From: Fimbriosthenelais zetlandica
Lineage: Eukaryota
Assembly: GCA_977030845.1 (NCBI GenBank)
Contig: OZ365113.1
Span: 15,686,001 to 15,750,000, forward strand
DNA: 64,000 bases
Direction: 5' to 3'
Positions within the stretch are counted from its first letter, which is position 1, and every line of letters starts with the position of its first letter. Of this stretch, positions 1 to 64,000 are shown one piece after another. The notes under the pieces were generated by a model. It saw only the letters and a list, made by a program, of their open reading frames with translations. It made no database searches and had not been told where the DNA came from. The translations under genes and the position numbers were made by a program.

Positions 1-2803
1 GGTAGGATGTATAGGATTACACACTGATATATTACTATTGTATATGCGAATGGCAATGGTGCGAATCTGTATCACATGATACCCTCAATGCCAAAAATTA
101 AACCATTTTGAACCATTTTCGAAAAAAACATTATAGCATAATGTGGGCCTATAATTTGGTTAAATCGTATAATTTAGGAATCGCAATGATGTCAAACAGG
201 CAAAAGGGTTCTTCAATGTGTGATCACCATTTTAGCCGATCCCTTTTGGTGAAGTGACAATGATGCAGCAAAATTGCAGAATTACTAGTTCAAAAATACT
301 TCCTCAATCTAAAAGAAAACACTCCAGACACGGTGGCTATTAATCACAATGAGCCAAATGACCCGTTGGAAAATCATGAATCATGAATTCTCAAAGGAAA
401 ATCATGAATTATGAATTTTCTCTTGTACGCAGAATTACAGTCATTCCCAAGTTCCCACATCATAATTATGCCATTGGCACAAATAGTTTTAGTATTCTAT
501 CTAATATCTGCATATTAATACCCGACCCCTGACAAGATGAAGAAAGGTGAAAGTTGAAAAATGGCATTTAATTTCTCTCCCTGACATGGTTCTGGGCCTT
601 TCCAGGCAGCTTTCGTGACCACTAAATTATATATTTTTTTCGGTTCCATTACATAATTTAGTGTAGAGAATAGCCATAGAATATCTTTCTTGGGACGACA
701 ATGACAGACATGTTTATCAAATGAATAGAACTAGAAGGCCGCACGTGGGTTTGACCTCAGCTCGGGTTGAGGGTTGACACACTGGTATACACAACTCATA
801 CCATGAACATCCATACAAGTGTATATAAGTGACCCAATTCCTCTCAAATTGACACAATAGAAAATGTTCAAATACAAATGGAACTTACCGACTTATACAC
901 GTCATCTATCGCTTTCATACCAGCCATTGTTATAGCTTTTAAATATGCAACGAGCCCAAAATGAAATGCAACAACAACTCTCTCCAGCAAGCGTCCACGC
1001 CTTCTCAGAGCAGTATAGATATAGGAGGAGATAGGAGCTCAGCAGCTAGTGCTAATATATGGCAGCCTAAATGTAAGTGCCCTCCTATTCAGTTTTCTGT
1101 TCGTGTATGAGCAAGCATATATGGACATGCAGGTCTTGAAGGTCTGGAGGATCCAAATGATTCTGACGAGAGGTCAGGGGAGCAGTGTGTCAGATGAATG
1201 GTGGATGGGTAGATGGACTCATCCACAACAAGACTGGCAGCTAGCCCAGGGAGTAGAGAGAAACCAGCTGGGGGACTCTAGCCTATAGCCATCCGACGCT
1301 AGATCAGCCTACCTGACCGAGTTCAGCTATACTCTGTGTCACTCTGTGTTTAGAGTTGGACTCTGAATTTAGAGTTTTCAGCATAGGATTGATCGCTTTA
1401 TCATCCTATTGGCACAGATTATAGTTCAGCTCCTCTATATAATGCTAGAACCACGATGTGATTGGCTCTCTCAATACACACCTCCAGATCCTATTGGTTC
1501 CCAGATCGACACACACCATATTCACCATATATACCGGTGAAAGTTGTCAATAGGACCTATAGCAGCTGATATGTCAAATGTGGTCAGTGTACATCTGGGT
1601 CCAACTTTCTTTACTCAGCCTCTTCAAGCTTTCAGAGTATTTTCAGCTGCGCTTTGGAACTGCAGCTTTTGATATGGCACTGGGATAAAGAAAGGTAAAA
1701 TTTACTGCGTAGTTTAGTTCTGGAGATCTTGTTTAGAACTAGGTCTTGTTGGTTCATGACCTGATAAAGCAATAGTATCCTACTAGACGTGCAGCAGGTC
1801 ATCTTAGATTTATTTTATTCGCTTTACTTGTCAGATAGTATATTTCGTTTTTATAATAGCTCAGTTGACACTCTGCATATAATACCCAAAGGAAATGTTT
1901 TTAAAAATCCACATGACCGTTTAAGCCCATTTAATTCCTTTCATTTTCCATGAATATGATTATACACATTGCATGCACATCACATGGTCTCTAGACATTG
2001 AGACGTGCATGTTGGGTCAAATCCGTACAGCAGTACGCCCGGATTCTAATTTCCGTCCATTGCTTTGAATGAAAGTTTGAAAAGCTATTACAAATAGTTG
2101 CATTACAGACGTGTATATGCCCACATATAATTGCCACGTATATATCAGTTCCATTGTTACTTATTCTGAAAACCACATTCAATGGATGATAGTGACTACA
2201 ATGTCGCTAGGTCGCAGCACCGAGACTGGGAGGCATATAAATATCTTAACAATATATAATCGTGAAACCTGTATTACTATAACTTATATGGATACCATTT
2301 ATATTATGATTGAGCCGGGTAAGAAATATGTACACAGCAGTTAAAATAAATTATGATTCTTTTGTAACCACTCTAGATATGGTGTACATACATGGAGGCC
2401 GATAACCTGTACTCACTGGGAGATAAGGTGGGGGTAGTGGGGGAGAGGTGGTTCACTTACAACATAAAATTTACGAGATTCAATTAAACAGGATAATACA
2501 GTTTAATTAAAACCAGTTTTTTGTACCGTATACTGATATTGACCTCATTAAAAAAATACCTTTCACCATAAAAGAACCCTATTGATAATATACTTACATT
2601 TTAATTACGGTACCGGTAATATAATTATTGTAAAATTGACCATTGAATCAAGTATATCAGTTTACCCTTATATCTCATATATATGCATGTGCATAATAAG
2701 AGCACAATTATATAAGAAGATACAATTATCCAGAAGATATAATAGACCTGCGATCTATACTACCTGAATATGAAATCAAGATTTGAAGTGTGTTGGGCAA
2801 GGC

Positions 2804-2823
2804 GGGGGGGGGGGGGGGGGGGG
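2804..2823 (+). repeat. poly-G tract (20 nt)
   Basis: Uninterrupted G run, followed by further short G runs (tcggggatgggg). Confidence 0.95.
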
Positions 2824-3744
2824 TCGGGGATGGGGCGCTGTTAACCGGCATAAGGGGCATAGTCGTACATGTATTCATTTAAATAATTGAAGCAAAACTT
2901 GCTTGTGGAGTTAACACATGTTGGAACTGGCTCATGTAGATGGAAAGGTGCCATGAGGCCAAACAAAATATTCCCGGTACATTTGTTTCGGGACACCGTA
3001 AAGAATATGCAGACCGACCCAAATTTTTGTTATTCATGTGACCCGATGATTTATTTGTCCCTGCAAATATGGGTCGGCTTTCTTATAAGAAATAATACCG
3101 GTACCGACGTCGGTCCTTTCATATGCAACTGTATGACCGTCGGTCAGGTGACTCGAAATAAATGTAATATTTTGTTTGGCCTAATTAATAAATGAGAAGG
3201 CTATCTTCCTACTCATCAGAGCACGACCGGTCCTGATCCTAGATTGAGAATATCATGGCAAAACTAGGATCGTGGCCAATAACTATGAATGAAAATGGCT
3301 TAGTTAGAATGTATAATATGAGTAAAACAGAGTAAAAGAACCATCCATCACGTCTAGGCTAATGCACTGGAGGTGTCACTGGTCATAATAGTCACCAAAT
3401 TTCAAGGTAGGCCTACACTTGTAGGCAAATACTTGTATTGTCTTGTAGGCTGGTAAATGATAACCTGATTAACCAGCCATTAGATGGATAATCTGTTTAC
3501 TGTAGGCCTGTCTAAAAGTTAAAACATGTTGGCTTTGTATTCTGTATGGAACCATTGGCCCCTATGTGGACCTATATTGTAGGCCTATGCCAAATCAATT
3601 GAATAGTTCTGAATACCCGATAGTGATTTATGTTACCAGTACCGGTAAGGTACTGTCCCGTACATGTTATTATAACCGTAAATTACCACCTAGCCTAGGC
3701 CTAGGTTCAGGCCTAGAGTTAAGCTAGTTTCCAATGGTGGATTC

Positions 3745-3746
3745 TT

Positions 3747-3777
<31 letters not shown>

Positions 3778-3782
3778 GGGGG
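3745..3782 (+). repeat. T12 followed by G26 homopolymer
   Basis: Read directly from the sequence. Confidence 0.95.
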
Positions 3783-5760
3783 TGTCACCAGCCAGCCTTT
3801 GGTCACAAGGACCGCGCCCATCAGGAAATCCTAAATCCACCTCCCCTCTTGGATTTACCCAACGAGCATTCTATACTCATTTATTCACCAGACTAGAGCA
3901 CGTTTTAAAACCTACATGTATACAAGAGAAGACTGAAGTCAGTCGCTTCCACATACACCTCCACACGTAACACTTTGTTCTACCAGAGACCTTGTAATAT
4001 AAGGTCTCTGGTTGTACTAAGCCTACAATAATACCTGCCTCTTCCCCTTGACATTGAGCCAATGAGTGCAAAGCTTCAATCAAAATTGTCTGTCAAAATG
4101 GTTACCCACCAGCAAAATCATCATTGATAAAATAAGTATAGTGAGCACATGGTGAGGGTGTACGACCTAGATTATTATAGGTGAGCAGTAGGAGTAATTT
4201 TAGAATGCTTATTTTAGTACCGTGATCCACCTTAAGCCTCCACCGGGCCCCCTCCTCCTCATCCCCGGCTAGTGCGTCATTACTCCATGGCATCAACCAG
4301 CTGCAGAGGGGCCATCTCCCCCCAATATCGGAAGCTTTCATTCAAAGGCAACTCGACCACCCATCACTTGATTATATCAAAATCACTCACCCGTGTCGTG
4401 GAAAACCGACGAACGAAGGTAAATGCCCGGAACATATCGTTGGCTTTGTCCGTTTGACAGAGAAAAGCAGCACGCCTGGCTGCCGAACACGTGGCCGCAC
4501 AACTCACTTCAATATCCTACTTCCTCTCCGCGTATTCCTCCGCGCTTACCAAGACGATTCACATTAAAACATCAAAATCCGACTATTTATCACCATAAAT
4601 CATGTTCATAACTTAATTACAGTAATTAAAAAACGCACAAAAGTTTTTTTAATACATGAAAGCAAGGTCAGAGTGAAAAATTGGCTAATGATGATGGGAA
4701 CTATATTTTCTGTTTTGGAGGAGTGTCTGGAAGCACGTGGATTTGTTTACATTTTTGTTCCGTTATCTTGATAACCCATCCTCTGTAAATATACGGTTGT
4801 GACGATCACCCGTCACTGTCCTTATACAAGGATAAGTAGACTTTATCGCTGATTACTTTAGTCAGTTAGCGGTACATCCGTGTTTCCTGGAGTGTCAAAT
4901 CATAGTTTACAAAATAAAAAATTCAACATTAGGCCTAAGCCTACCGTATTACTAATTAGGCCTAGTAGTAGGCCTATTAATGGAGGCACATGTTCGAACT
5001 TGTTTTGTTCATATTTGTCGAATATGGTTTAATCATTTATTAATGTGCACTTCCCGCTCTACTAAATATATACCAATATATTATTATGTAGGCCTAGGCC
5101 ATATAACCTCAATTTCATGGCCTACACGGTAGACCTAAGGGAAAACCAAAGCCTAGGTCTACATGTAAGCCTATAATTATTATAGGCAGGCATATCATCC
5201 TAAGTAATAATGAAATATTTAATAGCAGCCGTATATGCATGCTTTATTACCTTCAGTTATAAATGTAAATATTGGCATATGACTTAAATTTAAGTGCACA
5301 TTGATAAGAATTCCCGGGACCTATCTACCACGTATCTACCACTAACCAGGGAATTGATAACATACCGGTATTGATAATATATCTGAAGTGACGTTTTGAG
5401 AGATATGAGTGGATGTGAAAGTAGAAGGTGTAAATATGGTACGAAATGTATTTTGCCTTAGAATTTAAATATTATCTAATATAAAAGAAGTTGGTAGGTT
5501 GGGCCAGAGATGTAGTACAGGTCCTATAAATTACTGATAATACGGAACTGAATGAGAATCGCTTAAAATGTTACGTATATGAAGGTTCTTTTCCTTTCAC
5601 AGTTAAGATAATTATGCAGATATAACTATTAAGTCCCAATTCACTGGATAATTTATCTTTATTTGTTAGGATTGGTTGGGTACCCGAGATAAGTGTTCAT
5701 TCCCAGATCGTGTCGGGTTGTACTGGTTACAACTGGATGTTCCAGCGTGAAATCAATCCA

Positions 5761-5787
5761 TGACCTTTCCTGACCTTCGGTTGACCT
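5761..5787 (-). promoter_or_regulatory. Three perfect nuclear-receptor half-sites (AGGTCA) in direct repeat, with 5- and 4-nt spacers
   Basis: TGACCT at 5761-5766, 5771-5776 and 5782-5787 on the + strand. Motif match only. Confidence 0.4.
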
Positions 5788-6409
5788 GCGTTTACATATA
5801 TTCCACTTAAAACGTAGATAAGAAAACTAATGATTCGTCTGTGATGATATATCATGAGACTTAATAAAAGTCCGGTAGTTTAAGACGATACACTACTCAC
5901 AGCAGGCTATATAGTTGCCGATTCTATAATTACATTTTCGATTTTCATGTCACAAACTATTTTAAGCCCGATTTTAAAATGCGAATTATAGAAGAGAACG
6001 ACTTTGAAGAGAAAGATTTTCAATTAAGAGAAATTGCTTATATAACTCTTTATTTTATTATTTTCACAGATAGCACTATCCGAATAAAAAGTTTCGACTA
6101 TCACAGCACAATGTTTGGATATTTTAAATGTTTTTTACGATAGCTTGACTGATATAGACGAAGGACAATGTTCCGAAATAAAAGGCATACAAAATATCCA
6201 CCTTTTTAAAATTTGACCAAACTGAAGTCCTTGTGAATACTTGGAGCGAAAAAATATTCTCAACTACAATTATACACAATCATATATAACACAACATAAA
6301 TTTGTGTTTATCATATCATATTAAAAGAATACTAATTTATCAAAATACTTGATTGAATTCTCCTGAAAGAAATAGCCCTATGTTAAAATGTACTTTAATT
6401 AAGTACAAA

Positions 6410-9400
6410 CTATATTTCAATAGGTTTGGGTATTGGTTTACGAATGTGTCGCATTGTAGAACCAGGTTCATTGGGTTTGAAGGGAGCATGAGAACCATAA
6501 GGCCTTGGGATGGGTAACTCGGTCTCATCATCAGGGATGTAAGCATTAGGCCGGGGATCTGCTGTGGTTGTCACTCCGCCAGGCAATTGATATTGTTCCT
6601 CTTCTTCTGCCGCCTGAAAAAATGTAGGAGGTTAAAACAAGTCTCTATATATATACCGGTATGTCTTTCATCACAAGAAATTAAAGTTGTGTTATTAAAT
6701 TAATGGGTCTTGAACTTCTCCCCTTAATAAATCAAAATTCTCTATTTGCTATTAAAACACTGATGACAGCGGAATTCTCAAGGATCTAAAAAAAAATCCG
6801 CTTTCTCGCTTTCATTCAATTTAATTTTTTAATTAAGTTTATTTATATATTTGTTTTAATTATTTACATACCATTCTGACTGCTTCTCTTTCCTGGGAAC
6901 GTCTGTGGTCGTCTCTAATCTTTCTCAGCCACTCTCTCTCCATATTCTCTGAGGGTGGCTCGCCCTTCTCCATTCTCAAGTAAGCGTGTTCTAAATCTGC
7001 CTCACGCTCCTTTACCTCCTGCTGCAACCTGAGGGCCTGGGTGGAGTAACGAAATAGATCTTAAGTTAAAGCTTCAATCGATCAAAGACTTACAATGCAA
7101 TCTTTGGTACAAATACCTTGCACATATTTGTAATTTATTTCAAGAAATAGTTGTAATTTACCTGTGCCTGGTGCATGGAAAGTTCAGAGACCATCGCCAT
7201 CATTTTGCGTGTGACTTCTTTAATCTTTGCCTGCTGATCATTGACCTGGAAGATTCAAATAGATTTTTGAGTAAATACTGGTACATCGTAATCCATTGAA
7301 ATCTATCGTAATCCATTGAATGCATGTAACCAAAAATCTTTGAAAGGCATCAGATTATTAACATGTCACAGAGAAAAGTGGACAATTTACCTTCTTGGCC
7401 AGGTTCAGCGTATCATTTTTGCCTGCGTTCACTTTACGATTGACACGTTCTACCACTCGGCAGTCCTGCTCGAATATCAGATCCTTTTCCAAGAGCTGTT
7501 CTTCTTTTTCCGCCAGGCGAATCTCAAGCTAAAAACAAAATATTAGAGACATGATATTCTCTCAGAAAAAAAACTCCTATAAGGTACTCAATTTGGTCGA
7601 TGCTAATTCAATGGGAGAAAATGTCATTTATAGAATATTAACTATTTTCTGGTCACTCCATTAGTATCCCTGTGAGAAATTTATCCAGAGTAATATTAAG
7701 AGTAGATAACTTACTTCTTCTAGTTTGTATTGTGCCTCAGCCGGAGTAAGATCCTTGCCCTCCAGGTAGCGCACTCTCTCCTGATCATGAGGATTCTGGA
7801 TCATCTTCTCTAACTCCATCATACGGTCCTGACACTGGGCAAGCTGGCAACGACCAAACACATGAGGTTAAAAATGTTGATGTCATTTCATCTGAATTAA
7901 TTTAAATGAATTTCATCTTAGTAGAAAATAATAAACTAAAGATTGAAACAGTACTAAATTAGTAAATTGACTAGTATTATAAATGATTCAAAATGGAGTA
8001 AAAATTCAAATAGTGACAATAATAAGTAAGTGCATTAATAATTCTAGTTACCTGTATTTGTACGGTGACCAGTTCCTGCTCCATGTTGTGTTTATTGGGT
8101 AGTGTTTTCTTGAGCAGCTCCACAGCTCGCGTCTCCTCGGCCAGCTGCATCTTAAGGAAGCGAATCTCCTCCTCACGAGCCTGGAGCTCCACGTCACCGT
8201 TACGGATCATCTGCTCCTGGATGTTCACCTTCTCATAGAAGATACACACCTCCTCATCACGCTCAATCAGCTGTATACCCCTGTAAATCAAGAGTGGAAG
8301 GATTTAATAAGAGTTTAATAACTGTATAAAGTTTTTTTTCCAAAGACCGAATAAGTGTAATACACTATGAAATTTTCTTTTAATTCCCTTGACCGAACAA
8401 GTTTAATTTGTAGTTTCTAAGAAAAATCCTGAAATTTCTAGGGCGATAATTATGAAGTAATCCAGACTTACCTGTAGTTTCGGTTCTGGACTGCCTTCTC
8501 ATAACGCTTGCGTTGATCAACCATGACATCCTCACTCTGGTTGATGAGCATGTTAAGTTTAGAGATGTCCATCCTCTGTTGTTCCTTCTTGTTGCCCATG
8601 TCTTGCTCTATACGGTGTTGTTTAGCCACCTCGTTCCTCAGACTGTCCCTCATTGTGATGGCGTTCACATGTTTTAATCTCTGCTTCTGAAGCTGGCGGT
8701 CTTTTTGTGCCACTGCTGTTCGCAAGATTTCTATTTCGTTTTGTAAAATCTTGATCTTTTCTCGCATCTCTGCGGCTTTCTGTGTGCTTGTTTGAATCAA
8801 GTTTACACACTTGTTCCTCTCGTTTTTAATGACATCATAAAGTTTGGCAAACTCTTTTAATCTGAAAGTATTAAAATATGATTATTAAAATAAGAGTATT
8901 TATATGAAAATAAAACCACAATATTACCACAGATTGTTCATAGATGCGTATGCATTATATGCATAACCGCTGGGCAAACTCTGCCAATGAAACATACAAC
9001 TTACTTTAGCTTCATTTCTTGGTACTTCTTTTGCTTGTCCTGAATTTCTAATTCTTTGGTCTTTAAGTCCTGAACGGCTCGGTGGAATCTCATTTCTGCT
9101 CGCATGAAGTCTCTGGCTTTCTGTTCTCTTTCGTCGTTCTGTAATTATAATAAAATTACTATATCATTTTATTTCAGTCTTAATTTAATTCGCTCTTTTA
9201 ATATAAATCTCCTAAAAGTCCTAGCTTATAATAATGTCCAGAAAAGTCGCTCTTGGTCTGGTGACTCATAGTAAAACGCTCCTTTTTAAACACCAGGCGC
9301 CAGCACTAAACAATAGTCAGAACATGAAACCACAGTGAGTTATCACAATGGTAAAGTAAAATAAAATAGGCCAGTTTAGAATTGACTGAAACATACCTTG

Positions 9401-12070
9401 ATTGCTGCGAGCCTTGTTAGCTCAACCACTTCAATACGGAGATCACTTTGTTCATACAGTAACCGCTCTTCCTCAGCGATACTTTGTTCCACTTTTACTG
9501 TCTCTGTTGCAGTGATGGAATTCTGAATAAGAATTTAAGTCATTTTTTAAACAATTAATTATTTTTAAGAATTTCACGAACATATAATATCTATTGCATC
9601 TTTTCTTCCTGTGCTTATTTATATTTTTATCCATTTTCTTACTTACTTCAGGAGCAGTATTATTATTACTTGCCTGCATTCCTAGTTGCCTCTTGTTGGA
9701 CTCGACTTCCCTTTGAAGTTCTTGGCGTTTATTCAGTAATGACCCGTCATCTTTGGGCTGCATGTCAACCTGTGATAATGTAATTTAGAACCTCGAAATT
9801 AGCAAAAATCTGTCTGGAAAATTTTACATTCAAGTATACGTAATTATATTATTACAATTCAATTTAGCAAAATATAGCCCCATAGGAGTCGTATCATATA
9901 CCTGGACATAAATTAATATAATCACACATACCGATCCTTTAACTTTTTCATAGAGTTGCTGGGTATGAGCCAGACTGTCCTCGGCCACCTTCAGTTGTAG
10001 TTCTGCTTTCTTCCAGTTTCTCAGTTCTCTATCTTTATCTCTCAGCTTTCGTGTATGTGAATCATGAGTTGTCTTTTTCTCCAGATTGATATGACGAAGG
10101 TTGAGGTCCAGTGTGGCCCTATAAAAGAAAAGGAATACATTTTTGAAATGGTTTCTGAATCGTTTCATATTATGCCCTCTACTTCAAATATAAATCCATT
10201 TGATTTCACATGAAGCCGATATGCATAAACTATCATAACCGTATCTCTCTTATAAGAAAGAACTATAATGTTCTATTTTACTCTTCTTATTAAATATTAC
10301 CTGTCACCCATGAGGACTGCCTCTCTTTCTTTGGCAAACTCATGGTCCTTGACCAGGCCCTGGAATTCACGCTGGGCTTCCTGGTATTTGGCAGACATTC
10401 TGTCCATCTCAGTATCCAGCTCAAACTTTTCTTCCTCCAAGGTTGACTGTCGCGACTATAGAGAAATGGAAAACATCAATGCTTAATTTGTGACTCAATC
10501 TCCTTAATATATTCACAAAGTATTGTATTCCTACAATTGATATAATCATGTCATCTCGATCTTAAAAGTTAAATGACAAGCGTCCAGAGGAGGGGCTTAC
10601 CTGTAACTGTTGAAGAGTTTCAACCAAGCTGTTGTATTCTTTTTTTAATTCTTTATGTTTCTTTTCAGTGTCGTTCTTATGACGCTGCACCCGGTCAGCT
10701 TCTTTGGCTATTTGTCCAGGTTGGGTATTTACAGCCACTAGGTCACTTTTCAGACGTTCCATTTCCTCATGCGTCTTCTCGTACTCTTTAGACTCTTTAA
10801 CTATTAGTCGGAGTTTCTTCTCACTTTCTTCCTTCAGCGTCTTGGCCTCAGCTTTCCTCTGGTTGATTTCTTTCTTCATGTCAGCGCAGACGGTCTTCAG
10901 CTCTTCCAGCCTCTTTTCCATTTCCTGCAATAAGAAATTGAATAACTTACTAACTTTCCAAAAGGGATCAGAGAAATTATATTGTATATTAAAAATCTGC
11001 AACTTTATGCTACATTCATATTTTAAATTCCCAACTCACCCCTTCTTTTGGCATACGGGAGTACTCTCTTTCCACCATTTTCTTTTCTTCTGTGAGACTG
11101 ACAAATTAAACAGTAATGGCTATTGTCACTATAAAAACTAAAGTCAAGTAAACATAAACCAATCATAAAGTATTATCTGGCCTATGGGGAACCTGTCCCG
11201 GCCAGAACGTATGTAACATATATAAAATAATCTAAATTGTAAAGAAAATAGATGATAATACATGAACATAAACGAATAAAATGGAAATAGATGCTAATTT
11301 ATCTATCAATGAACATTTACTCAATCAAAAAGAAATAATGACTAATTACCTTTCTATTTTATAATCTAGTTGGTATTGTCTCTCTTCAGCTTGTGAGAGA
11401 TCATTGTTTTGTTTGAGGAGTTGCATTCTGAGCTTGGAAACCTCAGAGTTAGAATTTTCAGGAAAATCATCAGCCTTCTCCAGCTCTGTTTTGAGGGATT
11501 CTAATTCAGTCTGGAAATCTTTAGCCTGATGTAGAAGCTTGCTTTCGTTATCTCTGGTGCTGCAAAATGTATTGAGAGCATAATAAAATCTTGTAGTACA
11601 GTCAGTAGGCTATTCAGTGCAAGTAGGGGACATTAAACTTCACGTGTGATAAGGTTAATATGAAACATTTTAGGAGGCAAGCTTACCTTTTTAGCATTTC
11701 ATGAAGCTCTGTGTATTTGGCTTTTAACATGGCAACTTTAGTTCCAGTTAGTTTGCCGTCTTGGAAAAGCTGAAAGCCCAATAAGAATTTCTGATATGAA
11801 GAATATTATTCAGGTATTATCACATTTTCAAACAGATTCCAAAACTTTTAATATTGCCATTGGAAGTAACAGAAAAATAACTTAATGACTTTAGAAACGT
11901 ACATCGTCGAGACATTGGAAGGCAGGGCTAGCTGACACCTCCATTTGACTCTCCTCCTGCATGATGACCCGCGGGGGGACGGCAGATATAGGTGGTGTAT
12001 ATTCAGGTCCATCCTCTCCGGTCTCAGCCTCCTCCACAGGAGGTGGAGGGATCTCTTCTGTGTCACTCAT
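6410..12070 (-). CDS. CCDC146: Coiled-coil domain-containing protein 146 (motile cilia/flagella, MBO2-like), 959 aa
   Basis: 17 phase-consistent exons: 11903-12070, 11687-11769, 11350-11559, 11040-11097, 10601-10924, 10301-10455, 9932-10118, 9674-9769, 9397-9522, 9005-9138, 8472-8861, 8052-8280, 7715-7843, 7391-7528, 7162-7245, 6872-7036, 6410-6613 (2880 nt including TAG). Translation matches recalled CCDC146 motifs ([36 protein letters not shown]-terminal [31 protein letters not shown]). Confidence 0.95.
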
Positions 12071-12283
12071 ACTTGACTTGGTTATATCCCTCCTCGACCT
12101 TTAAAATAATAAACATAATCACAATAATTTACGTGAGACAGTCCGAAAAGGGCGCCTGGGTCAATATTAATAAACATAATCACATATGACATAATCACAT
12201 GACAAAATCAAACTTTAATCACCACTAAAGTCTTAAAATACTCTTAAATATTTGTAGAGTAGTGGCAATGGTACTGGTGCAGC

Positions 12284-12900
12284 GGCGCCCTCGCCACATG
12301 TACGGCGAAAATGGGAACTAACACTCAATGGTAAGTTAATGAGGCGTCGATCGGAATTTTCAACCGACGTTTGTATATCAAAGAAGGCTCCTAAATGGGC
12401 CAAAATTGAAATCAGTCGGTAGATTTACATTGAGAGTTTATCGCGTCCAAGAGAACAAAGCTAAGTTGACTGTAAGCCTATTATGGCGAGATAATGGAAG
12501 CAGTGAGCGATATTAAGGGTTTTGGCCTCTATTTGTTGCTGCCACCTTGTGCGAGTGAACTGAGGTCTGCAGCGCCTTTAATTCAACGAGAAACCTCCAG
12601 GTGGCAGTACCATCTCTAGTCGCCGCCATCGACAAGCCATGAGTTGAGCTGAGTGCCCAAGCCGTCGCTAGGAATTTTCAGACGGCGTTTGTCGATCTAG
12701 GAAAGCACTTCAATCAGCCAAAATTGAGATCTGTCGGTAGATTTACATGAAGAATCTATTGCATCCAAAAGAACAGAGCTACACTGCATGTAAACGGCGA
12801 GAGTGTTTTGTTGTGAGCGATAATAGGGGCTTTGGCAGATGGGTCGGAACTAAGTTGGCCGTCCGGTGGCGCCCTCGCCACCTATATGGCAAACGAAGCA
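12284..12900. repeat. Degenerate tandem repeat, about 318-bp period (about 2 units), in CCDC146 intron 1
   Basis: gtcggtagatttacat at 12415 and 12733; ccaaaattga at 12400 and 12718; ggcgccctcgccac near 12285 and 12867. Confidence 0.75.
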
Positions 12901-13025
12901 ACTAAGTAAGGCATAGACAGTCAAGTACGGGTCTATCTCGTTGGGTAGACCATAGTCTGATAGAGGTGTACCTCAATCATTGAATAGGTAGACAGAGCAT
13001 CCGTCCCTCCCCCGTTTTGACTTGT

Positions 13026-13450
13026 TTGAACTGTAATTTATTTATTTCTGCCGTGAGGCTTGGATGTCAGGCTAAGGCTATAGTAATACTAGAACTCTAG
13101 TTCTATGCTCAAACTCCTTGTCTTATTCTAGTAATCTAGATACACTTTTAATGTATTCAATCACATTTTGAGTTTACTTATTTGAACTGTAATTTATATC
13201 AGAAATGAATGTGCTGATAGCGCTCCGTACTACGACGAAAACACTCAATATCTCCAGTGCAACGGGGGCAAATTTCAGGCATCATTTATAAAGTATTTAG
13301 CCATCTTTTGGTCCCAAACTCTATGTATGATTCTAGATACACTTGTAATCTATTCACATGTTGGGTTTTGACTTAATTGAACCGCAATCTTTTTCAGAAA
13401 TGGCTCCTGAGTGTGCTGATAATGATATCGCCCCATGCTACGACGCCACT
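13026..13450. repeat. Degenerate tandem repeat, about 196-bp period, in CCDC146 intron 1
   Basis: tctagatacactt at 13135 and 13332; tcagaaatg at about 13199 and 13394; ttgaactgtaattta at 13026 and 13182. Confidence 0.65.
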
Positions 13451-13953
13451 CCCGGCAGAATCGTGAACTAACGCTCAATGCTAACTCAAGGGGAAAAGGG
13501 TTTTGCCTCTTTTATCGAATATTCAGGAGTTCCCAGGCCACAGACATCTATTCATATTTAAAGTATTTTCTCTCAGAAACCCTATACTATAGAATCTTCT
13601 CAATTTCTCCAGTGCTAATTCAGTACTTGAAAATCAACGGGACAGAGTTGTTATGACATGTAGGCTATGAGTATGACAGTTAGTATCTAGCATATATATA
13701 TGCCCTATATGAATAAAAATCGGGACATTTATAGTCTCGTGGACTCTAGATCTAGACTATTAAATAAAAATCAGTAAAATCCCGGCCTGGCTGGACTCTG
13801 CCTCTGGACTGCATGGAGCCCTGCCCCTGGAACGGATCCACTGAATCTACTGATTATAGCACGCCTATAACATTTATGTAAAGGACCGCTTTATGTTGTA
13901 ATAATTGAGACAATCTGTATTAGGCCTATATACACACATTAAAAGACACTTAC

Positions 13954-14440
13954 CAATTACTATGGTTATTTTCCTCTCGTACACACTCCCAAATTCATGT
14001 CGAAGTGGTGCGGCAAGCCAAAGCCACCTCGGATAAACAATAATGGCCGCTTCACAACGTTCCTATGGAGACGGTAAAAACAGTTTCGTATAATTGAATA
14101 TTCAGTACTATTGAACGGCATAGCATTAGTACGTCATTGAAAAATAAATGGAAATTTAAATATTGCGGAATATGAAATATAATATCTTAAAATGTCACGA
14201 AATCCCTAAAATCCTGACACTTGCAAGAAATGCGCGATTGTCAAATATTGTACGCCTAACCAACTTCTCAAAGTGTGCTTAGAAATTAATCAATGAAATA
14301 TTTACAATGAATGAATTATTACCTAGGAATTTATTACTGTACTTTGCTTATTTTCTTATTTTCCGCAATTACAAATTTATAACAATAAAATGGTGACGGA
14401 TATATTTTTGTAATCGCGCAACTACCTCACCGGAAGTGGT
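13954..14440. promoter_or_regulatory. Bidirectional promoter CCDC146/RUVBL1, including the probable non-coding first exon of CCDC146
   Basis: Minus-strand donor TTG|gtaagt at 13954 pairs with the acceptor just upstream of the CCDC146 ATG (about 12098). Forkhead motif ATAAACAA at 14033-14040, X-box-like GTTCCTATGGAGAC at 14059-14072, ETS CCGGAAGT at 14430-14437. Confidence 0.6.
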
Positions 14441-14509
14441 GCGAGCGCCATATCTACTTTTGTTTTGCCGGGTGCAGTGGTTGCCAGTCTGGAACATTCT
14501 GCCTTTTAG

Positions 14510-17407
<2,898 letters not shown>

Positions 17408-18535
17408 TAATCTACACGTACCCCATCAGCAATAAATGATATAAAACAGAACCTATTGTAAAACGAGTTTAAAAGACGAGCTGGGATTTTGTCAAGATTC
17501 GCAGCTTCTAGTCCCACAAAATTATAACATTAAGTGAAGAAATTGCTACAAATTCAGAATATAATTAAGGGTTCTTGATCAGACCTAAATCACTTATGTT
17601 CAATTCATGTACTTTAGATAAGCATTCCATGTCAATAAAATTTTGTACAAAATGATTTCTTCAACCATGTTAATATTCAATATTTCACCGTAGCGAAAAC
17701 AAAGTCGGTCATGATTTTTTTTCACTTTTTTAATACTTTTCTCATTAATACATTCCTTCTGATAACCTCATCAGACACATTCACAACATTGGACATCAAT
17801 CAGGAATCTACTGTAGACGGGGGCAGGGCGTTCCTAAACGTAACTAACTAAACTGAAACCGAAATCAAGAGATCTCCCCATCACCTATTGCACGTCTAAG
17901 TGCATCAAACAAAATATCTCCAAAAATATTTACAACAAAAATAAAAGCAAACCCAACATAAAAATCTTGACGAAAATCATACTCTTGCCTTAATAATGTA
18001 TTAAGATATCTTTAAAAAATTCACAATGCAAATTTAACTTGAATGATATGGCCTGCCCCGGCCCTATTGTCCAGTGACTCTAGTGACATCTCACACATGA
18101 CTTCATTGCAAACCTCACATAATTCCATCCATTCATGGACTCATTCAAAATCTTCTTGTACCTATTTTCCTCTCATATAATATTAAGTATCGTTTAGATA
18201 ACATTGTCCTCCATAGAAAGAAGTCTGTAACCACAGAATGTGTTCACAATGTCATGCGGAGGGAAGTATTCCAAAAAAACATCTTCCAAACAGCCAGCCG
18301 AGAAGCTGCTGCTCCTGAGGTCCAAAAAGTTTGTTTCCTCGTTAGTTCACAGGGATCTTTTATCGTCAAACAAGTCTTGGCATGATCAATATTACAGGTA
18401 GTCTTAGCTACAAGTAGTCGGTGTAGTGACCCATAATGTAGATGGATATCCAATTGATTGATAAATTCGCTAGGTTGTGGGATGAGTAACCCCAATAAGA
18501 GAAAATAGCACTATATAAATAATATCAGAAGTCAC

Positions 18536-22234
<3,699 letters not shown>

Positions 22235-22239
22235 GATGG

Positions 22240-22615
22240 CTTTTTATCTGTCGGCGTTCAACAATCGTAGTCCAGGGACGAGCTGGCAAGCGCCTTGTTT
22301 CTTCTTTCTCTTGTAGAAGCCGACTACCGAGATATTCCAAGATGGCGGATAAGGGAAGAGTCGGTCACGTGACCCGCCAACGTAAGCAAAAGTTGGCCAC
22401 GCTGTATTTATCTCCTATTTACCGACAATTTTTTTGAAATGGAGCCAAAAACCATTACGATCCTTTATTAAAGTTGTGACCATAATCTTGTTTTGGTCTA
22501 TCTGTGCTTAAAAGAAATAAATAAAAATATAGGAAGCACGCACAGACGGAAGTATCCTTGTGAAGAGTTCCACTTCCGGTCAGCTGGTTGCGAATGAAAA
22601 CAAGCAAACAAGCAG
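22240..22615. promoter_or_regulatory. Bidirectional housekeeping-type promoter for SEC61A and the C2 gene, with the C2 gene's non-coding exon 1
   Basis: YY1-type AAGATGGCGG at 22339-22348, palindromic E-box GGTCACGTGACC at 22363-22374, ETS CGGAAGT/ACTTCCGG motifs at about 22548-22580, donor CAG|gtaagt at 22615. Confidence 0.65.
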
Positions 22616-23110
22616 GTAAGTAATTTATGTGAAATTTTCTTAATATATGAAAGGAATTTCCGATAAAAATGCCTTTCTTATTGCTTTATTATTGTTGTGG
22701 GTAGCTTTCCATGTTTATTTGCAACTGTTTATCAGTAATTAACGGAGTGAAAACCGAGTCTAGAACTAGAAGTAGAGCCTCGAGAGTCGAGCAACAGGTT
22801 GACTTCGTTCGCGCAAATGTAACGCGCCACGTGGTAAACTAAAAACGACAACTCATGACAAGTTTGATAGGGCTGACCGCCGGGCTAGAGAAAGTTGTTT
22901 AGACATTCCATACACTTCGGAATATTTAGGGAAAGGACATTCCTGATTAGGCCTACAATCACAAAATGAAAGGGACAGTGACACCAGTGACAGTCACCAC
23001 CCACTGTGACCCAGTCGGAGCAGTTCCAAATGGGGTTTAAACCACGCGGTGCGTCTCTTCCCACACAACTGGCAAAAGGACATTAACTGTTTTGTTTTTA
23101 AATTTTAGGT

Positions 23111-26100
23111 ATGGGTTCCTCTAATTCACATACATCCAATAATGGAGAAGGTATTATGAGCCTCAATACCTCGAACTCACTAAGCCACTCGGTGAGTAGC
23201 AGTCAGGCCGAGAGAACCAAGTCCCAGGATGAGAAACGTATACGGACTATGGCGAGACTGATAACAGCTAAGGCCAGACGTGACCAAGGCAAGGATATGG
23301 AGGACCACGAATATACTCTGGTAAATAATTTAGTTTATTTCTCGGAAATAAACATAAACATTTTTCATAATTTGAAAACCACTCCCTTAGCCTATAATGA
23401 CATTTAATGCTATATTACAACTCTCCCACACAAAAAAAAAAATGAAAATGAAAATAGGCCTATTATGCATTTAATTCTAATAGGAATGTCGAAATTTAAA
23501 CTGACTATTTGTTTCCATTTTGTAAACTAATGTTCATTTAAAGATTTAAAAGCAATGGTTTCATATTGTGATAACTAGTTAGGGCCTACTGGTTGAAATT
23601 AGGCAGGCTTTAGATTAGAATTTTAGATCTATTTATTTCTGATTGCAGGAAAACATTCAACTGTTAAAGCACATGTTTAAGGAGATGGATCCAACTATAA
23701 TGCGTACTTCTGCTCAGATCCAACATGGCGAGATCCAGCTGTCTTTCAAGTACGAGGCCTCCAAGCAGATGCTCCTCGTCAAGATTATTAAATGTCGCGA
23801 CCTGTCAGGCAAAGACTTGCGTGGCCACACTGCAGATCCTTACGTTAAGGTTTTTATTATTTCGTTTTCAAAACTCCGAACAATATGATGAAAACTGCTC
23901 GGGGAAACATTCTACTATGTTGTCAGTAATAATCTTGTTAGTACTTTTCTGTAGGATTTCTAATGAGTTTCCACATACCTGTAGGTTTTCCGTAGGTCTT
24001 TTTCATAACCATTGTTTTTGATTTCCATGCCTTGCCATTATAATTTATATAACGTTTTTCACTTGCTTTTATTTCTTTTCAGCTGTACATGCATCCTTTA
24101 CAAGACGAAAGTGACATTCGCCAGAGTCAAGTGAAGTTGAAGACACTGAATCCTACCTATCATGAGATTGTCACGTTCCCCACCACTGATTCTTCTCTCA
24201 CAGATGGCGTCCTAGTTGTTCAGGTAGCGGACTATTACCATTTTAATACTCTCTGTTTCCACGAGAGGGCAGCACTGTGCTACTCTCACCAGCCATCATT
24301 CAGTAACCTTGAAAACACACAAAATCACGTTTCCTCAATGATATATTTTTTTAGGCTTTAGTCGCACTAGATTTAAATTATAGGCTCATGCTAATGTTTT
24401 TCAAGACATTTTAAAATTTTCTTGGTGCGCTGCTATTATTATTGGAACAAATATTGGATGACTATCGTTACTTTAAAATGTCTGCACATGTGATTTAAAT
24501 GATTACATTTCAATATTCAGGTTTGGGACAAAGACATAGTGGACAGGGATGATTTGATAGGAGAAGCCATCATCCGACTTAACACATTTGAATTTGATCG
24601 GTCTCCAATTCATACCGCCTGGTATACTCTTCAGGCAGAGGTGAGTAGTAAATTGAACTGAATTTCTAAAAATTATCGGTTTAGATACGTATAGAACTAT
24701 CATAGAAATATCATTTAATTCATCGGAAATTTGAATATTTCTTCTGCAAAATTGGTGCAAAATTCTTTTTTTTTCAGACTGATCTTGAGATTACTGGTGA
24801 CCTTGATCTTTCTCTGGCCTATGAACTTCCAAGTACCTTGCGAGTGACTGTTCACGGTGGGAATGGCCTGGCCAATCACTACAGGCAGACCGGGTACCCC
24901 AGTCCTTTTGTACGATTTCAGATTCCCGGTGTGGGTGCTGTTTTTGAAACGCAGGTAAAAAGAATTATGTGGACGTCTTGTCACTTTATAATATTAAACC
25001 CGGTGTTGACTCTGAGCTATGATAGGCTGAAGTTTTCATGGACACTATAAGGCCCTATTGTATTATGTGTTGGTAATGTCATTACCGAGTTTCAGTTGAG
25101 TCGCCTGCTATTGTGGGCGCCACCAGTTGCGTCATTATTTACCTATGAATTGTGACATCCGTTACCCTTTCCCCCACTTTGACCAGTTGTTAGACTGTGG
25201 TTCTGAAAATGGGCAATATCAAGCGAGAAAAATGTATGGACTTATTATAGGGCCTTTTGAATAATAAACTTATCGGTCCCGCAATGCTATGGTTTGCGAA
25301 GCTGGCGGGAAAGAAGGGAACTAGAGTTTTAGTTCCGGCTTTTGACACAAGGTGGGAGGTACGAGCTCCAAGCATAGCGCTTGTATAGGCTACCGTTGTA
25401 TATGAAGTGTTGGTACTACATGTAGTTACAAATACAATACGTTGTAGTTATAAATGGGCAGTTCCAATTATAATAATGTACATCCCCTCCACAAAATTAA
25501 TCGTTGAACGTAGCCTACATAACTGTGCATGTAGGCCTGCATTATTTATGGCAGGGCCTTATAAGGGCCCTTTGAATATTAAACTGATCGGTCCCGCCAT
25601 TCTATGGTTTGCGAAGCTGGCGGAAAAGAAGGGAACTAGAGTTTTAGTTCCGGCTTTTGACACAAGGTGGGAGGTACGAGCTCCAAGCATAGCGCTTGTA
25701 TATGCTACCGTTGTATATGAAGTGTTGGTACTAGTTACAAATACAATACGTTGTAGTTATAAATGGGCAGTTCCAATTTTAATAATGTACATCCCCGCCA
25801 CTTATGGAAATCATAATTAATCGTTGAACGTGGCCTACATACCTGTACATGTAGGCCTGCATTATGATTTCAAGCTTTCAGAATTTAATCGATGAAAATT
25901 ACTAACACTCTTGCTCTTATTATTTGCTGATTATTTAAGGTGAGAGAAGATACTGCGGACCCTTCATGGGAAGAAAGTGTAGAATTCAATGTCCCAACTG
26001 AGGAATTTGGTGAAAGGTAAATTCTCTAAGTAAATTATAGACCAAAATGCATATTGCTGAGATTACGAATAAATATCGATCATTTTTTACCCGACGCATT

Positions 26101-29100
26101 AAACTACTTTTGAAATGAACTTTCTGGGTAACTTTATCTATACAGTCTGTATGTTTATTACAGGTACATTATATTCCATGTCATTGATCGTGGAGACAGG
26201 CGGGAAAATGATTCCCTCGGACAAATTGTGATAGATTTGAGCAACTTTAATCCCGACACAGGCTTTAGGGGCAAATTTGATCTGGCAGATTTGGTAAGAT
26301 ATTGCTCAATATTGTCAAATTGCAATAATTATTTTAGGAGCCTAAAATAAGGCGTTTTACTGAAATTTTCAATTTTTTTTCTAGAAAAACAGTGATCGAC
26401 TACGGGCGAAATGGTTCCAGAATGCCACGGTACAGGAATTCAGGGAAGCTCTGCTCGCCCACACTGCCTTCAGACAACCCAAGTTCCTCTTCCAGAAACA
26501 TAATGGAACGAAGGTAGGTAGAAAGTCTAATATTTTCTTTGTTTATTTTAGATATGGTTAAGATATTACGTTTCAAAATACAATGTTCATTTTTTATCAG
26601 GTCATAAGCTTGTAAAACTAAAAATTTAACGTTTCAGGATGGTAATTGAGAATTTGATTATGGCATCTAATATGGTATTTAAAGGAAAATTCCGGTCAGA
26701 TATAACATGACGGCCTACAGTTAGTTAAATATGAATACTAACGCTCACGGAAGCTTCAAGAAATAAACGTGTACCGTTAATAAATCAAGCGTTCACAAAC
26801 CGGCGCCGTTTTGCTCCTTCTCGGTCATTCGCGCTAACTTTCCTCGCGTCAACACGGGGGCCATTTTGTATGTCACATGATCTCATGGGCCAGACTGTGA
26901 GGCCAATGCGCATGCGCGAAGAGAGTACTTCCCGTTTCTCAAACATAAACATTCTCACGTGTGGAGCGTGGAGCTTTCCTCAAGGAGACAGAAAGCCAGA
27001 GAGCTATCGATATATCCAATTGATTTTATATGGAAAAGGGGAAATATGCCGGGATGTGCAGCGGTTGGTTGCTCCAACGTATCAAGAGCTGGAGAGGAAG
27101 AGAAACGTGGGAGATATGTAGCCTTTCACAGGTTCCCAAGGTCCAACCCAGCTCTGACTAACGCTTGGCTTGCCGAACTGCCTCGCTGTCAGAAGTTGAT
27201 TCTTCTCCCTCCTCACTCCCTTCCTCCTCCTCCCCCCAGTCACATGTCGGTTCGAACATGAAAGGTTCTAGATGGGAAGCATTTACCTCGAAATCGAACT
27301 CACTCCCTTCGCTATCACTGCTCTCAGCTGATCGAGACGCCATTTTTGTTGTTGTCCCCGGCGTGGTCACGTGGTACAGAATACCACGTGACTTCCGGTT
27401 CTTTTTGCGCCTCCTCCGTGGAGAGTTCCCCAAGGTACGCGATATGGCAGCCAAGAGGGACTATACCGCCGATATGCCCCCGCCGATATGTTTTCGCCTT
27501 GTACGACAAAACTAGAAAAGAACTGAATCCCTAAACCGGTAAATATCGCTTATATAGTCCCTTGGCTATCACCTGAGGCCCCATGTTATATCTGACGCTT
27601 GAATTCCTTTAACAATCTGCAGATGGCTTTTTGTCTAAATATTGGAAAGATGCAGAATGAAAGAAGATGTCATATAAGATAATCGTTGTATGTGTGATGC
27701 GGGAATGAGAAAACTCTGGTTGATATGAACGATAACTCATTACTTATACATACATGCTCCTTGTGTATCTTACCAGTAGTTCAGCGGTATCCCTATAGGT
27801 GGTGGGACCTGGTCTCACCAAATGCATTTACTCAACTTGTCCGACCGCTTGCCCCCTCCCCCTGCAACTCCAGGCCCCACCTGAGACCATGTAGTATAAA
27901 TCATTTCAATCAGATATTTTCAATATTCAAATGTATTATTGTCGATGCGGTCTTAATGCGATCTTTACTATGATATTAAGTCACCCATCATCTATTTTCG
28001 ATGCATGATTGGGTTGGATGATAGGTCGTTAGTGAGATTTACGATGATGATATCGTCCTATTCTGTGATAAACTTGACTATAACAGCATTCACTGCTACC
28101 TATATTTCCCCATTTCCCTCCCAGTTAGTTTAAAGTATCTCTATTGGCAATTTTAATGAGGGTTGTTTAATCAAATCACTGAACTCATCAGTTAATTTTA
28201 CACTTGCTCAACCACATTCGATTTTCTTTTTAACCATTATTTGTTGCTATATATATACGATTTGAGTAAATGTTTGTACTAAATGAGCAATGGATTAACT
28301 TATTGTTTTTGTGACCATGCCAAATCAAATGTTTTCATCAAAGGGATTAACATTTTATAGGCGTACTTGTACAAACAGATTTTTGAATTTTGCCCAATTT
28401 TAAATAACAGCCAGTGTATTTTGCTCACTTCGGAGCCCAGCCCTAAACTAGCTGGCTTGTAAGCAGTCAGTGGGAGGTGGAAGAATTATTAACCCAAGTC
28501 ACATCCCTGACAGCCACTATTAACAACAGCCCAGCATACGTTTGCCCGGAGTCTCAAAGACGCGCCTCAACCGCAATTAGTTTGAAGCAGACGACATTTT
28601 GTCTGAAATTGAAACATCTGTCCTGGGTGACCATGTGACCTGGCGACTTCCCCATGATTACAAGGCAGGATGCGCACACAATGTCCGAGCCACAATGGAG
28701 TCATAAATCCGTCAGGCCCCATTCACTTTCACAGTTCCACCTATCATGCCTACAATTGTATCTTATTTTCATAAAGTGAAGGCAGCCATTTTTAGTGATG
28801 CTTTTTGGCCGGTTGACCAGCCGGGGGTGTGTATCAGCACAACCAGCATGTGTGACCAGTAAAGAGACAGGTGGTAGGTTGACTCTCTATACCAAGCTTT
28901 ACCCTTATCTGGCTTTGATTAAGATGAAGGGGAGTGCTCTTTGTTGGAATTGGATTCTTTAATTTTATTCCTACAATAAACATGCACATATTTAAAAGCC
29001 ATTCTTGGTGTGAATAGGAGAAGTGTCGCGAAGTATCGGGTTTCATAATCAAATGCGCATCTGGTACAATGTTTCAAAAAACACTATTTTTTAAGTTTTA

Positions 29101-32100
29101 TTCACCAGAGCGTTTCACTTAAACACGACATGACTTATGTTTTAAGTGAAACCTGTGCATAATGAACTTGATACAGTGATGGGGGTGGCGCAGGCATCAA
29201 GAGACATCGAAAGTATTTGTTAAATATTTGAATATTCCTACGCTCCTAGACATAGGCTGTGCAGCCAGTTATAAATCGTCACTGCTCTAAATATTTTAAA
29301 TATTTTTGAGTGAATTCTTGTAGCCTGGGAACCACCATCCAACATGAAATCTGGACCATTTCATGTAAAATCCCTGGCGGTTTGATACCCAAGAAAAGCC
29401 CTGCCTGTCTCAGGTCTCAACACACTGCATGGTCAACGTTTCCGAGATGATCGCATTGAAGCAGCTTCCCAACTCTCTAGAGGGGCTCGCGCTGACCACT
29501 GGGGACTTGACCAGTGGGTTTGCCACACACACAGTGACCAGTACATGGAGGGGGAATGGTGGCCAAGTTCAGATCACATCTCTTGTCAGCTCCCAGGAGG
29601 AAGAGTCTGACCTCCCAGTGAAAAACACCAAGTTGAGAGATCTGTCAACACGCCATGTTCTAAACCCACTGAGCGGTTTACCATGCGCAACCCGAATCAA
29701 TGGCAATGTGAAGTCCACATTTATTTTCGATTTCCCAAAATATTGTTTCTTATACTTTGCGGTTTATATTTAAACGCCTTCTCTTTATCATTATCTGATT
29801 CAAATTCCTGTGGTGTCAGTCAACACTTTGAAACTTACATGCACCAAGGACCTAGAACTTCGAAGGCTTTAGAATTAGAAATGGTCAGTATAATTATATT
29901 GGTAGTAAGCCTTTCTTGCATGAAACAAGATTATTTTATTTAAAAATCCTCTTGATAAAAAGCGTCGATACCTTCAGTGACAAGCCTTCAGATTACATTC
30001 AATCTGTTGATTGAAAGAAATACATTTAGACACCAGAGGTAGATAACGCACTTCGAAAATGAAACAATTCCACAAGGATTACCCATATTCTTATTGCACA
30101 GATCGCCACTGATGCTGCTAAAGACAAAAAGCACATTTATCTCTTTATGTTCTTCCATTATAAGGAAAAAAGTTGATAATTGACAATGACTAGATCGAGG
30201 TGCGCATCTTCCATTCATCAGACAAGGTGGCAGCGCGAATAGCGCCGCATCGCGCCCTATTTCCTATCGTTTCCATCGTAATTCAAATTGAATTGTGATT
30301 TAAACGGACGCGAGCGTCGCTCCTTCCTCAGCGCCATTATCAAGATGTCATTCACGTCAGATAGACGTCGTGCATTCCTGGCAGCCATGTCAAAACAAGC
30401 CTCGTTCTGACAACGCGCCGCCGGATATCAGATGAAAACGAGGCAGCGTTCTGACAGCCTCGCTGCCGCTTTTTTCTCGCCCTGTGACGTGCACTCTCGT
30501 CAAATCCCGTGAGAACTCATCTCATTATTGGAGAGGCTCATCTCCACGGGCGTGTTTTTGACTCGGGCAAATGCTTAATTACCATGTAAAGTTGATCATG
30601 GACATGTAATTCGCGGTGAGGGTAATTAAATCAGTCGCATCACTAGAGGAGAAACTGAGTGCTGGTGACTGGTGAGAACCCCTGACTTGTCCCTGAAAAA
30701 AAAACAGGATTCTGATAGATGAATAGGCTGGGCTTAAATGCCCTCTTTCTTGGCTTTTGCATGTGCCTTTTTGGGTTGACGATGCAAAAATATTTCCAGT
30801 TTCTATCATGTTTCACAGCAAGGCATGTTTTAAAGAATCGCGAGTAGTATAAAGAAAGGCGACTTTGACCCGGGATATGGCCTACAATACATTTGTACGT
30901 CCTTATTTAATTACATCGCTTCTTGGCTGACTTTAAACTTGTGGGATCTAAAGTTGTAACTTTAGGCACGCGTGGTCATGTGGTCATCTGCGGATGGCAG
31001 AGATAGCCACTGACCACTAGAAGCTTGGTGGTCAGTGGAGGGTCACTGCTCACTAATCTGTATCATCTTGCCCCGGGTCTCCACGGGCAGGGGTGTGAGA
31101 GAATGAGATAGACCTGTCTTCCATTGTCCATTGTGATAAGCGAAACCAGAGGTCGATATAAATAGGACTGTTTATCATGAATGCATACTATAAATCATGA
31201 TACTGTATTTCTATCAGTATCGCTGTGAAATATGCTGTTTGTCCCAATGTGGAGCCCGGCCATCCTTCACCTTATATTGGTCTATATACCATTCTGATGT
31301 GGCAAATCACCGAGAGTGAAGCAGTTGAAAATGTCCCCCAGAAATCTCCATTATTTGAAGAATGGCCTTTTGAGGAACAGCAAATCTTAATCTTTTAAAG
31401 TCTGAAAATTAAGCTATTTTTTAATTGGAATATTTTCAGTTCCGCTTCTGTCGGTGAAAGTTTCCAACTGCTCTGATGGAAAAACACTGTTTTTCCTCGT
31501 CGCTGTTTTCTGTCCATGTGTTTTGTGTGGCAGACTGAGCCCATTGTGCACACGGTTGGCGTGGATTATCCCCGTGTTCATTGCTGGTTATTAGATAAAG
31601 ATGGTCATTGTGATAAGAGTCTGATCCATCATGGCCTTATCTGTGGGGGTTGACACCTGGGCTGGCCCCGTCACCATACAGTCATCCAGGCTTTCACCCC
31701 TCATGCCCTGCCAACCAGGCAGGCACATTGTTTATGAGTGGGTGGGATTGGAGAGCTGGAAAAATAAATAAAGTGTATTTTATTTATTTGCATATAACTT
31801 CGAAAATTATACCTTCCTCCGATCATATAATAATACACTAATATATCCGGTGCTAATGTTCCATATTGAGGCCTGAAACATGAAAATATTTTCTGACTTC
31901 ATGTTGGTGTGGAGGGATGCCAAGTGCATGCTTATTCCCAAAATGTTGATGGCACCATAATGCATTGCCATATTGGTGAAGTAAATCGATCCGTTTTGTA
32001 ATTTTAAACTCTCATTTAGCTGCCTGTATCATCGCTGCTTATACTATGCTCATTGATGGCATTTTTGCAGCATTTTTTTTTTACCTGGTTGGGTTTTATT

Positions 32101-33326
32101 TATACCACTGCCAGACTGGGTATATTCACTGCGGTAATGTGATATTCAAACATGAAACATCACTTCTCCAAATGGGATAATTACTAGTTTGGATTGACTG
32201 GGCCCCTGTGGAGCAATCTGCCTCATTCCACCGCCCTAAGATGACAAATACATATGGAAATAACAACATGAATTTCCACTTCCGTCTCCTATTTGAAAAA
32301 TAAATGTTGTGACTTATGGCTGAAGATGGCCCGCCCGATTATGTCATTCATGAAAGAGATTTGTTGATAGAATCCCAATGACAATTTATTTTCCAAGCAA
32401 TTTTCAATATATTCCAAGCAGTATTCATGATGTTATAATAGCTCATCAGTTGAGTGCATCATCATGGAGAAACAAAGGAATAGTTCGGGCCATTTCCCAT
32501 TTATTGTTAATGAAAATGCTACTAAAATATACCGAAAGCCTGACACTGCTTGTGCCATATCACGAAATGTGACGCAAAATGTGTCTGACGTGGAACCAAA
32601 CTGTTGCAAATGGGCCTTTTAAGCTATTAACTTTTATTGAAATACACGCGATAACTTTCCCTTTGACGAATGGATCATGCCAATTTTAATATTCGTCTGG
32701 GTGTCTATTTGGCACAGATTTTTTCATATAAACCAAATATGTTTGCAATTATAAAATGGACGAATATAGCAATAATTTATTGCCCCTATGTATGCATTTA
32801 TTTAAATTACTAAATGCTCTAATAACCTCTATTAGTATATATGCAGTAGATATTTGCTGGTAAAATAGTCCAATACAAGACGGTCTATAATTAGTCCCTC
32901 TGACCCTGTAATTTGGAAACGGCTGCTGTTTATGGAGCTTTAAAAGGCTTTGTTTTTGATTAAAGCCTGGTGCCTTGCCTGGTGCCAGGTGGACCTTTGA
33001 TCTGTAATGCTGGCATTGTGTCTGACACTGACACATCAGATAACGTGCATTTTCCCAATATACCCTGCCATACCGTACCTACATCATTGAGAGAGAAAGA
33101 ATGAAGAGTGAAAGGGAAAAGAGAGAAGAATGATGTAGATAGAAAAACCAAAGAGAGAGAGAGACAGGACAGAATGATATGCACCGTGTGTGAGAGAACT
33201 CATAAGCTCAGATATCAGTGTAGAATTGATGGAACACTTTATATTTTCCAGACGATCCGCTTGACAAGTAGGAAGGCGGGATCCCAGGCAAAATTAAGGA
33301 TCGTTGATGGGATACCTGTGTATTAA
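23111..33326 (+). CDS. Tandem C2-domain (synaptotagmin-like) protein without a transmembrane helix, predicted N-myristoylated, about 419 aa
   Basis: Phase-consistent exons 23111-23320, 23649-23849, 24083-24223, 24521-24640, 24778-24954, 25940-26016, 26164-26293, 26385-26513, plus a probable last exon 33252-33326 (TIRLTSRKAGSQAKLRIVDGIPVY*). C2A motifs GEIQLSFKY, ADPYVK, TLNPTYHE, VQVWDKD..DDLIGE. Starts MGSSNS. The last exon is less certain; the alternative is 26601-26615 (VISL*). Confidence 0.8.
25241..25866. repeat. Recent tandem duplication, about 315-bp unit x2, in C2-gene intron 6
   Basis: Long near-identical blocks (ctatggtttgcgaagctggcgg..aagggaactagagttttagttccggcttttgacacaaggtgggagg..); ggtccc anchor at 25275 and 25590. 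Confidence 0.9.
27046..27174 (+). pseudogene. Truncated THAP-domain N-terminus (transposase start)
   Basis: MPGCAAVGCSN..VAFHRFPRSNPALTNAWLA matches the THAP N-terminal pattern (M..CxxxGC, FHxFP, W). The distal Cys/His ligands are missing after the deletion junction. Confidence 0.8.
27174..27343 (-). pseudogene. Truncated acidic N-terminus of the second (KolX-like) transposon ORF
   Basis: aaaATGGCG start; MASRSAESSDSEGSEFDFEVNASHLEPFMFEPTCDWGEEEEG..; convergent with the THAP ORF; preceded by an E-box inverted repeat and an ETS motif at about 27366-27399. The family assignment is inference. Confidence 0.5.
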
Positions 33327-35349
33327 GGACTTGTTCTTACTACACTTTAATTACTGGTCTCGACCGAATCTTAACTTATGGAAGTAGTCGTATTAACATT
33401 GAGTGTGGTGGCTGTTAATTGGCATGATTAGTAACTAACAGTTTGCTGTGTGGATAGATGGTGTCATTGTGTACAATGAAAGCATTGATGGTTCTCGCTT
33501 AATGCTCCTGGTGAAATAATGTCTCGTTAAAGCAATTGCACATACATGTATATTGATTAGGGAACGATAGTTGGTGAAATGTTGGTCTTCTCCACTTGCA
33601 TCCATTTATTTCATTGGGTGGCATGGTATTGAAACGAGTAATTGAAGTAATGTCAATTGAATTCAATAGATATTAGTGGGTCAATTTGGGTGGCATTTTG
33701 CCATTTCACTAACGTGTCATGGAAGCATGTGTGTACAGTGGTAGAAGTTTGCTTTATTAAAACCTTGAATTATGGTTCATTCCCTGCAGGGAACTTTTTC
33801 ACCGGACCTGAACTCGCATCACTATAATGGCATTTGTAAGTGAGTCATTGGATAACAATTGTTTTATTACCACGACTTACCCACCTATCCCTATAGTTGT
33901 TGTTGCACGCACACTCCCAGCATTCATTTCTGCATGGAATGTGACTGATTATTTTTTCCGACCATAAGCACAAATCTCTTTCTCCGATCCTATACACCCA
34001 TCTTTCCTATAATTGTTCATATCCCTATAGAGAATTAGTTACAAAAGCTGAAACTACCATCATTCCCTTTCTTGAACATTGAAGATCAGCCTCAAACTGC
34101 ATTTTGGCAATAGTTTTTTTTCACAGATAACTGCCATATGCCGGATGAAGTTGAAATAACTGCAAAGGGCTTTTATCCCCAGGAGAACCATCCTTAGAAG
34201 ACGTTTCCCTTAATTTGTCATTGATCATATCAAAAGATGAAAATCTCCGATGAAAATCAGCACTCATGACACTGATGTATGGGTGATCTTTCAATCTTCA
34301 CTTGGTCGGTCTTTCATTGTGGGCCTTGCTGACATAGAGCAGGGGAGCCCATTCATCAAACTTGTTTACCATTGATCAGTTTCTTCGATATTTATTCTTT
34401 ATCTCCTTTTTCTCTACAAACTTGTTTGAAGAACTTGGAAGACAATGCTCTTTGAAATTGTTCATAAGGGCCAAAAGAAATTTGCATCTGCATCTGAAGA
34501 TTGTTTCAAACATACTGTTATGTGTTGATTGGATTGGTTTGAAGGGTACATTAATATAATTTCTGTGATCCATTGTTATTTCAATGAATTTCTTTTGAAA
34601 TTTGCGTTGGGTGGAGTGACTAATGATTTGACCTCTGTCCTTTGAGTGACTGGAGCAGTGCCTTCTGGTCCTTGATCCAAATAACTTTACCCAGTCCCAT
34701 GCTATAACGTACTATAAGTCATCGCAAGTGTACTTTGACTGGTTTATCAATCAAAGTGTGAATCTTCTAAGGGCTATTCCCTATGTCGTTTATTTTATTC
34801 AGTGTGGAGTCCGAGAGTTTATAACATTCCATTTATGAAGCGAATATTTCTTTAACTTTGCCTTTTTATAATAATATAAGATAAATTATAACTTATATAT
34901 ATATAGCCTTAATTTTCTCCAAGCTGGTCTTGATATAATTTAACAGATTTAATGGCAGGTTATATGCATTTTGCGTGTAGCCTACATTGTTTGCAACATA
35001 ATAAAAAATCTATTATATGAAATCATTCCCTTGCTATTGAAATGTTACTTTAGACATGACTGAATCTCACTCATGATTTAACATGTATCCCTGTCAGAAG
35101 AGGCCATCTACAGGTAGTATGGTTTATCTGAATTTTGTAACGCCTTTGTAACGCAGTGGCGTCGGTTTGACGCGATTGAATCACGTCGTCCAATGTATCG
35201 GTATAGATCTCACTCATCGCGATGTTCGCATACGAAACATTCGTATGAGAATTCTGATGAGTAGTATAAGAAAATGTTCATGGTGAGTCGGCTGATGGTG
35301 AGTCGGCTGATTCAATCTTCACGATTGTAAGCCCGAAATTCATTCAAAT

Positions 35350-36470
35350 GAAGCTAGGAACAAGGCAGGGTCATGTAGGTGTCATCACTAATCTTCATCC
35401 TGGAAGGCCGCTTTATTGTCGAGTTCGTGCAGCCAACTTACACAGCCTCCCCCTGACTCCAAAACCATTCCACCTACAGTCAAAGTTTCTACGACCTGGA
35501 GAGCTGCCTCTGCCCCTCCCCCTGTCAGTGTAGCCGATGGTGGATGGAGATTGGTAGAGGCAGCCAGAATTGGGCTGTCTGAATACCGACCCTGGAGGCC
35601 AAGCTTGGTCGCGGGGTAGGGGCAGTGCCAAGCCAGGCTGGGCTGGTGATACCATCACCCCAGCCACAAATCTGGTCCCCAAGGCAGCCTGGTGCACTGC
35701 CGGCTTCAACATGGCGATATTATCTGGCCAGATTTATCGTGGGGTGAGCGGCCGTCTTGTAGCGTACAAGGCCTGCTTTCATCCTAGCTGGCGATTCTAT
35801 CAGACCACTTGCATCATCCGCAAGCGAGGTTCATTTGGGCATGGGTCGTCAGGTCATGCCCGCCCTGCCCGTTAGCTATGATTGACATGTTCACAGGCAG
35901 TATTTCACATGGACCACCTTTGTTGCAGGCTAACATCCGCCATCTTTGATGGATGGGGAGGACAAAACTTGCCTGCCTTCTCTCATCCTACTTGGCTTTT
36001 CTCAACATTCTGAATATGCGCAGCAGTCTATCCCTGCCCAAACCCCTGCTTGCCCTCAAAGGACTACTTGGCCAGGACTTGAAACACCCGCGTCTCTCTC
36101 CAGACCCCGCGTGCCCTCTACCGGGCACTGAGTAAACCGATGACATGACGTCACAACCCAGTGCAATCTCTGAAGGCTTTGTCGTGCAGCCCTGATAAGA
36201 GACCCAAGACAGGAGGTGAAGCTGGAGCACGGGCCTGATGTTTCCTTGATAAAATACAACCTGAAAATCAAAGGCTCAACTCACTGGGCGACCCTGTGTG
36301 TGCTGTGAACTTTTACTTTAAGTGCCTGTACATAAAAGCCACAAGTCTCATTACCACGGCTCGAGTCGGTGGTAGAGACTGGTTTTTATCCTCAGCCACC
36401 ATCCACAGGACCTAACTGGATCCCCCCTTGGGGCCCTATTCACCAAACCCAATTTAATTCCCGCCGATTG
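35350..36470 (+). mobile_element. Possible highly decayed tyrosine-recombinase retroelement (DIRS/Ngaro-like) fragment
   Basis: GC-rich island with broken frames. Faint resemblance only: FNMAILSGQIYRG (RNase H end), LLALKGLLGQDLKHPRLSP and DPVCAVNFYFK (YR). Confidence 0.2.
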
Positions 36471-38330
36471 ATCTGGTCATTTTTGAGCCACTTTCATCAG
36501 CGACTGTCATTCAGTGCGGGATGAAAAATGAGCTCCGGGCTGTGACTCAAGATGGCCGCGATTTGACGGGATCGTCCTGCGTGGTCAACATCAGCCGACG
36601 CAGATTACATGCTGCCATCAATCGATACTGGCTCATAATGGCAGACCACACATAAAGACCATGCATTCCCACCAACTCATCTTAGATCAAACGTCATCTG
36701 CCTCTTTCAAAGGGGGATATACCATGCTTTGAATATGCATTCATATTGCCTTGATATAAGGTCACCAAGTGGAACAGTCGGACAGCCAACTATTTCTATT
36801 CAAATACTAGATAGTTTGCCTTGCAATATTCTGCTTTGCAGCCCAATAAATTCGCAACACTGCCCTCAACTTGACCGCCTGTATGGGGAGAAAGAAGGAA
36901 CACAAGAACTAATAGTGAAGATCCTACTTCACAGCCATTAAAATTACATTTTAGAAACTCAGTTTCATTAATATTTAGGCTAGTGATACCCACCCAAAAG
37001 TTGCTACACCCAAAACACGGCAGCACAAACCCTGAAAGACTGCCGTGATTGAACCCTTTTGCTTACTTGATGCTTATTGTTGTCTCGACAGGACCTCATG
37101 AAGCCATTAAAGGTAATCATAGGTAACCTGCACCCGCGTTAAGATTTTTAACTCGCCTCTGACAATTTTATTACTACAGTAGTGTAGCCACACAGCTGGC
37201 TTACCCACACGCTCATTGCAAATTAACTTTTCCTGTGGAGTTTTTCCTAAAGTGACAGTTATGGACCCAAGGGCATTTTTCTGATGCCCTCAGCGATTGG
37301 CAGCTCCAGCAATAAATGGCCTTGTTTTGCTCCCCCACTTCTTGTAGGTTTTAAAACCATGGCTTGAATGGAAGAGAAACATCCTGTTATAAGCATTTGG
37401 CCAAGTCATGAAATTGGTGAAATAATCATCATGCAAGGTAAATATCACTGGTCAAATGGAGAGTACAGCTGCTAGACGGGACTCGAGATTGTGGATGTAA
37501 AACACGCGAGTGGGTCTTCCATGGGTTTTACATGCATCCATTTTGGAAACCATTTTTTGCTTTATGAACCAAGATGCAAAATGATACAACAAAGCCTTGT
37601 TATAGAGAAGGGACACAAATACTCCAATCTTCTTGCAATGATCTGAACGCATATTGTATCACTTTTATGTTGATTTAGTTCCCATAAAATGTCGAAGGTA
37701 ATCTAAATTCATCGTGGACTTGATATTATTTTATGGGATGCTGTCCGATTCTCATCATGGACTTCAACTTTATGCATTGGAAGTGTGCAGTCTTTGCAGG
37801 ATCATCTTACCCATGAAAGTAGGCCCAAGAGTTTTTGCTGGACTTGCAAGGCGTGAAACTACACCTACAGGACTGTGAAGCTATCGCTTTTATTGACCAT
37901 CACAAGTGACCAGCAGACTCTGCTTCCTGCCGCGTCCGGCCATCAGTTAGAGACGCGCTGGCGATCCTTTCCACATAGAGCACATCAAAAACAAATCTGT
38001 TGACATTCAGACATGATCCTAGACTCTATCACATCAGCATATCTTAAATGAACAGATTTGTAACATCAGCCGTCGTCCAATCATTTGTCCATGGCCTGAC
38101 ATCAGGGACCACACAGGTCGCCGGACATCACACCCGCGATAGCCCATCCCGCGCCTCCTCCTCATTAGTAGGGATAAACTTGTACCCATTCACCTGCACG
38201 ACTTGAAAATCCCCCCTCAGGAAACTCTCGTCCCGACGAATCTCGCTTTAATCCCCACCAATTCTTGGTCTCTAGGACAGGCAACATCCGGGGGTTTACT
38301 TATCTATAATGATGCCGTGAGCTGGGCGCG

Positions 38331-38343
38331 CCGGAAGTGACGT
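38331..38343 (+). promoter_or_regulatory. Overlapping ETS-CRE composite motif in a CpG-rich island
   Basis: CCGGAAGTGACGT, preceded by GGGCGCG and followed by a GC box-like GGGCGGG; no adjacent gene recognised. Confidence 0.4.
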
Positions 38344-41300
38344 CCGTGGAAGCAGACAGACTTTGGTGCGGGCGGGACGGGCTGTTTTTGGAGGAGAGAG
38401 GCATAATCTGGTTTTGATTGAACATGACGTATCTGGTGGTGACAGATCAGCAGCCTCAACCTCTGCGTCCACGTGATCTATGACCTTTCAGATGGTAGAG
38501 AAGATTTCTCAGTCAGTAATTCCAGCATTTCCCTGCCACCGTCCCTATGGCGACTCGTCTTTTCCAAAGCCCACCATCTGTTCGTCAGATGGATCCCTAA
38601 ACAATAGCGAAAAGTTGCTGTATTCTTGAAGCGAACCGTCGAAGTTATCATGAAGGCCTATTTTAGTTTACTTCGTTGGAAATAACTTGACGCTGTAAAA
38701 TTTGGAATAATGTAGGTGAAAATAGACCTATATATACGCAATATATATCTGCATATTTGTCGCGTCTTATCAACTTCATGGGGCCCGTTTGCCATGAAAC
38801 CAGTTAGAAATTAACCTGACCAGTATTCGCCAGTTACTCCTGGATCCTGGATGCTGTTTCAAAATAGGGGTGAGATTTGACAGATTGAAAATGCGAAATG
38901 AAATTCTCTCAGAAGTTTGACGCGTGTAGAGTGGCACGTTCAGTACTGGCTCAGTCCCTGATTTTCAATACTGCGGGGCTGAGTTTTTAATCCACAAGTA
39001 GGAGAGACTGCCTGATTAATAGAACCAAAGAACACACAATAATGATATGTTTTTATGTGTCGCATCCGGGACGTTTTTGCCTCTGAGATGAACAATTAAG
39101 ATGTGAACAACATGGAGCGTGTCTCTTATCTAAGACTGATTGATTTCAATGAGGCTTTATCTTTAATGAGCCAGATCGACTTGAATTAACCACCCAAACC
39201 GTCATGTAGAGCAGAAAATGAAATCTTGCCTTTTTCAACCCCATATATCACATTAAATTTTATGTCTTATCACAGAGAATTTTCTCTGGACTGGTGTGAT
39301 AAGAGACAATGTGATTGCTAGATATCGTGATTAGGGAAAAGAAAGGGGAGTATTAACTTGTTGGGGCATCACGATTCTGTTTTATATAATTTGTTATGAG
39401 AAGGGGACGTTTTTAAATCTGCAACGATAATGAGTGGCATGGAACATTTGATGTCTATCTTATAATGATTGCCTTTTTACAATCATTAGAAAAGAAATGC
39501 GTCACAATATATCTTCCATAGAAAAACTGTCAAATTTGTTCTTTTCAAATGGATATGAATAGGCCTATGCCAATTTATTGGCATATTTTTTAATCTTTTG
39601 TCATGTATTTTCTGTCTGTCTGCCGTTATCGGCGTCTGTCGGTTGGGTGTCTATCCATGTGTCCGTCTCTGCCCCTGTCCGTCTGATTTCCCTGCTCCAC
39701 GCCACCCCTCTGTCTCTCCACTATATGGTCTTCTTCCATTCATTTTGGTTCATTCTTTGATGCGCTACTAGGATGTCAAGTCATTCCATGTATTCAAGGA
39801 CTTCAGGAACTATATAGGCTACTCTCCGTTCATCTTATCTTTATACAAAGACAGTTTATAAGCTAGCCTATGTCATGGTAAACCTATATGTCTCATAAAA
39901 AAGTCTTCAAGGACAGTGGTGCGCTATGAATCTTTCAATACTTTCTCTACAGCGACACTTCTTGATCCTAAATTTCCGAGGTATGTGAAGATGTAGCTGA
40001 GTATAGAGCAGACCAAGCATGGGATCTGGACGCGTGCTGGCGCGGCAATGGGGTGGCCCTAATGATCCCATTATGTTAGCGGGGTGGCCTGGTCCCTCCC
40101 CTTGGGGCCGCTACCCCTGGCCCTGCCTTGCCGGAGGCCGCTCGCTTGCTAAACCTCCCGCTCCACTTGAAAGGCCAACACGCATGATAAATCCGACTGA
40201 TAGGTAAGACAGATCGCCACCCGCTGTGCCGTGGATCCCTCCCGGGGCTGAGTGCTAGCCGCACGGGGAATGTTGTCGGTGATTTATCCCTCTCACGGGG
40301 ATGCTTGGTGGGCGAAAAGGTCGGCTGGGCGCCCGCCTGCCTCCCTGATATCGGACCGTAACACGCCCGAGCGGGGCCCGCCCCAGCCCCGGCTTCTCAC
40401 TGTAATTACAACCGTATTAGTCGCGACCGTCGTCGACCCCGGACTTGGTCGCGGTCGTCACCAGGCTGGCCTCCAACCCCCACAGCCGCATGTAAACACT
40501 AATCAAACGTGGACAGTTTTACAGGCGACATGATAAGGCCCACCCAGAGGTCTAAAAGTCAGCTTCCCACTGCTGCAGTTGTGGGCCGCGTTTTAATGAA
40601 GTTGACAACAGAGGAGGGTTTGTCAGATTTAGGCAGGGTGGAGGATGATCCGATACTGTACTACAGCTGCTACTCTTACAATACCAACACTAAACTCCCC
40701 TCTAGTACACTCACACAGCAAGCTAGATAACGCCGTAATATGATGTGTTCATTCCACTGATAAGATTCCCAATCCCGACCGCTTATTCATTCCTCTTGCA
40801 ACATCTGAAACTAAATCTGAAACTAAATCCTGTATTTCGTAGTCGAGATAAGAGTCGGAGTAGTGGTAGTCGGCTTGCCGGGACTGTTGGGTTTTAATCA
40901 GATAGAGTCGCATGGATGAAATTGAATTTTTGATGCATCGTCACTTTCTGATAAGTTCTCCCAGCTTTCAGTTGAAACAAATATATTGTGCAAATAACAT
41001 ACTATGTAATCTCTGGAGATAAGTCCTAGAAATATGGATTGAGAATCGGTGTTATACATCAGCACTATACAGATCAAACTTTCTGAAATGAAGTTGGGCT
41101 GTACATACTAGAAGTTTGGTAACTTTTTCATCACTTTTTCCCCTCGCTCAGCAATGCATACACTATATATAGTGAGTACAATTTATTTCCCCAAATCCCA
41201 TCTGCGTCCAACCACGATCTGTTAATTTACGGAGAGGAACTATTGCCATCCCAAAAAGGGCCATATATGTCCCTCACCTCTGACCCTGAGGTCCATTCCA

Positions 41301-44299
41301 TGGGAAAGCATTGTCATTCACTCCCGCGCCCTCTTGTGAACCAGTGGTCGGAGGCCAAGGAAGGCACAGGCCCCCATCTGGCCTTCACCACACACAGAAA
41401 ATTGGATTTTCTAGTCCGGATTTGAGTGTATTATTTACAGGGCCCTTCCACTCTGACAGCCTGCCTTCCTATCTCTGCCAATCATCGCGCCGCCATGGGC
41501 CGCCCCGGTCGCCAAGTCATCGCCACGTGCGAAATTGGTTTGAGAACAATGTGGGATTCAAAGCTGAATTTAGGTTTACCTCGCCATGACATTTTTTAAA
41601 GCGGAACTTGCCGGTGCAGTTAGTTTCCTAATTTAACAGATTTTCTGAAAATTAGGCTTAATTCATATAGGGGTTCACACTCCAACGTCCCATTCATCTA
41701 ATCATGTCCATGGTTGTACTTTGTCTTCCAATGCACCCTTAGCATAATTTGTCCCGTGCGAGTTCTTGTCGCATTTGTTGCAATGTACTTTTCACGCTTC
41801 TTCAAATGGATCTATAGTACAGCGTTTCTATATGTATTCTAAATATCCACCAAAGTAAAATGATGCATGATTGACATTTATTTTTTCCTGCTATCTAAAC
41901 AAATGTCGCGACACTCTATTACAAACACTTTATCTGGAATCTCCCTAACATGGCATACAGGGCTACGAACGTCTATTAGTGTTTATATGTCATGATTGTA
42001 GGTCAATTACATCTTTGGTAGGAAGTGATACATCATGGAATTGGCAACGTTTAGTCCACTGCCATTATGTCGCGCTGATCTAGGAAGAAGACAGATGGTG
42101 TTATTTGCATGTTATATCATTGTTACGTATCCCAGGCAAGGAAAGATTCGTCAAGAACAAGTTTGCGAAATCTTCAGTCCCTTTCAATTAAAATAGTCAT
42201 ATCGACTATTGTTTTTCTGTTGATCCCAATAGAAATGCTTAAAAGATCTAAATTTCCACCAGGAAAATATCTTTGACAGCTTTTTCGCCACTGCCACTGT
42301 ACCATTGTACATTGTGAACGATCATGTCATCATTATGGTCTCAATTCTGTTTAGAATACATGTTGACATGCATAGTTTTAAAACTATGCATGTTAGCCAA
42401 TTGGCTTCATCATGCATATAAGATGATTATAATAATTACCTTTATGTGGCACGTGTCATCAAGTATAAATCACAATTTAACAGAAATCAGGCGCCAGGAA
42501 TGCATCGCGGAATTCATCTGCAACAAGGAGACAGAACGAGAGGAAGACAAATGGACAAATGGACAAATCACTTATTAGAGAACAACCGGGAACAAGAAAC
42601 AAAACTTTTCAAATTCCTTCCATTGTAAAGAAATGGAACTTTAGAGAAACTTTGTAAAAGGCATGTGGAAGCAGTTGGTGTCTTTCTGCATGGTTAAATG
42701 GCACCAACTCTTAATTGGTTTAACTGATTACCTGAGGGCAGCCCTGTAGGGACTGTTTGGGGGCGACTAAAAGCCCTCCGCTATCAGATGTAGACTGGAG
42801 GGCGCGAGTCACACATTCTCGTGTATTCTAGTATACAAAGCTGGTAAAATTTGTTCTGATTCACGAACAAAGGGAACATTTCATTCATCAAGGCGACAAG
42901 TACCCCCCCAGTAAACGCTTGGTTTAAAGGATAATTCTCGTATTTCTGCATTATATGCAACTCCTATATATATACTGGCCAACACTTTTAGATTCAACTT
43001 ACCAATGTTTACAATGATTCATATACTATTTACTTTCATCTGTTAGATCGTAAGTTTCATTTATCCAATCCAATTATTTAATTAAACCTCGTGATCAGCC
43101 GTCCATTGTGGTCGTCTTCACTTCATGTTAGTTTAATTTTAATTGTTACGACTCGGGTTCCATCTTGATAAATTATCCACCACTTTGAATATCCGGACCA
43201 AATTTCTATATACCTCCAATTATCTCTCCTTCCCACGCACTACTTTCAAACTAATGTGGGAAAATCTGTTCAAATTCAGCTCTAATCAATGAGATCTTTA
43301 GTGATGCACAGATACACAAGTATTGAGAAAAACTCAAAGTTTGAATCTCATTTCTTGGAAATTCACTAATAAAAACCTGAAAGAGGAGGGAGGAAAGTGT
43401 TAAATCTGGATTTAATTAATCAAACAATGAACTCCCATTTCTCTGCTACACCTTGGTTCCATGTCACTAATCTTATAAGGTAAATTAGTTTTAATTTGGC
43501 CTGCATGTCGGTGTAACGTTACGCCACCCTTCCATGCTTCTCTTCAATACATCATTGCAATGTCTCACTCCCCATGATTAATGTATCCAAAAGTGGCCTC
43601 ACTGACGCGCACCTTTGGATTCAGTTTGGTCCAGGGTTAAGATTCATTTTCAAAGCCTGTGATTGTAAATCACCTAAGATGAACTCTGTGATAGGATTGT
43701 TCCTATTACCGTTTCTTCAACTGAAGTTCATGCATGCCAAAATTATACATGGTTTGTTTCCCATTGACGCAAGGCTCTATATGCATGTGAATTGAAATGT
43801 TTCCCATCGCTTTCTCACAGGTGCAGTAATTCATTTAATTGTTAGATGGACTTCCACATTGTTGTCTAAATGCCTCACACCCTTTGTTTCTTGTTAACTT
43901 TAAAACAAGTTCCACTTATAGCTACATTGATTCAAAATAACGTTAAATTTTATATTTACGAAGTTTCGGATCATTTGACTTTTATATTGTGGGTACATTT
44001 TGGAGCACGATAAAATTGAGCTGCCTTTTGTTTCCGGCCTAAATGTAGAAACTTTGTCATGCAGACATGAATCTATTGACGAGGCTCGTGCGCTTTATTT
44101 TTATGAGACGTGCACCCAGATTTAACCGGACGCGAAAAATCTAACTTTTATTCCGTATCGGAAGCACCTTTCCTTCCACTATTGTCTATGCTTTCTTTTA
44201 CCATCAAGTTTCACGAACTTACTCCCATAGGAAATATATATATGGCGCTAAAGTAATGTCTTTTCACTTGTGTTCTTTATGGGAGTTTCACTAAGACCC

Positions 44300-46150
44300 T
44301 TGTCAGGCTCCCAGTAGAAGAGAAAATGCTATCAGGCCTTGGACTGCGGGTCCCAACATAGTCTCCGCCCTGATAGGGCAGGATTTATGCACCCTGAGCC
44401 TTATCAGGGCCCACTCCCCGATGGCAGAAGCAAGACTTATGTAAAGAAAGACGCCCAGGATGTGGTACTTTGTGTGTAGTAATGTTGGGAGATAAAGGCT
44501 GGTCCGGGTCCAGCAATATTGGGCCCTTCCCCCTGGACGAAGGAGGAAGGGGAGGACTTAATCTTGTCCTTGGGTACTCGACACGGCAGATCAGGGTGGA
44601 GGGGCATGTGCGGGAAAGTTGGGAGAGTAGACCTACAAGCACATGCTGGTTCCATATCCAGACTGGTCTTTTGCTCCATTCAGAGGAATTTTGTTATATT
44701 TTAACAGTGCTTGAAATATAAAGCCCTTGTCATTTTGTGGCTATATATACACTTTTATGGATGTGTTAGGAAAATTATGCACCGGTCATCTATTTTACCC
44801 AATGTGGATGTTTTAACAATGCTTTATATCGTTAACATTCAAAAGGTTTCTGATATTGTTTGCCTGCTAGTTTCAGATTCCCATTCAGCTATAATGTTCA
44901 TTCAGTCCTTATCTGTCCATTATGACTGTCAATTGATACCCTTTATTTTAGATAGCCAGATAGCCCCTCATACAATTTAACTTTTTCCTCCTATTCGACT
45001 TTATAGGATTTTATCAATGCCCTTGTCAACGCCCCCGCAAAAACCTGCAGCATTGACTCGATGGCATCAGGGCATTTTTTGCATTCCATAGAATCGCCTT
45101 GGCATATAGCCTCGGTTTGTTGTTTGGAATGATACATTGTCCAACCTTATGGGCACCTATACACTGACGGGGTGTATCATTTTATGAATTACTCCTGATG
45201 AGTCCAGATAGATTAAATATAGGGTTCTACTTGATTAGTGGCTATAAGGCATACCACAGAGCGATGTGGAGTCTGTTATTATGAGGCCAGCCAGATCATC
45301 AGTGGGATCTCTAAAGAGGAATAATTGGAGTATCAGATGACTAAACGTAGATAACAGTGTTTGCCACTGTCTGAAAAGCACAAAACACTCGTATCTTCTA
45401 AACCAACTCGCCTACCAACAAATTTAACAAAAGCACTCTAATTTATGATGGATTAAGAGTAGGTGTTTTTTCTATCATAAATCATCCTCTGCCGAGCTCT
45501 TCTATACTTTGAGTAACCACCAATTTAAATCGGATGATTAAATGGCCAAAAGAGACTATCAAGATTAAAGTATGTATACGGATAGACAGGTCTGAGACTT
45601 GCGTTAGGCAGTCTCTGATCCTCCTACATACTTACACCCCCTCATCTGATCCCGTGTCTACATACATCGCCTTGCAGTACAGCTTGTGAGATTAGAAACT
45701 GATACGGGATTTGATCTGTTTGGGATGGAGGGGGAAAAGCAGGACCAGGGGGTTGGGAGAGAAGGCTGGGGGTGAGGAGGGAGTAGATAGTGGTACTTAT
45801 TCATATATTTCTATTATAGCGGGATCCTAAGTTTGATCATCCAGCTTCTTGGATCGATACGGACTATGATCTTTTACTGGTGGCAGGATATAGTGTTACC
45901 TTTGTGTGTGTGAGATGTCAATGCAGGCTGGTGTCCTATAGATGACATCAGGACTGACCCCCCGACAGATCTGTATATGTATGTATGTAGTCCTATACTG
46001 GTGAAGGGTGAGGGTATAGAGAGACAGGGGGACTGAGATATAGTCCCTGCCTGACGTCTATAAGTCCCCCTCCTGAAGTTTATGAGAAAAATCGATGGAG
46101 ACTTTGTGATTGTTGATCTCATCTGTGTAGGCGTATCGCTTTTCATATAC
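44300..46150 (-). mobile_element. Highly decayed CR1/L2-type LINE ORF2 fragment
   Basis: Motif remnants in the expected order on the - strand, across frameshifts and stops: VIYRTP (about 45940; endonuclease YRPP), YRRARQRMIYDRKNTY (about 45480; linker), KKCPDAI (about 45070), KYHILGVFL (about 44460; late RT). Confidence 0.3.
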
Positions 46151-48665
46151 GTGTCTCAGTGTAGGAACCTAATCTATTGTATCACGACATGGAATCAGTT
46201 TGTGGAAATGGTTGAATGAATTGAGGGAATCAAATAAAATGAATGTAAGCCCTTCAATACTGTATCGTTATGGAACCAATCTGCTGAAAAATAATATACT
46301 TATACCCCACCCCCACACCAAAAAAAGTGAGGGCCTATAGATATTTTAGTTCGCTCAAATCCTCAATTCTTTCTCTCCGTTTTTTCTAGTCATTGTACCT
46401 ATATCTATCTGCATTCTTTAGACGTTTACATTAATTTCTGACGCATTGAAATATTAATACATTTCTAACGTATTTTTAAAAGAGTCAATGCTTCATTGCA
46501 TTGCATGGGGTTTAGATATATTCTTATAGCTACATTTGCCTATAATACATACCTTTGGTTACTGTATAGCGCATTTTTGTGAAACAGGCTATCCCCATAT
46601 GTAGACTTGTTAAAAGCAAATTAACGCTCTTTAAACTATTAAACTTTTTGTCATTAACTTAGTTGAAAGTAATATGTGTGCGGTTGTCCTAACTACAAGG
46701 CCCCTCCCCTCATCAGCCCACGCTCTGTCAATCGGCTTGCGACAAGTGGTCCCGACTTTGACCAAATCACGACGATTATTAGCGACTGTGTGTCAGTCAT
46801 ATTAGCTCCACTTGTAGTGGTTGATGTGAGAGTTTTGAAGTGAAGTTTAGGAGTAGCATCATTCACCTTTTCACTCATTTTGGTCAGGCTGTCGCCGGAG
46901 CGGCAATCATCGACCAATTTTGAGGGAGCTGAGACCGTGCGCCGCCCGCGGGCTCTGCTGCTGCTCCCCCCGCCATCTCCCCTCAACATCTAACCTTCAG
47001 CCCGGCCTACCTCCCTCCTGCCCTGTCTTTTATTGCTCAGCCGCTGTCTCTAATGCCTCGCCAATTACCTTCTACCCTACAATTTGGACCGCGCCGCCCC
47101 AAGAGGGGGAAAATGTCTTAATTTGAGCTTTCTCACATGCCGACGGCTCTTGGGCCTGTTCAAACTTTGCTCACGTACAATCTCACACACGCACTCCGTC
47201 CGTCCCGCATTTTGACGCAGGACTGCCAAGAGACATGTTATTTAAACCCATGTGAAAGATCCAATCCAATCCCTGTGTATGTGTACATGCATTGGAGTAT
47301 ATAGATTGCCCAAGATCTGAGGCCCTTTCGGGTGGGGGGCCTCCTTGCATAAAAAAAGGGTGGCGCTACTTAATTTTAGGGTTTTTAGGGTTTACTCCCG
47401 CGCTTCTTTTCTAGAAGTCTTATTAACTTTCCTGGGCAACTTTGCCAAAAATATGACAGGGCTTTCCCTAAATACCTCGCCTTTGTCGGGAAAGGTTGCT
47501 TCCCCAAAGGAAATAGTACAAAATCATAACTTAATCTGGCAAGGTGCAAGGTGGCAGATAAGACCTATAATACATACCCTTTAGTCAATTCTCACTAGAA
47601 CTTTTTGAATTATTTATATACTTCTAATCTATTACTTCTATTGCTACCATATACTTCTGAATTTAGTCGCGGATTCAGCTTTGATCGAGTAACGTACCCT
47701 AGGTTTCCTGAGGTCACCAAAGGCCTGGAGGCACTGTGCCTCAGGTCACGCTAACATTTCAACTTCCACATGATGCTAGACTTGAAATAATTCATCGATA
47801 TTGTTTTCGGAAGATAGAGTAGAGTCCAATCTGTAGGTAGAGAAGGTACAATCCATTCTTTACATTATCTGTTCCAGTCGGTTGTCCATTATACATGTGG
47901 TCAAGGCAACCTAGCTATATTACTGCAATAGAGTATACGCTAAATAAGGTACCATGCACATGAAGTCATGCCTAATTGGTGATAGTATTTTGTCCGTATT
48001 TGGCCTGAAGAACCTTCTTTTCCCATTTTAACCTTGGGTTGGTAGAAAATTTCTCCTGGAGGCAGAACTTGGCAAGTCTATAGATTACTGCCTAGGAGGA
48101 AATAAGGTGTCAGCTTTAGTGACAAAATTCGCGACCATTAACGCTTCCATTAGAAAACCATTGTTTGTTCTTTACGCCTCGTTACATTATAATTGCCAGT
48201 GAATACACAAAAGAACTTGTTTCCTGAAAAAGTTTTGTCCCCAGGCAGAAAATGCTGGTGATCCATCACCGTACATCAAGTGTTACCACCACATGCATGA
48301 AACACGCTTTGTCTAATGACATACTGGTGACTTGAACTTTTTAACACAACTTTCACACCTGTATTTTTTAGAAAAATCGCATCACCATTATCTGGGTTCG
48401 TTTGTTAAAAAGTGACAAAATGGGAAAGATGGGCGTTACGTAATAGATCACACGTGCGATTCAGGTCCGGGGCATTATGGTAATAGGGAAGTGCATGGTG
48501 CATGCATGCAAAATTATTATTAGGATCTGAAATGTCAAAACGGTAATTGCTTTCACTGTTGATAAGTTTTTAAAGCATGGTTACACTTCGCAACAGTTAC
48601 AGTGAAGGGTATAATGCCTCAATGGTGTTTCAGTGGAAGATTGGCCATCAGATATCGTTATTTAA

Positions 48666-49540
48666 CCCTTTAATGCCGACCAATGCATATATGCACTCAC
48701 GCAAACGTACGAGGAGTGCATATATGCACTCAAACCTGAATTTAGCCAAAGTAGAGCGAGGAATTTGCTTCAATTTGGTGAAAAAATCTTTCGAAAATTC
48801 CAATTAGAAGTGAAGATGGAGCCTTTCAAAGTTAGCCAGATCAAAATTTTAGCGACAAGGCGGATTTCCCAGGAGCCGGGATTTTGAACCAGAAAAATGA
48901 AAGAAACTTGAAAATGAAGTTTTTCATAAAAATAGGAATGGGAATGTTTTTATTCATTATTTTTGTATTTCCTATCCGATTTTTATCATGAAAACTTTAT
49001 TCAGAAGCTGGGAATCAGGACTGGGTCAGAATTATTTAAATTTAATATTTCGAGTGTTTCTGTTGCCATGGCAACGGCAGAATTGTGGCTTATTCCATTT
49101 TTACCCCAAAATCGGTTACCATGGAAACCAAAATGGCCACTTACAAAATGGTTTTTTTTCTCAAAAAAGTAGTTCATTGAATTAAGTGCAAAAAATTCTG
49201 TAGGGGGCAATTTTATGTTTTTTAAATTTATTCTTTTTATTTTTTTCATTTTTTGCCTTAAATAATTAAATAGAATGGATCTTATTTAATGCGATTTTCT
49301 TAAATTCTCCTATATTCAAATCATTGTAACTTTTTCTATAATTGGGCCACTGATATAGAGGTTACATGTTTGGACTCAGAAGAACATGCTGAGAATTCGG
49401 ATATAAAAAGTACAAAGCAAAGAATAAATTGAAATATTTATCTGAAGTGTCAAAAAGTGGTCAAATGGCTATTTTGAGGGCTATTTCAGGGTCCTCGTAT
49501 TGTGGGAACAGTAACTAATATAGGGCTCGGCATTAAAGGG
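48666..49540. mobile_element. piggyBac-type MITE (non-autonomous), 875 bp
   Basis: TTAA at 48662-48665 and 49541-49544; perfect 14-bp TIRs CCCTTTAATGCCGA (48666-48679) / TCGGCATTAAAGGG (49527-49540); CCC..GGG ends; no transposase ORF. Confidence 0.9.
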
Positions 49541-51039
49541 TTAATTAGCAATTTGCTGTCTTGAGGTCACTGCTGTTATAATGTGGTATTTTGAGTAACC
49601 CGTCGTTTTCCCCCTCCCTTCTGAGACAATATATATCTGCTGCAAAAAGTATCAATCTTTCATGGTCAGGAGTCATTGGTATTTAATCTGTGAGGTATCG
49701 GGTTTGGCCAGGAGCCATGTGGATATTTAACACAATTGGAAATGTAACAGTAGACGTGCTTACGTTAGGAACCTTTGGCAGAAGTCAGCCATCAAGGCCA
49801 GCAGCAGGCTTGCCATCTCACGCGCTTCTTGGCTTCAGGCGCTAAACCACAATTCTTACCGGGGCAAACTGAAGCCAAAACACGCCACCCAGAGCTTATA
49901 TCAAGACAAGCTTTCTGTCAATTCTTACCCCATTGAATGTAGAAAGTGGCATGACCACTGAAAGTCATGGATTCTTTGAAATGAATTAACTCTGGCACGT
50001 GCCTAGTAACGTGTCACTGGCAGTGCAGGTGGAAATGTTGCGAGGGGACAACATGTTCCTTGGCAGAATGAGAGATTTCACTGGAATGATAGCAGTTTCC
50101 TTGGCAACTACTCTTTCCACACACACCTGCTGACTGACCAAAGCTTACAATAGACAGTTTGATAAGCCATCCTCTGATCTATTGTCAAATCCATGTATCA
50201 TATATTATATGTAGCAACTTTCTCACGAACCATTCAGGCATCATGCAGTAAAGACTGCATATATATATGGGACCCGTGAAAATAACTGACCTGGCTATCC
50301 CTCCACTTTCTATTGACTAAAATCCAATGTTTGGTATTGCTGCCATTTCCTTTTGTCTATACATTGTAGAAATTAGATGTGAATGAAGAAAAATGGTGTA
50401 TACTGACTTGCTTTGAGGTGATTGATTATGCGTATCAATGCCTGGCTCCGGCTATATATCAACTAAGAGATGCAGATGCGCGCTATCCATCATATGTCTA
50501 GGCCATGATTACATTACCTCGCTAACATGTCTATTAATGCATTTATTTAAGACATCAAATTTATCCTAACATTGCACGAATGCCTGTCGTCTACCTGCAC
50601 GTCAACTGCCTTGTAATTCGCTAATTAAATATGGCGATTTCAGTAGGATACCGCGGATATCAAAAGGCTGAGTGACATGCATGTGACGTAAGTTAATCTG
50701 ATGAAGTTAATTGCACTATTAGCAATTTTTTCATCAGCCGACGTTCCTATTGGTGGCATGATCTTAAATTTCTTGCTCCTGCTGCATATATGAGCTCGTC
50801 GGAGTTTCAGCTGAGAATAGGACTCTGCATCCCATTGTGAAATGGCAATTGCTGCATGGACTGATATGAAAAAGCACAAGTCGTCAATTTATACACAATT
50901 GAGTCTAATGAAAAGTCTAAATTTCAGTGCATGGTCCGCCTTTACTATTTTTCACTTCAAAGAGTGAAATATATTTTATATTTGGACAACTGTACTAGAA
51001 GTACAGTGCTTGCTTATCTTTGTTATTGATGCATGATTG

Positions 51040-51420
51040 CGGATGTAGAAGAAAGGGCCTATCTACAATGAGCGGATACTTTTCTATTCAATCCGGGCAG
51101 TGTGCCCATGTTTAATGAAAATTGAACTATACCGATTCCTGACCGCATTTCCCGTTATAGTATCCTCACTAATGAGATTTATGACTCATTGTCATGCAAC
51201 ACTGAGGAACTGATCAAACGATTAAAAACTATTGAACTTGATAAACACATTGAATCATTGGTTACCTTTTGATTGTGCTTTATGAGATTGAAACTATTTA
51301 GAGCCAGGGTAACTCGATGAATCAGTCCAGTATGAAATAGAGGAACCAATATAGCCAGGCCTGTATTTATATTATACTCTAGGCATACCTCCCTAGAAAT
51401 TCCAGGTGAAACTTGTTTTA
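51040..51420 (+). mobile_element. Possible decayed non-LTR reverse-transcriptase fragment
   Basis: EIYDSLSCNTEELIKRLKTIELDKHIESLVTF*..LFRARV..RGTNIARPVF loosely follows the RT pattern KAFD..LL.KL..FL..R.FRV..G.PQGS.L.P.LF. Confidence 0.2.
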
Positions 51421-54400
51421 ATACATCAATTTAATGGGAGCATTTTTTTAGTTGTCCGATCATGCGACAACATCTCTTGTATTCATGTATAGAGAGGTGA
51501 CTATAGCATATCGGGCAGTTTAAAATAACCTGCATGACGTTTCTCTCATCTCCCATCCCAATCCTTCCAAAGAACCCCCACCCCCCCCCCACCCCCTCCC
51601 CCACACACACTCACATGAGAACACCATTCGTTTTCCCATATCAGAAAGCATGATTCCATTGAGGCAGTCACACTAGCGCCTTTGGTCCGACTTGCTGTAA
51701 TCCCTGTTAAAGCTATAGGTTATCATTATAGTATCTCCAACATATAGGCTTTTGTTCTCCATAGTGATGCCAAGTGACCTTTGTGACCTCTTTACATCAA
51801 TGCTGACAGTGGCCTGAGGGCAAAAGCTCCTTAGCAGCAATCATGTGAGATAATTAACATGTATAGAACACATACATGTTAGCGCCAAGAGGGAAGATGG
51901 ATTAGATTTACACACGCGTCCCTTCTTAATGGTCTGTATTAGGCCTGCTTCAGGTATAACTAGTTATCATGGCGCACCTCTATATCTCCAATCTCTAACC
52001 TTATAACGCTCCTATTCCTTATAATATGTTTATCATCTCTCACCTCAGTTATCAGTGTTAATTTTGATGGAAAGATGTACATAACTTTGCCCTTATACAT
52101 CGGTATACATTATATCAATTTTGCCCTTCTCTTCCTTGGTTTTATGAAAAGGGTAGCAGAATAGGGCACATCATAGACATCCATGGAAGAGACTGTTGTT
52201 GCAACTTATTGTTACCCTAAAGAGATGCTCCATTGTGTTTTTCTTTTGAATCATGGCAGCTGAGTCTTATTTCAAAACAAAATTGTGCCAAATTAAGTGC
52301 TAATACATGTATACATAGATCTATTATGCTCTTCAGCAAACAGCCATAGACATTCCTCCTTGAGATTCATAAATTCGATTAAAGAATACTGCAATCCATG
52401 GAACTGACACTGTCTGTAATGATCAGTCCTGCCTTACATTTAAAGTGCGTCTATGAATACGTAACTAGGAGGGACCATTATATGCTGCCAGTAGATAAGA
52501 AGGTCCATTCACGTAATGAAAGGTCTTGATAGTATTTCCTTGATTATATCATGATATGTATGGTGAATTAATTCATACCCAATCTAGGAGATTTAAATAC
52601 ATTTAGCTTCATTATCATATCACACCTGATCATGCATCTATGATAAGTTTCCTACATAGTTTATGCTTAATTGTGAGACCTACCTGTCTTCAGGGGTCTG
52701 CTTCAAATGAAGTGTGTGCAATGCTACAATGCTTGTTTGTGGTGCGATTATCGTGGTACTTTTTGGCATCAAACATCTAACATATTTGATAACAAAAATT
52801 ATAGTAACTATACATGTTTATAGATAATACAAAACATATCCTTGACTTCATACATTTTTGAAGGAATAAAAGATTTGAGGGCGAACTGATAAGTTTTACC
52901 TTTACTCAAATCAGAGGAGATAATCACGGTTTTAATGACTTTGAAATATTATTCTGTGATTCGAGAATTCGAATGCCGATTGTGAAGTGCATGAGGTGCT
53001 GAGACGACCAGGTTTAGATAAGGCGTAGATGATACAATTTTTGAAATACATAGATCTATGCATTAATTTACTGAGCTTTCCTCTGTATTCCGCTGCTAGG
53101 CTCGGGCCATTAATTATGTAGGAGAAAAGAGACATGGTGGCGGAATACACGTGGAACTCGATGAAGCAGTGGCGCCAGGGCAAAACGCGAACCAATTACT
53201 CAGGCTATATTCTCCTTCTAATTGCATTGAGTTTATGTAAAAATAGTGTGAGCAAACAACGCTCAACGAATGAATCTCCACTCAGGATCTACACTCGCTG
53301 CCTACGTTTGACAGTGACTGATTAAGCAATTCAAGGCAAAGCATGTGGAAAATGTTGGCAGCCAACATGTATATGTATAGCCGTATCATTTAGAGGTTTT
53401 TTTTTTACGTAAGTAAATGGAAACAATGCCTGCATGGGTTAAATTGATTTACGAGATGTGGTCTCACATGAAGGACCCTGACCTCTGAACTTGTAATTAT
53501 GATTTGATATTTTAATTAGATACCTTGGTTTTATAATTCTGGCCAATTATGGTAATGCGGTATGTAAGCATTACATTCTGGCTGTTTGCAACGTTCATAT
53601 TGGTCACTCACCATTTAGTTTGTTAATGTACTGGTTTGATTTCTTTTGTTCGCGAATAGAAATTTATCGAGGGATGAAGATGATTGATCCTGCAGCTGAA
53701 GGATGCAGAAATTAGGGTGTGCCTCGAGGGCAGACCATTGTAGCATATATCCTACTCTATGGTCATAATTAAAGGGTTTTAATCTGTCTGTCAAGACAAC
53801 CCTTCAAAGTCTACTGGTCTTGAGAAGTTTTTTTTAAAGAAAGAAAGCGAGACCTTAAATCATAGATCTATATTTAACCTATGTCAAATGGAGTGCATCC
53901 TTCTTTTTTGGTAAAATGACCTATTAGTCGTTTGAAGTCTGTTCGATGCTTCATTGAAACCATTTTCTTTCCACGAAGTATTTTCAGGTTGTCTCCCTCA
54001 GGCGTGTCGCTGCCATACTCTTCCTTTTTTTGGCCCGAAATGATAACATGACATTGTATAAAACCTCATGTTGTATAGGATGTTCTATACTTTTATATAT
54101 GTCATTAACAATTATTTAGGAAATAATTGATATGAAGCCTGTGAATAATTATGTGAGTATGTATGCTTGCATTGCTTCATAAACATGAGCATTGTACAAT
54201 GGGCGGCGCCATATGTCGGGCGGTGCGCATGCACCATATCAGATAGGCGCCTGGGAATGATTTCCCTCATTACATTTCTTACCATTACCTTAATTATTCT
54301 TGCCTAGTTGATTTTCCTCTTGTTTTCTTGGCCGCCATAATAAGGCATGACAAATGAAGATAGCGATTTTTGCCTGGGGCTATTGGCCTAATGACCAATT

Positions 54401-57400
54401 AACAAGTAGACACAGGCCTTCATTACACATTCAGCTTTCTTACCCGAGGTCATACGTCACTCTATGGTAAGGGGAAATGCAGGAGCATGCATGGAGAGAG
54501 GGACAAAGAGAGGGATCCTTAAAAACCTCCCCAGCTTTAACGCTTCCAACTATAATCATGTGTGAAGGAACCCAAATAGATTATGATCATAAACATTCCC
54601 ACTAAATTAGATTTAGTGGTTTTGAGCCCTGATTTAATTGTGGTAAGTGGAAGGAGGGATATGTTGGTACACAGTTTGAAATCACAGGTCTTATATTGCG
54701 TTGATTCAAGTAACCCCCTGTGTGATTTACTTTTAATAGCTTTTGTGGGTTTTGGCGCGTGGGTGTAATTCGTTCTGCTGGAGATAATAGGTTCTGGTAG
54801 GATAATGACAATTGATATGTCACATTAAACATATATAATATCTCAAGTATTGGATATCCTGAAATTATTCAGATAATTATTAATATTACTGAATATAATG
54901 ATTTAATCACAATATGTATTGCCTTCCTATAGGTAATAGATATGCGTAGTTAGTCTATACCTTGGGAACCTTTGTTATAATGAGTAAGAAGTTGGCAGCT
55001 TAATTCAATAAAAGGATGTCTCTTTCCTTCACGAATTAAATTTCTCAAAATCACCAATTTTCTCACGGCAACTGAGAGCGTGGGCGGATGGGAAAGACTT
55101 GAATGAAACGTTTGAAATTCATGAAGAATTAGCACTGCCAGGTTGGAATGTATATTACCATTCTTGCCGAGGTGTAAAGTGTTTCTCAAGGGTTCATATT
55201 CCCATGGTCAGGCCATGCAGAGGAAACCCAAGATCCTTCGCCAACTGTCCCTTGCTCGGATCATGGATGGGTTACTTCTATCTCGGCTGGTTGATTTTAT
55301 CAGAAAGCCACTTATCTGACATGTTTATATCCATATTTCACCACTGGTATACCCTCCTAAAGGCCACTTAGCGACCAGCTGAGATTTATCTCAAACCCCT
55401 CCATACCACCCTTTTATAGAAATGGGTGTCTATGGTCACTAACAATAGACCCCAATGACGGATGGGTCCAAGCGGGGGTTCAAGTTGTTACTCAAGCCCT
55501 CTACATTTTATGCATTTTTAAAAAGAGTAAAAAATATGATACATGTATGCATCTGATTTGACTGAAATACAGGCCCAGTTTTTTAATAGTCCCTTTTGTA
55601 CATTAACTTTTAAGCTCTGGGTTCATGGCTTTGATAAAGGACTGTTTCAAAACCAACAATATCTTATTGATGTGTCTGTGGACTAAACTAAAAGTAGCAC
55701 GCACATCTGTTAAACATTCACATTAATTAGGAAGCTATTTCTGCTGATTCTCATAAAACTCAAACCTGAATTTTCTTATCAACTCTGGGTGTGGTCCAGG
55801 AAAGCATAGGGTCAGCTAGTGGTCATTGGTGACCAGCTGCCTGCGGACAAATTACTTTAGCAGAAGTGTTTATTGAACACGATGCCATGCCTATTGAACC
55901 TGAAACCAGAAAGTAATGGCAGGGGAATGTTAGTACAAACCTTTCATATTTCCATTACTGGCCCTTGACAAGGTGGCTTTGGGAAGAGTTTGGTTTTATG
56001 ATTTTATCAAAATGACCTCAGATGAAGATAAACAAACACCAGTTGGGTTGTGTGGGACCGGGGTGTGTTCCCTCAGACCCAACAGTGTACCAGCTGAGGA
56101 AACTCCATGTATACTTGGATCATGGCTCAAGTTTAAGTCCACGGTGTGTTAATTGTTCACCAATCTTAATTGAAAGCTCTGTATTGTGGTGTGACTCAGA
56201 AATTAAGTGTCGGATAAACTTTTATCTTTCTATGCTACTTTCAAGAGGTCGTGAGATACCAATGAACTTACCCTCCACAATCCAATCCCTCGGCTTGCAA
56301 TCATGATTATCTTGATAACTGAATGGCCACCACTCATTTAATTTCAATCTAAATGAGACAAAAGCACATTTGCCACCTACGATCCCACGGTTATCTCCCA
56401 ATAATTGTTGGTAAGCATACATCTGGGCTTGATGGCAAAAAGATAAAACTGATACCATCTAATGTTAGTCTCAGGTGAATATCACAGGCGGCAGCACTGT
56501 CGGTGTCTCACTGCACTATGCCTGGGATGCCATTTCTCAAGTTTACTCGCTGAGGTCTTTCCATATTACAGATTTATTCAAGCTAGTACATTCTTGTTCG
56601 ATATGGCAACTATGTGATGCTTCTGAAATTCATTTTGATTAATGGTATTGGATACACACTTAACGTTTTAAGTCTATACATGATTTATTGGTCGAGGCAG
56701 AATCATATCAATTCAAGACCGTTAGTGGCGTTTCGAAGACACTTAAGAAAGATTATTTCAATCTAACATCGATGACTAATTGCAATTAGATCTGGTTATA
56801 GTAATTAACCATGTGTATAATTGCCAGCAACGCCCCAGGTATTGACTTTGATCATTGCCTCTAAGATCCCGTCATACCGTGACACTTCTCGCTCCCTCTC
56901 CTCTTATCTCCTCATAATGATGACACTTTTAACATTGGAATCATCATCTCTTTTTACTTTATTAACTTCCATCCATTTTATGTTTTGCCATGATTCTTAA
57001 CCTAAACCGCAGTATAGTTTTTTATCCATGGGCAGACTGATTTCTGAGGCAGTACTGCATGGAAAAGCATTCAAAATACTGCAGCTCACCATGGATGAGA
57101 AAGCGAAATATAAGCTGCATGTTCAGGAGATGCACCTGTTTGTGAGCGTTCTCCCCTCCGGGCGCCATCTTATCCCATCCAATCAGGCTGACTACAGGTA
57201 TCTTAATTACTTAGTTAATAGTCTCCAACTTGAGATAAGCCATGGAGATAACCGTGACAGCGTTGCACAAGATAGGACGTAAATCATCTGACGTAACACC
57301 TCTACCACCATCTCTCGCGTCAAAATGACAAGGCCTGCGAGAATTGACGCGTGACATAAATGGGATGGATTTTAATGGGTTGATTGACAGTCCAAGGCCT

Positions 57401-58190
57401 GGCCGGGGTTGGTTTGGTAATAAGTTAATTGGATCAGAAGAGAATTATGGCATGGACATTACTGAAGCTCTGCCCTTCCCTTCGTCACACCCAATCACTT
57501 GGTCGCTGCGTCAGGGGACATTATGGCGGCAGCTGGTCAGACTCAGTATTAATGAAATTGACCAACTGCAGGCCACTGTGGTTATAATATACTGCTATTA
57601 CAGATCAATAGTCGATTCAGGAACTACATGTTTAGTACTCACCACGGACAAAGCCTTGAATAGCAATGACTTTCATGAGTCAGATGTGGAACCATATGTC
57701 TCAGTTGAAAATTTCACTTAATTTAATGAAGGAAATTCAACAATGTGGAGTGCTGCTTTTTGCTGTGCAGGCTCCAAAATGACGAGATTCGATTTGGAGC
57801 AAGGGATGGGATTTCTGATGGCAAAAGAGGATAGAAGAATTTAGGCCTTAGTCATTGTGGCAATTAATAGTCACAGCAGGCGCACTTACAAGAAAATAAG
57901 CCAGGCGAAATCCCACGGCGAGACAATATTTGTAGTCAAGCTATCAATTGTTAATCAACATATGACCTTGCTATCTAAATGAGGAGTCGCAGAATCGGTC
58001 TTTAATGTGCCACAAATCACGGTGGAGGGCCTTGTGGAGGCCTGACCACCCATGACTAATCCGACCTGAGGTCCGCCAAATGCTCCGTATTATACCCCAC
58101 CCCGTCCCCCGGGAGAACGCGGGGGCTGCAGGCTGCCAATCAACATCTATTGTCATTCACATATTAATCCACCACCACGCATTTAGATCT

Positions 58191-58192
58191 CT

Positions 58193-58254
<62 letters not shown>

Positions 58255-58400
58255 GCTGTCTCTCTCTCTCTTCTCTCTCACCCTCTCTCTCCCCCCTCTC
58301 ACTGTTCTCTCCCCACCTCTCTCTCTCTCTTTCCCCCTCTCTAATCTCCTATTTCACCGCGTTCCTCTCTCCCTCAACATTCTTTCTTTCTCATTTTTCT
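58191..58400. repeat. (CT)n microsatellite with a degenerate pyrimidine tail
   Basis: Perfect CT run at about 58201-58253, followed by CT-rich sequence. Confidence 0.95.
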
Positions 58401-59549
58401 CCTGCATAGACTTTCCCTTGCTGCGAATAAATTGGTAATTTCTAGCCTAGGAATTTTACAATCTTGTGAATTCTTGTATCGGTGACTGCATTATTTGTTC
58501 CCCTGGGATGGCTTGTACACTGACTCGGGTAAGACATGAGCAGGCCGTGCCACACATACCTGTGGACCTGCTCGGGGGAGGAGCAGCTCGCACTAATACA
58601 GCATGATGAGTAATAGTGTAGATGGATGTTGTCAGGTGTGTGTGTGTGCCTGTTTAATCCCTCCACCAGACCCTCACATCCACCTCCCTCCTCCTGCCAG
58701 CCACGTCTCCCTCTATACAGATTGTTAGTGGTAAACAGCTAACTAAATGCCAGGAATTAGTCCCAGTCCACCGCCACCTGTCACTTTCAATCAGACATGA
58801 GGAAAACATGCTGTCCACATGAGACCAGCAGCTTCCCCCAAGGTCTCCGACAGGCAGACCAGCACATGGCAATAGTCTGTACAGACTGGGATGAACTGAT
58901 TATAATGAGATTTGCAGTACTAACAGCTATAGGGAATGGATTCTTCATCCATTTTTGTATAGCCGTTGCTGGAATGTTTGCATCTCTCGTATTGGTTCTC
59001 CATGTATATTGGCAGCTTCTAGTGAGATGACTGCTATACTATTATTTCTAATTTTGTAAGCCATGTTGTTTGGACGTAGCCTACGTCATAGACGTGCAGT
59101 GCTCTACGCCCAAAATGGCGGACCATTGCGTTCTGACGCCTGGGGACGTTGCGTGAAAAACCCAATGTTTTTTTTGTATTCTTTTGTCGGATGAAATAAG
59201 CATCTCTGTTGCCATGCATTTTTATAATGGCGTGCACATTTCTCTATGATATAAAGTCAAATTTATTACCAGATATTCAAAGTAGAAATACTGGGAAATT
59301 GATGAACACTTTACCAAGTCCAACGCGTGGACATCCCTCATTTGAGAAACGCGTCAAAAATTGGCTGCAAAATAAAAGCAACAAAAACTTTAATAAGAGA
59401 AGAGTATAGGTCTACGTATTCTGCATGGAACGAGGATCCATATCGGTAATGGAGTCGCCACCACTATACCGTCGAGCCGCGACACCACGCGGACGGCAAT
59501 AGTCTGAGCCAGGCGTATCTTCTGCTGCTGGCGAGGCCCATGTAAAAGT

Positions 59550-61500
59550 TGCACAGTGATGGAGGAGCAGGCTTTTTTACTCCACCAGAAGATATTAATG
59601 TGCCTCCTCCTCCTCAGTGGCTTTTCTGGCCAGGAATGTCAGAGAAGATGAATGATGGAGATTATCTTTGTGTTCAGAGGAAACCAAGGGCAATGGAAGT
59701 GAAGGGCGTCGATCTGCGTTGGAATTGTGTGACAATGCGCGATACGTGGTTTTTAACTAATGCTAAAGCTCTGCTCTGAGAAATTTGGAGCATCTTTAGG
59801 ATGCATAATGGATGAAATCCCGATGGAGAATATTCGAAGATATGATTCGAAAAGCGTATAATGTACATATTTCAAATGCCTATACCTGTCTATACATGCA
59901 GGCAAGCTGCTCTCATGTCTTATTAATTATATTCAGGTGTCTTTTTGGCGATGCTCTTCATTCCTTTGAAAACAATCTATAACTGCCATATTTCAAAACT
60001 GCCCAGCATTTTTGAAACTGCTATATATAGGATACAAATGGGACTTCCAGGCACCTCGGTCAACTGTCTTCAAGTGCCTTAACTGCCACGCTTCTACCAA
60101 GCCCTACATTACATGTCATAAGGGTGTACTATAGGGCCAGTTAAAGGAGGAGGTAGGGGACCCCTGGACCGTGTATGGGCTTTAAGTGGCCATAGTGATC
60201 ATCTCCCCTGAAAGTGACCAATGGTTACCTGCCTAGGGCCATATGGGGTCATCTTATTCTAGCTTGGGGGCCACGTTTATGCCCTCATCTCTAGACCTCA
60301 TCAGACTTATCTCTTTCACGCTGTCAACAGATTTATTAAAACACTTGTCGGGGCAGGGATTGGCCCTCAGCTCCGTCCACCTTCTGGGGGCTGGTTTAAA
60401 TGTCTTATCTCTTGCTGGCATCGCTGGCTGGCTCCACATGGCGGCGGCTGGGGAGAGGGCTCATTGTGGAGGGGCAGGTCTGTCACCTCCCACCTTCTAT
60501 CACCTTCACCACGCCCCACCGGTCAGCACTCCTCTGAGGACATACCAACCCCCTATATGCAAGTTATGCTGAAATAATCCCAGTAAAACCTACCCAATTA
60601 AATCCCCAAAATTCACTCTTATTTCTACACTATTTATACCTCAAGTAACCTTCTTTTTCATCGGTTCATAGGATATCTCATGAGGGATTGTTAAATTTGT
60701 CAACCAAAGGGTATACCGCAATGCAGAGTGCAGTTTGCATGAGGAGTGGTCGAAGTTAAGTTTTAAGTCCCGCCAAATTTGTCACAGAGGAGGCGTCTAC
60801 ATGGCCATCCATGTCTGCCTAATGTTCACCATCATGGTATCTTATAGCAGGGTCGTTAGTCCCACTTTACAGAAACCACGCACTGACACACCTATAAATC
60901 TGCATTCTTCATCTCGATCCTTTGATCTTTGATGTTTGAAAACCAATACTTATTAATGCGATCAATGTCCTTTGTACACTAATCACTGATGTGATTGTGT
61001 GTTCATTAATAAGATGGACACTATAGGATGGGAGGCTTTGGAGGTTTCCTCAAGTGCTTCGCATACAGGAATAGCCACAACTAACCCAATTCTACGGATT
61101 AAATTTCGCGACCATCGGACACTGAGAAGAGGAGTATTAAATCCCTTCAAAATTATCTCCGTCCATTTCATTTACCTTGTCCTCCCGAGTTACATCTCCC
61201 CACAAAAGTCAGCCTTTCACACGACCTCAAGCGAGAAAAAGTAAATTCATTAAAGGAGTGGGGCATTGCTTGCAAGGAGAAGCCCTTCAATGCCCTGTCA
61301 TCACCAGACATTGAGGGTCCTCCATGCAGTAAGGACCTTTAGTCCTTCACCACTCCTCCTGTTTGTACACACGGACGCCACAAAAGCAGCGCCAGCTCAG
61401 CTCGTCAAAACTCTGCCCAATACACCGTGTAATCTTGTGTAATACTGTTTACCTTCTCCTCCAGCTTTAACAAACTCAGATGGTTATCTGCCAGTTTGAG
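59550..61500 (-). mobile_element. Decayed L2/CR1-type LINE (endonuclease and linker region)
   Basis: Ordered remnants on the - strand: NRRSGEGLKVL (about 61350; RxGGGVA), IILKGFN (about 61150; GDFN), FDHS (about 60750; SDH), EAWQLRHLKTVDRGAWKSHLY..SFKNA (about 60050; linker helix). Many stops. Confidence 0.35.
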
Positions 61501-62329
61501 AAGGTCCCAGTGAAATGTTTTCAAAGGTTTGTGAACAATTAGTAAGGGAAGCCGCGGGCGGGGGTACAATACATCGAGTAGAGACTGTCTGGCCTGGCTC
61601 CTGCCATCCTTAGCCTTTGGTATGTGAGGAGGCGCCAGAGAAACACAACATAGACAGACGACAAAAAAACCTATTCAGGATTGATGTGAGCGTATTTGAC
61701 TGCATGATCAGGAAAGCGAGTATCCTCATCCTCTCCCACCACCACTATCTCTAACCGCAACTTCCTCTCCTTCTATCCCTGCACGTTCACCTTCTTATAT
61801 ATAATATTATTCATGAATATTAATTTTATTAATATTACATCGCTACTCTCCACATCTATCAGGTGATCACCCCATCCAAACCAGGGTAACAACTATCCTG
61901 TATGAAGTCTTTTACTTCTGCAAATTATAATTTGTGGATCTTTTTTTCAGCTCATCCAATCTCCAAATATCCATCATCAATCTCCTGGACCCAATTCAAT
62001 GGGCTGTAATTTTTATTCCCCAAACCTTAAATCTTTTCCCTTTTATGTCAAATAAGTGGCTATTATTCGCTCTAATCTTGCATATAACATGTGTAACCTA
62101 TACCAATGAGCCAGTCTCCGGCCAGATCTTGAATGCCCTGTGGCTTGCTTGGTGTTGAAACCAAATTCCTGATGACCATGATGGTGACGTCGAGAGCGAC
62201 GTTAGCATGACGGGTGTCCGACGTGAGGTCCGACAGCGGGTGGTCTTTTCCTCACGAGTGACTTTTTAATTGCACCTTTTGTGGTGCTCTTCTTCTCCTT
62301 CCTGCATGCCCAGACTCTCCCTCCTCCTG

Positions 62330-62520
62330 CTCTCTCCTCCCTCTGATCATTTATCTAGGCGCAGCCATTGTCAACCAATCGGATCGCTTTGAATTAAATG
62401 TCGTCTGCTTGTCAGCCTCGCGCGCCACAACCCGGATCAGTTTCACGCCACTCAAAGATGGCGGCGACCCGCGGGTAGACGACACCTTGGGCAAGCTGTC
62501 AGCGCGAAATTTTCAAAGGT
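62330..62520 (+). promoter_or_regulatory. CpG-rich promoter-like island
   Basis: CCAAT at 62375-62379, YY1-type AAGATGGCGG at 62455-62464, TGTCA motifs, possible donor AAG|gtatcc at 62519; no coding sequence recognised. Confidence 0.4.
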
Positions 62521-64000
62521 ATCCCCTTCATATAATGAGGCGAGCTTTTCTTGGTTGATCATTGCTGCAGGGGTTCTGGTGTCTTTTTATGATCCCGCAA
62601 TGGTGGTCCCCTGTGCGGTCCATGGTCATGCTTCCTGCCCTGTTATGAGATACCAGTAAGAAGTCTTTTTGACTGGAACAAGAGCAGACTCCCAGGGTGG
62701 TATATGAAATATAGATCTTCTTATTATAGTGCTTCCTCCCCCTCCCAGGGCATGAACTTCTGAAATAAATCGATCGTGAAATTGATTGGGGACACACCCC
62801 CATTCCTATGTACTACTCACGGATGCGCTTCTGATATGAGCGTGAATCTCAGAAGGCTAGAAAGTCTATACGCATACATTATATGAATGTAATTGCCATT
62901 CCCCACTTGGAGTCAAATAGTAATATTTCTATTACTTATAAACTGCTGTCACTCCTGCTCGAACTGATTAATGCACTCCTGACAACCAGAACGAGAAATA
63001 TAGGAAATTGCGCAATAAAGCAATGTTAAAACTGCGTTCCTATGCACTCTGTGCTGGTCCCCCTCCAATATAATGTTTCACAATTTATTTCCCCTCAAGG
63101 AAGTTTTCCACCTGCCAGCTTGTGGATAAATAGAGATCATTCTCTGGCACCGACGCCAGACTGATTTTGTTTTCCCAAACTGGAATGATCACAGACCTGT
63201 GGCCACTTTGAAGACGGGCGGTGATAAATCAGTGGTATGTATTATTCACGTGATCCACCATTGATTTCTCCGCTGTGCCATGTTTAGGCAGATGATGGAT
63301 CCCGCCCACTCACCACACCGGGGCGCCCCTGGCGGAGGCTGAGTGTACTATGATGATGGCTTTTAGAGCATGGAGGGGGATAAATGATGGAAAGTAAAGG
63401 CTAGGATTGAAGTCAAACCATGGCCATCCTATTAGGGCCTGGTCTCTCACTTTATGGCGGGTAACGCAGGGGCAGAAAAGCAACTAAAGTCGCGTCATTG
63501 CATGCACTGGAGACAGGCAATTCTGATACACCATTTTTTTTTTCGCTCCAACTATACACATGCTTACATTTCAAGAGTGGAGTGGAAATCAGGACCATGC
63601 ACGATCCATCATTTGGCGAGCTTTTAAATTCCATTTATCTCAGAAATTACAGTCCAATTACTGCCTCCTAAAATGCAAGACTATTCTACGAAAAAGCGGA
63701 GAAACCCCTACCCTTGTTCTTTAATAATCCAGAATCCATGCTGCTTATTTAACTCTTATCTCAAAAAGCATGCGGTGAGGGTCCGCTATTAAAATCTCAC
63801 GCCTTGATTGAGCCCTAATTCCAAATTACCATTTAAATTTCTCTCATCAGATAGAGGTTAATTTTCGAGATACCATTCATGGGACATTTTTCACTGCGAA
63901 TCAACCGCCTCATTTAGCCATTTACCTTCCAACCACTTCAAAAGCATGAAAAGTGCAGCCACAATATTAGTATTCATGCTGGTTGAACATTTTTTATTAT

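What the first reader, a model, noticed from the sequence alone, without database searches (positions are those of the whole stretch)
26683..27608. Kolobok deletion derivative preserving both inward-facing gene starts (THAP and KolX-like)
Seen: TTAA duplication, AG..CT ends, bipartite TIRs, a THAP start on + (27046) and an acidic ORF start with an LEPFMFEP motif on - (27343), fused at about 27174 by loss of the centre. Each end keeps promoter motifs, including an 11-bp E-box inverted repeat at 27366-27392 next to ACTTCCGG. Established: Kolobok elements duplicate TTAA and encode a transposase plus an accessory protein (KolX). Inference from memory, to be verified: the acidic P-x-x-F-E-P leader resembles standalone proteins related to the P2X7 cytoplasmic ballast domain, which has been linked to KolX. 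The element places an antisense promoter inside a host intron, and its intact ends imply an autonomous partner in the genome.
Basis: partly seen in the sequence, partly recalled or inferred. Interest (0 to 1): 0.7.

Follow-up and report, generated by a model that had tools for sequence, protein, structure and literature searches.

The report
Short Kolobok transposon, centre deleted
This 926-base stretch is a recently mobile, non-autonomous copy of a known kind of jumping gene (a Kolobok DNA transposon of the two-gene, KolX-carrying type) that has lost its middle and keeps only the first few dozen codons of each gene; it is an ordinary new family member, not a new kind of element.

Summary
Window 26683-27608 starts AGGAA and ends TTCCT. 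It has a perfect 15-nt inner inverted repeat and TTAA on both sides. The genome holds 18 full-length copies (97-100% identical), and all 18 are flanked by TTAA/TTAA in unrelated DNA.

The core interpretation also holds.
- A single long copy on the same chromosome shares the right end. It runs on from the acidic ORF into a three-exon KolX gene (Pfam P2RX7_C on exon 3; all three zinc-cysteine clusters present).
- That KolX gene faces a transposase whose catalytic motifs match published Kolobok-1_XT and Kolobok-1_BF.
- A second, independent deletion derivative (L018) extends the THAP ORF by 96 bp.
- Together these place the deletion joint at a 3-bp CTG microhomology, window 27178-27180.

Three further claims are not shown.
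- No intact autonomous partner is in this assembly: the long copy lacks its left end and THAP exon.
- Promoter activity could not be tested because no RNA run was listed.
- Host-intron placement is plausible (a donor-like site lies 170 bp upstream) but unproven.

Non-autonomous Kolobok derivatives are well known, for example the Xenopus T2-MITEs. Interest is low.

The parts
26679..26682 (.). TTAA target-site duplication, left
   Evidence: All 18 full-length copies have TTAA here, with unrelated DNA outside it.
26683..26709 (+). Left terminal inverted repeat: outer AGGAA plus a perfect 15-nt core at 26695-26709
   Evidence: I2. Found at 37 places in the genome against 0 for the reversed control.
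26710..27045 (+). Upstream region of the transposase gene, carrying promoter-like motifs: CCAAT 26903-26907, GCGCATGCGC 26908-26917, CACGTG 26956-26961. Function not tested.
   Evidence: Largely conserved in the 740-bp sister form.
27046..27177 (+). First 44 codons of the transposase gene: the front half of a THAP domain (two of the four zinc ligands), cut off mid-domain
   Evidence: Pfam THAP, E 4.7e-5, profile 1-39/87. In L018 the same ORF runs 96 bp further and scores E 1.6e-11, profile 1-61/87, including the C-x2-H ligands.
27178..27180 (.). Deletion joint: CTG shared by the left interior (seen in L018) and the right interior (seen in the long copy)
   Evidence: Three-way alignment.
27181..27343 (-). 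First ~54 codons of the KolX gene: an acidic leader with LEPFMFEP that stops before the cysteine-rich ballast domain
   Evidence: Colinear at 98% with the long copy. There the ORF continues into WCSCTRC..ECVCC and two further exons. Pfam P2RX7_C hits exon 3 at E 2.6e-7, 31.2 bits, against a cut-off of 23.5.
27344..27581 (-). Upstream region of the KolX gene. It holds the 11-nt E-box inverted repeat at 27366-27392, ACTTCCGG at 27391-27398, and two CCGCCGATATG direct repeats at 27466 and 27480. Function not tested.
   Evidence: I6, D8. The inverted repeat is decayed or deleted in 4 of 6 copies of the older sister form, and the ETS-like site reads ACTTTCGG in the five of those six copies that retain it.
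27582..27608 (-). Right terminal inverted repeat
   Evidence: I2. Found at 19 places in the genome against 0 for the control.
27609..27612 (.). TTAA target-site duplication, right

Best explanation
Window 26683-27608 is a non-autonomous internal-deletion derivative of a two-gene Kolobok DNA transposon of the Kol0 (KolX-carrying) lineage.

The parent element had this layout: left end, then a THAP-DDE transposase gene reading inward, then a KolX (P2X7-ballast-like) gene reading inward from the other side, then the right end.

One deletion, joined at a 3-bp microhomology (CTG, 27178-27180), removed several kb of centre. What remains is about 360 bp of upstream DNA and 44 codons of the transposase gene, plus about 265 bp of upstream DNA and about 54 codons of KolX.

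Neither remnant can make a working protein. The THAP piece lacks two of its four zinc ligands, and the KolX piece lacks the whole cysteine domain.

The element therefore moves only if a Kolobok transposase supplied from elsewhere binds its intact ends, cuts it out and pastes it into a TTAA. That step is inferred from the family's known behaviour.

Shown here: the structure, the joint, the multi-copy state with TTAA duplications, and very recent spread. Inferred: the trans-mobilisation mechanism, and the origin of the deletion by faulty gap repair after excision.
For: Ends, copies and recent spread:
- 18 full-length copies, each with TTAA/TTAA and unrelated flanks.
- Mean pairwise difference among the 17 copies of the 926-bp form is 1.2%. 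Two copies are identical, lie 188 bp apart and sit at separate TTAA sites.
- The AG..CT / AGGAA ends fit the published Kolobok RR..YY and T2-MITE AGGRR rule.

The long copy at G000:C19:9577978 onward:
- It has the same right end with a TTAA beside it, and is colinear with element positions 496-926.
- It continues into a three-exon KolX gene with in-phase GT/AG junctions.
- Pfam P2RX7_C hits exon 3 above the curated cut-off, and hits exon 1 below it but at the right profile positions.
- The only PDB hits of exon 3 are P2X7 residues 546-593.
- All three published zinc-cysteine clusters are present.
- About 490 bp beyond the KolX stop, on the other strand, lie transposase exons with GDARCDSPGH, ATDRH, DMWH, NHLWW, KWLSILQHITNKH and FCHTGDLEVYHN. 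The same blocks stand in Kolobok-1_XT and Kolobok-1_BF in the published alignment.

Other derivatives and families:
- L018 is an independent derivative with other breakpoints and extends the THAP ORF.
- A 740-bp older sister form has a third pair of breakpoints and its own TTAA duplications.
- Other Kolobok families in this genome show a transposase hit and a KolX hit facing each other 4-9 kb apart at 7 or more loci.
Against: - No single copy holds both the THAP exon and the catalytic core, so their being one gene rests on the published Kolobok domain order and on the shared ends.
- The transposase was matched to Kolobok by motif blocks read against a printed alignment, not by a scored alignment or a tree. 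Pfam has no model that hits the core exons.
- No intact autonomous copy of this family is in the assembly, so the present source of transposase is unknown.
- KolX exon 2 alone and the leader alone match no family or database protein.
Confidence: 0.92

Rival explanations
1. It is a non-autonomous piggyBac element. piggyBac also duplicates TTAA, and a few piggyBac families encode a KolX-like protein.
For: TTAA duplication. PMC9587614 reports KolX-like proteins in a few piggyBac families.
Against: - The termini are AGGAA..TTCCT, and the paper separates Kolobok from piggyBac by its RR..YY ends. That piggyBac ends read CCC..GGG is from my own knowledge.
- The transposase beside KolX in the long copy carries the Kolobok blocks, including the C/DxxH signature (DMWH). 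It gives no piggyBac Pfam hit.
- The piggyBac KolX-like proteins lack most of the seven cysteines. This KolX has them.
Confidence: 0.02
2. The element is more than an inert hitch-hiker. Its two retained, converging gene starts, about 300 bp apart, are transcribed toward each other. They either yield double-stranded RNA that damps the parent transposon, or act as a two-way promoter or enhancer on the host C2-domain gene.
For: - Both upstream regions with promoter-like motifs are kept.
- Three independent deletion forms all keep both start codons.
- The element sits 170 bp past a donor-like site of a host gene.
Against: - No expression data could be obtained.
- Internal deletions keep the ends for mechanical reasons, because the ends are needed for mobility.
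- The E-box repeat decays in the older sister form, and its ETS-like site is changed.
- Copies differ by random changes, a third of them CpG-type. Several copies have lost one or both start codons.
Confidence: 0.06

Closest known systems
Kol0 lineage of the Kolobok superfamily (Kolobok-1_XT, Kolobok-1_BF, Kolobok-1_CTe; Kapitonov and Jurka 2007; Kojima and Bao 2022, PMC9587614)
   Same: - TTAA duplication and RR..YY ends.
- Two genes: a THAP-bearing DDE transposase with the C/DxxH signature, and KolX with the P2X7-ballast cysteine domain.
- The transposase motif blocks match Kolobok-1_XT and Kolobok-1_BF.
- The KolX middle and tail read very like Kolobok-1_CTe_2p, for example RNVLVSLN.., AAYR.FTWWV and VIPACA.
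   Different: The window copy is a 926-bp remnant holding only the first 44 and about 54 codons of the two genes. The only long copy of this family in the assembly lacks its left end.
Xenopus T2-MITEs (non-autonomous Kolobok elements; Hikosaka et al. 2018, PMC6004289)
   Same: Short non-autonomous elements with a TTAA target and an AGGRR terminal motif, in families with near-identical, recently moved copies.
   Different: - T2-MITEs are shorter and far more numerous, and have no recognisable gene remnants.
- This family has about 18 copies (plus older sister forms) and still shows both parental gene starts, so its origin by deletion can be read directly.
Internal-deletion derivatives of other cut-and-paste transposons (Ds from Ac, KP and other deleted P elements); from my own knowledge
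   Same: The centre is lost, both ends are kept, there is short microhomology at the joint, and movement depends on transposase supplied in trans.
   Different: - Different superfamily.
- Unlike KP, the retained THAP piece in the window copy lacks half of its zinc ligands, so a DNA-binding repressor is unlikely.
- The L018 variant does keep a full C2CH set.

Membership tests
Kolobok superfamily | [quoted passage not shown] | tested here: met
   TTAA lies on both sides of all 18 full-length copies, with unrelated flanks. The same holds for 740-bp sister copies and beside the right end of the long copy. The definition is from PMC9587614.
Kolobok superfamily | Termini 5'-RR .. YY-3' (AGGRR in Xenopus T2-MITEs), unlike piggyBac | tested here: met
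   AGGAA..TTCCT in every copy. The rule is given.
Kolobok superfamily | [quoted passage not shown] | tested here: met
   The long copy's exons hold GDARCDSPGH (D), ATDRH (D), DMWH (DxxH), a Cys/His stretch H..C.H, and FCHTGDLEVYHN (E). The same blocks are in Kolobok-1_XT and Kolobok-1_BF in Data S5. The comparison was by motif blocks, not a scored alignment or a tree.
Kolobok superfamily | THAP DNA-binding domain at the start of the transposase | tested here: inconclusive
   A THAP start sits at the left end (Pfam). No single copy holds both THAP and the catalytic core. The long copy's first surviving exon begins just after where THAP should end. The domain order is taken from PMC6004289.
Kol0 lineage (KolX-carrying Kolobok) | Second gene KolX with similarity to the P2X7 cytoplasmic ballast, including the conserved cysteines | tested here: met
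   - Pfam P2RX7_C on exon 3: 31.2 bits against a cut-off of 23.5. Exon 1 scores E 0.026 at profile positions 57-101.
- The only PDB hits of exon 3 are P2X7 residues 546-593, E 0.059.
- The clusters WCxCxxC, CC..CIT and IPxC..IR..FP are all present.
Kol0 lineage (KolX-carrying Kolobok) | The window's minus-strand ORF is the start of that KolX gene | tested here: met
   98% DNA identity and colinearity from the right end through the ATG to the joint. The ORF continues into the cysteine domain only in the long copy.
piggyBac superfamily | piggyBac-type DDE transposase and piggyBac-type termini | tested here: not met
   No piggyBac Pfam domain was found on any exon. The termini are AGG..CCT.
MITE (strict sense) | Very short, very high copy number, no coding remnants | tested here: not met
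   926 bp, about 18 copies, and both parental gene starts still readable. It is better called a deletion derivative than a MITE.

The most novel reading that the evidence does not exclude
The derivative is a working regulatory cassette. Its two converging transposon promoters, now only about 300 bp apart, would produce overlapping sense and antisense RNA covering the 5' ends of both Kolobok genes. That RNA would feed small-RNA silencing of the parent family. It would amount to a self-made 'killer' locus, and would also explain why no intact autonomous copy is left. Alternatively, the minus-strand promoter could drive antisense transcription into the host C2-domain gene.
Probability: 0.07. Interest if true: 0.5.

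Novelty: new member of a known kind. Interest (0 to 1): 0.2.

Why it matters
- It gives a clean, dated example of how a two-gene Kolobok element decays into short non-autonomous forms. Three independent deletions are seen, one with a readable microhomology joint.
- It shows that the family was moving very recently in this genome, since two copies are identical. That is useful for repeat annotation and for avoiding false gene calls: 'THAP' and 'P2X7-like' fragments would otherwise be predicted at about 18 places.
- It changes nothing about what is known of Kolobok or of the origin of the P2X7 ballast domain.

Tried and rejected
- Word search of the protein database with KolX exon 1 (scored over residues 38-141): 38 candidates, none significant. 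A PDB search with exon 1 gave only a chance hit. So LEPFMFEP as a general KolX leader motif stays untested.
- Pfam on KolX exon 2 alone, and on four of the five transposase core exons: nothing. The fifth gave a weak sub-threshold Mutator-like hit. Pfam seems to have no Kolobok core model.
- Search for the long copy's left end: no match to element positions 1-495, and no THAP match by tblastn, in the 30 kb beyond it. L018's extra 96 bp occur nowhere else. Every exact left-end match in the genome belongs to a short element.
- RNA evidence: no run was listed. The promoter and intron questions stay open.
- Rfam: no RNA family in 26400-27900.
- The spliced KolX and transposase models were searched exon by exon only. 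The joined models were not built, folded or searched.
- The large representative-protein search was not used, because the family scans and the published alignments left no protein open.
- Rejected readings: a piggyBac element, and a host bidirectional promoter. The multi-copy state with target duplications rules out the second.

Full report
**1. What is in the window.**
- TTAA stands at 26679-26682 and again at 27609-27612.
- Between them the sequence begins AGGAAAATTCCGGTCAGATATAACATG and ends CATGTTATATCTGACGCTTGAATTCCT.
- The ends pair as an outer AGGAA/TTCCT, a short unmatched stretch, and a perfect 15-nt core at 26695-26709 / 27582-27596 (I2).
- An ATG at 27046 on the plus strand opens an ORF whose first 44 residues match the first 39 of 87 positions of the Pfam THAP model (E 4.7e-5).
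- An ATG at 27343 on the minus strand opens an acidic ORF with LEPFMFEP. That ORF matches no Pfam family on its own.
- The 11-nt perfect inverted repeat with two CACGTG boxes is at 27366-27392 (I6). ACTTCCGG follows at 27391-27398.
- Rfam finds nothing in the region.

**2. It is a mobile family, and a young one.**
- The genome (447 Mb, 79 contigs) holds 18 full-length copies at 97-100% identity, plus shorter relatives.
- All 18 copies have TTAA on both sides and unrelated DNA outside it.
- The 27-nt end patterns, allowing 3 mismatches, occur 37 times (left) and 19 times (right). The reversed controls occur 0 times.
- The 17 copies of the 926-bp form differ pairwise by 1.2% on average. About a third of the changes are CpG-type.
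- Two copies on C11 are identical, 188 bp apart and head to head, each at its own TTAA. This looks like a very recent local hop.
- Several copies have lost one or both start codons or carry frameshifts, as expected for non-coding passengers.

**3. Where the centre went.**
- One hit begins at element position 496. It is the right end of a long copy at G000:C19:9577978 onward. It has TTAA beside its end and is colinear at 98% with positions 496-926.
- A second element, L018 on C11, is 98% identical in both arms but has other breakpoints. Its left arm runs 96 bp further.
- In the three-way alignment, the window follows L018 up to GCCGAA-CTG and follows the long copy from CTG-CCTCGC onward.
- The joint is therefore a 3-bp microhomology at window 27178-27180.
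- An older 740-bp sister form (82-94% identical, with its own TTAA duplications) joins element position 380 to 561. It keeps five THAP codons and about 33 KolX codons.
- So at least three independent deletions of one parent are on record.

**4. The minus-strand ORF is the start of KolX.**
- In the long copy the same ORF does not stop at the joint. It runs on through ..NEWCSCTRC..ECVCCLE.. to a GT donor.
- Two further exons follow with in-phase GT/AG junctions (L032 1131-1263 and about 1603-1806).
- Pfam P2RX7_C hits exon 3 at 31.2 bits (cut-off 23.5, E 2.6e-7, profile 145-191). It hits exon 1 weakly at the expected place (E 0.026, profile 57-101).
- The only PDB sequences that exon 3 reaches are P2X7 receptors, residues 546-593 (E 0.059).
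- The three zinc-cysteine clusters defined for the ballast domain are all present: PxWCxCxxC, CC..CIT and (L/I/V)PSC..IR..FP (PMC7016195).
- Exon 2 alone matches no Pfam family.
- Exons 2 and 3 read very like Kolobok-1_CTe_2p in Figure S6 of PMC9587614: RNVLVSLN....AAYR.FTWWV....IPACA..IR..F.
- That paper states that the second protein of the Kol0 group, KolX, is similar to the P2X7 ballast and is probably its source.
- The exons were searched one by one. The joined model was not built, as required.
- The window copy keeps only the acidic leader (about 54 codons) and none of the cysteine domain.

**5. The partner gene is a Kolobok transposase.**
- About 490 bp beyond the KolX stop in the long copy, on the other strand and reading toward KolX, lie five open exons (L032 5743 down to 2299).
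- They carry ..IVVAGDARCDSPGHNAKYGSYTLMD.., ..VLATDRH.., ..HQLDMWHFAK.., ..NHLWWSCATC.., ..EKWLSILQHITNKH..C.H.. and ..FCHTGDLEVYHN.
- The published alignment of Kolobok cores (Data S5) shows the same blocks in Kolobok-1_XT (..GDGQFDSPGHSAKY....ATDRH....QFDVWH....NHLWWC....KWRSLLYHIANKH....FCHTGDLENFHS) and in Kolobok-1_BF.
- These blocks include the three catalytic residues and the C/DxxH signature that the paper gives for Kolobok and its allies.
- Pfam offers only a weak Mutator-like hit and no piggyBac domain.
- The comparison is by motif blocks, not a scored tree. That is the main weakness of the superfamily call.
- THAP at the start of Kolobok transposases is established (PMC6004289). Here L018 shows the domain through its C-x2-H ligands (E 1.6e-11).
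- Other Kolobok families in this genome show a transposase hit and a KolX hit facing each other 4-9 kb apart at seven or more loci. So the two inward-facing gene starts of the window copy are exactly the two ends of such an element.

**6. No intact partner was found.**
- The long copy's interior is single-copy in the assembly.
- Its transposase lacks the THAP exon, and the element lacks a left end. Nothing matching element positions 1-495, by DNA or by THAP peptide, lies within 30 kb.
- L018's extra 96 bp occur nowhere else.
- Every exact left end in the genome belongs to a short element.
- The transposase source could be a copy absent from this individual or assembly, or a related Kolobok family.
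- Earlier notes of this scan report intact two-gene Kolobok elements elsewhere in this genome. I did not read them and do not count them as support.

**7. Promoters and host context.**
- The promoter-like motifs are there, but no RNA run was listed, so nothing can be said about activity.
- In the older sister form the E-box repeat is mutated or deleted in four of six copies. ACTTCCGG reads ACTTTCGG in the five copies that retain it. This argues against strong constraint. The left-hand motifs are better kept.
- The host gene on the plus strand has two C2 domains (Pfam C2 on five exons between 23643 and 26293).
- After the last C2 exon there is a clean GT donor at 26294, an in-phase candidate exon at 26385-26513 and another GT donor at 26514. 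The candidate exon matches no Pfam family.
- The element lies 170 bp past that donor, so an intron is plausible. No downstream exon was recognised, and the candidate exon could also be terminal.
- If the placement is intronic, the KolX start would indeed be antisense to the host gene.

**8. Verdict.**
- This is a new member of a known kind. Non-autonomous Kolobok elements with TTAA and AGGRR ends are long known.
- The only mildly unusual point is that both parental gene starts are still legible, which lets the deletion be mapped to the base.
- The most novel reading left open, with low probability, is that the converging promoters make regulatory RNA.

Noticed in passing
L010/L011 = G000:C11:25127532-25128458 (-) and 25128646-25129572 (+): Two 927-bp copies with no differences between them. 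They lie 188 bp apart, head to head, each with its own TTAA pair. This looks like a very recent local hop of the family.
   Followed up: partly
L018 = G000:C11:27582934-27583868: An independent deletion derivative whose 71-codon ORF keeps a complete THAP C2CH set (Pfam E 1.6e-11). It could in principle make a THAP-only DNA-binding peptide, unlike the window copy. It is the only place in the assembly that holds this stretch of the parent.
   Followed up: partly
L020-L030 (for example G000:C1:33780089-33780829): An older 740-bp sister form joins element positions 380 and 561 and has its own TTAA duplications. A third variant of the left end (..TTCCGATCAG..) occurs at 7 places, two of which were not among the DNA hits.
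   Followed up: partly
G000: C29:14.12 Mb, C29:12.83 Mb, C21:24.37 Mb, C19:8.81 Mb, C21:16.68 Mb, C1:43.23 Mb, C11:33.01 Mb: Other Kolobok families (33-52% protein identity) show a transposase hit and a KolX exon-1 hit facing each other 4-9 kb apart. Several have stop-free frames and occur as identical copies, so they may be intact.
   Followed up: no
L032 about 762-976 (intron 1 of KolX in the long copy): An unrelated short repeat of about 150-200 bp, found at 40 or more places in the genome at 72-76% identity.
   Followed up: no
G000:C13 33.68, 35.04 and 35.60 Mb (L057): KolX-like exons at 77-88% DNA identity to the long copy's KolX. The conserved blocks stop at the start of exon 3, and no close transposase lies beside them. 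They may be broken or solitary KolX copies.
   Followed up: no
window 23643-26513 (+): A host gene with two C2 domains (Pfam C2 on five exons). An in-phase candidate exon at 26385-26513 ends in a GT donor 170 bp before the element.
   Followed up: partly
window 16118-16689 (+) and 19219-21072 (-): ORF translations read by eye like RuvB-like helicase exons and Sec61-alpha exons. These were not tested with any tool.
   Followed up: no
window about 25251-25817: A direct duplication of roughly 270 bp in the intron upstream of the last C2 exon. The same ~45-residue translation appears twice.
   Followed up: no
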